Below, one piece after another: positions 1 through 64,000 of a DNA stretch of 64,000 bases. The number at the start of each line of letters is the position of its first letter. The first letter of the stretch is position 1. The notes beneath the pieces are model-generated. The model had not been told where the DNA came from. It did no database searches and was given only the letters and a program-made list of their open reading frames with translations. The stretch is from positions 4,316,490 to 4,380,489 of the forward strand of contig OZ199840.1 of NCBI GenBank assembly GCA_964304625.1, in the 5' to 3' direction. A program made the position numbers and the translations under genes. Source of the stretch: Kudoa neothunni. Its lineage: Eukaryota > Animalia > Cnidaria.

Positions 1-294
1 TAGCTTTTTTCATAGCGACATCTGAATGAAGTTATTTCAACATAAGCCGGGGGTAATCATGGCTATTAAGGTATAGATTATGTCAAATCGATGAATGAGC
101 TGAAAATTTTTCGCCATCTTTAGGTAACACACTCGACCCTCATTTATTAGAAAATCGCACTATCCGAACGATTTTTAAAAACATTTCTGAAAATCAGTGT
201 AAACTCTAGATAAAAAATAATTTAATTAATTGAAATCAGTACCCGAAAGGAAAATGCTAGGTCCCAACATTTTCGAGTAATCTGGGTTCGATTG
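1..294. mobile_element. Right end of a pogo/Tc1-mariner-type MITE that runs off the window start
   Basis: 232-296 (gaaatcagtacccgaaaggaaaatgctaggtcccaacattttcgagtaatctgggttcgattgTA) closely matches the right terminus of the 56323-57212 element and is followed by TA. The left boundary is not seen. Confidence 0.65.
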
Positions 295-345
295 TATATA
301 AAAATAGTTAATTTTTAGAACATTAAAATAATACATTTAATAGAA

Positions 346-3300
346 CTAAGAATTAAATAATTTTCTCAATATCTCAGCCCTCTTGTGGGTCGAGTTATCA
401 TAGGATCGTTGCGACGACAACCACAATGTAGGCGACACGTCGAGTATTCCTCCCAAAACCTCCAAACCAAAATAACGAGGGAAACGAGAAGTATCTTCTA
501 TAAGATGAGCAAACCCTCCGTCTTCTAAGTCGAATTCAACAGTAAAGTAAGCCAAACCTTTTGGTATTTTTTTCTACGTAAAAATGTCATTTAAAAAAAA
601 TCGCCTAAATAAATACTGTATATGAGAGTGAATTTTTAATGATCGAGTCCAGCATTATAATTGGTTTGTTAGACGATTCCTCTTCGCATTCATTCAATGC
701 CTTCTATATCATATAATATTTTGAAAATTTTTTCTTACAATTATCAATATAAACCCGACTTTTAAAAAGATCCCTTAATTAAGTTGGATTAGAAAGAAAA
801 AGAAATTACGAATAAAAATGAGTGATTGGGATGCTTGCGCAATATTAAAGAAAATATTAAACACGGTTCCTTTTTTATTTACTTTTATTAAAAAACCTAA
901 GATACTTTATGGATTATTATATGAAGAATAAGTACTACTTTTTATTTTGAAAATACCTATAAATGCTGTTATAACAAAAATTCAGCGCGGAATTTACTTT
1001 ATTAACCATTTACAGATATTTACAGAAATGTGTATATTTTTACTAAGTTATTATCGTTAATCATACGTGAACAAATGATAAAAAATTTTAAAACCTCAAT
1101 TATAAAATAAAAAATTGAACTTTACTTTTAAATTTATCAACAAATATATCTTTAAACTATTATTATATTATTTTATAAAGAATAGATTAATTGTGCTTTA
1201 TGATATTTATGTACAATAGGGAAAAATGATATATATATATATATATATATATAAATAATATTAATACTATATAAGGGCAAAACTACACCTTTATAATAAA
1301 ATGATTATTATTGTATATCTAGTTATTAGAAAGTGTATTCATTGCTGATATATATGTACATGAATTTTCGTAATGCTAATTTCCTAGACTACTAACTTAT
1401 TCATTAAGCTAAAAAAGCTATACGGAGAGTCGAATGCTGTAAAATGACCATGAGTAAATATAACGATTATTCTTTGAATTAATCATAAATTACGATCACT
1501 AAATGACTTCCAAAATAACAATTGATATGGTTTATCTTTATCAAACTTTAAGCCTCAATAAAAAAACTCTTAGTTAAATAGTATATTTTTATTTGATTTC
1601 TAGATTTCATTTATCGAGTAATGAGGATTTATTCCATGTTTTAGAATCATTCTTTAATTTATAGTTGAATTTTAATCCATATCCAAATTTATTAAATTGC
1701 TCTAATTTTCATTTATCACCAAAGTTTGTAACTACTTGCGATTTATATACTAGATTATATAAATAATACAATTTTGAACATTATTTCAAATATGTAAAGA
1801 TTATTTAATGTGGCGAAATTTTGTAAAAGATTAAAGAAATAGTCTATATCATTCTCAAAACGTTTTTGCCCAACGTTAAACAACAGAAATTGCATCAGAA
1901 CATTAAAATTTCAAATTGTAGGGCTAAACCTTACAAATCAAGAATCGAGTTAACGAATAGTCTTCGTTATGTCATTCTAATGCAAAATCTCAATAATCAT
2001 GGAAAATTCCTAGTCAAGTTGCAACAGCATGGGAGGATTTATTTAAATATGCAACTAAAATTCATTTTTATTCAAATAACACGCACGTATAAAAGATTTA
2101 GCTATTTTAAAGCTTTGATGAAAAATCGGCACCTTTCTCATATGCTTTTTTCTACAGGTCTTTGCAAAAATTAACATTAAAGAAGCGACCGTGACCCGTG
2201 AAAATCCAAAATTTCCCGTACTTTTTTGAATTAGTTATTATAATCTCTTATCACGTAAGAAACATGTTTATTTTTGTGATTAGAAGTCATTTTCAATTGT
2301 TTATCGAATTTATTATTCAATAATTAAACATTTAAAAGAATCATTACGTATGATCATTATTTTAGTATTTTTGTGCGAATGCGAAAACTTCTCATGAAAT
2401 CGACTTATTTAAAAACCAATGATGAGACTGCTTGACAAAGTGATGAGATAAGTTGGAAAACACTACATTCAGCATTTGTAAAACAACTGGCATTCAAAGT
2501 AGAATGATTAATAAGATCCTAAAGATTATTTCGTTGAAAAATAACTTTCCATTTTGGTAGAAATAATATTTTTTGACGGAATACTACATTATATGTTAAG
2601 TTCAAATTTAGTGAATTGTTAGTTCTATGAAACTATAATAATAATAATAATAATCGTATCGTATCGTATATTTTTTAATGCTTAATTTAAACGAAAATTG
2701 TTTCAGTTTGCATTTAAATATTTCTAAATGATACATCTATAACAATATTCTTTAATTGACGACTAATGTTGTCTAGAAATGTAATTTATACTATTTATAT
2801 TTACATGGTGTTGATTATTTGTATAAAATATTCGATAACAACTTTCTCCTATCATAAATGAATTTTAATATTTCAAATTCAACTAGATTCTTATATTAAA
2901 CATTAATCATAAGCTCGTGTTTGTGTTCGTTTAGTAGACCCCTAATTTATCTTAATCGCATTCTTTAATTTCCCCACTTTTCTGTCATTTAATATAAAAC
3001 ATGGTTTTATATTAAAACGGCTAATTCAGATTCAGAGGTTGGAATTTTTCACATTATTTATGATTTTATCATAAATAATCGTCTAAATAGTATATAAAAT
3101 TTTGGCTTACGTTAGAATAATTTTACAAGTTGGATAAGCACTCATTAGCTGTACTTTTATATACGTCAGCAGAGTATGAAATAAAACAAATTCGTTTTAC
3201 ATCTGATTCATTTTCACGACCACAAAATTATTCCGAGTGATAACTGAGCTAATACTTACGTCAATAACTAGCTCTTTACATGTAATTATTTTATCAAATG

Positions 3301-5494
3301 CAATCAACTTAAATTTTTGACTTTAAAAACTCATTCGGTCGTACGCCACGAGCAACTGATAAATTACTTTCTTTCCAAATGTTATATTGCTTTTATTTAT
3401 GAAATATCTCAAAGATATAAGCAAATTTAAACTTTTTTTTAATTTATATATAAGGTATATCATAAAACGTCTAATATTGAACCATTAAATACAAAATGGA
3501 ACAATTTCCCATTATTTTGCATTAAAAACGGAAATTCAAACGCTTTATTTTATATTTCCAATGAAATAAAACATAAATCTACACGATTCAACAAAAAAAA
3601 ATTTACGCACCATGGATTAAGCGTTTGATTTAATACACTGGTAATTTCCTAGTTCAGTTAAAAAGAAATTTTGTAAAACTTTACCCCGTTATAATCATAA
3701 ATATATCATAAAAAATATTTTAATATATATTATATATAACGTGGATTAACGAAATTTCGGTCACCTACTATACTTGTTAACTTCCGTTTATCAAAATACG
3801 TTTCTATCATTAAAGTGAAATTCTTACATTATTTAAGGTAATTATTGAATCACAACTAAACAATTGCTTTAGAAATTAGCCTACTTTAAAATGGATCTTT
3901 GGTAAATTAGCATATTCCATATCGATAGGGATACAATCGATTTTCATATGTTCAAATGAATTCCTCTTGTAGAAGGTTTCCATGAAAATGGTGTATTTGT
4001 TCTTATTCAATGTATAGAATAAAAGAGAAACAAACTATATTAGATACTTGTTTATGGAAAAATCTAGCCAACTTTTGTTTATATTGCTTAATAAAATTGT
4101 CAAAATATGTGTTATTATTGCGATAATACATGTATTGATTGGACTACATCTTCATCGCATCGCACAAGCGAATCAATATGTTGCAGGGGTATCAAAATAC
4201 AATGATCCTTATTCAACGGACTGAGTGATTGTACCATCAATACAGCCTATCATTTACATCTATCATCTAATTATTTGGTTAGTAAGGTCACATTTTTATC
4301 TTTTGAAACCAAACATTCTTGAGTGAATCTTCTATTTCCAATACAGAACGGGCATTTTTCGATTATTCCTTCCAGCAATCGTGATTCTAGTTATTTTTAT
4401 TTATATTTTGAAAAAAATCAACCAATATAAACGTATATACATATATATACATATTTATATATGCGAATAAAATACCCGATTGATAGGATTTATTGACGGA
4501 CGTAGTGAAACGTTTGTCCAACGAAAAATCATCACCCAGCGCATTCAAAGTCTATTTATTTAGATAAGAAATTGACGACTGAAAAAATAAAAACACACTT
4601 TCTTAGAAAGCTTTAAATGACCACGAATCATATCATCATTTGTGGTCAACATTTCTTCTCGAATCTATCAGCAGGATAAAATAAAACGATGCAATTTCAA
4701 TCAATCACCATGTCTTGAATCGAACTATTTGCTTCGTCGCCAGGGGATAATCTACGTCCAAAATGTGGTATAATATCTCCTTTGTCGTTCCGTTGGGTTA
4801 GTAGAACACAATTTTGTGAGGGTGATTCTGTAAGTGATATTTTTGTCAAATTTCTTAATTGTTCCAACTTGGCTGTATCCCCCCTCAACTCAGCTCGTAA
4901 TATCTCTGCCGCCAATTGGTTTTCAGTCATATCCAATTTTAATTGTTCATTGTCAACCATCTTATTCATTTCGGTTGTCAATTTATTAGTTATTACTTGT
5001 TGATCATCATGGTTATTCTTTCCAATAAAATCTTGGATTGTGTTAAGACCCGCCTATATACACATTGTATTAACAAAAAGCACAAGCCTATTATTGGCAT
5101 GTGATATGACTTTAATGGGAGTAATTTTCGATTCAATTTCTGCAACAACTGGAGTTGGTTTTTCATTGCTAATACCAAACAATGCGTTAAATCTATCTTC
5201 ATCCCCATCTGTTTGGTTAATGGCTAAATTATTTGTTGTACTAAAATTATTTGCTGGTGCTTCTATCCAATCATCGTCAGAATCTTCTGGATATTGATTA
5301 GTAAGTTCTACATGTTTTCGGTTGGATTTTTCTGCTTTTTCTTTTCGTTTAGATTTATTTTTCTGCTTCTACAAAATATCTAATCCCGTAGTTGATAAAT
5401 TTCCTAATACTTTTTTGCCCTAAATTAAACCCGTATTACCACACATGTGCAGATGGATTTATATTACAGCTCTATCATCCTTTGGTGGTTTCAT
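346..5494 (-). CDS. CWF19L2: CWF19-like protein 2 (spliceosome-associated, CwfJ C-terminal domains), multi-exon
   Basis: Manually spliced exons give NQLAAEILRAELRGD..VLLTQRNDKG, CPFCIG, HCILIPLQH..DEDV, IFMETF..HMKIDCIPI..IHFK|KALNECEEE and IPKGLAYFTVEFDLEDGGFAHLIED..FPRYFGLEVLGGILDV. These match CWF19L2 motifs in order. Introns are mostly tiny, plus one 3.2-kb intron (704-3884). The start codon is approximate. Confidence 0.9.
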
Positions 5495-6850
5495 TGTGAC
5501 TGCGCGTGCGCGATGTTTGAATATTGATTAGCATGTGCATATTTCCTACTTTATTCTGTCCAAAAAAACTTTATTAATTTAGATTAAATCAAAAAAAATG
5601 TGAATTATTTGAATTAATGTATTGTAAATATTTTAATATCAGTTATAGTTTATATTTTATAGGGTGATTCCGCGAACCCTAAATTTAAATTTTTGGTGTG
5701 TATCTTTTTTTTTATTCAAAAGTATTATTAATGTTGTCTTCAATTTATATTATTGGGTTCATTTTTTATTTTATAATGTGAGTTAAAAATACTATGAGAT
5801 TACAGAGTAGGTTATAGGAAATTCGTGATATTCTTTAAAATTTTATTAGATCAATTGGATTGAAGTTATGATATTTTGAATGTTTTATAATTATTATGAT
5901 GATTTTTAATTTTTGTAGAATATAAAACTCTGGATTATATTTTTTAGCGAAAATTGTAATGGAAAATTTTTAATCGATATTCAAAAATTTCGTTTCAGTT
6001 TGACTGAAAATTCTTGATCATCTTGAGAAACAGTTGGTGTAAGAATTCGTAAATTGAAATAACTGAGGCATGTTATAGAATATCAGATTTTGTGGCGGGG
6101 TGCCTAAATAAGTAAAATAAAAAAATTTGTATTTGGTTTTAAATATATTATGTTTAAGCTTTAAGTGGAATTTCACAAAATAGAGAGTCATTTAAACAAT
6201 TAATTAAAAATTATTACCTCCCGCTAAAAAATAACTATGTCCTCTAAATTCTAAGTAGAGTATGGATAATGTTATAAAAAGGTAAAAAAGAAAGAAAAGT
6301 TATTATCAATTGAGATAATAATATCAAAAGTAAGGTTGCAGTGATAAAATAAATAGGTAGAAAAATGTGAGTTGTAGATGATTGTGTATCTTTCAAAATA
6401 GATTTTACAAAATGGTGTGCATTTATAGAACAACTAGCGCTGTATACTTGGAGGATTTATTCGGAGATAATTCAATTTTACGAAATCTCTGGATATTACT
6501 AAATAGTCGTAATTATAATATTCATTTGACTATATCATTACACATAATTATTTGAGTGATTGTATTATTTTTCAAGAATCATTATTTACTGGATTCTTTA
6601 TATATAAATATTGTTATTTACATACCAATGTAAATAAAAATAATAATAGGTTAATTTAAATTGCACATAAAAATGTTAAAAAAATGATGATGAATATTGT
6701 TGATAAATATAGACGGAACTCTATGTATAAATTTAGTTCATGATCTATACTAGATTTGTAAATAGACAAGAAATAATAACCAAATAAATATTATTCAAGC
6801 TATTAAAACAAAATTTCCCCTATTTAAATACTTAAATAATGAAAAGTTTT

Positions 6851-7102
6851 CAATAGAGCCTCGATATAGCGTGTTTCATTACAGCGGAGTTGAGGTTTCT
6901 TGTCAAAGTTTAGACTTTATTCAAAAAGCTTCGATTTATATGTTTTCATGCAATAAAATTGGACATGAAAAACGAAACAAAAACAAATAAATAAATAAAT
7001 ATATATATATATATATATGATAATATAAGGGAATTATAATGATTTCCTATAGCGTAGTAAACTCTAAATCCCGATTTAATACGCTATATTGAGATTTTAC
7101 CG
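6851..7102. mobile_element. Degenerate pogo-type MITE (~250 bp)
   Basis: Imperfect TIRs caatagagcctcgatatagcgt / acgctatattgagattttaccg, with TA at the right side. Confidence 0.55.
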
Positions 7103-7991
7103 TATTTTCTTGTTTCCCGCCAAACACGATGTTTCAACAGATACAATACAACAGGAATAAAAAAATAAACTAACTACTCTCAATCTGGTATGTTAAAATT
7201 TATTTTTTCTAATCTAAATAATTATCTTGTTTATCCAATTTTTATAATTTTTCGTAAGAGAATATTCTAAATATAAAATGATTGTCCTATTTTCCATAGA
7301 TTATTACGATAATAGGTCATATTAAAAATTCCAACCTTAATTTTAATATTAAAGCGTATATATTATTAAATAGACCTAAAAACAGAGATTATAATACAAA
7401 ACAAAACTGAAAATGGTTTATTTTTATTATTTTACTATGAAGCTCGATTATCCTCATAGTAAAAGATTATTTGGTCACGTGATTCGCAAAAAATATTTTA
7501 TGGAATGGCCATTGGTGCGGTTAATAATATTCGGGTGTCATTAGTTTATGCTATATTTAATTATTCACGCACTTAAGAATGAAGCAATGGACTAGAAATA
7601 ATAAAAATAAATCAAATTATACAAAATTAAATCTGTAGACAGCTTGTGAATAAGAGTTACTTGGATTAAAAATTACATTGTACATGTGTGTACTTCTCTT
7701 TTAATTAAATTTTAAAAACGCAAATAACCTCTGTCAAAATCTAATTAGTTTGTAATAGATGAGAGATATATGAAATATTTCTTGGAAGTATGTAATTCTC
7801 AAGTTTGAACTTAACCTCAGAAAAATTATGAATAAAATCTAAGCTAGTTTATCGAGAAAAGCAAATTCGACAAGTGAATACACAGCGGTAAACTAAACGT
7901 TATCTACTTCATGAAATAAGGCCTGATTCCTAGCAGGAGATAACATGAGTAAAAATGGAAATTTCATTCCCTATGAATAAACCATCTAACG

Positions 7992-8587
7992 CAGGGGTTC
8001 TCAGTCGTTTTTACAAATTTACCCCCTCGGCTTGGGAGCCAAATTCATATTTATATTAAGGTTTTATACTGTGTTAACTTTGGTATATGCAATTTGAGGG
8101 GTAAATTCTGATCATAAAGGGCATGTACGCATGTATAATGAGAATTTTTAATCCCACCAACTCTTACTCAAAAAGCCGTCTACAGATTTAATTTTTTAGA
8201 TTTTGTTATATTGACTAATTTCTACCCAAATCTTTCGCTGTTAAGGCGAAGAAATAATTCAAAAAATAATCAAAACTAATGTTATCTTAATATTATGTAC
8301 CATGTAAATAGCCACTTTAAGTATTTTTGTTAGGATACATCATTAAAAAATAAACGAGCCATATAAGGAAGAGACTAATTATAGTTTTATAAATAGTTGT
8401 TAAATATTTATACTTAACAACATTTCTGTCAACTTCTTATTGAGTTTACCAGCCTCGAATAATATAGTTCCTTAGAAGTCCTTGTGCAAGTCAAAAACCC
8501 CTTTATGCAAAAATTGCTTCTATCAAAGTTTGATGTAGATTAATTTACCCTAGTCATTTAAAATTTCCTCCCAGTTGAGAAACCTTT
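7992..8587. mobile_element. hAT-type non-autonomous element
   Basis: Ends CAGGGGTTCTCA.. / ..ttgagaaaccttt. Flanking 8-mers atctaacg / ttctaatg (6/8 match) fit a decayed 8-bp TSD. Confidence 0.55.
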
Positions 8588-9738
8588 TTCTAATGGATTT
8601 GATGTAGAAAATTGCTCCAATGAGACTTTGTTTATTGAATAATTCATTATTTATGACTTCAAACTTTCTGAGATTATCTGTATTTCTTCAAAATAATGTT
8701 ATTTACATATTAAAATAAGAAACAAATTTTTAACTATGGTATTGGCGGAAATATACATTTTCCATCTTCCGATGGATTTTAGGGCAGAAAAATACTCCCC
8801 GTTTTTCTTTGTGGAAATTAAAGTAGATACTTTTTAATCCAAATGATGGGTTTTAAGATTTTCTATGGTTTATATTCTACGATATAACGCTTACAAACTG
8901 TAAATAAAACATTTGAGTCTATTCGAAAAAGTGTTTTTGGTGATGATATTTTCCGGCGGAAGTTCTTGAACTGACGGAGAAATTATTATATGGCCTATTA
9001 ATTGAGAGATACATGTCAAACAAGAATCTTAAATTTCCTTCAATACTTATTCCAAGAAAATGCGATAAAAAGACAACGTAATGTGTGCAATATGCAATAA
9101 ATATTAGTGCAAGAACCACCTAATAAATGTTAATCTATGTTGTTTACATTAAATGCGATTTATTTAAGGCATAAAATAGAGTCTAAGGAGTTACGTAGAT
9201 GAATATTTTAATTTTAATAGCTTTAATTAGAACAACACATAATCAATCAAAATCGGACTTAAAATTTAATACGACGGTTATTGACGAAAATGGTATTCGT
9301 AGGATTATGGAGATAATTGACGAGTTTATTTACGTTGTAACACTGTATTCTTTTTTATATCCGTTAAAATTTTCAGTATTTCATATAAGGAAATTTGTTT
9401 GTAACAAATGATAGAATAAAAACCTTTGGTATTTTTCCACCCAAAGATCCATCGGAATGCAGTTGATTTTCGGTACGTTAGAGGATTAAAATAATCTTTA
9501 TATTAAAATTAATATTTTTTATATTTAATATAAAAAATATTAATCATATTTCGAATGCATGTCCTCTAATTGATCTCTTATAATGAATCGGATGAATTTA
9601 ATATTACTGCCGGATTATTTATTATAGTGTCTTTTCTCTCACTAACGGATGAATAAACTTTTCAATCTCTTTTAACATGAACAATATAAATTGTTTCAAC
9701 TTTATTATGTGAAATTTTAATAGCCTCCTTATTTCCAA

Positions 9739-9858
9739 AAGTACTCAATAAAATTCAACACAAACTAGAAACGGTTAAAATGTAGAATAGTGGCCGTATT
9801 CCAAATCAGCGACACCGGACAAAAACGGACCTGTTGAATATTTTATTATTGAGTACTT
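9739..9858. repeat. Short inverted-repeat element (possible MITE)
   Basis: aagtactcaataaaattcaaca ... tgttgaatattttattattgagtactt form imperfect inverted arms. Confidence 0.45.
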
Positions 9859-11265
9859 ATCAATGTTGCATCTCCAATGGTGTAACTTAGGCAACAGCTA
9901 TTTGTCATCACAATAATAGTTGATGTAAACTATTATATGTTGTACTTCTAGTTCCTCGCGATTATTTCAACAGGCTGTACCACCAATCAAGTCGGTTCGA
10001 GTAAAGCTTGCTTTATTTATTTTAAAATTTAAATTGGAAAATTCTGATTTTGATGGATTATCACAATATAACCTTAGCGATAGTCTACTGTATCAATTCC
10101 TAATCAATAAGAATAAGAGTTTCATTTTTTATATAAGCATTCGCCAATTAATTATAGTAAATGCATAACATTAATATCAAAAATAATTTGTTATAATTAA
10201 TTCAATCATTCCCATCATTAAATGCTCAACAAATATCCCATTAATTTAATTTAAAATATGCAGGATTAATGTACGAATTAATTATAACCTTTAATTGGAA
10301 AATGCGACCACCATTCTACATTATAGCCCTCGAAACAACTAAGAATAAGATTAATCGACGAATAGCTTTATTTTTAATAATAATAATAATTTAAAAAAGA
10401 TAACAGATTTTAAATTATTTTGGAAATGATTATTAACAAACCAAAAAATAAATGCCTTAGGAAATCGATTATATTCAAACTATACATATTTCTGAATAAT
10501 AAATCAAATGAAAGCCCATACATATTTTCATCATAACGCCCTTGGAGAATATAAATTTTTGTGGTATATTGTTATCAAACTTCTCTCCAAGAATCTATAC
10601 CAAATGCCCAGAATAATAATAATAATAATAATATAAATAATAAAATGTATGAGATTAATTTTTTTAAATAGATCGAGGTGAAAAAATAACGTCATTTTTT
10701 ATAATGTAAGCCAAAAAGAGTCTTTACCACTTAAATATCATAAATTGTCGCGCGGAATCGTTGATATTCGTCAAATCAAATAACCATCCCCATTAACGTT
10801 TTTTAGATTTGATTTGACGTGGCTATTTGCAAAAATGTCTTTCGTTTAATTTCAAAAACTCTAATACTTCCTACTTGTCAATTCCCCAAAGTATTGATTG
10901 ATTTTCTGAAAGTAGCTAATTTTTCGTTGATATTATTTCAAGGATGCACAAAACTTTATCACTACGTAACAAAAGAATTTTCATCCTACACTAAACCCCT
11001 ATTATAAAAATGATACGAATTATTCCGTTTGCATGGTAGGAGAAACAAAATTCTCAAGGCAAATTGAATAATTCTATTCAAAAATCAAACAATCTTGATA
11101 AATTGTTCAATGATTAGAAATGTAACCCAAAATATTAAAAAGGGATATTAAATAAGTGATTAAATTAATGATAAATCGCTCTATAATATCATCCACATAA
11201 AATCGACTAAATGAACTCTTTAGTGCTGTCCGAGCTCGGACGACTTCACCCGGCGGGATTCAGTT

Positions 11266-13794
11266 ATGGATTCTCGCTTTGTGGACGTCACTTGTAGATC
11301 TGCGGCTCTTAGAGAAATGTAGTTTTTTAGTTTGTAGCCTACAGATTAGAAAAATATAATAATTTCAACACAGCCCTTATAAACTGTTTAAATTGATGAG
11401 TGATGTGTTTGATGATGATTTTGTTCTGTTTTTTAAGTTAACTTTACGATTAACACTAATATAATTGTTGTCTTACGATTAACTGACTTTTTCACTGGTG
11501 TGTGTATTCGTAGAGAGAAAGGTATTTCAATGTGTGGGAATGAACCCGGATTGTCAGCTATCGAATTGGAAGCCCGTATCTTTTCAAGCTCGAAGGACAA
11601 GGTGATATCGTGTGTTGTTTTCAGGATATTTTACAACATGGTAAAGGCAACCTACATTATCAATATTGAGCGAAGTTTGCAGCTGCTAAGTTAGTTTTTG
11701 AGTGGGTACGATAGTCGACTGAATATATGACGATTAGAGAAAAAGTCAACATTCAGCAATTCATTTGGTCCGAATCGATCAGTTCCTAGTCAAATCAATA
11801 ATTTACCCAGATCAAATTGTAAAATTTTAACTGGATGATCGTAGTTGATGATGATGATGATGATAGTGAATGGAGTGCATTCTTCGCTACCCGCCAACAA
11901 TGGTAATCATTTGATAGCCGAAAGTAATCCACCCCACCTTTTCATATACGAGAACTACGTTTTTTATTATTAGGCGACAATCTGCAGCGAAAACTGTTGT
12001 ATATTAAGTCGTTTCGTACATCGTTGGAGCATTTTATTGCGAATGGTTGTTGTCTTTAAGTTGAATATAAAACGAATAAATGATTTTAGCTTCTTTCAGC
12101 GATTCTCAGAAACGATTCTGTCACACATTGTTACGTTTCATTACAACCCTTGAGAACAATTCGTATGAAACCAACTGCACTCAAACTCTAATATTCTATT
12201 GTTGCTGTGTAGTATTCCATCGTTGGATGTGGCTGATAGATGTGCCAAGGCGTTGGATGCATTGTTTCCTTCTGGGTCCATTGATGAATATCGCTAAGGG
12301 GTCAATCGATTCGCAGGCGCAATTTAAGTCTTCAAACTGTATCAAAGCTCAGCCCACATCTACCAATCTAATTAATCCAACTATAAATACGCCCACTTTC
12401 TCTACTAATGTTGTTGGAGCTCATGCGTCGTCTAATCTAATCAGTTCTAATAAAAATCCCCCTTCATTTGTTCCCAATAACATTGGAACGCCTGCGCACT
12501 CGATACCTAACAACCTTATTAATCCGATTAAAATTCCTACTAGTTTTCCCGCTAATATTGTTGATGCTCGGATGCCTTCAGCATCTACCGGTGTGATTAA
12601 TTCAATTAAGAAGCCATCGATTTTCCCCACCGATGCTATTAGAGCTACGTTGCGTTGCCCACCCGTAGCTCCTACAAGCTCGGTTGCAGTTGAAGCTTCC
12701 ATTGTCGCTGCACAACACGCGACAAATGTCGATCCTACTGTGCAAATTTATAAGAACGGTGAGAGAAATAGGAGCGAAGTCGCTGGGGGTCATGGTGATT
12801 TGATGACCCTGGGTTTGGGCGGAAAGCCGAATACAGGTCAGACTGGCAATGGTTTGCAGTTGGGACGGCTCTCAAATCAGACAGTTGATGACACGCAGTC
12901 AACCCCTAACTGCAACCAGCCAGTATGCCGTAGTGAATGGGGGCAACGTAACAACAGCCGCATTTCAGCCGTCAATTATGACCAAATCGGTCCCAAACAA
13001 CGAAAATCTGTCGTTGGACAGTGATAAAAAACGAACACTCCAAAAAATAATGAATGGTAATAACGATGATCCACCGGCTCCGAAACGGATGAAGATAGAC
13101 TCCTCCACCAACTACCGACTCCAAATCAACAGCACCGAACAACAACCACAACAGGAAGATGATCACTACGCCACCATCCGAGAAATCGGCGCAACTTTAA
13201 GCGAACATTTGAATTCAAAACAAAAATCCAATCAACAACTTAATGCAATAGCTCAGTATTCAATGCTCGTTAGAACCGTAGTAACGGTCCCTGATTTTGT
13301 GAAGAGCACAAGTTATTCCTGTCTGCAGTTGACTCTCTCGCAGATAACACAATTGAGGATGAGTATTTCTCGCCGAATTTAATCTATGAAATATCAAAGT
13401 ATCAGCATCTGTGTGACACCTCGCTACACACCATCGATAACACACAGACAACACATGTTCGTATAAAACCCTGTAACACATACATATACATATATGTGCG
13501 AGTTGGTTGAAATGTTATTAAGCGAGCCAAAACTATGCTGATAACCAAGAAGAGCTATGGTTGGATATTCAGAATGAATTCCCTTTCACTATTCAAAATT
13601 ATAAAATCCACTCAAACCATTTGGGTAATGGTCTGGTTGTGTGTTGATTTTTAGATTGTAGCTTGATGATAGATAACGAAGACAACTGCTCAAGAATGGT
13701 CTCAACTGTTGGTCGTTTGATAGAATCTGCAATTGCCTCCGAATCAACCCTCACACTGGCAGATATTCTTTCTAATCTTTTTAGCAAAAACTAG
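11266..13794 (+). CDS. Probable divergent Mediator subunit 15-like protein (N-terminal KIX-like domain, low-complexity middle, NLS), multi-exon
   Basis: The spliced N-terminus CRSAALREI|EKGISMCG..SAIELEARIFSSSKDK|..YNMVKATYIINIER resembles the MED15 KIX domain. It is followed by an N/P/S-rich region, PAPKRMK (NLS-like) and a C-terminal LWLDIQNEFP..LTLADILSNLF reminiscent of the MED15 C-terminus. Some splice junctions are unresolved. Confidence 0.55.
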
Positions 13795-13945
13795 TCAATT
13801 CATTGCACATATACAAATAATTGTGTTTGCGCGTTATTTTGTATTTGTTGTAGATTTTGTATGTTGTGATTTTTGCCGCTATTTTATTATCTTGTTTATG
13901 TTATGTTGATGGGCTTTTTCTCTCTATAATATTAATTGTTTAATG

Positions 13946-14662
13946 CAGTGTTTCCTAACGCGGAGTGTGTGTAAATTTTGAACCTTAATGAACCGCTCTG
14001 GTGGGGGTGGGGGTGGGGGGTGGGACTCTGAAAATCTTGAGTTTTGGTTGGCACGGATAATGTGGTGATTTTCGATATCATTTGTTTTTAAGTGACGATT
14101 AATATCATTAAAAATTAAAAAAAGTAATGATGAACTATATAAAAATTCATAACAATAATAATAATAATTCATAATATTTAACGGGTCCTTTACCTGAATA
14201 GAATCAGAATTGTTTTAATCCAGATCTTGCCTCATTTAGAATCGTGATCTCCCCTTTTTTGGATTTAACCTAATATAATATTAATTTTCTATTTGGATTA
14301 TTTCCTCGGGGTTTATAGGTCCCATATCTATATATGTACGAACCTCATGTCTAATGTCTAGTGTCTAATGTCAATTGGATTATTATAGGTTTCACTTAAC
14401 GCTGTTTTGGATGGAATAATGAACTAAAGATGGTAATTTTTAGGGTTAGCCGATAAATTAAGTTAGAGCTGGTCGAATACATTTGAATTCTAATGAGAAA
14501 ACAAGTATATATTAATCGTGTTCAAATTTTAATGTGATATGGAGCATTATTTAAAGTTATGAACCGTTTAAATTAAAAAAATCAATCCTTTTGAAAAAGA
14601 TGGGGCTCCGAATTTTTTTCAAGAGGAAGTGGGACGCAAATAAAAATGTTAGGGAAACACTG
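13946..14662. mobile_element. hAT-type MITE
   Basis: TIRs cagtgtttcctaac / gttagggaaacactg. No clear TSD. Confidence 0.55.
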
Positions 14663-15096
14663 CTTCGGAGAGTTACCTTGGTATTACGTTTTCAAGCATT
14701 AGTTATTCACCTCTTTTGATTGTATTAGGTATTGTATTGATTTTCGTAACTAACTTAATCTTTACGCCGCATTATCGTGCTAACAATGAAAGAATTTTCT
14801 CCTTAATACAAGCCAAAAAAATAAAACAAACTAATTGATTACTCACTGAAGGCCGGGACAGTAAAATGTATACAGCTCGCAAATCCACCAATTTTACGAA
14901 TAATGAGTAATTAGTAAGTAATAATACGTGCAAAACATGAAAACCCACAAAGAATTATTATAAGAAAGGAGCTGTGATGCCGTGAATCAAGATATCTTAT
15001 AAGTAGGGTCTTCGTTTTCGACGTCAATTTTAAAAAATAATCGACGTTTATTTTGGTTGGTCGAGGTGCGCCCGTGTACACATTGAACACCCTAAT

Positions 15097-15970
15097 CAGT
15101 GATCACCTAAGTTTTTAGCTGGCGGGCCAAACTATTGATTTTCATAAGTTTTGAGGCCGGATCATGTAATTTTTTCGAAAAATAGTCATAAAAATGAAAA
15201 TAATATAAACAAATAATGAATTGTAATTGAATGTGAAATAGAAAACCGATTCCTGTGGCAGGATTTAGTGTATTTCAATTTGGAGGTTCCCAATGGGATT
15301 ACGAACCATGCATTGTCTATTGTATAATTCAAAAAATCGCAAAGTTAGCTAGATTTATGGTTGTAATCAAGAATTACATTTTTTTTCTAGCATGATATTT
15401 ACAGTTTATTTATTTGATCATGACAAAAAATCGTGTAAACGCCAAGATGCTATTAAGGTGTTCTGTTCATTTGTCGAGTTTAAATTAATTTTTACTTCTT
15501 TATTGAACACTATTAAGAGATAAGAACATAATTTTGTAAAATATTGTGTATGATGTTAGAAAATATCTAAAGAACGATGATTATTGCCCATCATTTTAAA
15601 TTTTTGACATTAAATCAATTAAACTGAACCTATTTAAAGATCAGAGTTAATCAATTTAATTTATAAATTTAAATAATTAGGAATTTTAAACTATTACAAG
15701 CATAAGAATCAAATAAATTTTGATACATGTATCTTATCGATTCGTGCACTTTACATTCAGAATCTCGCTATATTAGTGTGTCTATTTACTCTTTTGTCCC
15801 AATGTAGACAAAATAAAAACGTAAAAGGAATTAAATGAGGATTTTTAATTAATCCTCATCTACTAATGTAACGTATTGATAGACTTCAAGTAGGTCCATA
15901 TAATTTCGCAAGCGCATTCGAAATTCGAATGTTAGGGGGGACACCTTGGGCCGTATTTTGGCGACCCCTG
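15097..15970. mobile_element. hAT-type MITE
   Basis: Left end cagtgatcacctaag..gcgggccaaa and right end gggccgtattttggcgacccctg are typical hAT ends. cctaat occurs on both flanks. Confidence 0.55.
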
Positions 15971-17446
15971 CCTAATTAAAAAAAATGAACAAGATCCCCC
16001 CAAAAAAAACTTATTTAACTCAAGAGCGATAGAACTAGAACGTCGAGAATAATAAGAAATAAGAGGGAGAAATTTTTTTTGATTTTTGAAGTTTTTTCTA
16101 TCTCTAAACAAATCTCACAGAGAAGTGTCTTGAATCGTTTTTATAACGAGATTGCTTGCTCTGACTTTATTTTCCTGTAATTTCTATTTTTTGTGGAGAT
16201 ATGTAACTCTGAAATATTTACCGGCGAATTCATTTTCTGTCTTCTCTATGTCGATCAGTTCAACAGGAAAATTATCAATTTAAGTTTTGTCGTTGATTTA
16301 AAATTTTTTATAAATTCGACTAATAACAACGATCTCAATAGAAAACTGCAACCCTACTTAAACATAAATTTAATATATCAAGGAAAATCTTTGAAACAAG
16401 AGTCAGGGCAATGATTAGTCGATGGCATAGACCATAATTAAATATTAATTGGTTTTTTTTAATATTAAAATATTCTTTAATTTTTGGACTATTTAAAAAA
16501 TCTAATTGGACGCCCTGCTATAAGTAGATATTTAGCATTAATAATAGTGGCGCACATTCGTGTGTCATATTTAGAGGTGAATTCGCTCATAAGAATAACC
16601 TCAGCCAATAAATATTACATTTTTATTGAATAAATTGTTATTGATAGAGTAGATAATTTAAATGTATGCAACTACGAAAAACAGCTTCATTTTTAAATTC
16701 CACTGACTCTCCTCCGCTCATAAATTAATTATTATGGTACACCAGTGATATGAATATTCAATAACTATGCAATCCCTAAATTATTTATTTCAAAATCACT
16801 TTTATCTTTAAAATTTGTTAGAATTTTACGTCAGTCAATATCACTTAAAAAAAGACTAAATAGATCAATTCTTAGAGTATTTACCTTGGTCACGATTTTT
16901 TCATTGACGTAGAAATTCGCAGAGAAAATGTTTATCGATAAAAAATATCCTCAATAATCTCAATGACAATTAATTAATAACTGCATAAAATATAATCAAC
17001 GTATTTTTAGTCGAAAATGGATATTTCGCAATTCCGAAATTTCAAAACTTTTCGCATTATCATTTTTGTCGAAAAAAACCAATTTAAAAATATTGTTATT
17101 TCCCTCTTATCCACATATATTAAAAAAAGAATTCTTCAACTGTCAAATGTTCAATAATTTATAACAAAATATTCCTGATAAAAATAAATCTTTGTCTTAT
17201 TGTTGAATTTTTCGACCTTAAAAATTCAACATCAATTTCATTTAATCCAATACAACAAGTAATAGTCAGATTTTACATATAAAAATGCTGGCGTAAAATA
17301 TTTAACTATTTGTAATACTTATTATAGTTAAAATGCTAGAAAATGGCATGAAAATGTAAATACTCGTAACAAATTATTCAATAACTTAATATCGTCGTCG
17401 CCGTTGGAACACTAATAAAAATTAAAAATATCCGCTTCGACCAATT

Positions 17447-18544
17447 TCATTCCTCCGTGTCAGTATGACTGTCGGCTGAATCGCTTTCTTCATCTATTAT
17501 ATTAGGCGATGCTTCTTCATCGGTATGGCTGTTTTCAGTGGCACTTTCCTCAGAGGGAGTATCATCCACGTAACTCACATAGTCGGGCAGAATACGGAAT
17601 GCGAAATAAAGGCTAACAGCACACACCACCGTAGAACAAATGAGTGGGACAATTCCATAATTGCCACTAGCTGCAAGGTTCTAAAAGCAAAGTGAGAAAA
17701 TAGTGACATGAACGAGATATCTAATTTCTACCACCAAACTGAGAAGCAGATGTGATCCAACAACGTAGCCCACAGAAAGATAATTACAATGAAAATTTCC
17801 ATAGTACATAATAACTGACCATAATACTTGGTTCGAAAAATTAGTCAAACATAACAACCCTAAAGAAATTCAATGACCTTAAAACAATAATTCGCACACA
17901 CATACCCATAATCACAACAAAGTATTCATTTTGGGTGGTTTTCAATCCCACTGCACCGGGTCCAATTAAATCACGAATCAAATTCGACACTTGAAAAATA
18001 TTGCTGGTCAACCCGTAACCAAGACCACATACTATAACAGTGCAACAATACAACATTACAACAGCGTATAGAAATAATGTGGAAAACAACAAAAATTACT
18101 ATAAGCATATTTGGCATGTCGATATGGATTCAACTTTTCCAGATATCTCATCACGTAGAAATCGGTACGTCTAAAAAATTTATTTGGTCATTCCTAGCTC
18201 AATGGCAATGTTGAAAGATTAAAATTCTTATTGACATACCTCACTAATGAGAACCAAAAATAACGACTGACTTCTTGAACTCCCACGTTAAAAATAAACT
18301 CGATGGCATACAATTTGTTATTCAATTTTACACCGAACCACAAAAACGAGCATAAAACAAGCGACAAATAAAAGCAAAACGAACTACAACATAACTGTAT
18401 GAAAAAACAATATAAAATCATTGATTACCTTCCAATAAATAGACAAATAGTGTGGGACTTTTCACTGGCATGTTTTCCGAATAAAACCACCCCTGGCCCA
18501 TATGAGCATAAAGCTAGTGCCAAAGCCTGCACTGAGAATTCCAT
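17447..18544 (-). CDS. APH1: Gamma-secretase subunit APH-1, multi-exon
   Basis: MEFSVQALALALCSYGPG.., NVGVQEVSRYFW, CGLGYGLTSNIFQVSNLIRDLIGPGAVG (GxxxG TM4 and GPGxVG loop) and VGSHLLLS match APH-1 motifs in order. Confidence 0.9.
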
Positions 18545-20363
18545 GTTGTGGTTGGTGAGATGATGATGACGACCTTGATATTAGTAATGTATAACCCTTA
18601 ATTTATATTGTTTGCGTGCGCATGGTTATTTTTTTATTATTAAACTTATTATATGAAGGAATTATATTTTATCAATTAATTAATCACTTATTATTTTACA
18701 TATGTTTAAATCGCATTGCACTCAATCGATATGGGGAATTATCGAGTGATAAAATTTCTTCAGTATCCCCATCCAGGCAAAAGTAAGATTATTTGTATCA
18801 ATATTCAATATTTGAGGTATATATTTCTGATAACTAAAAACATCGAGGATTTCGATAAGTTTCAATGTTTTAGTTGAGAAAAAAATTATATTAATGTTGT
18901 TTCAAAATTTTATTTTATTGATTTTTCTTAAAATGTGGTGGTTACAAATATTACAAATAATATTTTCATAGATATACAATTATATATTTACTAAAAGTAC
19001 CGCGGAGAAAATTAACTATCTCATTCGTGTTTTATGTTTTATTCCCGATAATAAACTGCTTTAATTGATGATAATGTTTTAATTTGCATTATATTCAAAT
19101 TTTAGGGGAAAATTTTGCTAGTAATAAATTATCTAATGAATTTTAAGTGTTAAATTTTATAAAATCATTTTATAAAAGTTATACCTTAACGAAATTTGAG
19201 GTTGTGAAAATGATTTTGTGTAAATCTGGTAGTTATCTTACATTACTAGTGTGACACCCCAGTGTTACCAGGTAATGGGTGGTTAGTTATGGAATTGATT
19301 TATTTATTTTTTTCAAATTAATTATTCTCTTATAAAAAAAGTTTTTTATTCCATCTAAATATGATTATATTTGAAAAATTAATATTTTAATGATCATATT
19401 TGTCGGAATTAAGGCTAATCCAATTTAATCCTATGCATAAAATTATTATATAGATTTATACTTCAACTTATACATTTACAAAAATAATAAAAAAACCAAT
19501 TGAAATTACTTTATTAATATTAATCAAACGATGTATTTGAATTTAATATTTTAATTAGGACGGAAAATGCAAGTATACTAAAATTTCTATTACGCAAGTT
19601 TTTTATATATTTGAGTGCAAAAATTTATTTTAATTTCGTTAGCATTGTAAAATTGCTTATTTTAACATTGACCAACAAATCGTGAAGATGGTAAACAGCA
19701 TAATAAATTAGGTAAACTATTTCATCATTTTTCAAAAATATGTCCAACGCTAGTCAACCAACAATATTCACAAGTCACCTTCTAACTCATACTATGAAAT
19801 ACTGTTTTAGTAATGTTTCTCAATCACAGCAATTGAGGCAATTTTAATGTATTTAATTAATGGAGCTGCCGAACTTTGGGAGTTTCCGGACATTAATAAA
19901 TAATACTTGTGGAACGCAACGGTTTGACGTAATGAATTAATTTAAGACAGGTTTTAATAATTTCTTATCAATTTACTCGATTATTTTTATTAAAAAATCG
20001 ATAAAATGTTAGGAGACACAATATACAGAGATAATTACCAATATATAAACAAAATAATTTTAATCGTAATTTAGTTAAGATTAATATCAATATTCCTCAT
20101 ATTTTTCTATTTACTCTTTCCATTATTAATTTTATTATTTCATAATTTAGTTTTAGCTTAAAAACCTCTCAATGTATTATTAGAAAATTACTCAACGTTT
20201 TTTGGGTTGGTAAAATTAGTAATTATAAAATACCCAAGTTATAAAGAATTATTAAATTAAGTTAACTTTTAAATAAAAATTATCCGATAAATATGGTATT
20301 TTTTTAAATTGGCATTTATTTTTGTCTAAATAATAGTTCCTTTGCAATATTTACAAAAATAGA

Positions 20364-23107
20364 CAGTCGAACCTCGATTATCCGGAAATCGCGTTATCTA
20401 GAAGATATTTTAAATTTTATTTGGATTTTATTGAAATTACTTGTTAAAAAATTTTCCTTTATCTGGAATCTTGGTAAAAGGAATAACTATTTAATCATAA
20501 TTCCGGATAAAAGTACCACCCATCAACGTACAACATGTACAATTTGGTGTATATACCAATAAAATACTTAACCCTTTCGTTTCCAAATTTATTTTGAATG
20601 TTAAATTAATTTTAAAATTATATATAATTTAAAATTTATGCTTTAAACAAAAATTACTTAACATGAATTTAAAGTCTTTTTTTAATCTGTCCTCTAAGGT
20701 GGACAATGGGTATTTATTTATCTCGGCATATTCGCGCATTGGTTACGCGTAAAAAAACACAAAAATATTAAAATTTTAAAAACAATTCCTTTCTTTCTTA
20801 AGACAACACAATAACTGGCATTTCATACATTTAAATTCGGTTCCTTTTGACTAACCATGCATCTTGAATGTGTTGGCATTATTTTGGGGAAATGTCCAAC
20901 CATGTCCAGATAGATTTTATCACTTAATGGACTAGATCTCGTTCTTTTTTTTTGGTGTTGACGTTACTTTTTCCGCCACCAGTTTAATTAAGTGAGGGTC
21001 TACCACGTTTAGTTTGAGTAGTCATTGATCGTTGGTGAATAAGACTTTCACTAACTTTTAAAGAAAAATCCAACGAATCCATTACTTCATTCTTATCAGC
21101 ACGTTTCATGAAACAATTAAGTTTATAAAATAGCCAAGCATTAATAATGCATGTATTTAGAATAAAAAAAAAAAAGAATCTAAATTAATACTTTCTCAAC
21201 TTATGTTTCATAACATAAAGTGACATGAGCATATCTGATAGATCAACTCCGCCCATATTTTGTTTATATTCCTTAACAACAGCTGGACAACCCTTTACTT
21301 TGTTAATACGTATCGTACCAACAGAATAGATATTTCTTCGTTTTAAGAATATTTGCAGCGGGATAGATGTAAACCAGATGTCAAATATGCGAAATATGCG
21401 AAATATGCGAAATATGGTTCGCTCAATGGTAGATTTTCGAACAGCTTTATGACAAAGTTGCCAGGTACAAGACCGCAGGTTTTCGTCAATCGTAAACTAA
21501 ATCATTAACGCCACACTTTGCAAACATTTTATACCCCAATTTTGTTGGTTCATTGGGGATGTATTGCTTGGCCTTTAAACGGAATTATCTGCCCGTTATT
21601 TGAGTGGTTTCTTGCGGGCTCAATCTTCAGAAACGATGCTCTAACAGAATCTAACAAAGGTTTAATCTTAGCGAATTTGTCGTATTTGGACGAATTAGGA
21701 TATGTGATAATTTTAGAATTATCCACGAAATTCAAGTATTTATATATTTGTCCAAAACAGTTCCTTGAGAAAGTCTCGGAAACAAGGGGGTAGTTCATAA
21801 GTTTCAACCAATAACATCGATACCTCGGCATTCCTATTATCCCTATAATAATCAAAACTCCCAGATATTTTTCTATTCTTAATACTAGTTTTGAAGTTAG
21901 CATTTTGTTAAGCAGCGTACAGATTTAATTCATATGCAATATTCCGTATCAACTCACTAGTGACAAAAAATTTGAAATACTCAATGGGTAATATGAAGTA
22001 ACGCAAGTCGCTAAGAATTGTCTAATTGATCTCTAAATTTTCAGCTAGACTTGGAACGTTCTGTTTCTTTCTCCATTTAAAATTAAAATTTGATCGTCCT
22101 CGGAATCACTGGAATCTTGATATGTTTCATCACCCAATTCTGCCTCGTTGTTTGAAATGATAGGACGGTCTGACTCATGTACCATCATATCCGACTCTGA
22201 ATTAACTGCATCCGCAAGTACAATTACTTCTATGATGGTTTTTCTATTTTCTTTTTGACTAAAAACAACATCGTGGTCCAGTAGAATATACTGTTGGAGA
22301 TCCCCGAAACCCCAATGTCCACTATAAAGCCCACGCGGAGATTAGTGTGTGTTTTTTGATATATTTAAATCACACATTAATTAAATTCCAATTATTAAAT
22401 AATCACTTCATTTTTTACAATATTAAATTTTTTCAGTAACATTTGATGATTTTTTTCTACTTATTTTTCCAAATGTTTCAGATTATTTCGGCGTTATAAA
22501 AAAGGAGGGGTTATATCACAAATAAAAATGACTATAAACATTCATTAATATATTATCTCATTTAATGTAAAGAATACCAACCTATGTTTATCCCATTCAT
22601 AAATTATTCTTTTAGTAATTAATTCGCTTATATATACAATCGGATTAATTTTTGACCACTAAAGTGGACAATTGGAACAAAAAGGTTGAAACCAAAATAA
22701 TTCTTGGTTTATTATTTGTGAATTTTTCTCTTTAAGCCTAAGTTAAGTATTTTGTCCTTATTTTAATTCGTACTATATCTGAACATATGCCTGTATGTAT
22801 ATTAAACAGACATTGTTTACGGATTATTTAAAAAAAAGTAGATTACTCCACTGTAAACGTGGTTTTCTCCCATAATTACGTAATATTTTTTTTTCAGTCT
22901 CCGTACTCTTCGTTAATAGATACGTCAAAATTTTTAAACCAAGTTTCAGAAGTTAAATTATTTTACTTAATAAATGGTGAAAATCGTTTATAAATCAATA
23001 ACCAATCTTTTAAGCAGAAATGTTAAAAAAATGTGCGAACACGTGACAATATTTATGTTCGATTAACCTGAACCTCGTTATCCGGAAAGATAATCGAGGT
23101 AAGACTG
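20364..23107. mobile_element. pogo/Tigger-type MITE interrupted by a piggyBac insertion
   Basis: Left end cagtcgaacctcgattatccgg, right end gataatcgaggtaagactg followed by TA. The same TIR family occurs at ~31884 and 56323. Confidence 0.65.
20572..22685 (-). mobile_element. Decayed piggyBac transposon with transposase pseudogene
   Basis: TTAA|CCCTTTCGTTTCCAAAT at left and aattggaacaaaaagg|TTGA at right. Minus-strand fragments YLGVLIIIGIIGMPRYRCYW, DKFAKIKPLLD, QIIPFKG, DIWFTSIPL, SVGTIR, YKQNMGGVDLSD and a Cys-rich tail, broken by stops and frameshifts. Confidence 0.9.
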
Positions 23108-24527
23108 TAACAACAAAAATTAAGAAAACTCTTATTATTTATATATACACGATATATAAATATAATTTTTTTAATCTTTTTTTATGTAATTATTAAATTT
23201 ATTATTTTCTTAAATTATCATAATACGACAATTATTCGAACTAATACATCTTAAAAATAAAAGTTTACATTTTTTCGAAGAATAATTTTAAGAAATTCAT
23301 ACAAGAAAGTGCGAATAACTATTATTTTAAACGAGAAAATTCCTATCTTTTAAAACCAAGCAGTGAATATGTTACATGCTTATAAATTATTATCATATTT
23401 TAGAAAATATAATTTATTTGAATAAAATTTAAAATTTAGCTTCTAAACTTAATAATGTTTAAAATGTCAAACAGTTTTCTTTTGTAATAATAGTTATTTA
23501 AAAATACGTTGGTCGATGCGTTAAATTTTTTAAAACAGATAAAAGATCTAGTAAGAATGTCTTAAAAAATTAAGTTATAGTATAGTATTTAGTGGCTTAA
23601 TGTACCCAAGAATCCAATCTTATATGAACTAGTTTTTCGGCATTAGAATGCTTCAGTGTTTATCGGTCAAAATAACCCTTAATCTCTGTGATTAACAACT
23701 TTAAAATGTACGTTTTAATCTTAGAAAATTCAAAAACGGGTCTTCAGTAATACAAAAAATTAACAAGAAAAAGAAGTAAGTTTGAAAATTAATATATGGG
23801 GATCTTTACTAATCCCATGTAAAATAATGCAAATGCGTCAAGTGTAGACAATCAAAGTTGATTAAAAACAAAAAATATTTAAAAATACAACTTGTGTATA
23901 ATTTAAAAAAAATAAAACTCTAAAAATCAAATCGATTTAAATAGATGGGAATAATTATGTTTTTATACTTTCGAGGCAATATTCCCACACTAATTTCTTT
24001 TCACCGATAAATTCATATTACATCATTCTTTATATTACTTCGTAAAGTAAATTAATTAAGGAATTATTTATTGATTTTTCTTTTAATGTTGTAGAATCTC
24101 TAGATTTATCACCTTTGATTCTGTTCCCTACATTTTGATTAATCTTTAATGCTTTGTTATCACTTATTATTATAAAGTTATTTTAGTTGTTCAATCAGTA
24201 TGAATCTATTTCTTTTATTTATAATAAAGATGGTCGGATTTCGCTATTATGAGGTATTCTAAACTATGCGATACGAGTTATGAGTCGCAGGGATTACGTA
24301 TCAGTAGGTTCTATTTTAAAAATTATCACGTGACATCCTATATTTCTATTTGATCTCAACCTATCAAAATCTATTACATAGAGAACTTAAAATATCACCT
24401 ATATTTTAATTTACACAACCTAGCAACAAAACATACCGCTGCCTGCCTAGTGGTATTCCATATAGGTCACGCGCTTATATATCACTGCTTATAGATTGTG
24501 TTAGATTGTCGTATTAGCACTGTATCG

Positions 24528-27500
24528 ATGATAATTTGCGGTTCTTTGTTGAAGGTTTATGGTTTCCGCAACCAAATAGCAGATAAGTCTATTTTTTACT
24601 CAATGAGATCGTATGCGACAACTACTGGCTCCCATCGTTGTGGAGTACTTCGTCACATTCCTTGCATCAAACGAGACGAGATTTTGAGTGAACTTGATGA
24701 GAGTTTCCATGTGGAAAGATTGCATGAAGTCAACTTTGGTTTGTATTCGGATGTGCTACTGGATGTGAACGGTTCGCTTGATAATATGCGAGCATTGATG
24801 AACAAATATTCCTATAAAAGTAATCCCGCGCGTTAATTTCTGTGTAGAAATTGGACCGATTTTATCTCAATTGTTAATAGATACTTGTGGGACACATTTT
24901 GAAGTTCTTCCAAGTCATCTAGAACAGTAGATTTTATTTTCTCAAATCGACAACATTATTGATTCGTCATTAGTGTTGTTAAAACTAACTTTATTGTGAA
25001 AAAAATCTACCAACCCCGATACATGCTTCCTAATGTGCAAGTGTTGTTTTCTAATGGTGCCGGCCCAACCAAATATCACATCCGACTGAAAAATAGTTCC
25101 GATTTTAAGTTAATTCGCGATTTGGAACGGAATGAAACATCGCCCGGTAATTACATATGAATTTTTCCACACGTGATTATCTCTATCAAAATATGTTAGA
25201 ATTCAACTATAAACCAGCGGTGATTTTAGCCTACTTCAATCACACCAAGTAATTTTCCTGTTTTGCTCAATAAATTGTTGAACTGCAACCAGCTAAAGCT
25301 AACGTTGATATTTTAAGCCAATTGTTTCATATTTGTGTTCCAAAAGAAATTAGCTAACTTTTGTTGATATCGCTTTATTTTTCTGTTGTAATTGTTGCTG
25401 TAGTTACTAAAAAACTTAATAGATTGCCATTTGGTATCGTTAAGCTGTTTAGAAAAATTACTTATATCAAATGTTGACTAAAAATTTAACTTAAGGAGTT
25501 TCATAGAAATAGCTTAACAAAATAATGGCTTAAATAGTTGGGTTTTTTTGAATTTTTTTCTTTCTGAAATAAAGTGGTATATTTTAAATGTATAGTTACC
25601 GCGTAAAATAAAGAAGCGAATGTGTCCCACAACGAGTGTTAAGTTGAGTTTATCAATTTGAAAAATTTAACTCTGTGAGGTAATAGTCGGCTATAATATG
25701 TTAAACTGATTCTACCTGACAGCAAAATTTTTCTGAGATATTACACAATTTTTAGGGGGACATGGGCTCGCGTTACTTATTTATTTAATTTAATGTGCAT
25801 GTGCGATCTAATATTAACTTTTGGTGGTAACAAACAACATTTTAAGATTGATATGCAATATATTGATTATAAAAATGTGAAAGACAAACTAATTCGCATT
25901 ATAACTATTAGATTAACCGTCGGTTAATTTTCAAACTACTGATTCAAAAATATAAAGTTTAACAAAATAATATAAGCTTATTTCTCGACATTACCATCCT
26001 CAATGAAAGTACATTTACATTCTCTTATTGTTAACTAATTTCATCTAAACACATAACCCCTATTTCCATTACAGTAAGGTCTCGACGTTGCACACTAAAT
26101 CGGACCTGAGCTTTTACTGTTCAGTAAGAAATCACCGCCCCAATTGAGTTTTGCGCCAACGCTATTAGAATAAATTTTCTATTTTTTAACGAAAAAATGA
26201 TCTTCTTTGTTTGTAATATAGATTAAGAACGTGAAAGACATCGAACTAACAGTATATAACTTTTAATCTTTTTTTAGCGAACTTTTGATCAAGAGTTTTT
26301 AAAATATTAAAGAAATAGTTGAGGACATCAAAAAAATTTGTTGATCGTAATATTTAACACGTAAATCGTTAATTCCTTTATAACATTGAGTGTCTTTGAA
26401 TTTACCAATGACACTATGCGGAAATTTTTTCTTGTAAATTGACCAGTCTATAATGCGTTGACGGGTCTTTTTTATTGTTTATTTCCTTTTAATTTTACTC
26501 ATTCTTTATTGGATTCGTTCGTTGAGTCCATTTTTTTGATTAAAAAAGCGATCTCGTTGAGATTTAATATTTTTCTTTTTTCATATCTATTTATTGACTC
26601 ATAAAATTGGTTTCCCTAATCATAAACAATGTCATAAACTTTCGGCGCTTCTTTGTGGAGAGTGAATTTAAAAAAACAACAAATATTTATATTTTAAAGC
26701 AAATCTATGCGCCAACTGAAATCAGTGAATTTGCTATCATGAGCATCAGTAATGTCAGCAATCTCAGCAATAGATTTTGTTTTTTGAGTGTTCAAAAACC
26801 CTAAAATATTTTTCTTTTTTTCTGTTCAGAAATATATAGAGGTATATAGCTCAATTTCAAGTTTGAAATAGTTGATTTTGTAATCCTTTTAAGAATTTAA
26901 ACAACATTGAAATTCATTTTATTTGATAAAATTCTATTCAGAGAAGAATAACCCACTCTAATTCTAATTTGTACAAACTCACAATAACTGAATACATGAT
27001 ATTCTATGGCGCTCTAGAGCCATTTATTGACATTTCAGATTGATTTAATCGAATAATAATATTTAATAATTTTACAGATTTCTTTTTTCTCTCTCACAAA
27101 ACCAAACGTTTGAACGTGCAACTTAGTGGATTAATCGAATTAAAATTTGGAATAACTACTGCCCAATAATAAGACCCTGAATTTCACCAAAAATGTGTCA
27201 AACATATGTTCTTTCACATTTTTGTTATATGATAAACTTACATATTATATACATCGAAAATTTTACAATGTTGAAAATAGAAATTTAACAATGCCAACTA
27301 CCTTATATCTAACCTCGCAATATCGAGACCTTACTGTAAATAACAATCAATAGTTATATATATGTAGGAGCGTGTTATGATTAATTTCTGAGTGATGTTC
27401 ATCGTTTTATATACTGATTATAATAGTGCTGCTAAATTCGATCCTACTCGTCTGCGCTTAAAACCCTCACATGCTAGCATTGGCTCAGGCCTTAGGAACA

Positions 27501-29639
27501 TTGATTGGAGGAGTTTCAGTAATCGATACAATGTGAGAGTGGTTAATAAATCCAATCAGACTGTGATACTTGAGCCAAAGTGTGTTGAATCTTATATTGG
27601 TCTGATGTCATTGGACCCCAATTCTCCTCTCACCCCAGTCGTTTGTTCTCCTATGTTCGTTTCAAACGATTCAATACTATCGAAAAGCTTCTACTCAACA
27701 ACTGATCATTTTTTGGTTCAATGTAGTTCAGGCCAACTTTGTCCGAACGGAAATGAATCTGATTCAACCAAAGTCACAACCTCACAATTTCTTCCAAATA
27801 AAGTTAGCGTGATCACAAATTGTGCTGATGAACCCTTTAAATTTGTCATAAAACACGAAGGTTACACAGATGGCGTTCCATTCGACAATTTTTTTAATCC
27901 TTCTACGAGGCCAATTTTAATCTCTAGTATGGAACCCGTTTCTATGCCTATTCGACCTCAAATAACCACAAATATTATTCAAATATCTTCTGCAAAAATT
28001 GGGACTCAACAGTGGGAAAATCATTTACAACCATTGGTAGCCAAACTGTGTAGATATCATACCAAATCACTCAAACATCACAAGTTCTATCTGAAATCCT
28101 ACGAAAACTACATCGAATTTTACAATAAAACTCTCCCATTAAGTAAGTTTTGTTGTTGTATTCTGGTTATTATTGACTTTATTTTCTATATTTGATTATT
28201 TATTATCATTAGGACCTAGCGAGTATTTAACCAACATCAAAGCTACCACATTGGGACATATGGCTCCTCACCTTCTAAAGTATAAGAAGTTTTTATTCTA
28301 TTTTATTTTCCAGCCAATGCTTTTCGTTCAAATTTAATTTGTTAAAATATTAAATAAGGGCTCTATATCCATGGAAGTGCGATCGCTGTTTTACTGTTCA
28401 GATGCCACACATCTCAAGGAAAGCTGTTCGCGATCTTTTTGGTTCTATTGAGCTTGAGTCTATTTATATACCATCCGCTATGGGTCATAATAATAATAGG
28501 TAATATTTCGAGAGCGTATAAAGGAAAAACGCCGATAATTAGTTTGAGCTCAATTTATACAGTTGTTCCATAAATAAATGTGTGTAATATAGTTCAAATA
28601 ATTCGGAAGAAGATGAGGGACTCGAATCAGTTACACCCATCAAATCATCATCTGGAAGTGGTAATTTGTGGATGTTTTCGTAATTCAAGTCATGTTGATT
28701 CTAGATTCAACCACCGTTCCCTCTATAGTCAATAAAGCTTATGTAACAATAAAAAATCCACAGCAATCTGAAGAATGTGTATATCTCAATGGAAAAAAGA
28801 GATGTATCATCAACAAGCACTCTATTTGGAGTTCGAATGAGGTGGATTCGGTTCCAATTCTAAATGAATTTTCCATTGATGGTATAAGTGTCGATGTGAC
28901 ACTTGGTGATATTAAGAAATGGTTGGGTGAGATTGAAACAAATACCATAGTTCGAGATGGCTCATCTATAAGAATATTCCTGAGTAGTTGCAAACAAATT
29001 GATAAATTGTTAACCCACAACTTTACCATGTTCGATAACAACTTCATAACTATCAAACAATCGACTATTAAAGTTAACGAAGCATTGTAATTGTTTATAC
29101 ATATGTATAATAGTTGTGGATATTATTTTCTAAAGGTCGGATATGGTTGTGCATTGTTTCGTCAAGGATACCACTCAAGATTCTTTTGACGCACTTATCG
29201 ACTGGTGCAGTGGTGTTCCGGTTCGAGCATACGCTAAAAGTGAACATTTTGAAAACTGTTTTCTACTCAAAGTGGCTCCTTTTGATATTAAAAATCTACT
29301 TTTCCGTTCTGGTTCCAAGGGTAACTTTTTCATGACCAATAATAAGTGGGTCTAACCTAATTTTATGGCGTTATTTTAGATTATATGGGGAATGAAATAT
29401 TTCTAAGATATGCACCAAAGCGGTACGAGAAAGACATTGAATTTTGCAGTATCAATCAGAAAGTCACCAACGATAACTCTACAGTTGATTCTATGCCTCG
29501 AATGGTGGCTAACAAAGACTCTGAATCGAATAATGTTCAGCATAACGGTGATAACTCCCACCAAGATGATATTGATGGTAACCCGGGCAGAAAGCGGCCA
29601 GAATCAAGTTTAAAAGCATCTGATGATTTTATTGTTTAA
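24528..29639 (+). CDS. Uncharacterised multi-RRM-like protein A, putative mitochondrial presequence, multi-exon (paralogue of 33097-36054)
   Basis: Exons join in frame across tiny introns and across a ~2.2-kb pogo-containing intron (donor ACCAA|gtaatt ~25249, acceptor ataatag|TGCT ~27426, both phase 2). It has repeated beta-alpha units (e.g. NEFSIDGISVDVTLGDIKKWLG..IRIFLSS) and aligns by eye with gene B. Confidence 0.7.
26072..27336 (-). mobile_element. Degenerate pogo/Tigger element inside an intron of gene A
   Basis: Perfect 14-bp TIR CAGTAAGGTCTCGA / TCGAGACCTTACTG with TA on both sides. Weak remnants resembling a DDE transposase (..LKTLDQKFAKKR..) on the minus strand. Confidence 0.8.
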
Positions 29640-29961
29640 CCATTTTCTCAAATTTTCACTTTCTCCCTTTCTGTTGCGGCTTCATACTTTTTTAGCTGTA
29701 TAAATACCATTAATGTTTTCCTTGTTATATATTTATTATTTACAAAGTTTTACCTTTCGCGGTTGACTAAATTTTTTAGTTATTTCCGATAAGATGATGT
29801 TTTATCAATTCAGAAATAATTTATTCCATAGTTAAGAGACAATGTATGAACATCTACGTTAACTATTTTATTTCCTGCGTATTAGTTTTTCGTTTTATAA
29901 TATAATTCATCGTTATGTATAATGGCATGTGATAATATCTTTTTGGATTCAATAACAAATA

Positions 29962-31795
29962 CAGTCGCGTCTCGATATTGCGTAATATTTTGGGCCGGGG
30001 AAAAATTACGCAATATCGAGTCATCTACACACGCATAATAATTTATAATTTAACAATTATTACAGAATAACTCATCTACTTGATATTTTTTATTTATTTA
30101 TTGATAATTTCGCGTAAGGCATCTCTAACTTGATGTATAAAGAATAATTCAATAGGATTCTTAATGACACATTTTTCGCGGATTTATAAGATTTTATACT
30201 TTAAACTTTGTAACGACTTCATCGTTGTGTATGAGATCAAAATCTTCACCCCAAACGAAAATTTACCTTGTTCATCTTAAATTAAAGGTAAAATTCCGTT
30301 TTCTTCCAAAAAATAATATCATTACACATATGAATAATAAAATTTTTCTATTAATTACTTTATAATGTCATTTCATCTTCACATTACTTTGAGGTTTTCT
30401 ATTACTAATTTTCCGATAAAAATGAAAAAATCAATTATTTTTGTTTGAAAATGGGCGTCTTATTGATTCAAGTACTAATTTTTTAACCGTAACCATTCCC
30501 GAACCAATTTTGACGTATTTGAGTAATCGAATAAGGCATATTTAAATATCTTTGAGTCCTTCTCTCCGAAAAGCTCATTATGCATAATATTTTCCTCTAA
30601 TTGGCTTTTAAGCGATGATTTATTCCTAGATAAATTGGTTTCACCACACAAGCAATGTTTTTGATAGAAGTAGGAGCTAGACGTTTTCGAAATAATCGTT
30701 CAATTAAGGATAATATGGTCTCTGTTTAATAAAATAAAAACCTTTCTGTTTTCTTTAACGAACCTCTGGTTTATGTCCATGAGGATCTGATAAAACATAG
30801 ATGAAGATAATCACCCATTCATTCGCGGATGGCATCAACCTGAAAACTCTTTATTTCCTCTAAAACAACGATTTTTCTTAAAACTTTATTGTGTGTAATT
30901 GAAATTTTTCTTCGGTTATTGTAGCAGTGATAAGCAGCAGAGCATGCTTTTGAATTGTTTTACACACAAACATTGTGTTAATTTTTAATAGTGGACGTAC
31001 GCTGTATTAGCCATTCAAAAAAATGAGCTGTATCATCCAAATTAAACCTGTATTCTGGATTGTAACTTGACAATATCTCGAGAATATTTCTCATCCATAG
31101 ATAAATATATTTAAAATCAGCGCTCTCGTCCTCCGTGCGATTTGAGTTTTTTCAGACCGCAACGCCTTCTGCAATTATTAAACTAACCCTCGGTTCCACT
31201 AAAATCTTTTATTCAAATTTCTTTGGAAATAATACAAGATTATTCGATCATTACAAAACTAGATAATAGCTTTTTTCTCGCATTGAAACTACCCAATTGT
31301 AAAAATTATTTTAATATCTTTATATTTTTGGGGCTTAAGTATTTTTCCAAATTTTGAAATTTTTGAATCTATGGTTTCGTCTTGTTTGGGAAAACTTCTA
31401 AAAATATTTAAATAACCAACTTTAAATTATCGGACAATATTTATGTTAATATAAATCGGTAACCCAAAACGTCTTACAGTAATATCATTAGCACCCGATA
31501 TAGACCTAAAAAAATTATATTGATCAATTATTTTTATTAATCTTCATTAGTTATATGAGAATTTGCAATGCTTTTTATAGTGCATCCATCAGATTAAGGG
31601 GATTAAAATCAAAAAATGAGTTACGCAATAGCTAGACACAAGATTTTTCCTAATTTCCATTATATCCACATGTTCAAAATATTTGTTTGTTCGTATAATT
31701 ATCCATTCAAGCATACTAAATATGATTTTTACGTTCTATTTAGTGAATTAAAGCACATAATGCTAATAAAACTAAATTACGCAGTATCGAGTCAC
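29962..31795 (-). mobile_element. Decayed pogo/Tigger transposon with transposase pseudogene
   Basis: TA|CAGTCGCGTCTCGATATTGCG terminus. Subterminal aaattacgcartatcgagtc repeated at ~30003 and ~31775. Minus-strand remnants GTEG*FNNCRRRCGLKK..ESAD and YNPEYRFNLDDT resemble pogo motifs. The right boundary is approximate. Confidence 0.7.
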
Positions 31796-31883
31796 AACTA
31801 TAGATTATATGAAATTATGAGCGCTTCATCATGAAGATATTTAGTATTTCGATATTATGGGTCATAATATAAGTTTTCCTGAT

Positions 31884-31920
31884 ACAGTCGAACCTCGATT
31901 ATCCGGAAAATCGGAGGCCA
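31884..31920. mobile_element. Isolated left TIR of the pogo-type MITE family
   Basis: TA|cagtcgaacctcgattatccggaaa, identical to the 20364 terminus. Confidence 0.65.
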
Positions 31921-31928
31921 GCAATTCT

Positions 31929-32447
31929 CTCTTAGCCTAGACAATATGGCATGATGGTGTTAGGTCGAGGTCGAATGCCCTGTGGTGACGTGTTTGAGGC
32001 CTAGTCCGAACGTTCCTGTACTCCCAACCCAAAATTGAGTAGGAAGGCTGTATTAAAGTAGTAATAGTATAGATCTACGATTTATTGAGGTTTTGCTCGC
32101 AGCTGGGAGTGGAGCCTGGCGGAAGGGTAGAACTCGGGCGCTCATAAATGCCGTGATACAGGAACGAAATACAACCCTGCAAGGGGTTTCCGTAGAGCCA
32201 ACGCTCCCATTCAGACGATTTTCCCAGACTAATTCTGGGCTAGTCCAGGGTATGATTAGGGTGGTGGTTGCTCTGAATCAAGGATGTTTAATGACTTAAA
32301 TTCCCACACTACCACATAAACGTAAATCGCCTTAATACGACGCTTCGATGTCTACAGTGTAAATGAAAAAGGCCTAACCGGCCCGAACTTCACAACCTAA
32401 CAAGTTGAACCAAGGATTTGACCTTGTAAACAAAACAAAACAAAAAC
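31929..32447 (+). mobile_element. Possible tRNA-derived SINE or other retroposed element
   Basis: GC-rich island of ~520 bp with an A-box-like tagcctag, a B-box-like aggtcgaatgcc and an (AAAAC)n tail. Confidence 0.35.
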
Positions 32448-33096
32448 TAACACAAATATTGGGCTTTAGCCATAATAATTTATGAGCATAAGGGTTATTG
32501 AAACTCTTTAATGCTATAGATTATTGCCGGATTCGACAAATTACATCTGATAATGTAAATTCGATGACTTGGTTTTGGCGTAAAATGTTTCTAAAGAATG
32601 TTTGCTTTATTTTCATTGATTCAAATACATACCAAGTTAGATTCACTCATATCATTAACATTAATTAATTCCGTATCGAAGCATTAAATGAAGATTGGTT
32701 CATAGAATTATTTTAACTTTATGGAACTAATCCACGTGTGTGACTTATTTAATAATTTACTATGTATTTAATATTACTATCTTTGTTAAGAATCTTTTAA
32801 TTTGCGAAAATATAGTAAAATATCAACGGAAAATGATTAAGGTCTCTAATGGACCTCAATGTAACGCATGTAACATTTGGGTGCGTAGTTTTTTGAGCGT
32901 TAAAGTTTACAAATTCAAAAAAAAACAATTTTTCTAAGTTAATGTTTCATACAAGATTTTATTAATATGTTTAACAGTCACTTGAATTTTATTTTAAGCG
33001 AGCTTTGAAAGAAACAAAAAATAAAGATTTTAATTAGCAACAGATATAAACGTTGGTTATCAATCTATAAATGAGAAATCTACTACGATATAAAAT

Positions 33097-36054
33097 TCAA
33101 ACAAATTTTAAACGGTTTTCCTTTTGGAGCCATTGTTGGATTTCGCTGATGGAGCAGTTTTGAACGACGATTCGACTGCCATCGTAATCTAAATAGAAAT
33201 TATATAAATTTAGTCAAATGATGTTTAAGTTTATTGAGATGAACAATATCTCAATAGCTCCACAATGTAAGACAAACAAGCCTACTTATTTCCCCAGATC
33301 GTTTAAGTAGGCCTGATCTGAAACATGTTTTACAGGGGATATAAAAGCAGTTGGTTCGATTATTAAATTTGAGTGTTGTTGAGCTGTATGGAAAAAGCCA
33401 ATCCGAAAGGTAATGAATGGTGTTTGGCTCGATTTGGTCGACTATAAGTTTTAGCCAATTGTTCGATCTAAATTCCAAATAGATAAAAAATTCTCCACAT
33501 TACATCAAACTAAAATACGCGGCATCATCACAATCATCGTAGGTAGGATGAATAAAAAGAAACGACGGATCGGAAGTAGTCCCAAAATTATGGAAGGTCA
33601 TGTTTAGTTGTTGAAGCTTATCAATGTCAGCTTCGGAGCATAAATAGACAACCACACTTCCATCGGGGAGGATTTCATAGGAGTTAAACGCTATCCCATC
33701 GAGCAATTGATCTACTTGTTTGGTCGTAGCGTCAATAGGCGGAATACCCTCAATTCGAAAACAATTCAGCGAAGGTACTTTACTACAATAATACAAATGT
33801 AAAAACACCAGTTATCCAGCGATTTTCCATACCCAGGAGCATGGTTCCAAAAAGAAGACATTCTCACCGAAATATCCTCCTTGCCATTGAGAAATAGTAG
33901 TCGATCGCCATCGACCTGATATTTTAATTTTACACAGTAGATGGGGTTTTTATCTTCGGTAGATGCAGATGATGGACGAATAAACGAATGATTGCTAAAA
34001 AAACTACCAACAAAATAATTTATCGGACTGAAAAATGCCTAACTCACCTTTGATACGAGGTAGGATTTTCAATGCAATGCACATGAGAATAATCAACACC
34101 TTCCAGCAGTTCATCAACCAATTTCCTGTTCAAATTGTGTCCTGTAATTTGAAACGTTTTTTTGTCTAACCAAAAGTGATAAAACCTACAACCACAATGG
34201 TAAAAGTTGATATTGACGCCATAACACTAAAATTAACTTGCTAATATCTCCCCCGAAATAGGATGACAAACACTCAAATGTTGTATTGTATAGCATGGGA
34301 ACTAAATAACAGCAGATGAACTACGAATCCATTGAAGCTAATAGTTACTTAGATAGCCGTAATTTCTGTACAACTTGGCAACACCCTCGTAACATTTCAT
34401 GTAAAGAATGGATGAAAATCTCCCACGATCCACCTTCCACACCTCATCCCTCATATGGGTCAATAGGGACTGAAGTTGTTCTTCGGTTATATTGTAATGA
34501 TTGATGAAAATTTGGTTAGTGAACAATAATGATTTATGTGGAATTGTGAATTCTTCGATATTACACTCATAATTGACAGATGCAGGTAATAATTCCGATA
34601 TAATTTCTTTGCTGTTGCTATGGGTTTTGAGGAGAATAGAATGAGATTTCTCATTCAATCTATGATCCATTACATAGCTGTTTCTGGGAATAATTTCCGT
34701 TAGTCGAGAGCATGCTTCTTCAAATGACATATAATCGTTATTCTTGTTACTATTGTCAGTAGATCTATTGTTCACTTCGTTCAACAGTTGCGAAAGACCC
34801 CAGTCTAGATGGGAAGTTTTCGAGTTGATACAGTTATTTAGTGCAGAGGTTCGATGAACATTTTGTTGAGGATCAAAATGGAAAAACTTTAAATTATCAT
34901 TATTGGTTTTAAACAAATTTAAGAACAAATAATTTTCGGATGATTCGTATCCATAACGATTGAAATATTTTAATGCGCGCAAAAAAGCCAAATGTGTGGG
35001 TGGATTGTTTGAAACATTGGCAGAGAGCAACTTCACAAAACCATGCTTTGTTAATGGTTTAATAATATCCTTCTTCTGATACCAACCTGATTTAACGAAA
35101 GTGGTTGTTGAATGCGGTTTACTGTTAGATGGACGAAGATCATCATGATTGTCACTACTGTAGTGAACGCACTTGACTGGAGCAAGTAGAAGCGAATCTG
35201 AAGAGAACTTATCCAAATAACTACAAATTCATATTAGGTGTATTATTAGTGATGTTGTCAGTAGATAGTAGTTATCTATAGAATCAATCACTCACTTTGA
35301 ATAATTAAAGTTCTCAAGCTGAAAAATTGATTTAGTGGTGGGAAATCCTACAATGCAAGCATATGTGATACCGTGAAATTAGAATAGTAACGAGAATAAG
35401 TTTTAAGAATTAATGTCTGGAAACTACCTGCGAAGAGCAAATCAGGATAAGCGCGCAAAAAATTTTTAAGCCATCCACAATCCCTAAATCTGTAATAGGA
35501 GTGGAAACGATGATCGAAAACAAAAAGAATGTCGTTTTTGTCGAAAAATGGACTCTCAATCAACTTTTTATCGATAATTACGTCCGTTTTTAAAGCACTA
35601 ATCCGATATATATAACTCATATAACCAATCAATAAATCTTACTGAGCCACATGCATGGGTATATACTCAACTTCAAACCTTCGTTGAACGTCTTTATTCG
35701 AAAAAAATTAATTTAACAACCACTATCAAAATATCTACAAAATTACCACCATATTCAGTTAACTTCTTTCAAATACTCAGCCACATCCAGTGGGCACTCC
35801 ATAAACATGTTTAATTTATTTTGAATCATCAGATGTTTGAAAATGGTAACATTTTCTTTCAATTTTAAAGGAGGAAACAATTTAGTGTAATCTTCATTAG
35901 AGATATTCCTAATGATAATATTCACTGTAGGAACGATATTTTTTGAATCTATCTGAGGAAAACAATCCTTGCATAGATTTCTTTTTCTATGCAAATATAA
36001 TGTAGATAATATAGTGTTCGAACGGCAAAAAACACGCCAAACATAGGGTTGCAT
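33097..36054 (-). CDS. Uncharacterised multi-RRM-like protein B, putative mitochondrial presequence, multi-exon (paralogue of 24528-29639)
   Basis: ORFs 35755-36084, 35348-35632, 34338-35216, 33500-33808 and 33251-33478 are linked by tiny introns. The final exon reads NYDGSRIVVQ..RLKFV*. It shares motifs and intron phases with gene A. One junction near 35700-35760 is unresolved. Confidence 0.7.
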
Positions 36055-37194
36055 TTGGCAGCGCGCGCAGTGTAGTTGATGCAATATTGCAAATATGGTT
36101 GTCAGATTGACGAAAAAAATTCAATAGAATTAATTCGAAATAGAAATTTAACATGAAATATTCAGATACTACGGGTGCGTTATTCAAAAAATATGAATCT
36201 AATATCAAGTTAATATTTTAAAAATTTTCGTGAAAATAATGACTATATAAAAATATTTAATTGTAGTTTTATATTTGTTTTAAATTTCAATAGTTAATCT
36301 AAATTTCGAGACTGAGTTGATCATCCGAAGTTTGTCAAAAAATAACTAAAACTATGTCTACTGATTATATAAACTAGCGGGAGCTTTTTAACTTAGGCCT
36401 AGGTCGGGAAAGTCTACATTGAAAAATCTCTTTAACTTTTTCATGCAAAAATTTTTGGTTGTTGTTTGAGGATAATATATTATGTAAAATTGTTTAGTTA
36501 GAACGGTTTCAAAAGTTAAAATGCTCAAAAAAATTTGTTAGCCATTTTAATCAAATTTCAGGAAAAATGGAAATTAAATAAAAGTTCCATTCATACGTAT
36601 CATAACCACGTAAAAATTTTACATTGCCTCTAAAATGCTTTGAAATTTTTTTTTATTTAATTTGCGAACAACGGCCTGATTAGTCAATTTAGTTACGTCG
36701 ATCAATTTGTTTTGTGGGTGCGCGACAATTTTAATGCCAACTTCTAATTTTCAAATCTAGTCTATTTCTAAGCACATTTAGAACCGATGATTTAAAAAAA
36801 AAGGTACAACAGATTGAGCTTTGGTATATAAATTTTTTTTACTTGAAATAGGCCCATTATATAATTATAAATAAGGAGAACAATGATTTATTTGATTATA
36901 AACAACAAAAATCCCCGCATAACTTTTAAAATTAATTTCTCAATTTTAAAATATATATATATATATAGTTTGAAACTATAGAAAATTATGTTTTAGAAAA
37001 AAGTACTAGGCTATTGCTACGGGAGGGGATACGATTTCGAATCCAAAATTTCATTTAAAATTTGAAATACACCTTTATAATTAATAATTTTTACCCTACC
37101 ATAATTAGCATTTTAATAGAAATTTTGAACTATGGAAATTTTTAACATTGTGGCTATAATTTTTGTGTTTTGTTTTGTTATAAATAATAGAATA

Positions 37195-37264
37195 CAGTCG
37201 GCAACAGATTTTACGTATTTTTCCCCCAGTCCCATGAGGATTACGTAAAATCGGTTACCCACTG
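37195..37264. mobile_element. 70-bp miniature TIR element (Tc1/pogo-type)
   Basis: Arm CAGTCGGCAACAGATTTTACGTA versus reverse complement CAGTGGGTAACCGATTTTACGTA (20/23), with TA on both flanks. Confidence 0.7.
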
Positions 37265-38091
37265 TAATCTCATTTCAGTTTATTACATAACCTTACATTT
37301 AGCCAAAGTAACTGATAATATATTTTTCTAATTTTTTTTATTTCTTTATAGAATTATGTTATAATTAATATAAATTATTGCATTATTAAAAGTTATTTGT
37401 ACTTTTCAAATTTTTATAACTTGACAGTAGATCCATTGAAAAAAATTTAATACAAATGATTTGCTTAACATATCTGGTTATATGAATTCAAATTTGCAGT
37501 ATCATTATTTTGATATTGATCGATTTTTATTTAATTTAATATCAATAGGATAGAGATTAACAATATAAATTAAATATAATTATAAAAAAATTATAAATCT
37601 AGAATTTTTCCAACATTATTAATTAAGAACAATACAAAGGAGGGAATCTAAGGTATTTTTTACATTCTTACTTTAAGAAAATCCGAAAGTTTCATACAAT
37701 AATAAATTTAACCTTAACTAATCAATTAATATAATTTATATTATTTTAAATCATAAATTGAAAAAAATGACAAATTTTGGTATGTATTAAAAGGAGATTA
37801 TTTTCATTACCCGTTATTTGTTCAGTATGAGAAAGTGAACGTGGTCTGTTCTTCTCGCTAATTTATTTTGGATAAAAATTCATCTGATAACATCAAACAA
37901 GCCGTTAAGAGGATTTCAATATTATTTTAAATAATAATATTTTCCTGACTATATATACGATCATTAATTATTGAACATGTGACTAAAGTTATTCAGATTC
38001 TATACATTCAATAGTTACTCGCATAAACCCTTTAATATAGATTAATAGCCGTAAGCCAACTAATTATTTCGTATGTTCATAATATCTACAA

Positions 38092-41000
38092 ATGGTATTA
38101 TTTTCAGTGAAATCGAAGCACGGTTCATTATTTTGCTTGCTGATTTTTGCACGTGATTTCTTTTGATAAAAATTATTTTTCATGTTTATTACTAGTGTTG
38201 GATAAGTATGTCCCAACGCAGGATAATGATAATAATATAATGAAATTACATTTTTCAAAAACTAATGATAATAAATACGTTGTTTCTCTTTCTGGTTATC
38301 ACATTCAAAATAGTAACAAGAAATGTGCTCTACAATATTACGATAGCACGGCATCGTCATTTGATCATATACCAAGTTGCACTAGTGATATAAGAGATGC
38401 CAATGCCGAAGTTGATTCCACTTCAAAAAAAATGCATCTACGATTGTAAAAAAGTTGAATTAAAATTCAGTAGGGCAGAATTGGAGAAAATTAAATACCT
38501 TAGATGGTGTCAAGGAAAGGACGAAAATGAGGTAAAAAATTGTCCCATAAAAAGAGTTTATAAGACAAAAGGTAATTTAATTATGTCACTATTATATAAA
38601 TAATATTACTAGATATTTATCTTCAAACTTTACTGGGCGTAAAAAAAATAAATAATCAATTTGACGTTTCCATTAAGAGTAAAATTGACAAAGGCTACAA
38701 AGTGAAAGCTGACCATCTTCAGGAATTCGACGAGAATGCAGATGACGACTTTTATACAGATAAATCAATTCAGCTTAAAACGAAATCATATCAACCAAAA
38801 TACATTGTTGAATTCAATGATAATTTACCCGAAATATTTCTGAATCCCAAAAAACCTGATGAGGATTGGTTTATTGCAACTGGATCAAAATTAACCTCTG
38901 CTAATAAACATTATTTCACAATAACCCTCCAAAATCCCGAACCGTCCAAGTTGTGTTACTTTGGTATCAAAGATATTAACGACTCACACTTTTCTTCTTA
39001 TTGCTCTATAAGGAATAAAGCTGGTCCGTGTCTTCAACCTTGTTACAAGGCGACATTGCTGCATGATAATAATTTGAAATTCGCTCAAGTCCTTGTAAAA
39101 TCAGTCGGAGGAATAAGCTCAAAGGAATTTATTCAAACTGTTATATGTATTGCTTAATTATCCTGTATTTTTCATAAAATTTTATAGTTCGAAACGAACA
39201 ACCTGCTGACGCTTTTTCGAATAAACAACAAAATCAAGTTACGATTAATCTATCAGGTTTAAATAAAAATGAAGGTACAGGAGAAGCTACAAGAAGCGAA
39301 GCACAAATCAGAGAAGTAACATTAATAAAGAAGTTTATGGGAACTGAAAGTATCGGGGATGCGGCTGCATGCACAGACAGTTGCGCTGATTTCAGTTCAA
39401 TAACTATAACAAGACTTGAACCACTTACTGAATACATTTTGAAAGTGAAAATAACAGGTCTAACAACCGTAGATTCCCCCGAAGTGAATCATTATCATCG
39501 GTATTTTTATTTCAAAACTAAAGGTAAAACGATTATTAAGAATATATTTAAATGTTGAATAGGGACTAATTTTAATAATGATATCAAAATTACACCAATC
39601 GCTGTAGCCGATATAAACACTCAATTAAGTGTAACTCCGCCCAGGCTTTTCCCCTCTGGATCTGATAACGATAACAAAGCAAAATGTGAATTATATTATT
39701 CTGTAGGAAATGAGAAATCCAAATTCCCTGCCACATGCAACAAAAAAAATAACGCTGTTTTTTGTTCAGGTATCTGTAATAGTGCATTTACCATTATAAA
39801 CCTGGATCCTAAAACAACCTACAAAATAACTATTTGCTCCAAAGGTTACACATGTGCTGAGAGCGACTCCGTATCGAGTAATTTTTATTAAAGTGCAATG
39901 TTTTCGAATATAAATAGCTAGCGGAATTACTGTTATATCTAAATCATTGCAACCTTCTGAACAAACGACAACAGTCACAATGTCTGCTTCTACAAATGAA
40001 AGTCTTGGGAGTTCTTGGCGTTATACTCTCTTGGAAAAAGATTCCAAGGAAATTATTGTAGATTGTTTGAATATCGAATGTACTCCTGGAGTACAAACAA
40101 ATGGCGGATCAACGAAATTAGAAATTCCATGGTCTATTATTGATCCAGAAGTTGTATACGAACTAGTCATGATAAATATAGATCATGCAAACCCAGTGAA
40201 ATTGGAAATAACAAGTTATTAAATAATAATTTAGCGTTAAATATATTTAATTAGGGTTCGCTGAAGAAGGGACGGACGAAATGATTTTAACATATGATAA
40301 AACACAACGGAAATATAAGGTGAAATTTAAAGGTGATTTATTGCAGAAAAATAATAAACAATGCATAACTAAGAAGTCTAACGATAAGCTAACTGCTTAC
40401 GTCAGTGCTAGTTATAGTGATTCACATATCCAAAATGATTGCGGCCAACTTGGCACAAATGTTAATATTGACCTTAGTAGTGGGCACAAATTGAATTATA
40501 TTTCAGTCTCATATTCGGACACAAAAAATCCTCCCTCTGATAAATCAGCTATTAGCTTATCAATTATAGCTAAAGCAACTCTCGAGAAAACGCCATATGG
40601 TGCTTACGTAAATGAAGCCAAGACTTATCTTTCTAAATCCTCCGTAGCGGGGTTAGGAGAACTGTCAGATAAAAACTCTCTTGATACAGCTGAGAAAAAA
40701 CTAGCTAAACCTGCTGAATCCCAAAGAAATCCAGAAGAAGGAGAAAAGCCTAGTGCGGATAGCCATGGATCAGAAAAAGATGAGGATAGGAGAGATGTTA
40801 ATAACTCGAAAGAACAAAAGAAACTTGCGCCATCATCACAACCTATCGAGTTCACTACAGGAAAGGTCTTTTCATATTATATAGGTAACTCTATTTTGAC
40901 AAATTAATATAATGATGGTGTTAAGATTTTTTCGAAGAATTAACGCATATAGCAACATTGCAAGATGATCAAATTAAATTAGATGTTAACAAATGTTCTT

Positions 41001-44000
41001 TAAATTGTGATCGATACAAAGATAAAGAGAAGCAAAGTTCAATCTCCGGAACTACATCTGGGTCACCTTGTACAAATGATAGTTACTCAATTCAATTTGA
41101 CGAATTTGTTGAAGATTATTACATAAGTTGTCCAAAATATTTCGACTTTCACTATTTCTATGACAATACATTTATTAAAACCAACGCACCTGTTTTCAGT
41201 AGATTTTATTATGAATTAGCGATAAATGATGAAAGTAGGAAACTGAGCATTAAATTAGTCAACAAAGAGCCTTCTAAAATGTGCACATTTGAATGGATTG
41301 ACGCTACTAGCTCAACATCTAATAGATTTTTCTCAAATACTTGCGCCAATAATGCGAACTGCCTTTTCAGTTTATGTGGTAACGTTACGTTTGGAAATAT
41401 TCCAACAGAAGTGAAAGCAATAAAAATACGTGTACACAAATTAGGGATGGAGCCTACTGTTGGCTATCAAAATAATATTTATATATGTAATAATTTAAAT
41501 TATATGCAATATAACTATATACTCTAGTGAAACATGGCAATGATATTTCTGTTACCACATCCGACGATAAAATCAGAGTTGATATTGGCAATAAAAATAA
41601 GGATGATGATGGTAATGTGGTAAATAATGTTTCTCCTGTAGCTTGTGAATTGAAGTCATGGAATACATATGCCCCATTAATTAGCGAAACTGGAAGGAAA
41701 AGTGTCAACGACCTTAATACTTGCAGCATTGGAGAAATGAGTATTTCACCAAGTCCAACTCATTTGACAAACGATATTATGATAACAATAAAAGATATAC
41801 CATATTATTCACCAAGAAAATACTTTTATCATAAAACTGGTAGGTTGTTTAATTATAAGCGAATTATTTTACCTATGTAGATCAAACAACTGCTCTTTCG
41901 GATGGGTCGATATCGGTTTCTGTAACAACAAGCGGATTCATACTTACTCCAAATCCTAACGCTTCAACAAACACATGTTCAATTTATGTTAGAGAAAAAA
42001 ATAAATTATATTATTATCCAGCTATTTGCACAGAACAAGAATTGTGTGTAAATAAGTGTAACTCGCGATTTACTGTAACTGGGTTGTACTCTGGTGACAC
42101 CTATGATATTAAGATTGTACCTAGTGGCAGTTACAGTGTCTATACTGTTAAAGATCAGAACACAAGTAACCACATTGTAATTAAAGGTTAACGAATAATT
42201 ATAATTAGCTGGTAAAATAATTCAATTCAAAATTTCGCCTGATTCAACAAGAAATAACCTTAAAATAATACCGATAGAAAGTATCAATAATGATAGCTCT
42301 ACTAACTGTTATTATCAGTTTTATATGTATAAAGGAGGACGCAGTAATAATTATATTAATTAATTCTTTAATTTATTATTTAGCTTCACCAACAAAGATA
42401 CAACAATCTTGCGTTGACTGTGAGGATTCAACTAATAATCTTAAAAAATGCAATAATATTCAGTTTGGTTCAAACTTATATAATAAAAAAACATAATTAC
42501 AGATTAATGATATATGTAAAAGGCCAATCTCCCCCATTTAAATTAGAAATTCCAGGTGAGACAAATACAAATAATTTGTGTAATATTATGAATAGCCTTT
42601 TCTCGACAAGGGAGATTACATCAAAAGTTTGAAAAAAAAGTTAATGAAGATATTGGTAAATTTTATATTTCATTATCAGAATTTCCGAGAGAGGATAAGT
42701 GTGCCCTAAAACTATCCAATTTTGAATATCTCAGTGATTTTGTTATGCCAAGTTGCACGTCTCCTATTGAACCTAACTCCTGCCTAATTGACTGCACCTC
42801 TACAAATGTTGAAATTGGACATATTAATTCAAAAATTTACCGTTATGTATCGGTATGTTATGGTAAAGACGAAAAGGAGGCAAAATCCTGTAAAAAAGCT
42901 AGAGTTTTTCCAATTAAAATGGGTAATAAAATCAATTGTATTATTTATTTTACATTACAATAAATTTTGAAATATTTTTTGCATAATCAATATAGTTGAT
43001 AAATTAAAATTTAACGTTTTTAGATTACAATCAAAAACATACTTACTCTATCACTCACACTGATGATAAAGTTACTTTTTCCTACAAGACAACCTCAAAA
43101 ACAGAATGGATGGTGTATGCTGACGAACTCGTAGACACATATGACAATACAGAAATAAAGAAATTAGATGTAACCAGTTGCTCAGATAATATTCAAACAC
43201 AATCCGCCAGTTTCTTAGTTGACAGACACATGAGTTATTACAAAATTAACTCAACACTTATGTGGCCAGGAATTTACTATTTCACGAATACCACCTTATT
43301 GAATAGCACTATTCCTCTAAGATCAGAGATTATTTATTCTGTTTCAGCTGTTGAAAATAACAATAATAAATTGAAAATTAAATTTTCTCCTGGCCCATAT
43401 AATGACGAAATGTGTCGAATCACTATATTTCAAGTGGATTCTGCTGGTACAGATCAAACTGACAACGTTTTGAACGTCTGTCAGAATAAAGAGGACGGTT
43501 TCTATCAACTTTGTCGAGATTCTATTATTAACTTCACAGGAGACCATCAAAATGTTGGTGTGATTGTTAAAAGAAGATTTGATTCAACTGGTTTCAAACA
43601 ATACTTTAGAAGTAATTGACATTCAGAAATATAAATATAATTTTTTTAGGAAACGATATTGACTTTAATCTTACAGACATATCGAGCAATGGTGTCAAAC
43701 TTACTGGGCTAAACAAATACAAAGAAATTAAAAATGGAAATGATCCAGAATGCACAATTAAGATTTTTAAAACAAATACTATATCTGCTGAAGTCAGCTC
43801 CAGATGTAATAATGATGAATGTAACAAAAATTGTGATGAGTCATATTCGATTACCGGCCTTTCAGCTGGTACGAGTTATATAATTACAATAACAGTTACA
43901 AACCTTGGTGTGAAGAGTTATATCAAGAAAACTTCCTTTAGAACAAGTAAATTTAGCTAACAATCATTATAAAGTGTCTTTAGCTGATGGAGAAAAGTTA

Positions 44001-45171
44001 ACAGATTCAATTTCTCCAAGTACTATTATAGCGGGTACTGCTACTGTTACCCCTTTCCAAGCACACAATTTGCTCCAATTATGTCGAATTTATCTCGTGA
44101 AAAAGAATGGTTCAAATGTCAAATTTATGGCTTCTTGTGAAGGAATGGGAGCCTGTGAAAATAAATGTGACAGTCCATTTAAAATTGTTAACCTAGAATT
44201 GGGATCAACATATAATGTTACTGTGGAGCCATCTGATGGAAAAAAATTAAGAACATTCGATGTTACTACCAGTAATAAACTTTGGATTTTAATATTATCA
44301 AATGGTTAATAGTTAATGTCGATACATCGGTTACATACACATCTTATGGTGATAGTGGTATAGCAATTAATGTATTGTTTAATGGTAAAGCGAGTATTTC
44401 GAAATGTCCGTTTATGTTGCACGAAAAAACAGATGATGACAAACAAAAACCAATAGTTTTTTGGTGTAACGACGAAGAAGAATGTTCATCAAATGGTTGC
44501 TCTATCGGCATCTACGGCTTATCCAGGGAAAAAAATTATAGGTTTAGTGTGAAAGTAAAGGATTTTTCGAAATATAAAATTCACGATATTCCATGTAATT
44601 TAACATTAATATTTACCTTATTATTTCATGTTAACTAATTTTATTATGTAACATAAAGACTCAAACATATCACAACACTCGGGGTAAGAAAATAGTTTTA
44701 TATTTTATGATTTAATTAATCATTTTAGTAATTTTTTATGGATTATTTTGAATCTAAAATACTGGTAGAAGAGCAAAATATACGAAGTGAATATACCAAT
44801 ATTGACGTAGGTGATATCTTTCAAAAAGCGATTGTAAAGATTGCAAAAGGGTACATTGCCTACTCTCTAACTTGTTTGATATGTTTTTAGTAAAATTATG
44901 ATAATACGCTGTGTTAAAAATGTGTAGATAGTAAAAAGAAGCACGAATATGCGGCCGCCAAGAACAGTCATTCGTATTTTTAAATAAAATTTTAATATTT
45001 TATAATTTAATTTAGCTCTGTTGGCATATACATGTAAAGAATTCGTTTTTGTGTTTATAAATCATTTCGTCTAGTTTATACGCAATGATGCCAATCGTAG
45101 GATCATTGCTAGTAATGATAGGTTTGGTCGTGCTCCGAAGAAAGTCCAAAGATGTTGCATACGATTTATAA
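38092..45171 (+). CDS. Large type I membrane protein with ~15 Cys-rich, partly FN3-like extracellular domains (3 x 5 super-repeat), about 20 exons
   Basis: Signal-peptide-like start MVLFSVKSKHGSLFCLLIFA (intron 38153-38195). FN3-type motifs LEPLTEYIL, LDPKTTYKI, LYSGDTYDI, LSAGTSYII, LELGSTYNV. Last exons give SVGIYILYAMMPIVGSLLVMIGLVVL-RRKSK-DVAYDL*. Two +1 frameshifts lie in A-runs, and the juxtamembrane exons are not fully resolved. Confidence 0.8.
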
Positions 45172-48100
45172 GAATATTATAGCAACAATTTATCATTAGA
45201 ATACGATTTATTAACATTATTGATAACATATGTATTCCATAAGCTTTCTAAATAATTAGAAATTAACTCTATCAAATGCATATAAAAGAATGATTCTTAT
45301 TAATAAATACATAAAAATTATTAGATAGGTTCATTCTATTCCTAGAAAGTTTTTGATAAATCTTAAGTAAGATAATTTTAATACGGTGTACTGTACTAAT
45401 TACCATGTTATTAAAAATGTGTAGTTAAAATGGAAGTTTTAAATTATGAACATACATAATTCTCAGTTATATGTTAATCGTTAATGTAGAATTGTGGATG
45501 GATTTTATTTACGAATATAAAAGATAGGCATTGGCTATTGCAACGGATAGAAATATCTATCAAAATAATACTTATATCAAACTTTAAAATTTAAAAATAC
45601 ATATAATAATAAATTAGCTATTAATAAATAAATTGGTGACTTTTTATTCTTAAATCAGTAAATTATACATGATTGAAGCCGTAATTTTTTAAAGCATTTA
45701 TATCTATGTTAGATTTTTAACAGCGATTATGAATTTTGTAATGTTTATAATAAACTACCTGGAACATTTTTTCTACCGAGAGAGTTAGCGCGAAAGTTTA
45801 AAATATTTTAAAAAGACATATAAGTACATCTAATGTTATTTGGTATCGCTCAATAAACCGTTCTTTCACAAGGTAAGCACGAGTTGATTACATTGGGAAT
45901 GAAAACTATTAGAATATAATATTTATGATTTCACGTACTTTTCTACTTTAAAAGACGTTTATAAATTCTTATTTATATATTAAAATTTGTATAAATTAAT
46001 TTTAATACGGCCCACACTAGACATTAGAATTAGGGTGTCTGTTTGGCCCGTCACTCAAAAAAGTTACTGACCCCTAGTTTGAATGTTCTTTGGTGATTTC
46101 TTATTGCTGTCGCTAACCATTAGACAACAAGGTATCCAAAAACCTCTCGAACAATAAAAAATATATTAACTTGGGAACCTGCTTTCATCATTTTTTATGC
46201 CAAGATCAGTCCCATATCAAACTTTCAAATAATAAATATAAAAAAAAAGATTGTACGTATGCATTACATAGTGTTTATATTTAGCCCAGATATTCCTGAA
46301 GCGCTCTTCAATTTGATTTAGATCCGTGTCATGCTAGCGCATTTCACATAGAGTTTACCACAACAAAAATACTACCATATGTCGCAATTATTTACATTGT
46401 GCATATATGCTCTTTTCTCGAAGTCGGAAATCGAGTATATTTTAAGTTTATTTTCCCCGAAGTTGTGTGAGACATTATAACCTACTCTTCTGAATTCCTT
46501 GAGTCAATTAAAAATAACAACAAGTTTCCCCAATAGTTAAGTTGACGTTACTTTAATTATGCATCTTTTGAATTTGGATGTTCATCGATATTGGAAAATA
46601 TTTTTAAGAGAGTAGGCAACCTTATATCGACTCTCTCTGAATTTACATCTATCACCAAATCCACATATGTGAATATTTCTTGTTTCCCCGAATTTTGATG
46701 GTAGGACAGTGAAATTTTCCATTCATCGCTTAAATTTTTTTTACTGGCCAGGTAATATAATAAGTTCTTGTATTCAGCTTCGAACAGAAGCTAAAAGTTT
46801 ATATCTTGTGTTTAGGCTGAGTCCATGTGAATAAGCTCTAGTGTTTTTATTGGGATAGAATAAGGGTACAGAATTTTGAAAGTTATGTCTTGAATTAGGA
46901 GCACGTTTGAATTGTATTCCATCTAATTTGTTGCCACTTATTTTATTGGTTGAATAATGAATAAATGGTTAATGAAATATTCTGTAACACAATGTGTGCA
47001 TCTGGTGATATACGAATGAAATTGTCTTACCGACCAAGTCAATTTTAAAATGTTATCTGAGTAGCATCATTCGGACCTTTTTACAGTTGTATAAAGTAAT
47101 AAATTGTTTGTTTAATTTGAGGTAGTTATTCTTTACTTCAAATATATTCATTAATGCTGAGACGCTGTACTGGAAAAAAAGTCTGATTTAGTAACTTCCA
47201 AAAATATCCATAATAAATAAACAACTGTTTAGAATTAAATCATATATTCCAACATAAATCACTTCAGGAAGATTCTAGCGTCGTCTTTCTATTTTAATCA
47301 AGTCGTCTCGTGTATTCATCACGAATGGTGGTTTGAAACTCTGTTTTTAATAACAAACTCAAAAACATAATAATATTGTTAATGAAGTAGTGAACTATTA
47401 TTGGCGACACAATTTTCATAATTCCATATGTTTCACTCTCAGTCCTTATCAATTCAATATAATCATAGGGTCGGGAAATTCTTGCTCAGTATTTATTTGT
47501 TGCACAGCTCATTTAACTTATGTTGTATGTTTGGATTATTAACAGACAAACATATTATAACTAATAACTACAAATAATTGAATGAAATATTTAAAATCTA
47601 TGACAAATAGCAAACTAGACTTCCAATTGCATATTTTTTCTTTCAAGTGCAAAAATAATTATATTTTAAACCAAAAAAAACACAGCACGTTTATTAGAAA
47701 AATGTGTTAGATTTTATTTCTTATTATCTTCATCCGTTGGTGGCAATTTTAAACCTACAGTTGCGGCTGCTTCTTCAACACTTTTTTCACCTTTGTTGCT
47801 ATATTTTTCTATCAGTTGCTAAGAAATTAATGAGATTATTTTTATTTTTTTGAAATAATAAAGAACAAGTAAATAATAAATTGAGTATCAGTAAATTAAT
47901 TAATTTCCATAATACTTTTATTTTGTTGTCACTTTTCAATTTTTTGTTGTAACAACTCATTATGTCATCCAGGTTTGAGTTGAGAAAAGGGCGGGAAAGC
48001 TTATTTTTAGTTGAATCTTTTAATACACTCTCCAACTTAGACTGAGAGGGAAGGGGGATTTCCTTTGATATGTATTTCTAAATTATAAAATACTAATTAT

Positions 48101-49117
48101 AGTAAATCAACGAATAAATCACAGCGAAAAGTGAATATAATTGTTTCATATGTTCAGCCATGGCGTCCGAAACTCGACAAATACGATTGTGCGTTAAAGA
48201 ATGAATTCAAATTCTTCTGCAAAAATAGATTGATCAATTTACTATAATGTCTATACTCAAAGTGTATTTAAAATTAAAATTTAGTTGTTCATTTATTCAA
48301 TGGTAAATATCTAAAAAATCTCACCCCTTTGAAGAAATGATTAAAACGCACCCGTTATGAAAACTCGCATGCGCGTGGCATCTAACTGTGAACAACAACT
48401 ATAGCGAATAGGGGTTTTTATATGACAAAGCCATTTTGATAAAAATACGATGTCGAAGTGAAGAATATTTCATATAATTTTTTGTGAAAAATTTCACAAA
48501 AGATTGTGTAACATATTGGAGATGATTTAGGAAATACATATGTTAATAAGTTACAAGTCCTGTCGAAAATATTTTTAAAAAATCTAGAAAACAAAATAAC
48601 ATAACCATAAGTTATTTTATTTATAAATCAATAAAAAAATTAAACAATTATGTAAAATTCATGGCTGAAAATATTCATTATCCAACCTCCAAAATCCCCT
48701 CAACAAAACCCACTCAAAACAAAATAAGTGAAATTTGTATAAATAAAATAATATTCTTACAAAATTTCATAACGTTCAGAAAGAAATAATCGTACTCTAA
48801 AAATTGGAAATTGATTTAAGTAATACAAATCATTGTTACACACAGATAAGAATTTTCATTGTAATATTTTAGGTCTCAGTTAATCAATATAATAATAATA
48901 ACATTTATCGCAATTAAGAATATATATGGCATCTGCGTAATTGTGAAAACGTGGGTCACTGTTAATACATTTAATGTGGTTCCTAAAGAATTTGATCAAG
49001 CATACGTGATCGATGGAACAAATTGGTCAGAATTTCCAATTTAATTCTATTCTCAATGAGTTGTAAATTATGAACAAGTTTTATCGATTTTAACCCTCTA
49101 AGTAACTGAAAAATTTA

Positions 49118-49946
49118 CACCCTCCGAATAAAAATGGGGAAGAAATTTACCCCATTTTTTTATTTGATAAAATTGTCTAAAATAAAATTCGGCATTGATT
49201 GAACGAATATGAGGAAATTCTATCGAGTAAATTTTGAATAAATGCCCAATTATTTAAGTTATATTCTGTGAACGCATGCGCGCATATTTAGGTTTTTTAG
49301 TTTTAACATTTAATTCATGTTTTATAACAGCTGCCAATTAATTTATCTTATCTAAAACAATGCGGTGTAAACCTGCGCAGAAAAACACAAAGTGACAGAA
49401 AACAGTGCTTATCTCACAAAAAAGTTATCAAATATGTTTTTAAAACTCTTTTTAAAACAGGAGATTTTTCAAAATGTTGAACAATTATATCATATATTTT
49501 TTTAATTCTCTCTACAACGTAGAAATATGCAAACTTATGACAACTCCATCGTATTATGGATAATTTGGTATAAAAATAATGAGAGAACGACATGCTTATA
49601 TCTGTATAACGCATGCGCAGTGGTACAGCGTGTATAGTGTTTTGTTATTTATTCATTATTTACTGGATAGAATTTCCGTAAATTTTTAAAATCACATATA
49701 TCAATATGTTAAATATTTTGCGAAGGAAAAAATTTGGGTTATATTTCTACCCCAACTTTATTTGAAATGTGTTTTTACATTAACTTTTTTGATATGACAA
49801 AAAAAAGTTCAATTCATTTTTCTGAAAGTTTTCACAAAGATAAAAGATTACAAAAAGTGGAGAGGGGTTATGTTCTACTTATACATTATAATATTGTTGA
49901 CAAAATTCACTTGGGTAGAAATCTGCCCCATTTTATTTGGAAGGTT
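49118..49946. mobile_element. Inverted-repeat element (probable non-autonomous DNA transposon)
   Basis: ccctccgaataaaaatggggaagaaatttacccca at left is the imperfect inverse of ttgggtagaaatctgccccattttatttggaagg at right. Confidence 0.45.
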
Positions 49947-50829
49947 AAAGGACAAATCGAACATTAAAATTTCAAGAAATATTGCATTATATTTCTAACG
50001 GTCTGCATTCAATATTCTTAAAAAAAGGATATAATCTCATAAATAAAAATTAAATTTATTTTTTTATTTTTTTTTTACGTTCTAATTTTGTATAGCATTA
50101 TGAAAGTTAAAATAAATATATGTGCATGTGTAATAAAATGCGATTTTACGTGTCAGTGCAATATTTGTAAATACATCCATTAATTGTTTATTAGATTCCT
50201 TGATTAAAATAGCTTAAAGCTGGATATAATTAAGTCTAATTTATGCTTAAACGTGCGCGTAAAATTTATATACCAGTTTTAATTCCGTTAGAATATTCAT
50301 TAGACAAAGTTTTTAATAATATAACGTTAAATTGAAGGTAAAAAATTTCGTAGTATTAAAAAAAAGGATCAAAATTTAATTTTAAAAATTAGTCTAAATA
50401 CCTTTGACTATTGGTAAGTTTAAATGAAGTTGTCGTTCTTCTGTGAGCGCAACGAACAATAACGTAGAAGGCAGAGGCTATTTTCAATGTGAAATCTTAA
50501 ACCTATATGTCATGTACACATGCTCAGTCAAAAATTTTAACCTCAGTAACTCTTACTCACAAGTTATATATAGACTTAATTTTTTAGTATGTACTATATT
50601 TAATTATTTCCAGCTCACCACTTCATTCTTAGGGCTCGGAAAAAATTAAATATATTCAACAAAGTATGACACCTAAATATTGTTTATCTTGTAAATAGCC
50701 ACTTTCAACATAAAATAATTTATAATATTTTCTTCAATATTAAAAAATTCATAGAAGAGAATATTATTACACAATAATAAATCCAGTTCACATTTGACTG
50801 GATATTGCATTCACCATACCTCTATTTAA

Positions 50830-51078
50830 CCCTTTGAGGACAACCTTGGTTTCCACCAGCCTACCTTTCTATTATTTTTAAAATAAAACTTACTAAAAAA
50901 TTTATTATATTTTATGTATTTCCGTCAGAATTTCACTTATTTTTTAAAAAATATATTATTTATCCACTAATGTAAAAAATGGTAAAAATTCCCACCGAGA
51001 TACTCAAAATGTAATCAACTACTTAACAGCAAAATAATATAAGAGTGGCACGTGCAGCCTATAGTTGTCCTCAAAGGG
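50830..51078. mobile_element. piggyBac-type MITE (249 bp)
   Basis: Perfect 15-bp TIR CCCTTTGAGGACAAC / GTTGTCCTCAAAGGG, with TTAA left and TTGA right. Confidence 0.85.
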
Positions 51079-51853
51079 TTGAATTAGATTTCAACTTTTA
51101 ACAGTGTACTCGTGTGGGCTTCACGATCCCACGTGAGTAATAAATTGTGCATAATTCATGGGAAAAAATGTTTTTTAAGTTTATTCATTTAAATTGTCAA
51201 AATTTTACTTTACATCTAGTTGTAAATTTACAAACGATTCGAAATTTTTTATTTAAGCCTATGTTTAGCCAAAACAGATTATTACAAACACAGTGTGTTT
51301 TATTTTATTTAAAAAGTTAATCTCACACTTGCCTATTGAGTGTATCAATGTCAGATTCGAATTCCTCAAATTAATTCTTTTCCGACAAAATTTTTGGTGT
51401 CTCCTTTTAATTCATTTATTGTGTTTTCTCAACAAAATTAGGATATTTGAAAGCTGAACCAAATCGAAGATGACAATTTTTGTTGGACTTATCGCTTCTT
51501 TGGTTGAAAGCCACCCGCAGAGGGGTGCTAAAAAAGCAAACGATTGGATGCCAAACGTTCTTTTTAATCAGTTGGATTTAAATTCAATAAGAAAAATACG
51601 TTATTTACAGAAACTAACGAGAAAATGCTCGAAAACGTTGTAGTTGATGTCATACACGCGTCATAAGGTGAGACAAACAAATATACCACATGTGTAACAT
51701 CATTATATGGTACGAGCATTCAATGAAAAATAAACCTGTTTTAAATTTTCCTCCGAAATAAATTTAAATTATATATTATATATGGTGTATTTTTATTGCG
51801 GTATAATGTATTATAGTAAGCAAATGCAGCTTAAAGTATAATCCAATAAAGGA

Positions 51854-54800
51854 CAGAAATTAATCCGAGGCTCGTCGAGACCAAGGTCACCTTAATCAGA
51901 AACGTCATTATGTCACCTATTGTGAGTTGATACCTAACAACAAAATTAGATGATGCTTCGACAATGCTGCTTCACACTAAATAAGTTTTGATGTTGTAAT
52001 TATTCAACCCGAGGATTATCAATTAATACGAAAATACTTTCGAGAGAATACCCCGAAAATGTTACATAATTTATGTGTCGTAAGAGGGTATTAGCAGGGC
52101 TTTAGATGGCAACTGATATCGAATATTTTGATTTTGAGTTCAATGTCTACTGCTATCATCAACCCAAATCCCTAATATTATTGACCAACTATAGGTTGAT
52201 TTATTGGAACAGCGATTTTCTGCATATAGTAATATTTTCGTGAGATTTTACGATTTTATTTAAAAAAGCGTTTTTTCATCTACGCAATATTTTTTGACAG
52301 ACAAGATATTTTGATATTCTTCTCAAGGTTCCTATAAAATTGATCGAAGATATTTCGTTGGATGAAAACAGACTACTTCTTAAAATTGTATCTAAGCTGG
52401 GGTTTTATCTCGAGTAGTAGTTTTGATTTAATATCTGCGACATAAAATGATATTTGGCACATAGATTGGAATTCCACGATGACTCACATCTATTTTATTG
52501 CTGTTACAGTATTGAACAGCTGTTATCTCAGAGCGATGATTATATAGCGATGGATATTTGTCACCATGGTAATACCCGCCAAACCCCCTCTAGTATATAT
52601 GCCCACGAATTTTTCTTATTTTTGTGCGTTACCACGCTGGTTTGCACAGACACAATGTTCAAAAATATTAAAACAAATTTACAGACAAACACGCGTGTTT
52701 TTTCGCAGAAATTCAACATTTAAGATTGGCAGATGATCTCAATTGGAAAATCACTGATGTTAATTCTGATTTTTTGTAATTTGTTATTTCAATCATTTGG
52801 ATTGGTTCCAATGTTATTTCGATGTTTAGGCTGTGTGATACCTATCCTCAATTGCATATTTTCCCTTCCGCCATTACCGAATCAGATATCAAAAAACTTG
52901 TTTATTATCGTTCAAAAGGACGTTTTCTTAGTCTCTCATGGAGGTACATCATATGGCGTGTAAATAGATTAGATTTTTTAAATTTTTTTTGTTGTAGAAA
53001 TCCCAACGACGGATCAACACTATTACGCTCCTCTCAACCCTATGGAGTGATAGTTGCACTCTATGGATGTGATACCGAACGCGAACTTTTTGATAACATA
53101 AGATCTTGCAACAATAATGATAAACGTTATGTTAATAATTCGCAAATTTTATCTCACTCAGTATAAATCTAGCGGGAAAACTCATAATTATCGACGCAAG
53201 ACCTCCCAACTCAGCCTTTATCAACTACACCACAGGAGGTGGAACCGAAGACAAAGGTATACTCTTTCTATCGATTAATCCAAACATTTCGTTAATTTTA
53301 GCAATCTACAACATGGATCACATGGAATTCCTCAACATCGAAAACATCCACTCACTTCGAAAATCATTCACATTTGTTAAATATACCTTGATGGAAAAAT
53401 TTACAAATGCTAAAACAGCATCACTTCCATCACAGTTTGTCCGAAATAGTGATATTTATTTTTTTACTTATTTTTAGTGTGCTTCGATGGTACGAGATGG
53501 ATTGGTTGAAACATATTAAGGCTGTACTTGATGGATCCGTGGTCACAATGAACCATCTTGTGGATGGGAATTGTGTGGTCGTTCATTGTTCCGATGGGTG
53601 GGATAGAACTAGCCAAATGATGGGTGGGATAGAACTAGCCAAATTACCACAATCGTTAAACTACTCTTGGATCCATTTTATCGCACTATTAAAGTCGTTT
53701 GCCTCATTTCTCAGTATTGGGGATAACTTAAGCGTAGGGGTTCTCTTTGTTGATCAAACGAGAGTGGCTTGAATTCGGCCACAAATTCCATGACCGTTGC
53801 TCCTACTCGGCGAACAACTCTGACCAATACAGTCCTATTTTTATAGCAATGTTGGACACAGTCCATCAACTCCTCCTTCAGTTTCCTAGGCATTTCGAAT
53901 TCAACGAAACCTTTTTAGTTAATTTACTTCCGACACGCGAATAGAATTAACCTTTCATGTTTTGTTTACACTAGATAAAGCTTGCAATCCATAGTCATTG
54001 CTACTTTTTTGGGACGTTTCTCTTTAATAATCAAAAAGAACGAATTGAAAAATCCCTAACAGATTCCACACTTTCTTTTTGGAACTTTTACAATGAAAAC
54101 TGCGACACTATTATTAATAAAAATTATGATCGTCCTTCTTCCATTGCATCCCATAGTAAGATATTGTTTGCTACCCTAACAACTGAAACATTGTATTAGA
54201 TGGTTCTGTAACCTCAGAATTCATTGTTGAAGTAATTTATTATTTTTCTTCATTAACTTTTATCGTGTAGAAAATTATTCCCAATACACACATTGAAGCA
54301 CTCCATTTTTGGTCCAAACTTTACAGTGGACATTGTTTTAAGATTAACGCCCCAATTGATCTCTCCTCTCCTGTTATTGCTGATTTAGATGCTCCTAAAT
54401 TCGATAAACAAATCCTTAGAACTGAAATAGGCTCCAACTCTTCTGATACCAACGGTCAATTAAACAATTCCAAATCGGATATGAAAACATCTGAAAAAGA
54501 AATGAAACATCCTTTTCCCATAAACTCTCAGTCTATTGCTCCAAAATTTGACAAAAAAATCCTCAGAACTATCCATAAGAAATCGCAACCATCACATGGT
54601 ATTTTTAGATTTTTCGGAATGATCGGCGACAGTATTGACTCACTGGTAAAAAACTTTAAATTTGCAATTTTTGGTGAAACCCTCTCCACTCGAAGTATCA
54701 ACAGCGATCAACTCTACAAAATGGACGAATCGAATCCGATGTATATTTCCTACACATCTATGGGTATCAACCCCAACGATATTCTCCCAAAAATTTCAAT

Positions 54801-54867
54801 TCCTTTAAATGCGAAATTAATTATTGATAAATTAGATGGATTATTTATTAGTAACGAAACAGTGTAA
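51854..54867 (+). CDS. Myotubularin-related phosphoinositide phosphatase (MTMR3/4-like), frameshifted by a 26-bp duplication at the active site
   Basis: GRAM-like LILLTNYRL..VPIKLIE, then LCDTYP..YRSKGR, LRSSQP, IIDARP..GGGTE, VVVHCSDGWDRTSQ, KLLLDPFYRTIK|GF..REWLEFGHKFHDRC, FPRHFEFNE and FGTFL. The 5' end is uncertain. Confidence 0.88.
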
Positions 54868-55095
54868 AATTTAGCTTCCACTTATTGTTTAATCTCTTCG
54901 TCAACGATAATAGCCGACTCCAATTTTTTAATAAAATTTCTTATTTGTTTATGTATATTCTTAGAAACAATTTTCCATAGCGTTAAAAATTATAAAAAAC
55001 ATTTTTATTTGTATATTTATATAAACGATACTTTGTATAATGAGGTTTTGTTGTTGTGACGTCAATAAAATCAATTTTAATTCTGCTTCGGCAGT

Positions 55096-55785
55096 TCATA
55101 TGTTCGACTTCGGATTCCGACGGCTAGTGACTGCACTCTTAGGAATCCTTCCTATAGTGTACGTCTTTCGAGGCTATTAATAAATAGCGAAACGAACAAA
55201 CTGTGATGATGATAGATTGGGTCGGTGGTTCAGAGTGAGGTTGAGCTCTTTGTACTTGTTGCGTTGAGTTTCGATGACCGTTTCCACACTTTGTTGGAAG
55301 GCCGCCGACTCATTCTGAACAGCTTCTACTACTCTACCTTACATTTGTCATGCATATTCACGTTGCGATAAGTTAGTTGTTGGTGTGTCGCTGTTTCATA
55401 TTTTGCTTGAGTTTTTGATAAAGCGTTGTTTTGAGATGTTACCCAATTTTTCATTGTTCGGTCTTTAAAGAAAGTGGCAAATAACCCCTAAGCTAGATTA
55501 GATGTTTTTTAACTTTTGCTTGTTCGTTTGTTTGGTCAGTAAATGTTTGTGTTAAGCCTAATTATTTTTTTGCTTGGTCGTCAGATCCAATAATAAGTTC
55601 ATTGAAGATCTTCTCCATGCTAAATTTCTAAATTGTTTTTTTATGAGATACAAACTTTAGTTTATCGAGTCAGTCAGTAAAAGGTGAGTAGTAGTCTATG
55701 TTTTATGGCAATTGAGGCGGAAGTCTAGTTCAGGGCTTCCCCTTTGGGGGAGTGCAGAAAACGAGTCGATAGGGGCTACAATCAT
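55096..55785 (-). pseudogene. Possible small multi-exon gene or pseudogene of unknown product
   Basis: Relatively GC-richer, exon-like blocks (GLFATFFKDRTMKNW.., EAVQNESAAFQQSVETVIETQRNKY..) separated by GT-AG segments. I could not join them into an intact frame. Confidence 0.3.
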
Positions 55786-56322
55786 TTTTTAAATTACTCT
55801 GATTTAAACTTTAAACAATGTTATACTTTGGAACAAGTAAAAGAATAGACCGTGTGTGATTTTTCTTGATTTTTACTTGGAGTGATTATTTTTTAATAAA
55901 TAAATGCATCAGAAAACCTTTAGTTGACAATAATTATTAATTAATTTTAATAAAGTATTGATTCGGACCTAGCTAGAAAATCTTGAACTCTCAAATTTTT
56001 GTCAGAAGTCCTTGAAAATTTATTTTTTAATAAGTGTGACGAATAAATTAATAATGAAGTTAAAGAAATTTGTAACGTGGTTAGTTTGTATAAAATAGTT
56101 AATATAAACGTGTATGGGTATTCTTAAATCCAGCAAATGACCGTTGTTTATTGATGTCAAGAAACAAGCCTTATTTGCGCGATATAATTTCAACAAAAAA
56201 CACAAGAAATCAATTTTCTCGTTTGATAGAATTATATTTTGTATTTTTTTCGCAGGATTCAAAAGTCTTTCTAAAAGGATCACTTTCCATTTTATAAGTT
56301 TTTAATTATTAAAATATATATA

Positions 56323-57212
56323 CAGTCGAACCCCGATTTTCTAAAATTTATTTGAAATTGATGTATATTATAAATAAAAAAATTTCGATAAACCGGAAGT
56401 TCAGCCACCGCCATCCGAAACAACTTTCTGCTTGAATTTTCGGATAAAGGTACATTGAAATGTGGATTCATTTTTACTATGCACCAGATCAATATTTATT
56501 TAATTTAAGTTTATATTTGATTAATAGGAACAAAATGGCATTTTAATATAATAGGTTGAGCCCCAAATGTAGCCATGTTGATTGTGAACAACTAAATGTT
56601 GGGAAAAGACAAATTTATCTATTAAGCTTGCTTGATTAAACAATCATCACACTTTTGCATTTTTGTACAACAACCGTACTTTTAAATTCGTATTGCGAAG
56701 TAATTTACACCAAGTAATAACAAATTACAAGAATAAATCCTATTTGAAAAAAGAGGAAATAATACAATTCGTTATGGATAACCCAGAGAAACTACTCCTC
56801 AGTGGTATTTAAATTATTCCTACCACCCATACTCGTATAACTTACACTATCCAAACAGAGAAGACTTTATTAATAATAACACATTTTCTTGAATCTAGAA
56901 TGTATCATTCTATTAAGGCGCAATAGCATTCTGGTCGCACACGTCACTAGTATTCCCACACCGACTGCTTTGGACCTAGAACTACGTCTTAAAATGAGTT
57001 ACTCAACTTTTTATCGACATTTAAACTTATATTTAATAGATTCCCTTTTTTTAAAATATAAAACCAACGTAGAATTGAGAAAAAAAATATATGTAACCAA
57101 ACCAACCTCTGGTTCGCGCATGCGCGATGTACGAACTTTGTTTAATCTGAATTTCAGTATCCGAAAGGAAAATGCTAGATCCCACCATTTTCGGATAGAC
57201 GGGATTTGACTG
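56323..57212. mobile_element. pogo/Tc1-type MITE (~890 bp)
   Basis: TA|cagtcgaaccccgatt ... gacgggatttgactg|TA. The right end is homologous to 232-294. Confidence 0.75.
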
Positions 57213-58277
57213 TAATGGCGTCGTTTTATAAGTAGATCAGCTTTTTGAATAGAAGAAAAAAGAAAACTCTTGATTAAGAGATTTTTGCGGTTATATTTAA
57301 TTTAATACCAATGTAAACATGTCTTGACTTTATCTTGGAGCCATAATAATTTCAAAGTATTCATTATTATAAGTAATTATAACTACTGAAAATCATCTTT
57401 CTTATTATTGGTATATTCTTAATTATTCTGATAACACTATAAATATTTTGGTTATGGAATCTCCAAGTAATTTTTGATATGTTAATTCAACGCTGATCAT
57501 TCAACATTTAATATTTAAATTAGATCCATAGCAACACAAGCTTCGTTGACTCTTTTGGTGACCATAATATTCTACTTACTATACTTATTTGCGTTTCTTC
57601 GAAAGAAGCTATAATTAATTATTTCCATTATTATAAATTTAATCACTAAATATGACCCAGTTTACTCAAATAAAGACTACATAAAATTATTCTAAGACAA
57701 TATTAACTGTAGCTTCAATAAATAAATGCATGGATCACAAAAAATAGAAAAATTTTAATATCAAACTATATAAATATTTCTTGTTTATAAATGTTTATAA
57801 AATGATTAATACACATTATTTACTGCTTCGTATTTGTATTAGATTCCTTTTATTCCAAAATTAAATACGAGCATCCCTTAGTGCGCTTACAACGGCTCCA
57901 GAGTCACTTGTCGGTAGCAATGTGTCCTCACAATCAAATAAATTTTAGATATAGAATTTCCACACTAACTAGTTTTTATAATAGAATTTATTGTAAAGTT
58001 TAAGAAATTAGGTGTCAAATAAAAATATTAAATAGGATGATCCATAATTAAAGATTTTTTAACCCATATTATTTATTTAGAGAATGTCGCATTTGCATTA
58101 TTTAATTTTTACAATGTATCGACTCAAACACAAAGTGAAATGTAATTATTTTACATGTTCCTCAATACTGCAAAAAAATTGACAAATGCAATTAAACGAA
58201 ATATTCAATTCATCGTTAAAGTGGGAAAATAATGTATATTTTTTACAGTGCACTAAAACTAGAGTTTATACTGTAAT

Positions 58278-59633
58278 CTAATTGAGTTGATCATTGATAA
58301 ATTTAACGATCAGTTCGGCAGCTTGGGAGGTGTACTCATCCAAAACAAGTTTTGATCCATTGTCGAAACCTTCGTATATACGTTTTCCTGGGAAAATAAA
58401 ATCAAGTATGTCACCTTTGCTGTTTCTATCTGGATTAACAAGACCCTCAATGAGGAGCACTTTCGGTTCAATGAGTATCATAGGGATAGATTCAAGCCTT
58501 CGAAATACCTCTTCACTGTAGTACTCAATGTCAGGTCGTCTCCAATATCTCAAAGTGAGTTGAGAAAGATTTGGGTTTGATTTAATAAGTTTAAGAAAGT
58601 GTTTGTATTTACGTAGAGATTCAATATTTACCGTGGTAGCACAGAATTGTCGGATACAATTGGATTCAAAATAGTCCACACCTCGGTTGTTAAGGCAGGA
58701 ATTGATGGGATTGAAGATCAAGGGGTAATTAAAAATTTTCGCTTTATCGGTTGAGCGTAGTTTTACGTTGACACACACCAAATGAGTATATAGTGATGGA
58801 GCCAGCAATGCACTTCGTATGAGTAGATCAGCGCCGGCACCCACCCCTATAGCAATACAGGATTCAGTTTTTAAGTTTTCTGTTATTAGGATTGTAATAA
58901 GTTTTGACAACTCAGAAAATCCTGGGTAGCGACGAATCATCGCACATCTCTCCATGCTACTATGTCCAGGCAAACATATATGCCAAATATTAAAGTTTTC
59001 ATTTGTTATAATATCAGAAAGTATTGGGGCTGAGAAGAGTGTTTCAAAATTTGACTTGGAGTTGTGAACAATATCATGGATTGTAATGATGGTTTTGAGG
59101 TCGCCACATCCATTTTCGGAGCTGTATTTGTAGATATCAAAATCTATACCGCACACGGAAATGATTTGTTTGTTTTGGTCGCTGAATACATTCTCACTTA
59201 TTTGTTTATAATGTTGAATATCGTTATTTTTGGTTGCAGGTATCAATCCTTGAAGGCATACTCGTAATCTTTGTTTTACCACCATTTTTCGTTGTTCTTT
59301 TGGGGTGAAATGTGGTGTGGAATTTTCGTTTGATGAATAAGTTTGGTTACTGCCATTCACTCTATGTGGGTTAAACATCCTCTTAATGCTATTTCTCATT
59401 TTTTTGAACCTATTGTTTCCAACGTTAGATGTGGGTTTCATGTTGATTCCATTCGAGTTCAAAGTTATTTGGTCGATGACGTCTTCATCTGGGCGTCTTA
59501 AATTATCTTGGTTGATATCATCTTCAAATTTTAATGTAAAAGAATTTCTTGAGAGTATGGTGGAGGATTCATCCAGGGGATATTTTTTGGAAGTATTTTG
59601 GGGCGTTGGGCTACATATTCTATCGGTGAACAC
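58278..59633 (-). CDS. NDRG-family (alpha/beta-hydrolase fold) protein with N-terminal extension; additional 5' exons likely up to ~60.0 kb
   Basis: IITIHDIVHNSKSNFETLF, WHICLPGH, YPGFSEL and IAIGVGAGADLLIRSALLAP..LVCVNV correspond to NDRG motifs (TYHDIG.NH, HVDAPGQ, YPSMDQL, IGMGTGAGAYILTRFAL). Confidence 0.85.
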   Translation of the reverse strand: MFTDRICSPTPQNTSKKYPLDESSTILSRNSFTLKFEDDINQDNLRRPDEDVIDQITLNSNGINMKPTSNVGNNRFKKMRNSIKRMFNPHRVNGSNQTYSSNENSTPHFTPKEQRKMVVKQRLRVCLQGLIPATKNNDIQHYKQISENVFSDQNKQIISVCGIDFDIYKYSSENGCGDLKTIITIHDIVHNSKSNFETLFSAPILSDIITNENFNIWHICLPGHSSMERCAMIRRYPGFSELSKLITILITENLKTESCIAIGVGAGADLLIRSALLAPSLYTHLVCVNVKLRSTDKAKIFNYPLIFNPINSCLNNRGVDYFESNCIRQFCATTVNIESLRKYKHFLKLIKSNPNLSQLTLRYWRRPDIEYYSEEVFRRLESIPMILIEPKVLLIEGLVNPDRNSKGDILDFIFPGKRIYEGFDNGSKLVLDEYTSQAAELIVKFINDQLN

Positions 59634-62600
59634 ACTCTCATTTATACTTTTTTGGGTTGACCTTATTCACAGTTATACCCCAAAATAATCCACACTCAAA
59701 CATACAAATTTTCAAACCAATTCACCAAATCATCAAATGCATAACTCCTATTGCCAGAATATTTTAATTTTGTAGGTCTCTCAACTTGCTCTTGTGTCAT
59801 TCTAAGTGCTTCGCTTTTGATGCTAGTTCTTTGAAAACTACAATTTTTTTCTGCACTTATTTCAGCATCTTTACAAATAAATCAACACATTCAACCAATG
59901 TAGAATCTATAAAGAAAATTACTTTCCATCGCCTATAGTTTATGTTTGGTTGAGTTAGACGACGCTTTCGAATGGTTTACCGTTACCAAGCATTGGTCGG
60001 GAAATCATGGAAATAAATTCAATAATTATTTTAAGCTTTATTTAATATTCTAATGAACAGTCCATATCAACAATCACCGCCGGATAATATTCTCAGTAAA
60101 CACTCTATGTGTTACAGATCAAAATGAATTGATATTTTCTCTCTTTTATATATTGCACGCTCCCATATTACTCGATCATCTAATATTGATCCATTTAAGT
60201 TTAGCGTTCTTAATCGAAATACGAGAATAATAATTAAATTAATTTAAAAAATAACTATTTAATATAATGTTTATAAACCCTTTAATATGTGTGATTAAAA
60301 AAATTATTCTAATTCTTGTCCCCTCATTAGTCAATATAAAAATAATTTTAGTGTAATTCATGCTGAATATGAAATTATTTTGGCAAGAATAATACATAGT
60401 TTCATAATCAAAAAAAATTTAAGGAAAGTCGACAATAATAGTATCGCTTATTCTCCTTCATCTACTTGATAATCCTCAAACTATTTTGGTGCAATTAACT
60501 TCTAAAAAGTTAAAAACAACGTACTACGAAGATTCTTTGTTCCAGTAAATTCTTTATTAGTAAAGGAAATTTTATGACGAAAAAAAGGTGTAATTTAACA
60601 TTCCATTTATAATAATACGTAAGGAATATAAATGACCGCCTATTTTTCATCGATGAATTCGATCAAATCGTCATTACAATTACAACTACAAATATATGAA
60701 TTTTAATTTGAAAAAAAAAATAAAGATGCTAGATGCTTCTGTATTTAAAGCAAACCATGTTATTCTTATTTATGTGTCACTATTTAAATTCGAATTGGAG
60801 TCATTCGAACAATGATGAATATTGATAAAGAGTGAATTTGTTTAAAAATTATGCCGTTGGCTACATTTATACTGATTAATAAAAATCTCTATTTTGGGAA
60901 TTATAAGATCATAGGATCGCTCATGGAAAGTGATAAGCCCTTTTTTATTTAAAGGTATGTTTGTAGTGCCCAAAAATAATTTATCCATTTGTTAAATCTC
61001 TCACGGTGACCTTGCTGTCTATGAGCGATTAATTGTTTTTCACGTTAATGCTCATTCAAACGATATTTACCATCCAACTCAACAATTTATTGTTCAAACT
61101 TTTTCAATTTAAAAAATCTTACAATTCTTCCCCATAATATGTCTATTTATCTCAGAAAAACAAAACAATTGAATGGAAATACTGTCGGCAATAATAACTT
61201 AATCTCCGTTACGTTGGTGGACTAACTCCTAAAATTAAATTTAACATTGTTAGGTACTTTTCAGTATAATAATTGAGAAATTCTCTCTATATTACAACCT
61301 AACAAATACAGAGTGGTTTTCATACTCTTTTTGTAATTAACCTCAAAAATAAATTATGATTATAGATATCGAAAAAGAATAAAGCAGTCATTTTGTTAAC
61401 TATTTCTCTTATGAACACAAGTTTTTTAGCGGATAAAAAAAAACCTGAAATCGTAGTCGATTATAATAAACCAAAGGTAACGTAGACACGGTTGATCGTA
61501 TATTATCGATGACTAGTGTAAACAGATGTTAAAGGTTGTCGGTTGTAATAAAAAAAATACAACCGACATCAGTCTGTTGAACTCATACTACCTATATATA
61601 GTAATTGTTTCAATTTGATTATCTCAAGAAGCTAATATGTGAAACAGTTGGCAGATTTGTTAGTTAAACTAATTTTTGGTTGGTACTAATGAAGATATTA
61701 CATCGAATAAAATTATTATTTACACATCAAAAAATCTACATAATATTTGTAATGGAAGATCTGACATAAAAAGTAAAACACGGTTTTTTAGATGGATGAA
61801 ATATTGTTTTAATAACCTTTTGAAGTTAATGTGTTGTGACAGTTTATATGAACAAAACCATAGGCAATATTTTTTATTAAAAGAAATGTTTTTATGACGA
61901 TTCTTTTATCAATAAATTATAAAATTTAAGGTAACTAAATTCATCATGAATTTATCCAGGCTATCAGTTTACGGTAGCATACTTAGGTAACAATGTATCG
62001 TTTATTCAAAAATGACACACTGGATAATTCTCAGGTTTTCAATTATTTTGAATATAGAAAAAAAATTTAATTAAATTAAATAATTTTGCAGAAATAGAAT
62101 AATGTTATTTTTTACAATGAAAATGATTATACGGGATAAATGTACAAATCGTATACTTCTTCTATAAGTACCATTCTTTATTTTATTATTTGACTTAGTT
62201 ACACTCTAGAAACATTTATTTACAAAAGAATAGCTCCGTTTGTGTAAGTTACTGTTCGGTGATTACAGGCGGGCATAATTTCATGAGTTCTCTCTTACTT
62301 GGAACTCGGATGCATAAAACTTTGTTCAAATAAGAAAATTCGTCTGTTTAATTATCCAAAATAAAATAAATAATAAAAAAGTGGGTCACCCGATTCTCAA
62401 AACTGTTAATACGTCATGTACAAATAAATCTGACATCCTCGGGAGGTTGGACGCTAAGTCTGATTTTCATTTCATTCTTTAATGACACTAAAAGCCTAAA
62501 GAAAATAAAAATTTTCTTAAGACATTAAAGGATTGAGGACAAAAAATATGATTTATATTTAACTCGACTATATGTTCAAAGGATTCTCCACATTAAAAAA

Positions 62601-62917
62601 ATAAATTTAATATTTTGTTAATTTGATAACATATAACAGATGATCGCGCTCGAGTATAAACTAAGCATGAAACAATGATACGCAACTAGCGAAAATAAAG
62701 TAAAGAGTTCCCGCTATTCATCAATAGTGGAACGAATTAAAAATAAGGCAGAATTGAGGAATCATACGAGAAATATCAAATAAATTTATAATACATAATA
62801 AAGCTGTTCAATAGGTATACATAGAAAGAATGGTGAGTATACATGTGTACCTTTACAATCAAGAAAAATCGGATATCGTAAATTTTGGGTTAGAATGTGT
62901 TCCACAACAAACACCAA

Positions 62918-64000
62918 TTAACTAAAGGTATGAATTAGAATGAGAAAACAAACAAAAAGGCCGTACGGTGCTGATTTTTTAGGTAACCCACTGGAAGTTG
63001 ACGAATAGCTGCTATGAGTAGTGGAGACAGTAGGGTTATGAGAAGAGATAGAGGTTAATGGTTGAACGTTTTTGAGTCCGATCTTTTTGTTGATAATACC
63101 ACCAGTGAGAGGCGATATGGAACCATCCCCTTCAAATCTAGATTTATCGGATATAGTATGGTAGGCGTTTGGAGTTTTGTTGATCACTGATCCACCAATC
63201 GAACTTCCAGCATTATTTGGATGAGTTAAATGGAGGACGGATTGATTGAAGTTTAATTTGAACCAAATGATCAGATCCTTGAACGAAGGATGAATAACAT
63301 CTCTAAACTTAACTCCCTCAGGTCCTATGGACAAATATTCAAAAACGGGTGTGTTTCTCGGCAGAAATCCCAATAACAATTTTCCGGGGTAGATTTTTGA
63401 AGGCGAAAACACATACGGAATACGCAGTGGATTGGTTTTTTTCTCTTCAGACAAAATGGAAGCCATCTTATGACGACTGCCACCTTCAGCGTAGTTGAAC
63501 ATCTTGAGGGTGGAAGCTTCTTTCATCAGAGTAGACATAGGTTCGATATGGCGTGCAATGATTTCATCCAAATCATCATAGCATTCGCCTTTGATCCAGA
63601 GTTTCTTGCCGAGACTGAAAAAGTTTGGTTTGTCTTTTTCGATAACATCAATGTGGCTGTATATGCTATCGTAAACTTTCCAAGTGACAGTAAGATGGTC
63701 GGCCCCTTTGCTAGAAGGACGAATAATACACTCACCGACGGGAGCAGATTCCAAAAGTTTCTCGGCTTCAGTGAAGGTGACATTTTTGAACGAAGGATGT
63801 ATGATGACCTTTTTATGGTAGATAACTTGTTTCTTGAGTTGTTCTTTTTTCTCTTTTTTCAATCGACGTTGTTCTTCCTCCGCTGTCAAGTCATAGTAAG
63901 CATCACGTTTAAATTTGTAACAGTTGTTGGGTTTATCACAGAGATCTGACGATCTGCAAGTGAGATCAACAGAAAGTCGATCAAATTTGATATTCAATAC
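62918..64000 (-). CDS. SUPT6H: Transcription elongation factor SPT6, 3' part (tandem SH2 domain)
   Basis: KVIIHPSFKNV..GECIIRPSSKGADHLTVTWKV..HIDVIEKDKPNFFSLGKKLWIKGECYDDLDEIIARHIEPM is the hallmark SPT6 tSH2 sequence. The gene continues beyond the window, and the last ORF residues are probably intronic. Confidence 0.96.
   Translation of the reverse strand, partial: VLNIKFDRLSVDLTCRSSDLCDKPNNCYKFKRDAYYDLTAEEEQRRLKKEKKEQLKKQVIYHKKVIIHPSFKNVTFTEAEKLLESAPVGECIIRPSSKGADHLTVTWKVYDSIYSHIDVIEKDKPNFFSLGKKLWIKGECYDDLDEIIARHIEPMSTLMKEASTLKMFNYAEGGSRHKMASILSEEKKTNPLRIPYVFSPSKIYPGKLLLGFLPRNTPVFEYLSIGPEGVKFRDVIHPSFKDLIIWFKLNFNQSVLHLTHPNNAGSSIGGSVINKTPNAYHTISDKSRFEGDGSISPLTGGIINKKIGLKNVQPLTSISSHNPTVSTTHSSYSSTSSGLPKKSAPYGLFVCFLILIHTFS

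Follow-up and report, generated by a model that had tools for sequence, protein, structure and literature searches.

Two tail-to-tail paralogues of a putative tandem RRM-fold family in the myxozoan parasite Kudoa neothunni

Tandem modules of ~80-90 aa on a single chain characterize the multi-RRM proteins Prp24 (4 RRMs), raver1 (3), IMP3 RRM12, SFPQ/NONO and RBM19/Mrd1 (6). Other members of the fold, i.e. the qRRMs (hnRNP F/H, GRSF1, Glorund), RBM12 and proteins of the PARP14/RBM43/NMI type, lack the classic RNP aromatics; non-canonical RRMs, qRRMs included, bind RNA even though they have no RNP motifs. The genes analyzed here, A and B, lie in a window of 64,000 nucleotides from Kudoa neothunni and code for proteins predicted to have the same kind of tandem modules and likewise without these aromatics. 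Unlike Prp24, raver1 and RBM19/Mrd1, however, the Kudoa family has neither sequence similarity to them nor RNP1/RNP2 motifs or a Pfam RRM match; it has more units (a predicted eight) and no accessory domains, and in contrast to Prp24-type proteins it is detected only in Kudoa-like genomes. We consider it fairly probable that A and B are intact members of a small family of tandem degenerate RRMs, which originated by inverted duplication and forms a multivalent array for binding RNA or RNPs.

At least four members are present in the ~40-Mb genome: A, B, C (C3:5.898 Mb, ~1,030 aa) and D (C2:2.00 Mb); a fifth one, E, is possible. The first-pass annotation had described a pair of paralogues, which is correct for the tail-to-tail arrangement of A and B but not for the size of the family. 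The genome consists of three chromosomes plus a mitochondrial genome, with 30.4% GC, a median intron of 49 nt and ~46% repeats (PMC12239612).

Table 1. Gene models of A and B. Positions are those of the window; unit numbers refer to the predicted RRM-like modules.
Feature	Coordinates	Strand	Content	Basis or junction
Gene A	24528..29639	+	8 exons, ~749 codons	
A exon 1	24528..24819	+	ATG 24528, basic N-terminal leader, most of unit 1	open frame; donor GTAATC, then phase-1 intron of 28 nt
A exon 2	24848..24926	+	ends in FEV-L-P-x-H motif	tblastn with C; donor phase-2, within His codon
A exon 3	24974..25146	+	unit 2	junction enumeration; following intron 2,246 nt, contains dispersed repeat
A exon 4 (large)	27393..28146	+	~units 3-5	267-codon open stretch
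A exon 5	28359..28483	+	unit 6 start, Y-P-W-x-x-D motif	z 3.7 vs B stretch 34226-34047; donor GTCATA weak
A exon 6	28705..29086	+	unit 6 end and whole unit 7	BLASTP E 5e-8 vs B; profile E 2.7e-9; RRM-only fold matches
A exon 7	29136..29320	+	unit 8 first part, ends in LLFRSG motif	tblastn with C residues 674-714; phase-1 donor GTAACT
A exon 8	29380..29639	+	unit 8 end, short acidic tail, TAA stop	junction and stop; profile match to C positions 726-772, E 0.13
Gene B	36054..33097	-	~10 exons, ~754 codons	
B exon 1	35777..36054	-	ATG 36054, basic leader, unit 1	open frame, junction
B exon 2	35643..35678	-	FEV-E-Y-I-P-M-H motif	His-codon phase-2 intron as in A
B exon 3	35372..35597	-	unit 2	
B large exon	34372..35220	-	~units 3-5	296-codon open stretch; aligns to A large exon
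B exon	34048..34185	-	unit 6 start, Y-H-F-W-L-D motif	junctions; tblastn match with C 459-508; z 3.7 vs A
B exon	33833..33994	-	unit 6 end	z 5.9 vs A exon 6
B exon	33504..33782	-	unit 7	BLASTP E 5e-8 vs A; profile E 2.7e-5; 13 invariant columns in four-way alignment
B exon	33286..33467	-	unit 8 first part, ends in LLKRSG motif	tblastn with C
B last exon	33097..33188	-	unit 8 end, TGA stop	

A and B are intact, collinear and very old paralogues. BLASTP aligns the exon at 28668-29090 of A with that at 33500-33808 of B (E 5e-8, 36% identity over 87 aa), and the large exons match with an E of 0.004, the aligned part of A being its C-terminal 75 aa. When the genes are compared exon by exon in a matrix of Smith-Waterman z-scores, the collinear diagonal reads 1.8, 2.4, 3.7, 5.9/12.4, 2.1 and 2.9, versus about 0 +/- 1 off the diagonal. 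A profile built from C and its orthologue retrieves exons of both genes out of 1,950 ORFs of the window (A, E 2.7e-9; B, E 2.7e-5). By these sequence comparisons, the similarity exceeds chance expectation, and the lengthwise alignment proposed in the first-pass annotation, whose quoted peptide strings were all found in place, is significant; A-B identity since the duplication is now about 20-35%. All searches with A and B were made exon by exon rather than with a joined spliced protein.

Four introns are common to A and B in position and phase. Junction analysis confirmed the two that had been noticed earlier: one, in phase 2, splits the His codon behind the FEV motif, and the other, in phase 1, follows the (L)L.RSG motif. 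The remaining two, also phase-2, precede the Y-x-(x)-W-x-D motif and separate unit 7 from unit 8. In B, FWNHAPG (exon 33833..33994) is followed by a phase-2 intron that also occurs in the orthologue of C. According to the model we favor, A and B would have arisen from an ancient inverted local duplication at the DNA level and diverged afterwards.

With GT-AG introns, the exons join into in-frame chains of 2,250 nt for A and 2,265 nt for B, with an exon GC of 37.5% and 36.0%, respectively, and ~30% in the short introns. Some junctions are less clear than others. In B, the transition from exon 3 to the next exon is ambiguous, with either a 23-nt mini-exon (35318-35296) or a donor at 35352. In A, the introns of 212 and 221 nt are putative and have weak donors: exon 4 ends at GTTTTG (28146), while the GTAAGT at 28142, although it fits the consensus, does not match the phase of the acceptor that homology supports. 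The ~2.2-kb intron of A houses a transposon-like repeat of 1.27 kb, which is intronic, not exonic. One copy, more likely A than B, could be a decaying pseudogene with long open exons as leftovers, and the repeat together with the two weak donors that A requires (GTTTTG, GTCATA) would fit such a fate. Yet all exons are open, the chain from ATG to stop is divisible by three in length, the repeat spares the exons, and the contrast between 37.5% GC in exons and ~30% in introns resembles that of annotated Kudoa genes (PMC12239612). Moreover, by our estimate about 8% of random codons would be stops in sequence with ~30% GC, so that open exons of 250-296 codons are unexpected in decaying sequence. 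We therefore regard pseudogene decay as very improbable. Scans of positions 23000-37500 for Rfam families and tRNAs gave no matches.

The best evidence for the fold comes from unit 7 of A (28815-29087), for which the AF2 model has a pLDDT of 85 and a pTM of 0.71. Foldseek returns 50 PDB matches with E <= 1e-3, and all of those among the matches listed are RRMs, RRM-like domains or complexes that carry them; similarly, in a shape search of the ESM Atlas, 10 out of 10 among the matches listed belong to RRM_1 families (TM 0.71-0.78). The best Foldseek match is Glorund qRRM2, and raver1 RRM1 bound to vinculin superposes with an rmsd of 1.1-1.2 A over 70 residues. Hence, the modeled unit has the size (~80-90 aa) of the RRM superfamily and superposes on solved RRMs, and we predict this fold for units 7 and 8. 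The model of C displays eight beta-alpha-beta-beta-alpha-beta units, but its mean pLDDT of 49 indicates low confidence, so that six of the eight are defined by their secondary-structure pattern only. Its top Foldseek matches are the multi-RRM proteins Prp24, SFPQ/NONO, hnRNP A2B1 and raver1; proteins of this type are likewise top matches of A unit 7. The chain of RRM-like domains suggested initially thus holds for A unit 7 and, at low confidence, for the C model, whereas the original estimate of 5-7 units gives way to about eight. By analogy to C, A and B probably contain about eight units as well; their middle units may tentatively be taken as RRMs from a weak collinearity with C.

Feature searches with a protein language model served as a lead only. 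Every match that bears a Pfam family belongs to an RRM-type family, and the nearest clusters (PARP14-type RRM, NID, RBM43, RBM12) score 0.77-0.83, with 0.78-0.83 for the PARP14/RBM43/NMI type, below the lead threshold of 0.9. GRSF1, hnRNP H and RBM12 also appear in the structure-match (VIA) lists; the likeness to hnRNP F/H-, RBM12- and PARP14-type proteins is at the level of fold or features only and tied with that to ordinary RRMs. For the large exon of B, the feature search gave only weak PPR-like rows; this candidate was rejected, as a score of 0.77 is noise, there is no Pfam PPR match, and the homologous region of C is modeled as alpha/beta.

We propose that the proteins, ~750 aa in A and B and ~1,030 aa in C, would consist of a basic N-terminal leader and about eight degenerate modules of ~90 aa each, arranged like beads on a string. 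The non-canonical RRM surfaces of such an array could provide multivalent contacts to RNA or RNP partners, and the paralogues would then serve different RNAs or compartments. RNA binding is suggested by the predicted fold alone, and this suggestion is weakened by the lack of RNP1/RNP2 aromatic motifs and the near-neutral net charge. Strict and loose regular expressions for RNP1 and RNP2 matched no exon of A or B and no part of C or its orthologue, as the first-pass annotation had stated for the canonical motifs. The net charge, counted as a sum over separate pieces of ~740 residues in all, is ~+6 for A and ~+2 for B, and the structured part of C has a pI of 6.3.

These properties would also suit pseudo-RRMs that make protein-protein contacts as a scaffold or adaptor instead of binding RNA. 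The best structural matches of A unit 7 include two assemblies with degenerate RNP positions, namely the protein-binding raver1 RRM1-vinculin complex and the PID-3/TOFU-6 RRM-RRM dimer. A heterodimer of A with B, as partners in the sense of the first-pass annotation, would be hypothetical. RRMs that bind RNA reach equal scores, however, and the matches do not discriminate between the two functions; besides, C has a long basic tail (pI 9.95), and the established RNA binding of non-canonical RRMs speaks against a strict dependence on RNP motifs. A purely protein-binding role appears to us somewhat unlikely.

The family appears to be restricted to Kudoa-like genomes. An exhaustive phmmer search with C against 1.84 billion proteins detected one orthologue and nothing else; it lies on a 19%-GC Logan contig, is 39% identical to C and comes in pieces of 452 and 464 aa. 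No matches were obtained in protein homologue searches with the large exon of A, in a profile word search or in a homologue search with C whose length filter excluded the 452- and 464-aa pieces, and sequence searches of the PDB with C and a unit-7 profile gave chance-level matches only. Pfam hmmscan at E <= 1, with ten exon translations and C, predicted no family of the RRM clan; these queries and further ORFs matched only unrelated families below threshold, and PF23085, PF23222 and PF07292, which represent the PARP14/RBM43/NMI-type RRMs, were not hit. Our sequence searches thus reveal no detectable relatives outside this myxozoan parasite group, and neither full-length orthology to a well-known protein nor any known family emerged for genes whose family the first-pass annotation had not recognized.

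Still, myxozoan proteins change at a very high rate, and even within the genus Kudoa orthologues are assigned to no more than about 66-83% of the genes (PMC12239612). Because Kudoa evolves so rapidly, "lineage-specific" may mean nothing more than "diverged beyond recognition". The family could accordingly correspond to a multi-RRM protein conserved in metazoans that has become unrecognizable in myxozoans, for instance an RRM array of the RBM12, RBM19/Mrd1 or PARP14 N-terminus type, its orphan status being an artefact of rate. The low identity between C and its sole orthologue and the RRM-type feature neighbors described above, as a lead, agree with this, but the absence of any sequence match in Pfam, the PDB, the phmmer database or the profile word search does not, and eight units behind a leader, with no other domain, fit none of the named candidates exactly. 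We judge this explanation to be unlikely. A maximum likelihood tree of the unit-7 sequences of A to E and the C orthologue was discarded; its branch lengths were absurd and none of its branches was starred. In a MAFFT alignment of C with the exons of A and B as separate rows the fragments were scattered, so it was set aside.

Myxozoan genomes contain many uncharacterized orphan genes. For one such family, this analysis predicts a tandem-RRM fold, counts the copies, supplies gene models and outlines how it evolved; annotation based on homology hints would probably overlook it. The family is new, yet plausibly just one more ordinary entry among the very many RRM proteins, and extreme divergence is expected in this lineage.

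A more specific role would place the arrays in an organelle. Should the proteins bind RNA, and above all should they act in mitochondria, they would be candidate components of the apparatus for expressing the aberrant mitochondrial genome of Kudoa. In a bolder scenario, eight pseudo-RRMs that follow a presequence could handle the extremely divergent transcripts of that genome, with A, B, C and D each dedicated to different mitochondrial RNAs as myxozoan-specific RNA-binding arrays. Their role would be akin to that of the PPR, OPR and RAP arrays of plants, algae and apicomplexans. The parallel with PPR, OPR, HPR and RAP proteins is an analogy only, in that modules behind an N-terminal leader are expanded in a lineage and evolve fast; those arrays are alpha-solenoids, whereas the Kudoa family is predicted to be of the alpha/beta RRM type. 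We think this scenario quite improbable. As to a possible organellar location, the first 20-30 residues have few acidic residues and a net charge of +3 in A, +5 in B and +3 in exon 1 of C, and the helical hydrophobic moment reaches a maximum of 0.45-0.64 in the three, which is compatible with a presequence but not diagnostic.

All peptide strings that the first-pass annotation had quoted for the tail-to-tail genes A and B were found, and its claim that the two genes align lengthwise is borne out by comparisons at the exon level. A 28668-29090 matches B 33500-33808 with a BLASTP E-value of 5e-8 and 36% identity; the large exons, which would carry about units 3-5 of the putative successive RRM-fold modules, match at E 0.004. 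In an 8 x 8 matrix of exons, Smith-Waterman z-scores follow a monotone diagonal (1.8, 2.4, 3.7, 5.9/12.4, 2.1, 2.9), and the off-diagonal scores scatter about zero. Furthermore, an independent profile, for which a third paralogue (C) and its orthologue were the sole input, was searched against 1,950 ORFs of the window and matches an A exon at E 2.7e-9 and a B exon at E 2.7e-5. Together these results argue that the A-B similarity is real and collinear.

Both gene models were obtained by enumeration of in-frame GT-AG junctions, the sequences being handled exon by exon. The A chain consists of eight exons (2,250 nt with the stop codon) and the B chain of about ten (2,265 nt), both divisible by three. 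Exon GC reaches 37.5% in A and 36.0% in B, compared with about 30% in the short introns. Intron lengths are mostly 28-98 nt; B has one longer intron of 186 nt, and two longer introns in A (212 and 221 nt) depend on weak donors. At one site in A, where homology calls for a weak donor, a consensus GTAAGT donor precedes it by 4 nt but does not share the phase of the acceptor that homology supports; alternative splicing, mis-splicing or a minor error in the sequence may account for this conflict.

Four intron positions are common to A and B in the same phase. Two of them had been proposed from the raw sequence and were recovered by the junction enumeration, namely the phase-2 intron in a His codon after the FEV motif and the phase-1 intron after the L-L-x-R-S-G motif; the others, both in phase 2, lie immediately before the Y-x-(x)-W-x-D motif and between units 7 and 8. 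A phase-2 intron of B between units 6 and 7 is missing in A, and the C orthologue has it at the identical place and in the same phase. These shared introns point to a DNA-level duplication of an intron-bearing ancestor as the probable origin of A and B.

The proposed pair is indeed paralogous, but the family has at least four members, since the genome search adds C and D. Paralogue C has an open stretch of 1,008 codons, and between the FEV motif and the C-terminal SG motif its order of segments follows that of A and B; its tail of 280 aa is basic and of low complexity, with a terminal motif conserved in the C orthologue. The gene is not intronless: a 5' exon of 20 codons, beginning M-L-R-F-A-S-L-K-K, is followed by a 42-nt GT-AG intron and then the long open frame. 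Paralogue D matches the unit-7 profile at E 2.6e-6 and is laid out like A and B, with smaller exons on the 3' side of a large one. Candidate E, a weak match (iE 1e-4, small database), is a possible fifth, more distant member.

Coordinates of the features at the locus and of further family members (C3 is contig OZ199840.1; unprefixed positions refer to the window)
Feature	Position	Strand
Highest GC in the window	12080-13382	+
Gene A	24528-29639	+
Intron 3 of A	25147-27392	+
Dispersed repeat in intron 3	26070-27341	
Consensus donor (28142) and weak donor in A	28142-28146	+
Unit 7 of A, folded piece	28815-29087	+
Dispersed repeat in the A-B spacer	29957-31802	
Gene B	36054-33097	-
NDRG-family ORF	58278-59633	-
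SPT6 tandem SH2 region	62918-63997	-
Paralogue C, open stretch	C3:5898473-5901496	
Paralogue C, full extent	C3:5898386-5901496	
Paralogue D	C2 about 2000245-2003697	
Candidate E	C2 about 3.0958 Mb	

The reading of each protein as an RRM array is largely right, though probably with about eight units instead of the roughly 5-7 claimed. Unit 7 of A, folded with a four-way alignment (13 invariant columns), gives a model with pLDDT 85, pTM 0.71 and the topology beta-alpha-beta-beta-alpha-beta. Foldseek against the PDB returns 50 matches at E <= 1e-3; those listed are either single domains of RRM or RRM-like type or complexes that contain an RRM, including Glorund qRRM2 and PID-3/TOFU-6, and RRM1 of raver1 superposes at 1.1-1.2 A over 70 residues. 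In a shape search of the ESM Atlas, all ten rows are RRM_1 families (TM 0.71-0.78), so that the RRM-like fold suggested for Foldseek checking is found in this piece by both searches. Language-model features of C point to RRM-type clusters below the lead threshold; a feature search with the large exon of B gave noise only. As had been noted, canonical RNP1/RNP2 patterns, strict or loose, are absent from A, B, C and the C orthologue.

Judged by the modelled fold and by the arrangement of units in tandem, the proteins may bind RNA or RNP partners multivalently. RNA binding by the family is still a conjecture, about as likely as not; a protein-scaffold role of pseudo-RRMs is less likely. The RNA reading is weakened by the missing RNP aromatics and by the near-neutral charge (net +6 in A and +2 in B; in C, the structured part has a pI of 6.3 and the tail one of 9.95). 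A, B and C each begin with an N-terminal leader that is basic and has few acidic residues, which would fit a mitochondrial presequence but does not prove one. An A/B partnership and the label of a lineage-specific system are conjecture.

The family had not been recognised at first reading, and a Pfam search of its sequences found nothing. An exhaustive phmmer search with C among 1.84 billion cluster representatives yielded only two proteins (E 4.5e-62 and 3.5e-12), both on Logan contig SRR31175926_18419 (run SRR31175926; 3,574 nt, 19% GC). They are the halves of one C orthologue, split at the unit 6/7 boundary by a 31-nt phase-2 intron, and they align to C along its whole length; the source is presumably another multivalvulid myxozoan. 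Word-based protein searches with C, the large exon of A and the C profile gave no match. Within reach of these methods, the family appears confined to Kudoa-like genomes. Because proteins evolve very fast in Kudoa (PMC12239612), such confinement is no proof of a de novo or lineage-specific origin. The family is a sequence-orphan variant of a well-known multi-RRM architecture, in a lineage with many such orphans.

Dispersed repeats have shaped the spacing of the locus. Intron 3 of A measures 2,246 nt and owes its length, unique in this gene, to a repeat of about 1.27 kb. The genome has at least 54 copies of this repeat (67-79% identity), spread over all three large contigs; at one of its ends, short matches of 28-29 nt run in the opposite direction, a hint of terminal inverted repeats as in a MITE or DNA-transposon-like element. 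A second repeat of about 1.85 kb (at least 40 copies, 75-85% identity) makes up most of the 3.4 kb that separate A from B, and therefore the genes formerly lay about 1.5 kb apart.

The window was placed at C3:4316490-4380489 in an assembly of 40.26 Mb in four contigs; the published assembly of Kudoa neothunni comprises three chromosome-scale scaffolds and a circular mitochondrial genome, with about 46% repeats, 30.41% genomic and 36.8% exonic GC and a median intron of 49 nt (PMC12239612). Its genes were predicted with protein hints only, because parasite RNA reads were almost absent (PMC12239612). GC of the window is about 30%, with a maximum of 40% over a stretch containing a 314-codon ORF without Pfam match. 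The NDRG-family ORF (Pfam Ndr, E 1.4e-20) and the SPT6 region (SH2_2, E 5.5e-66) are ordinary conserved metazoan neighbours.
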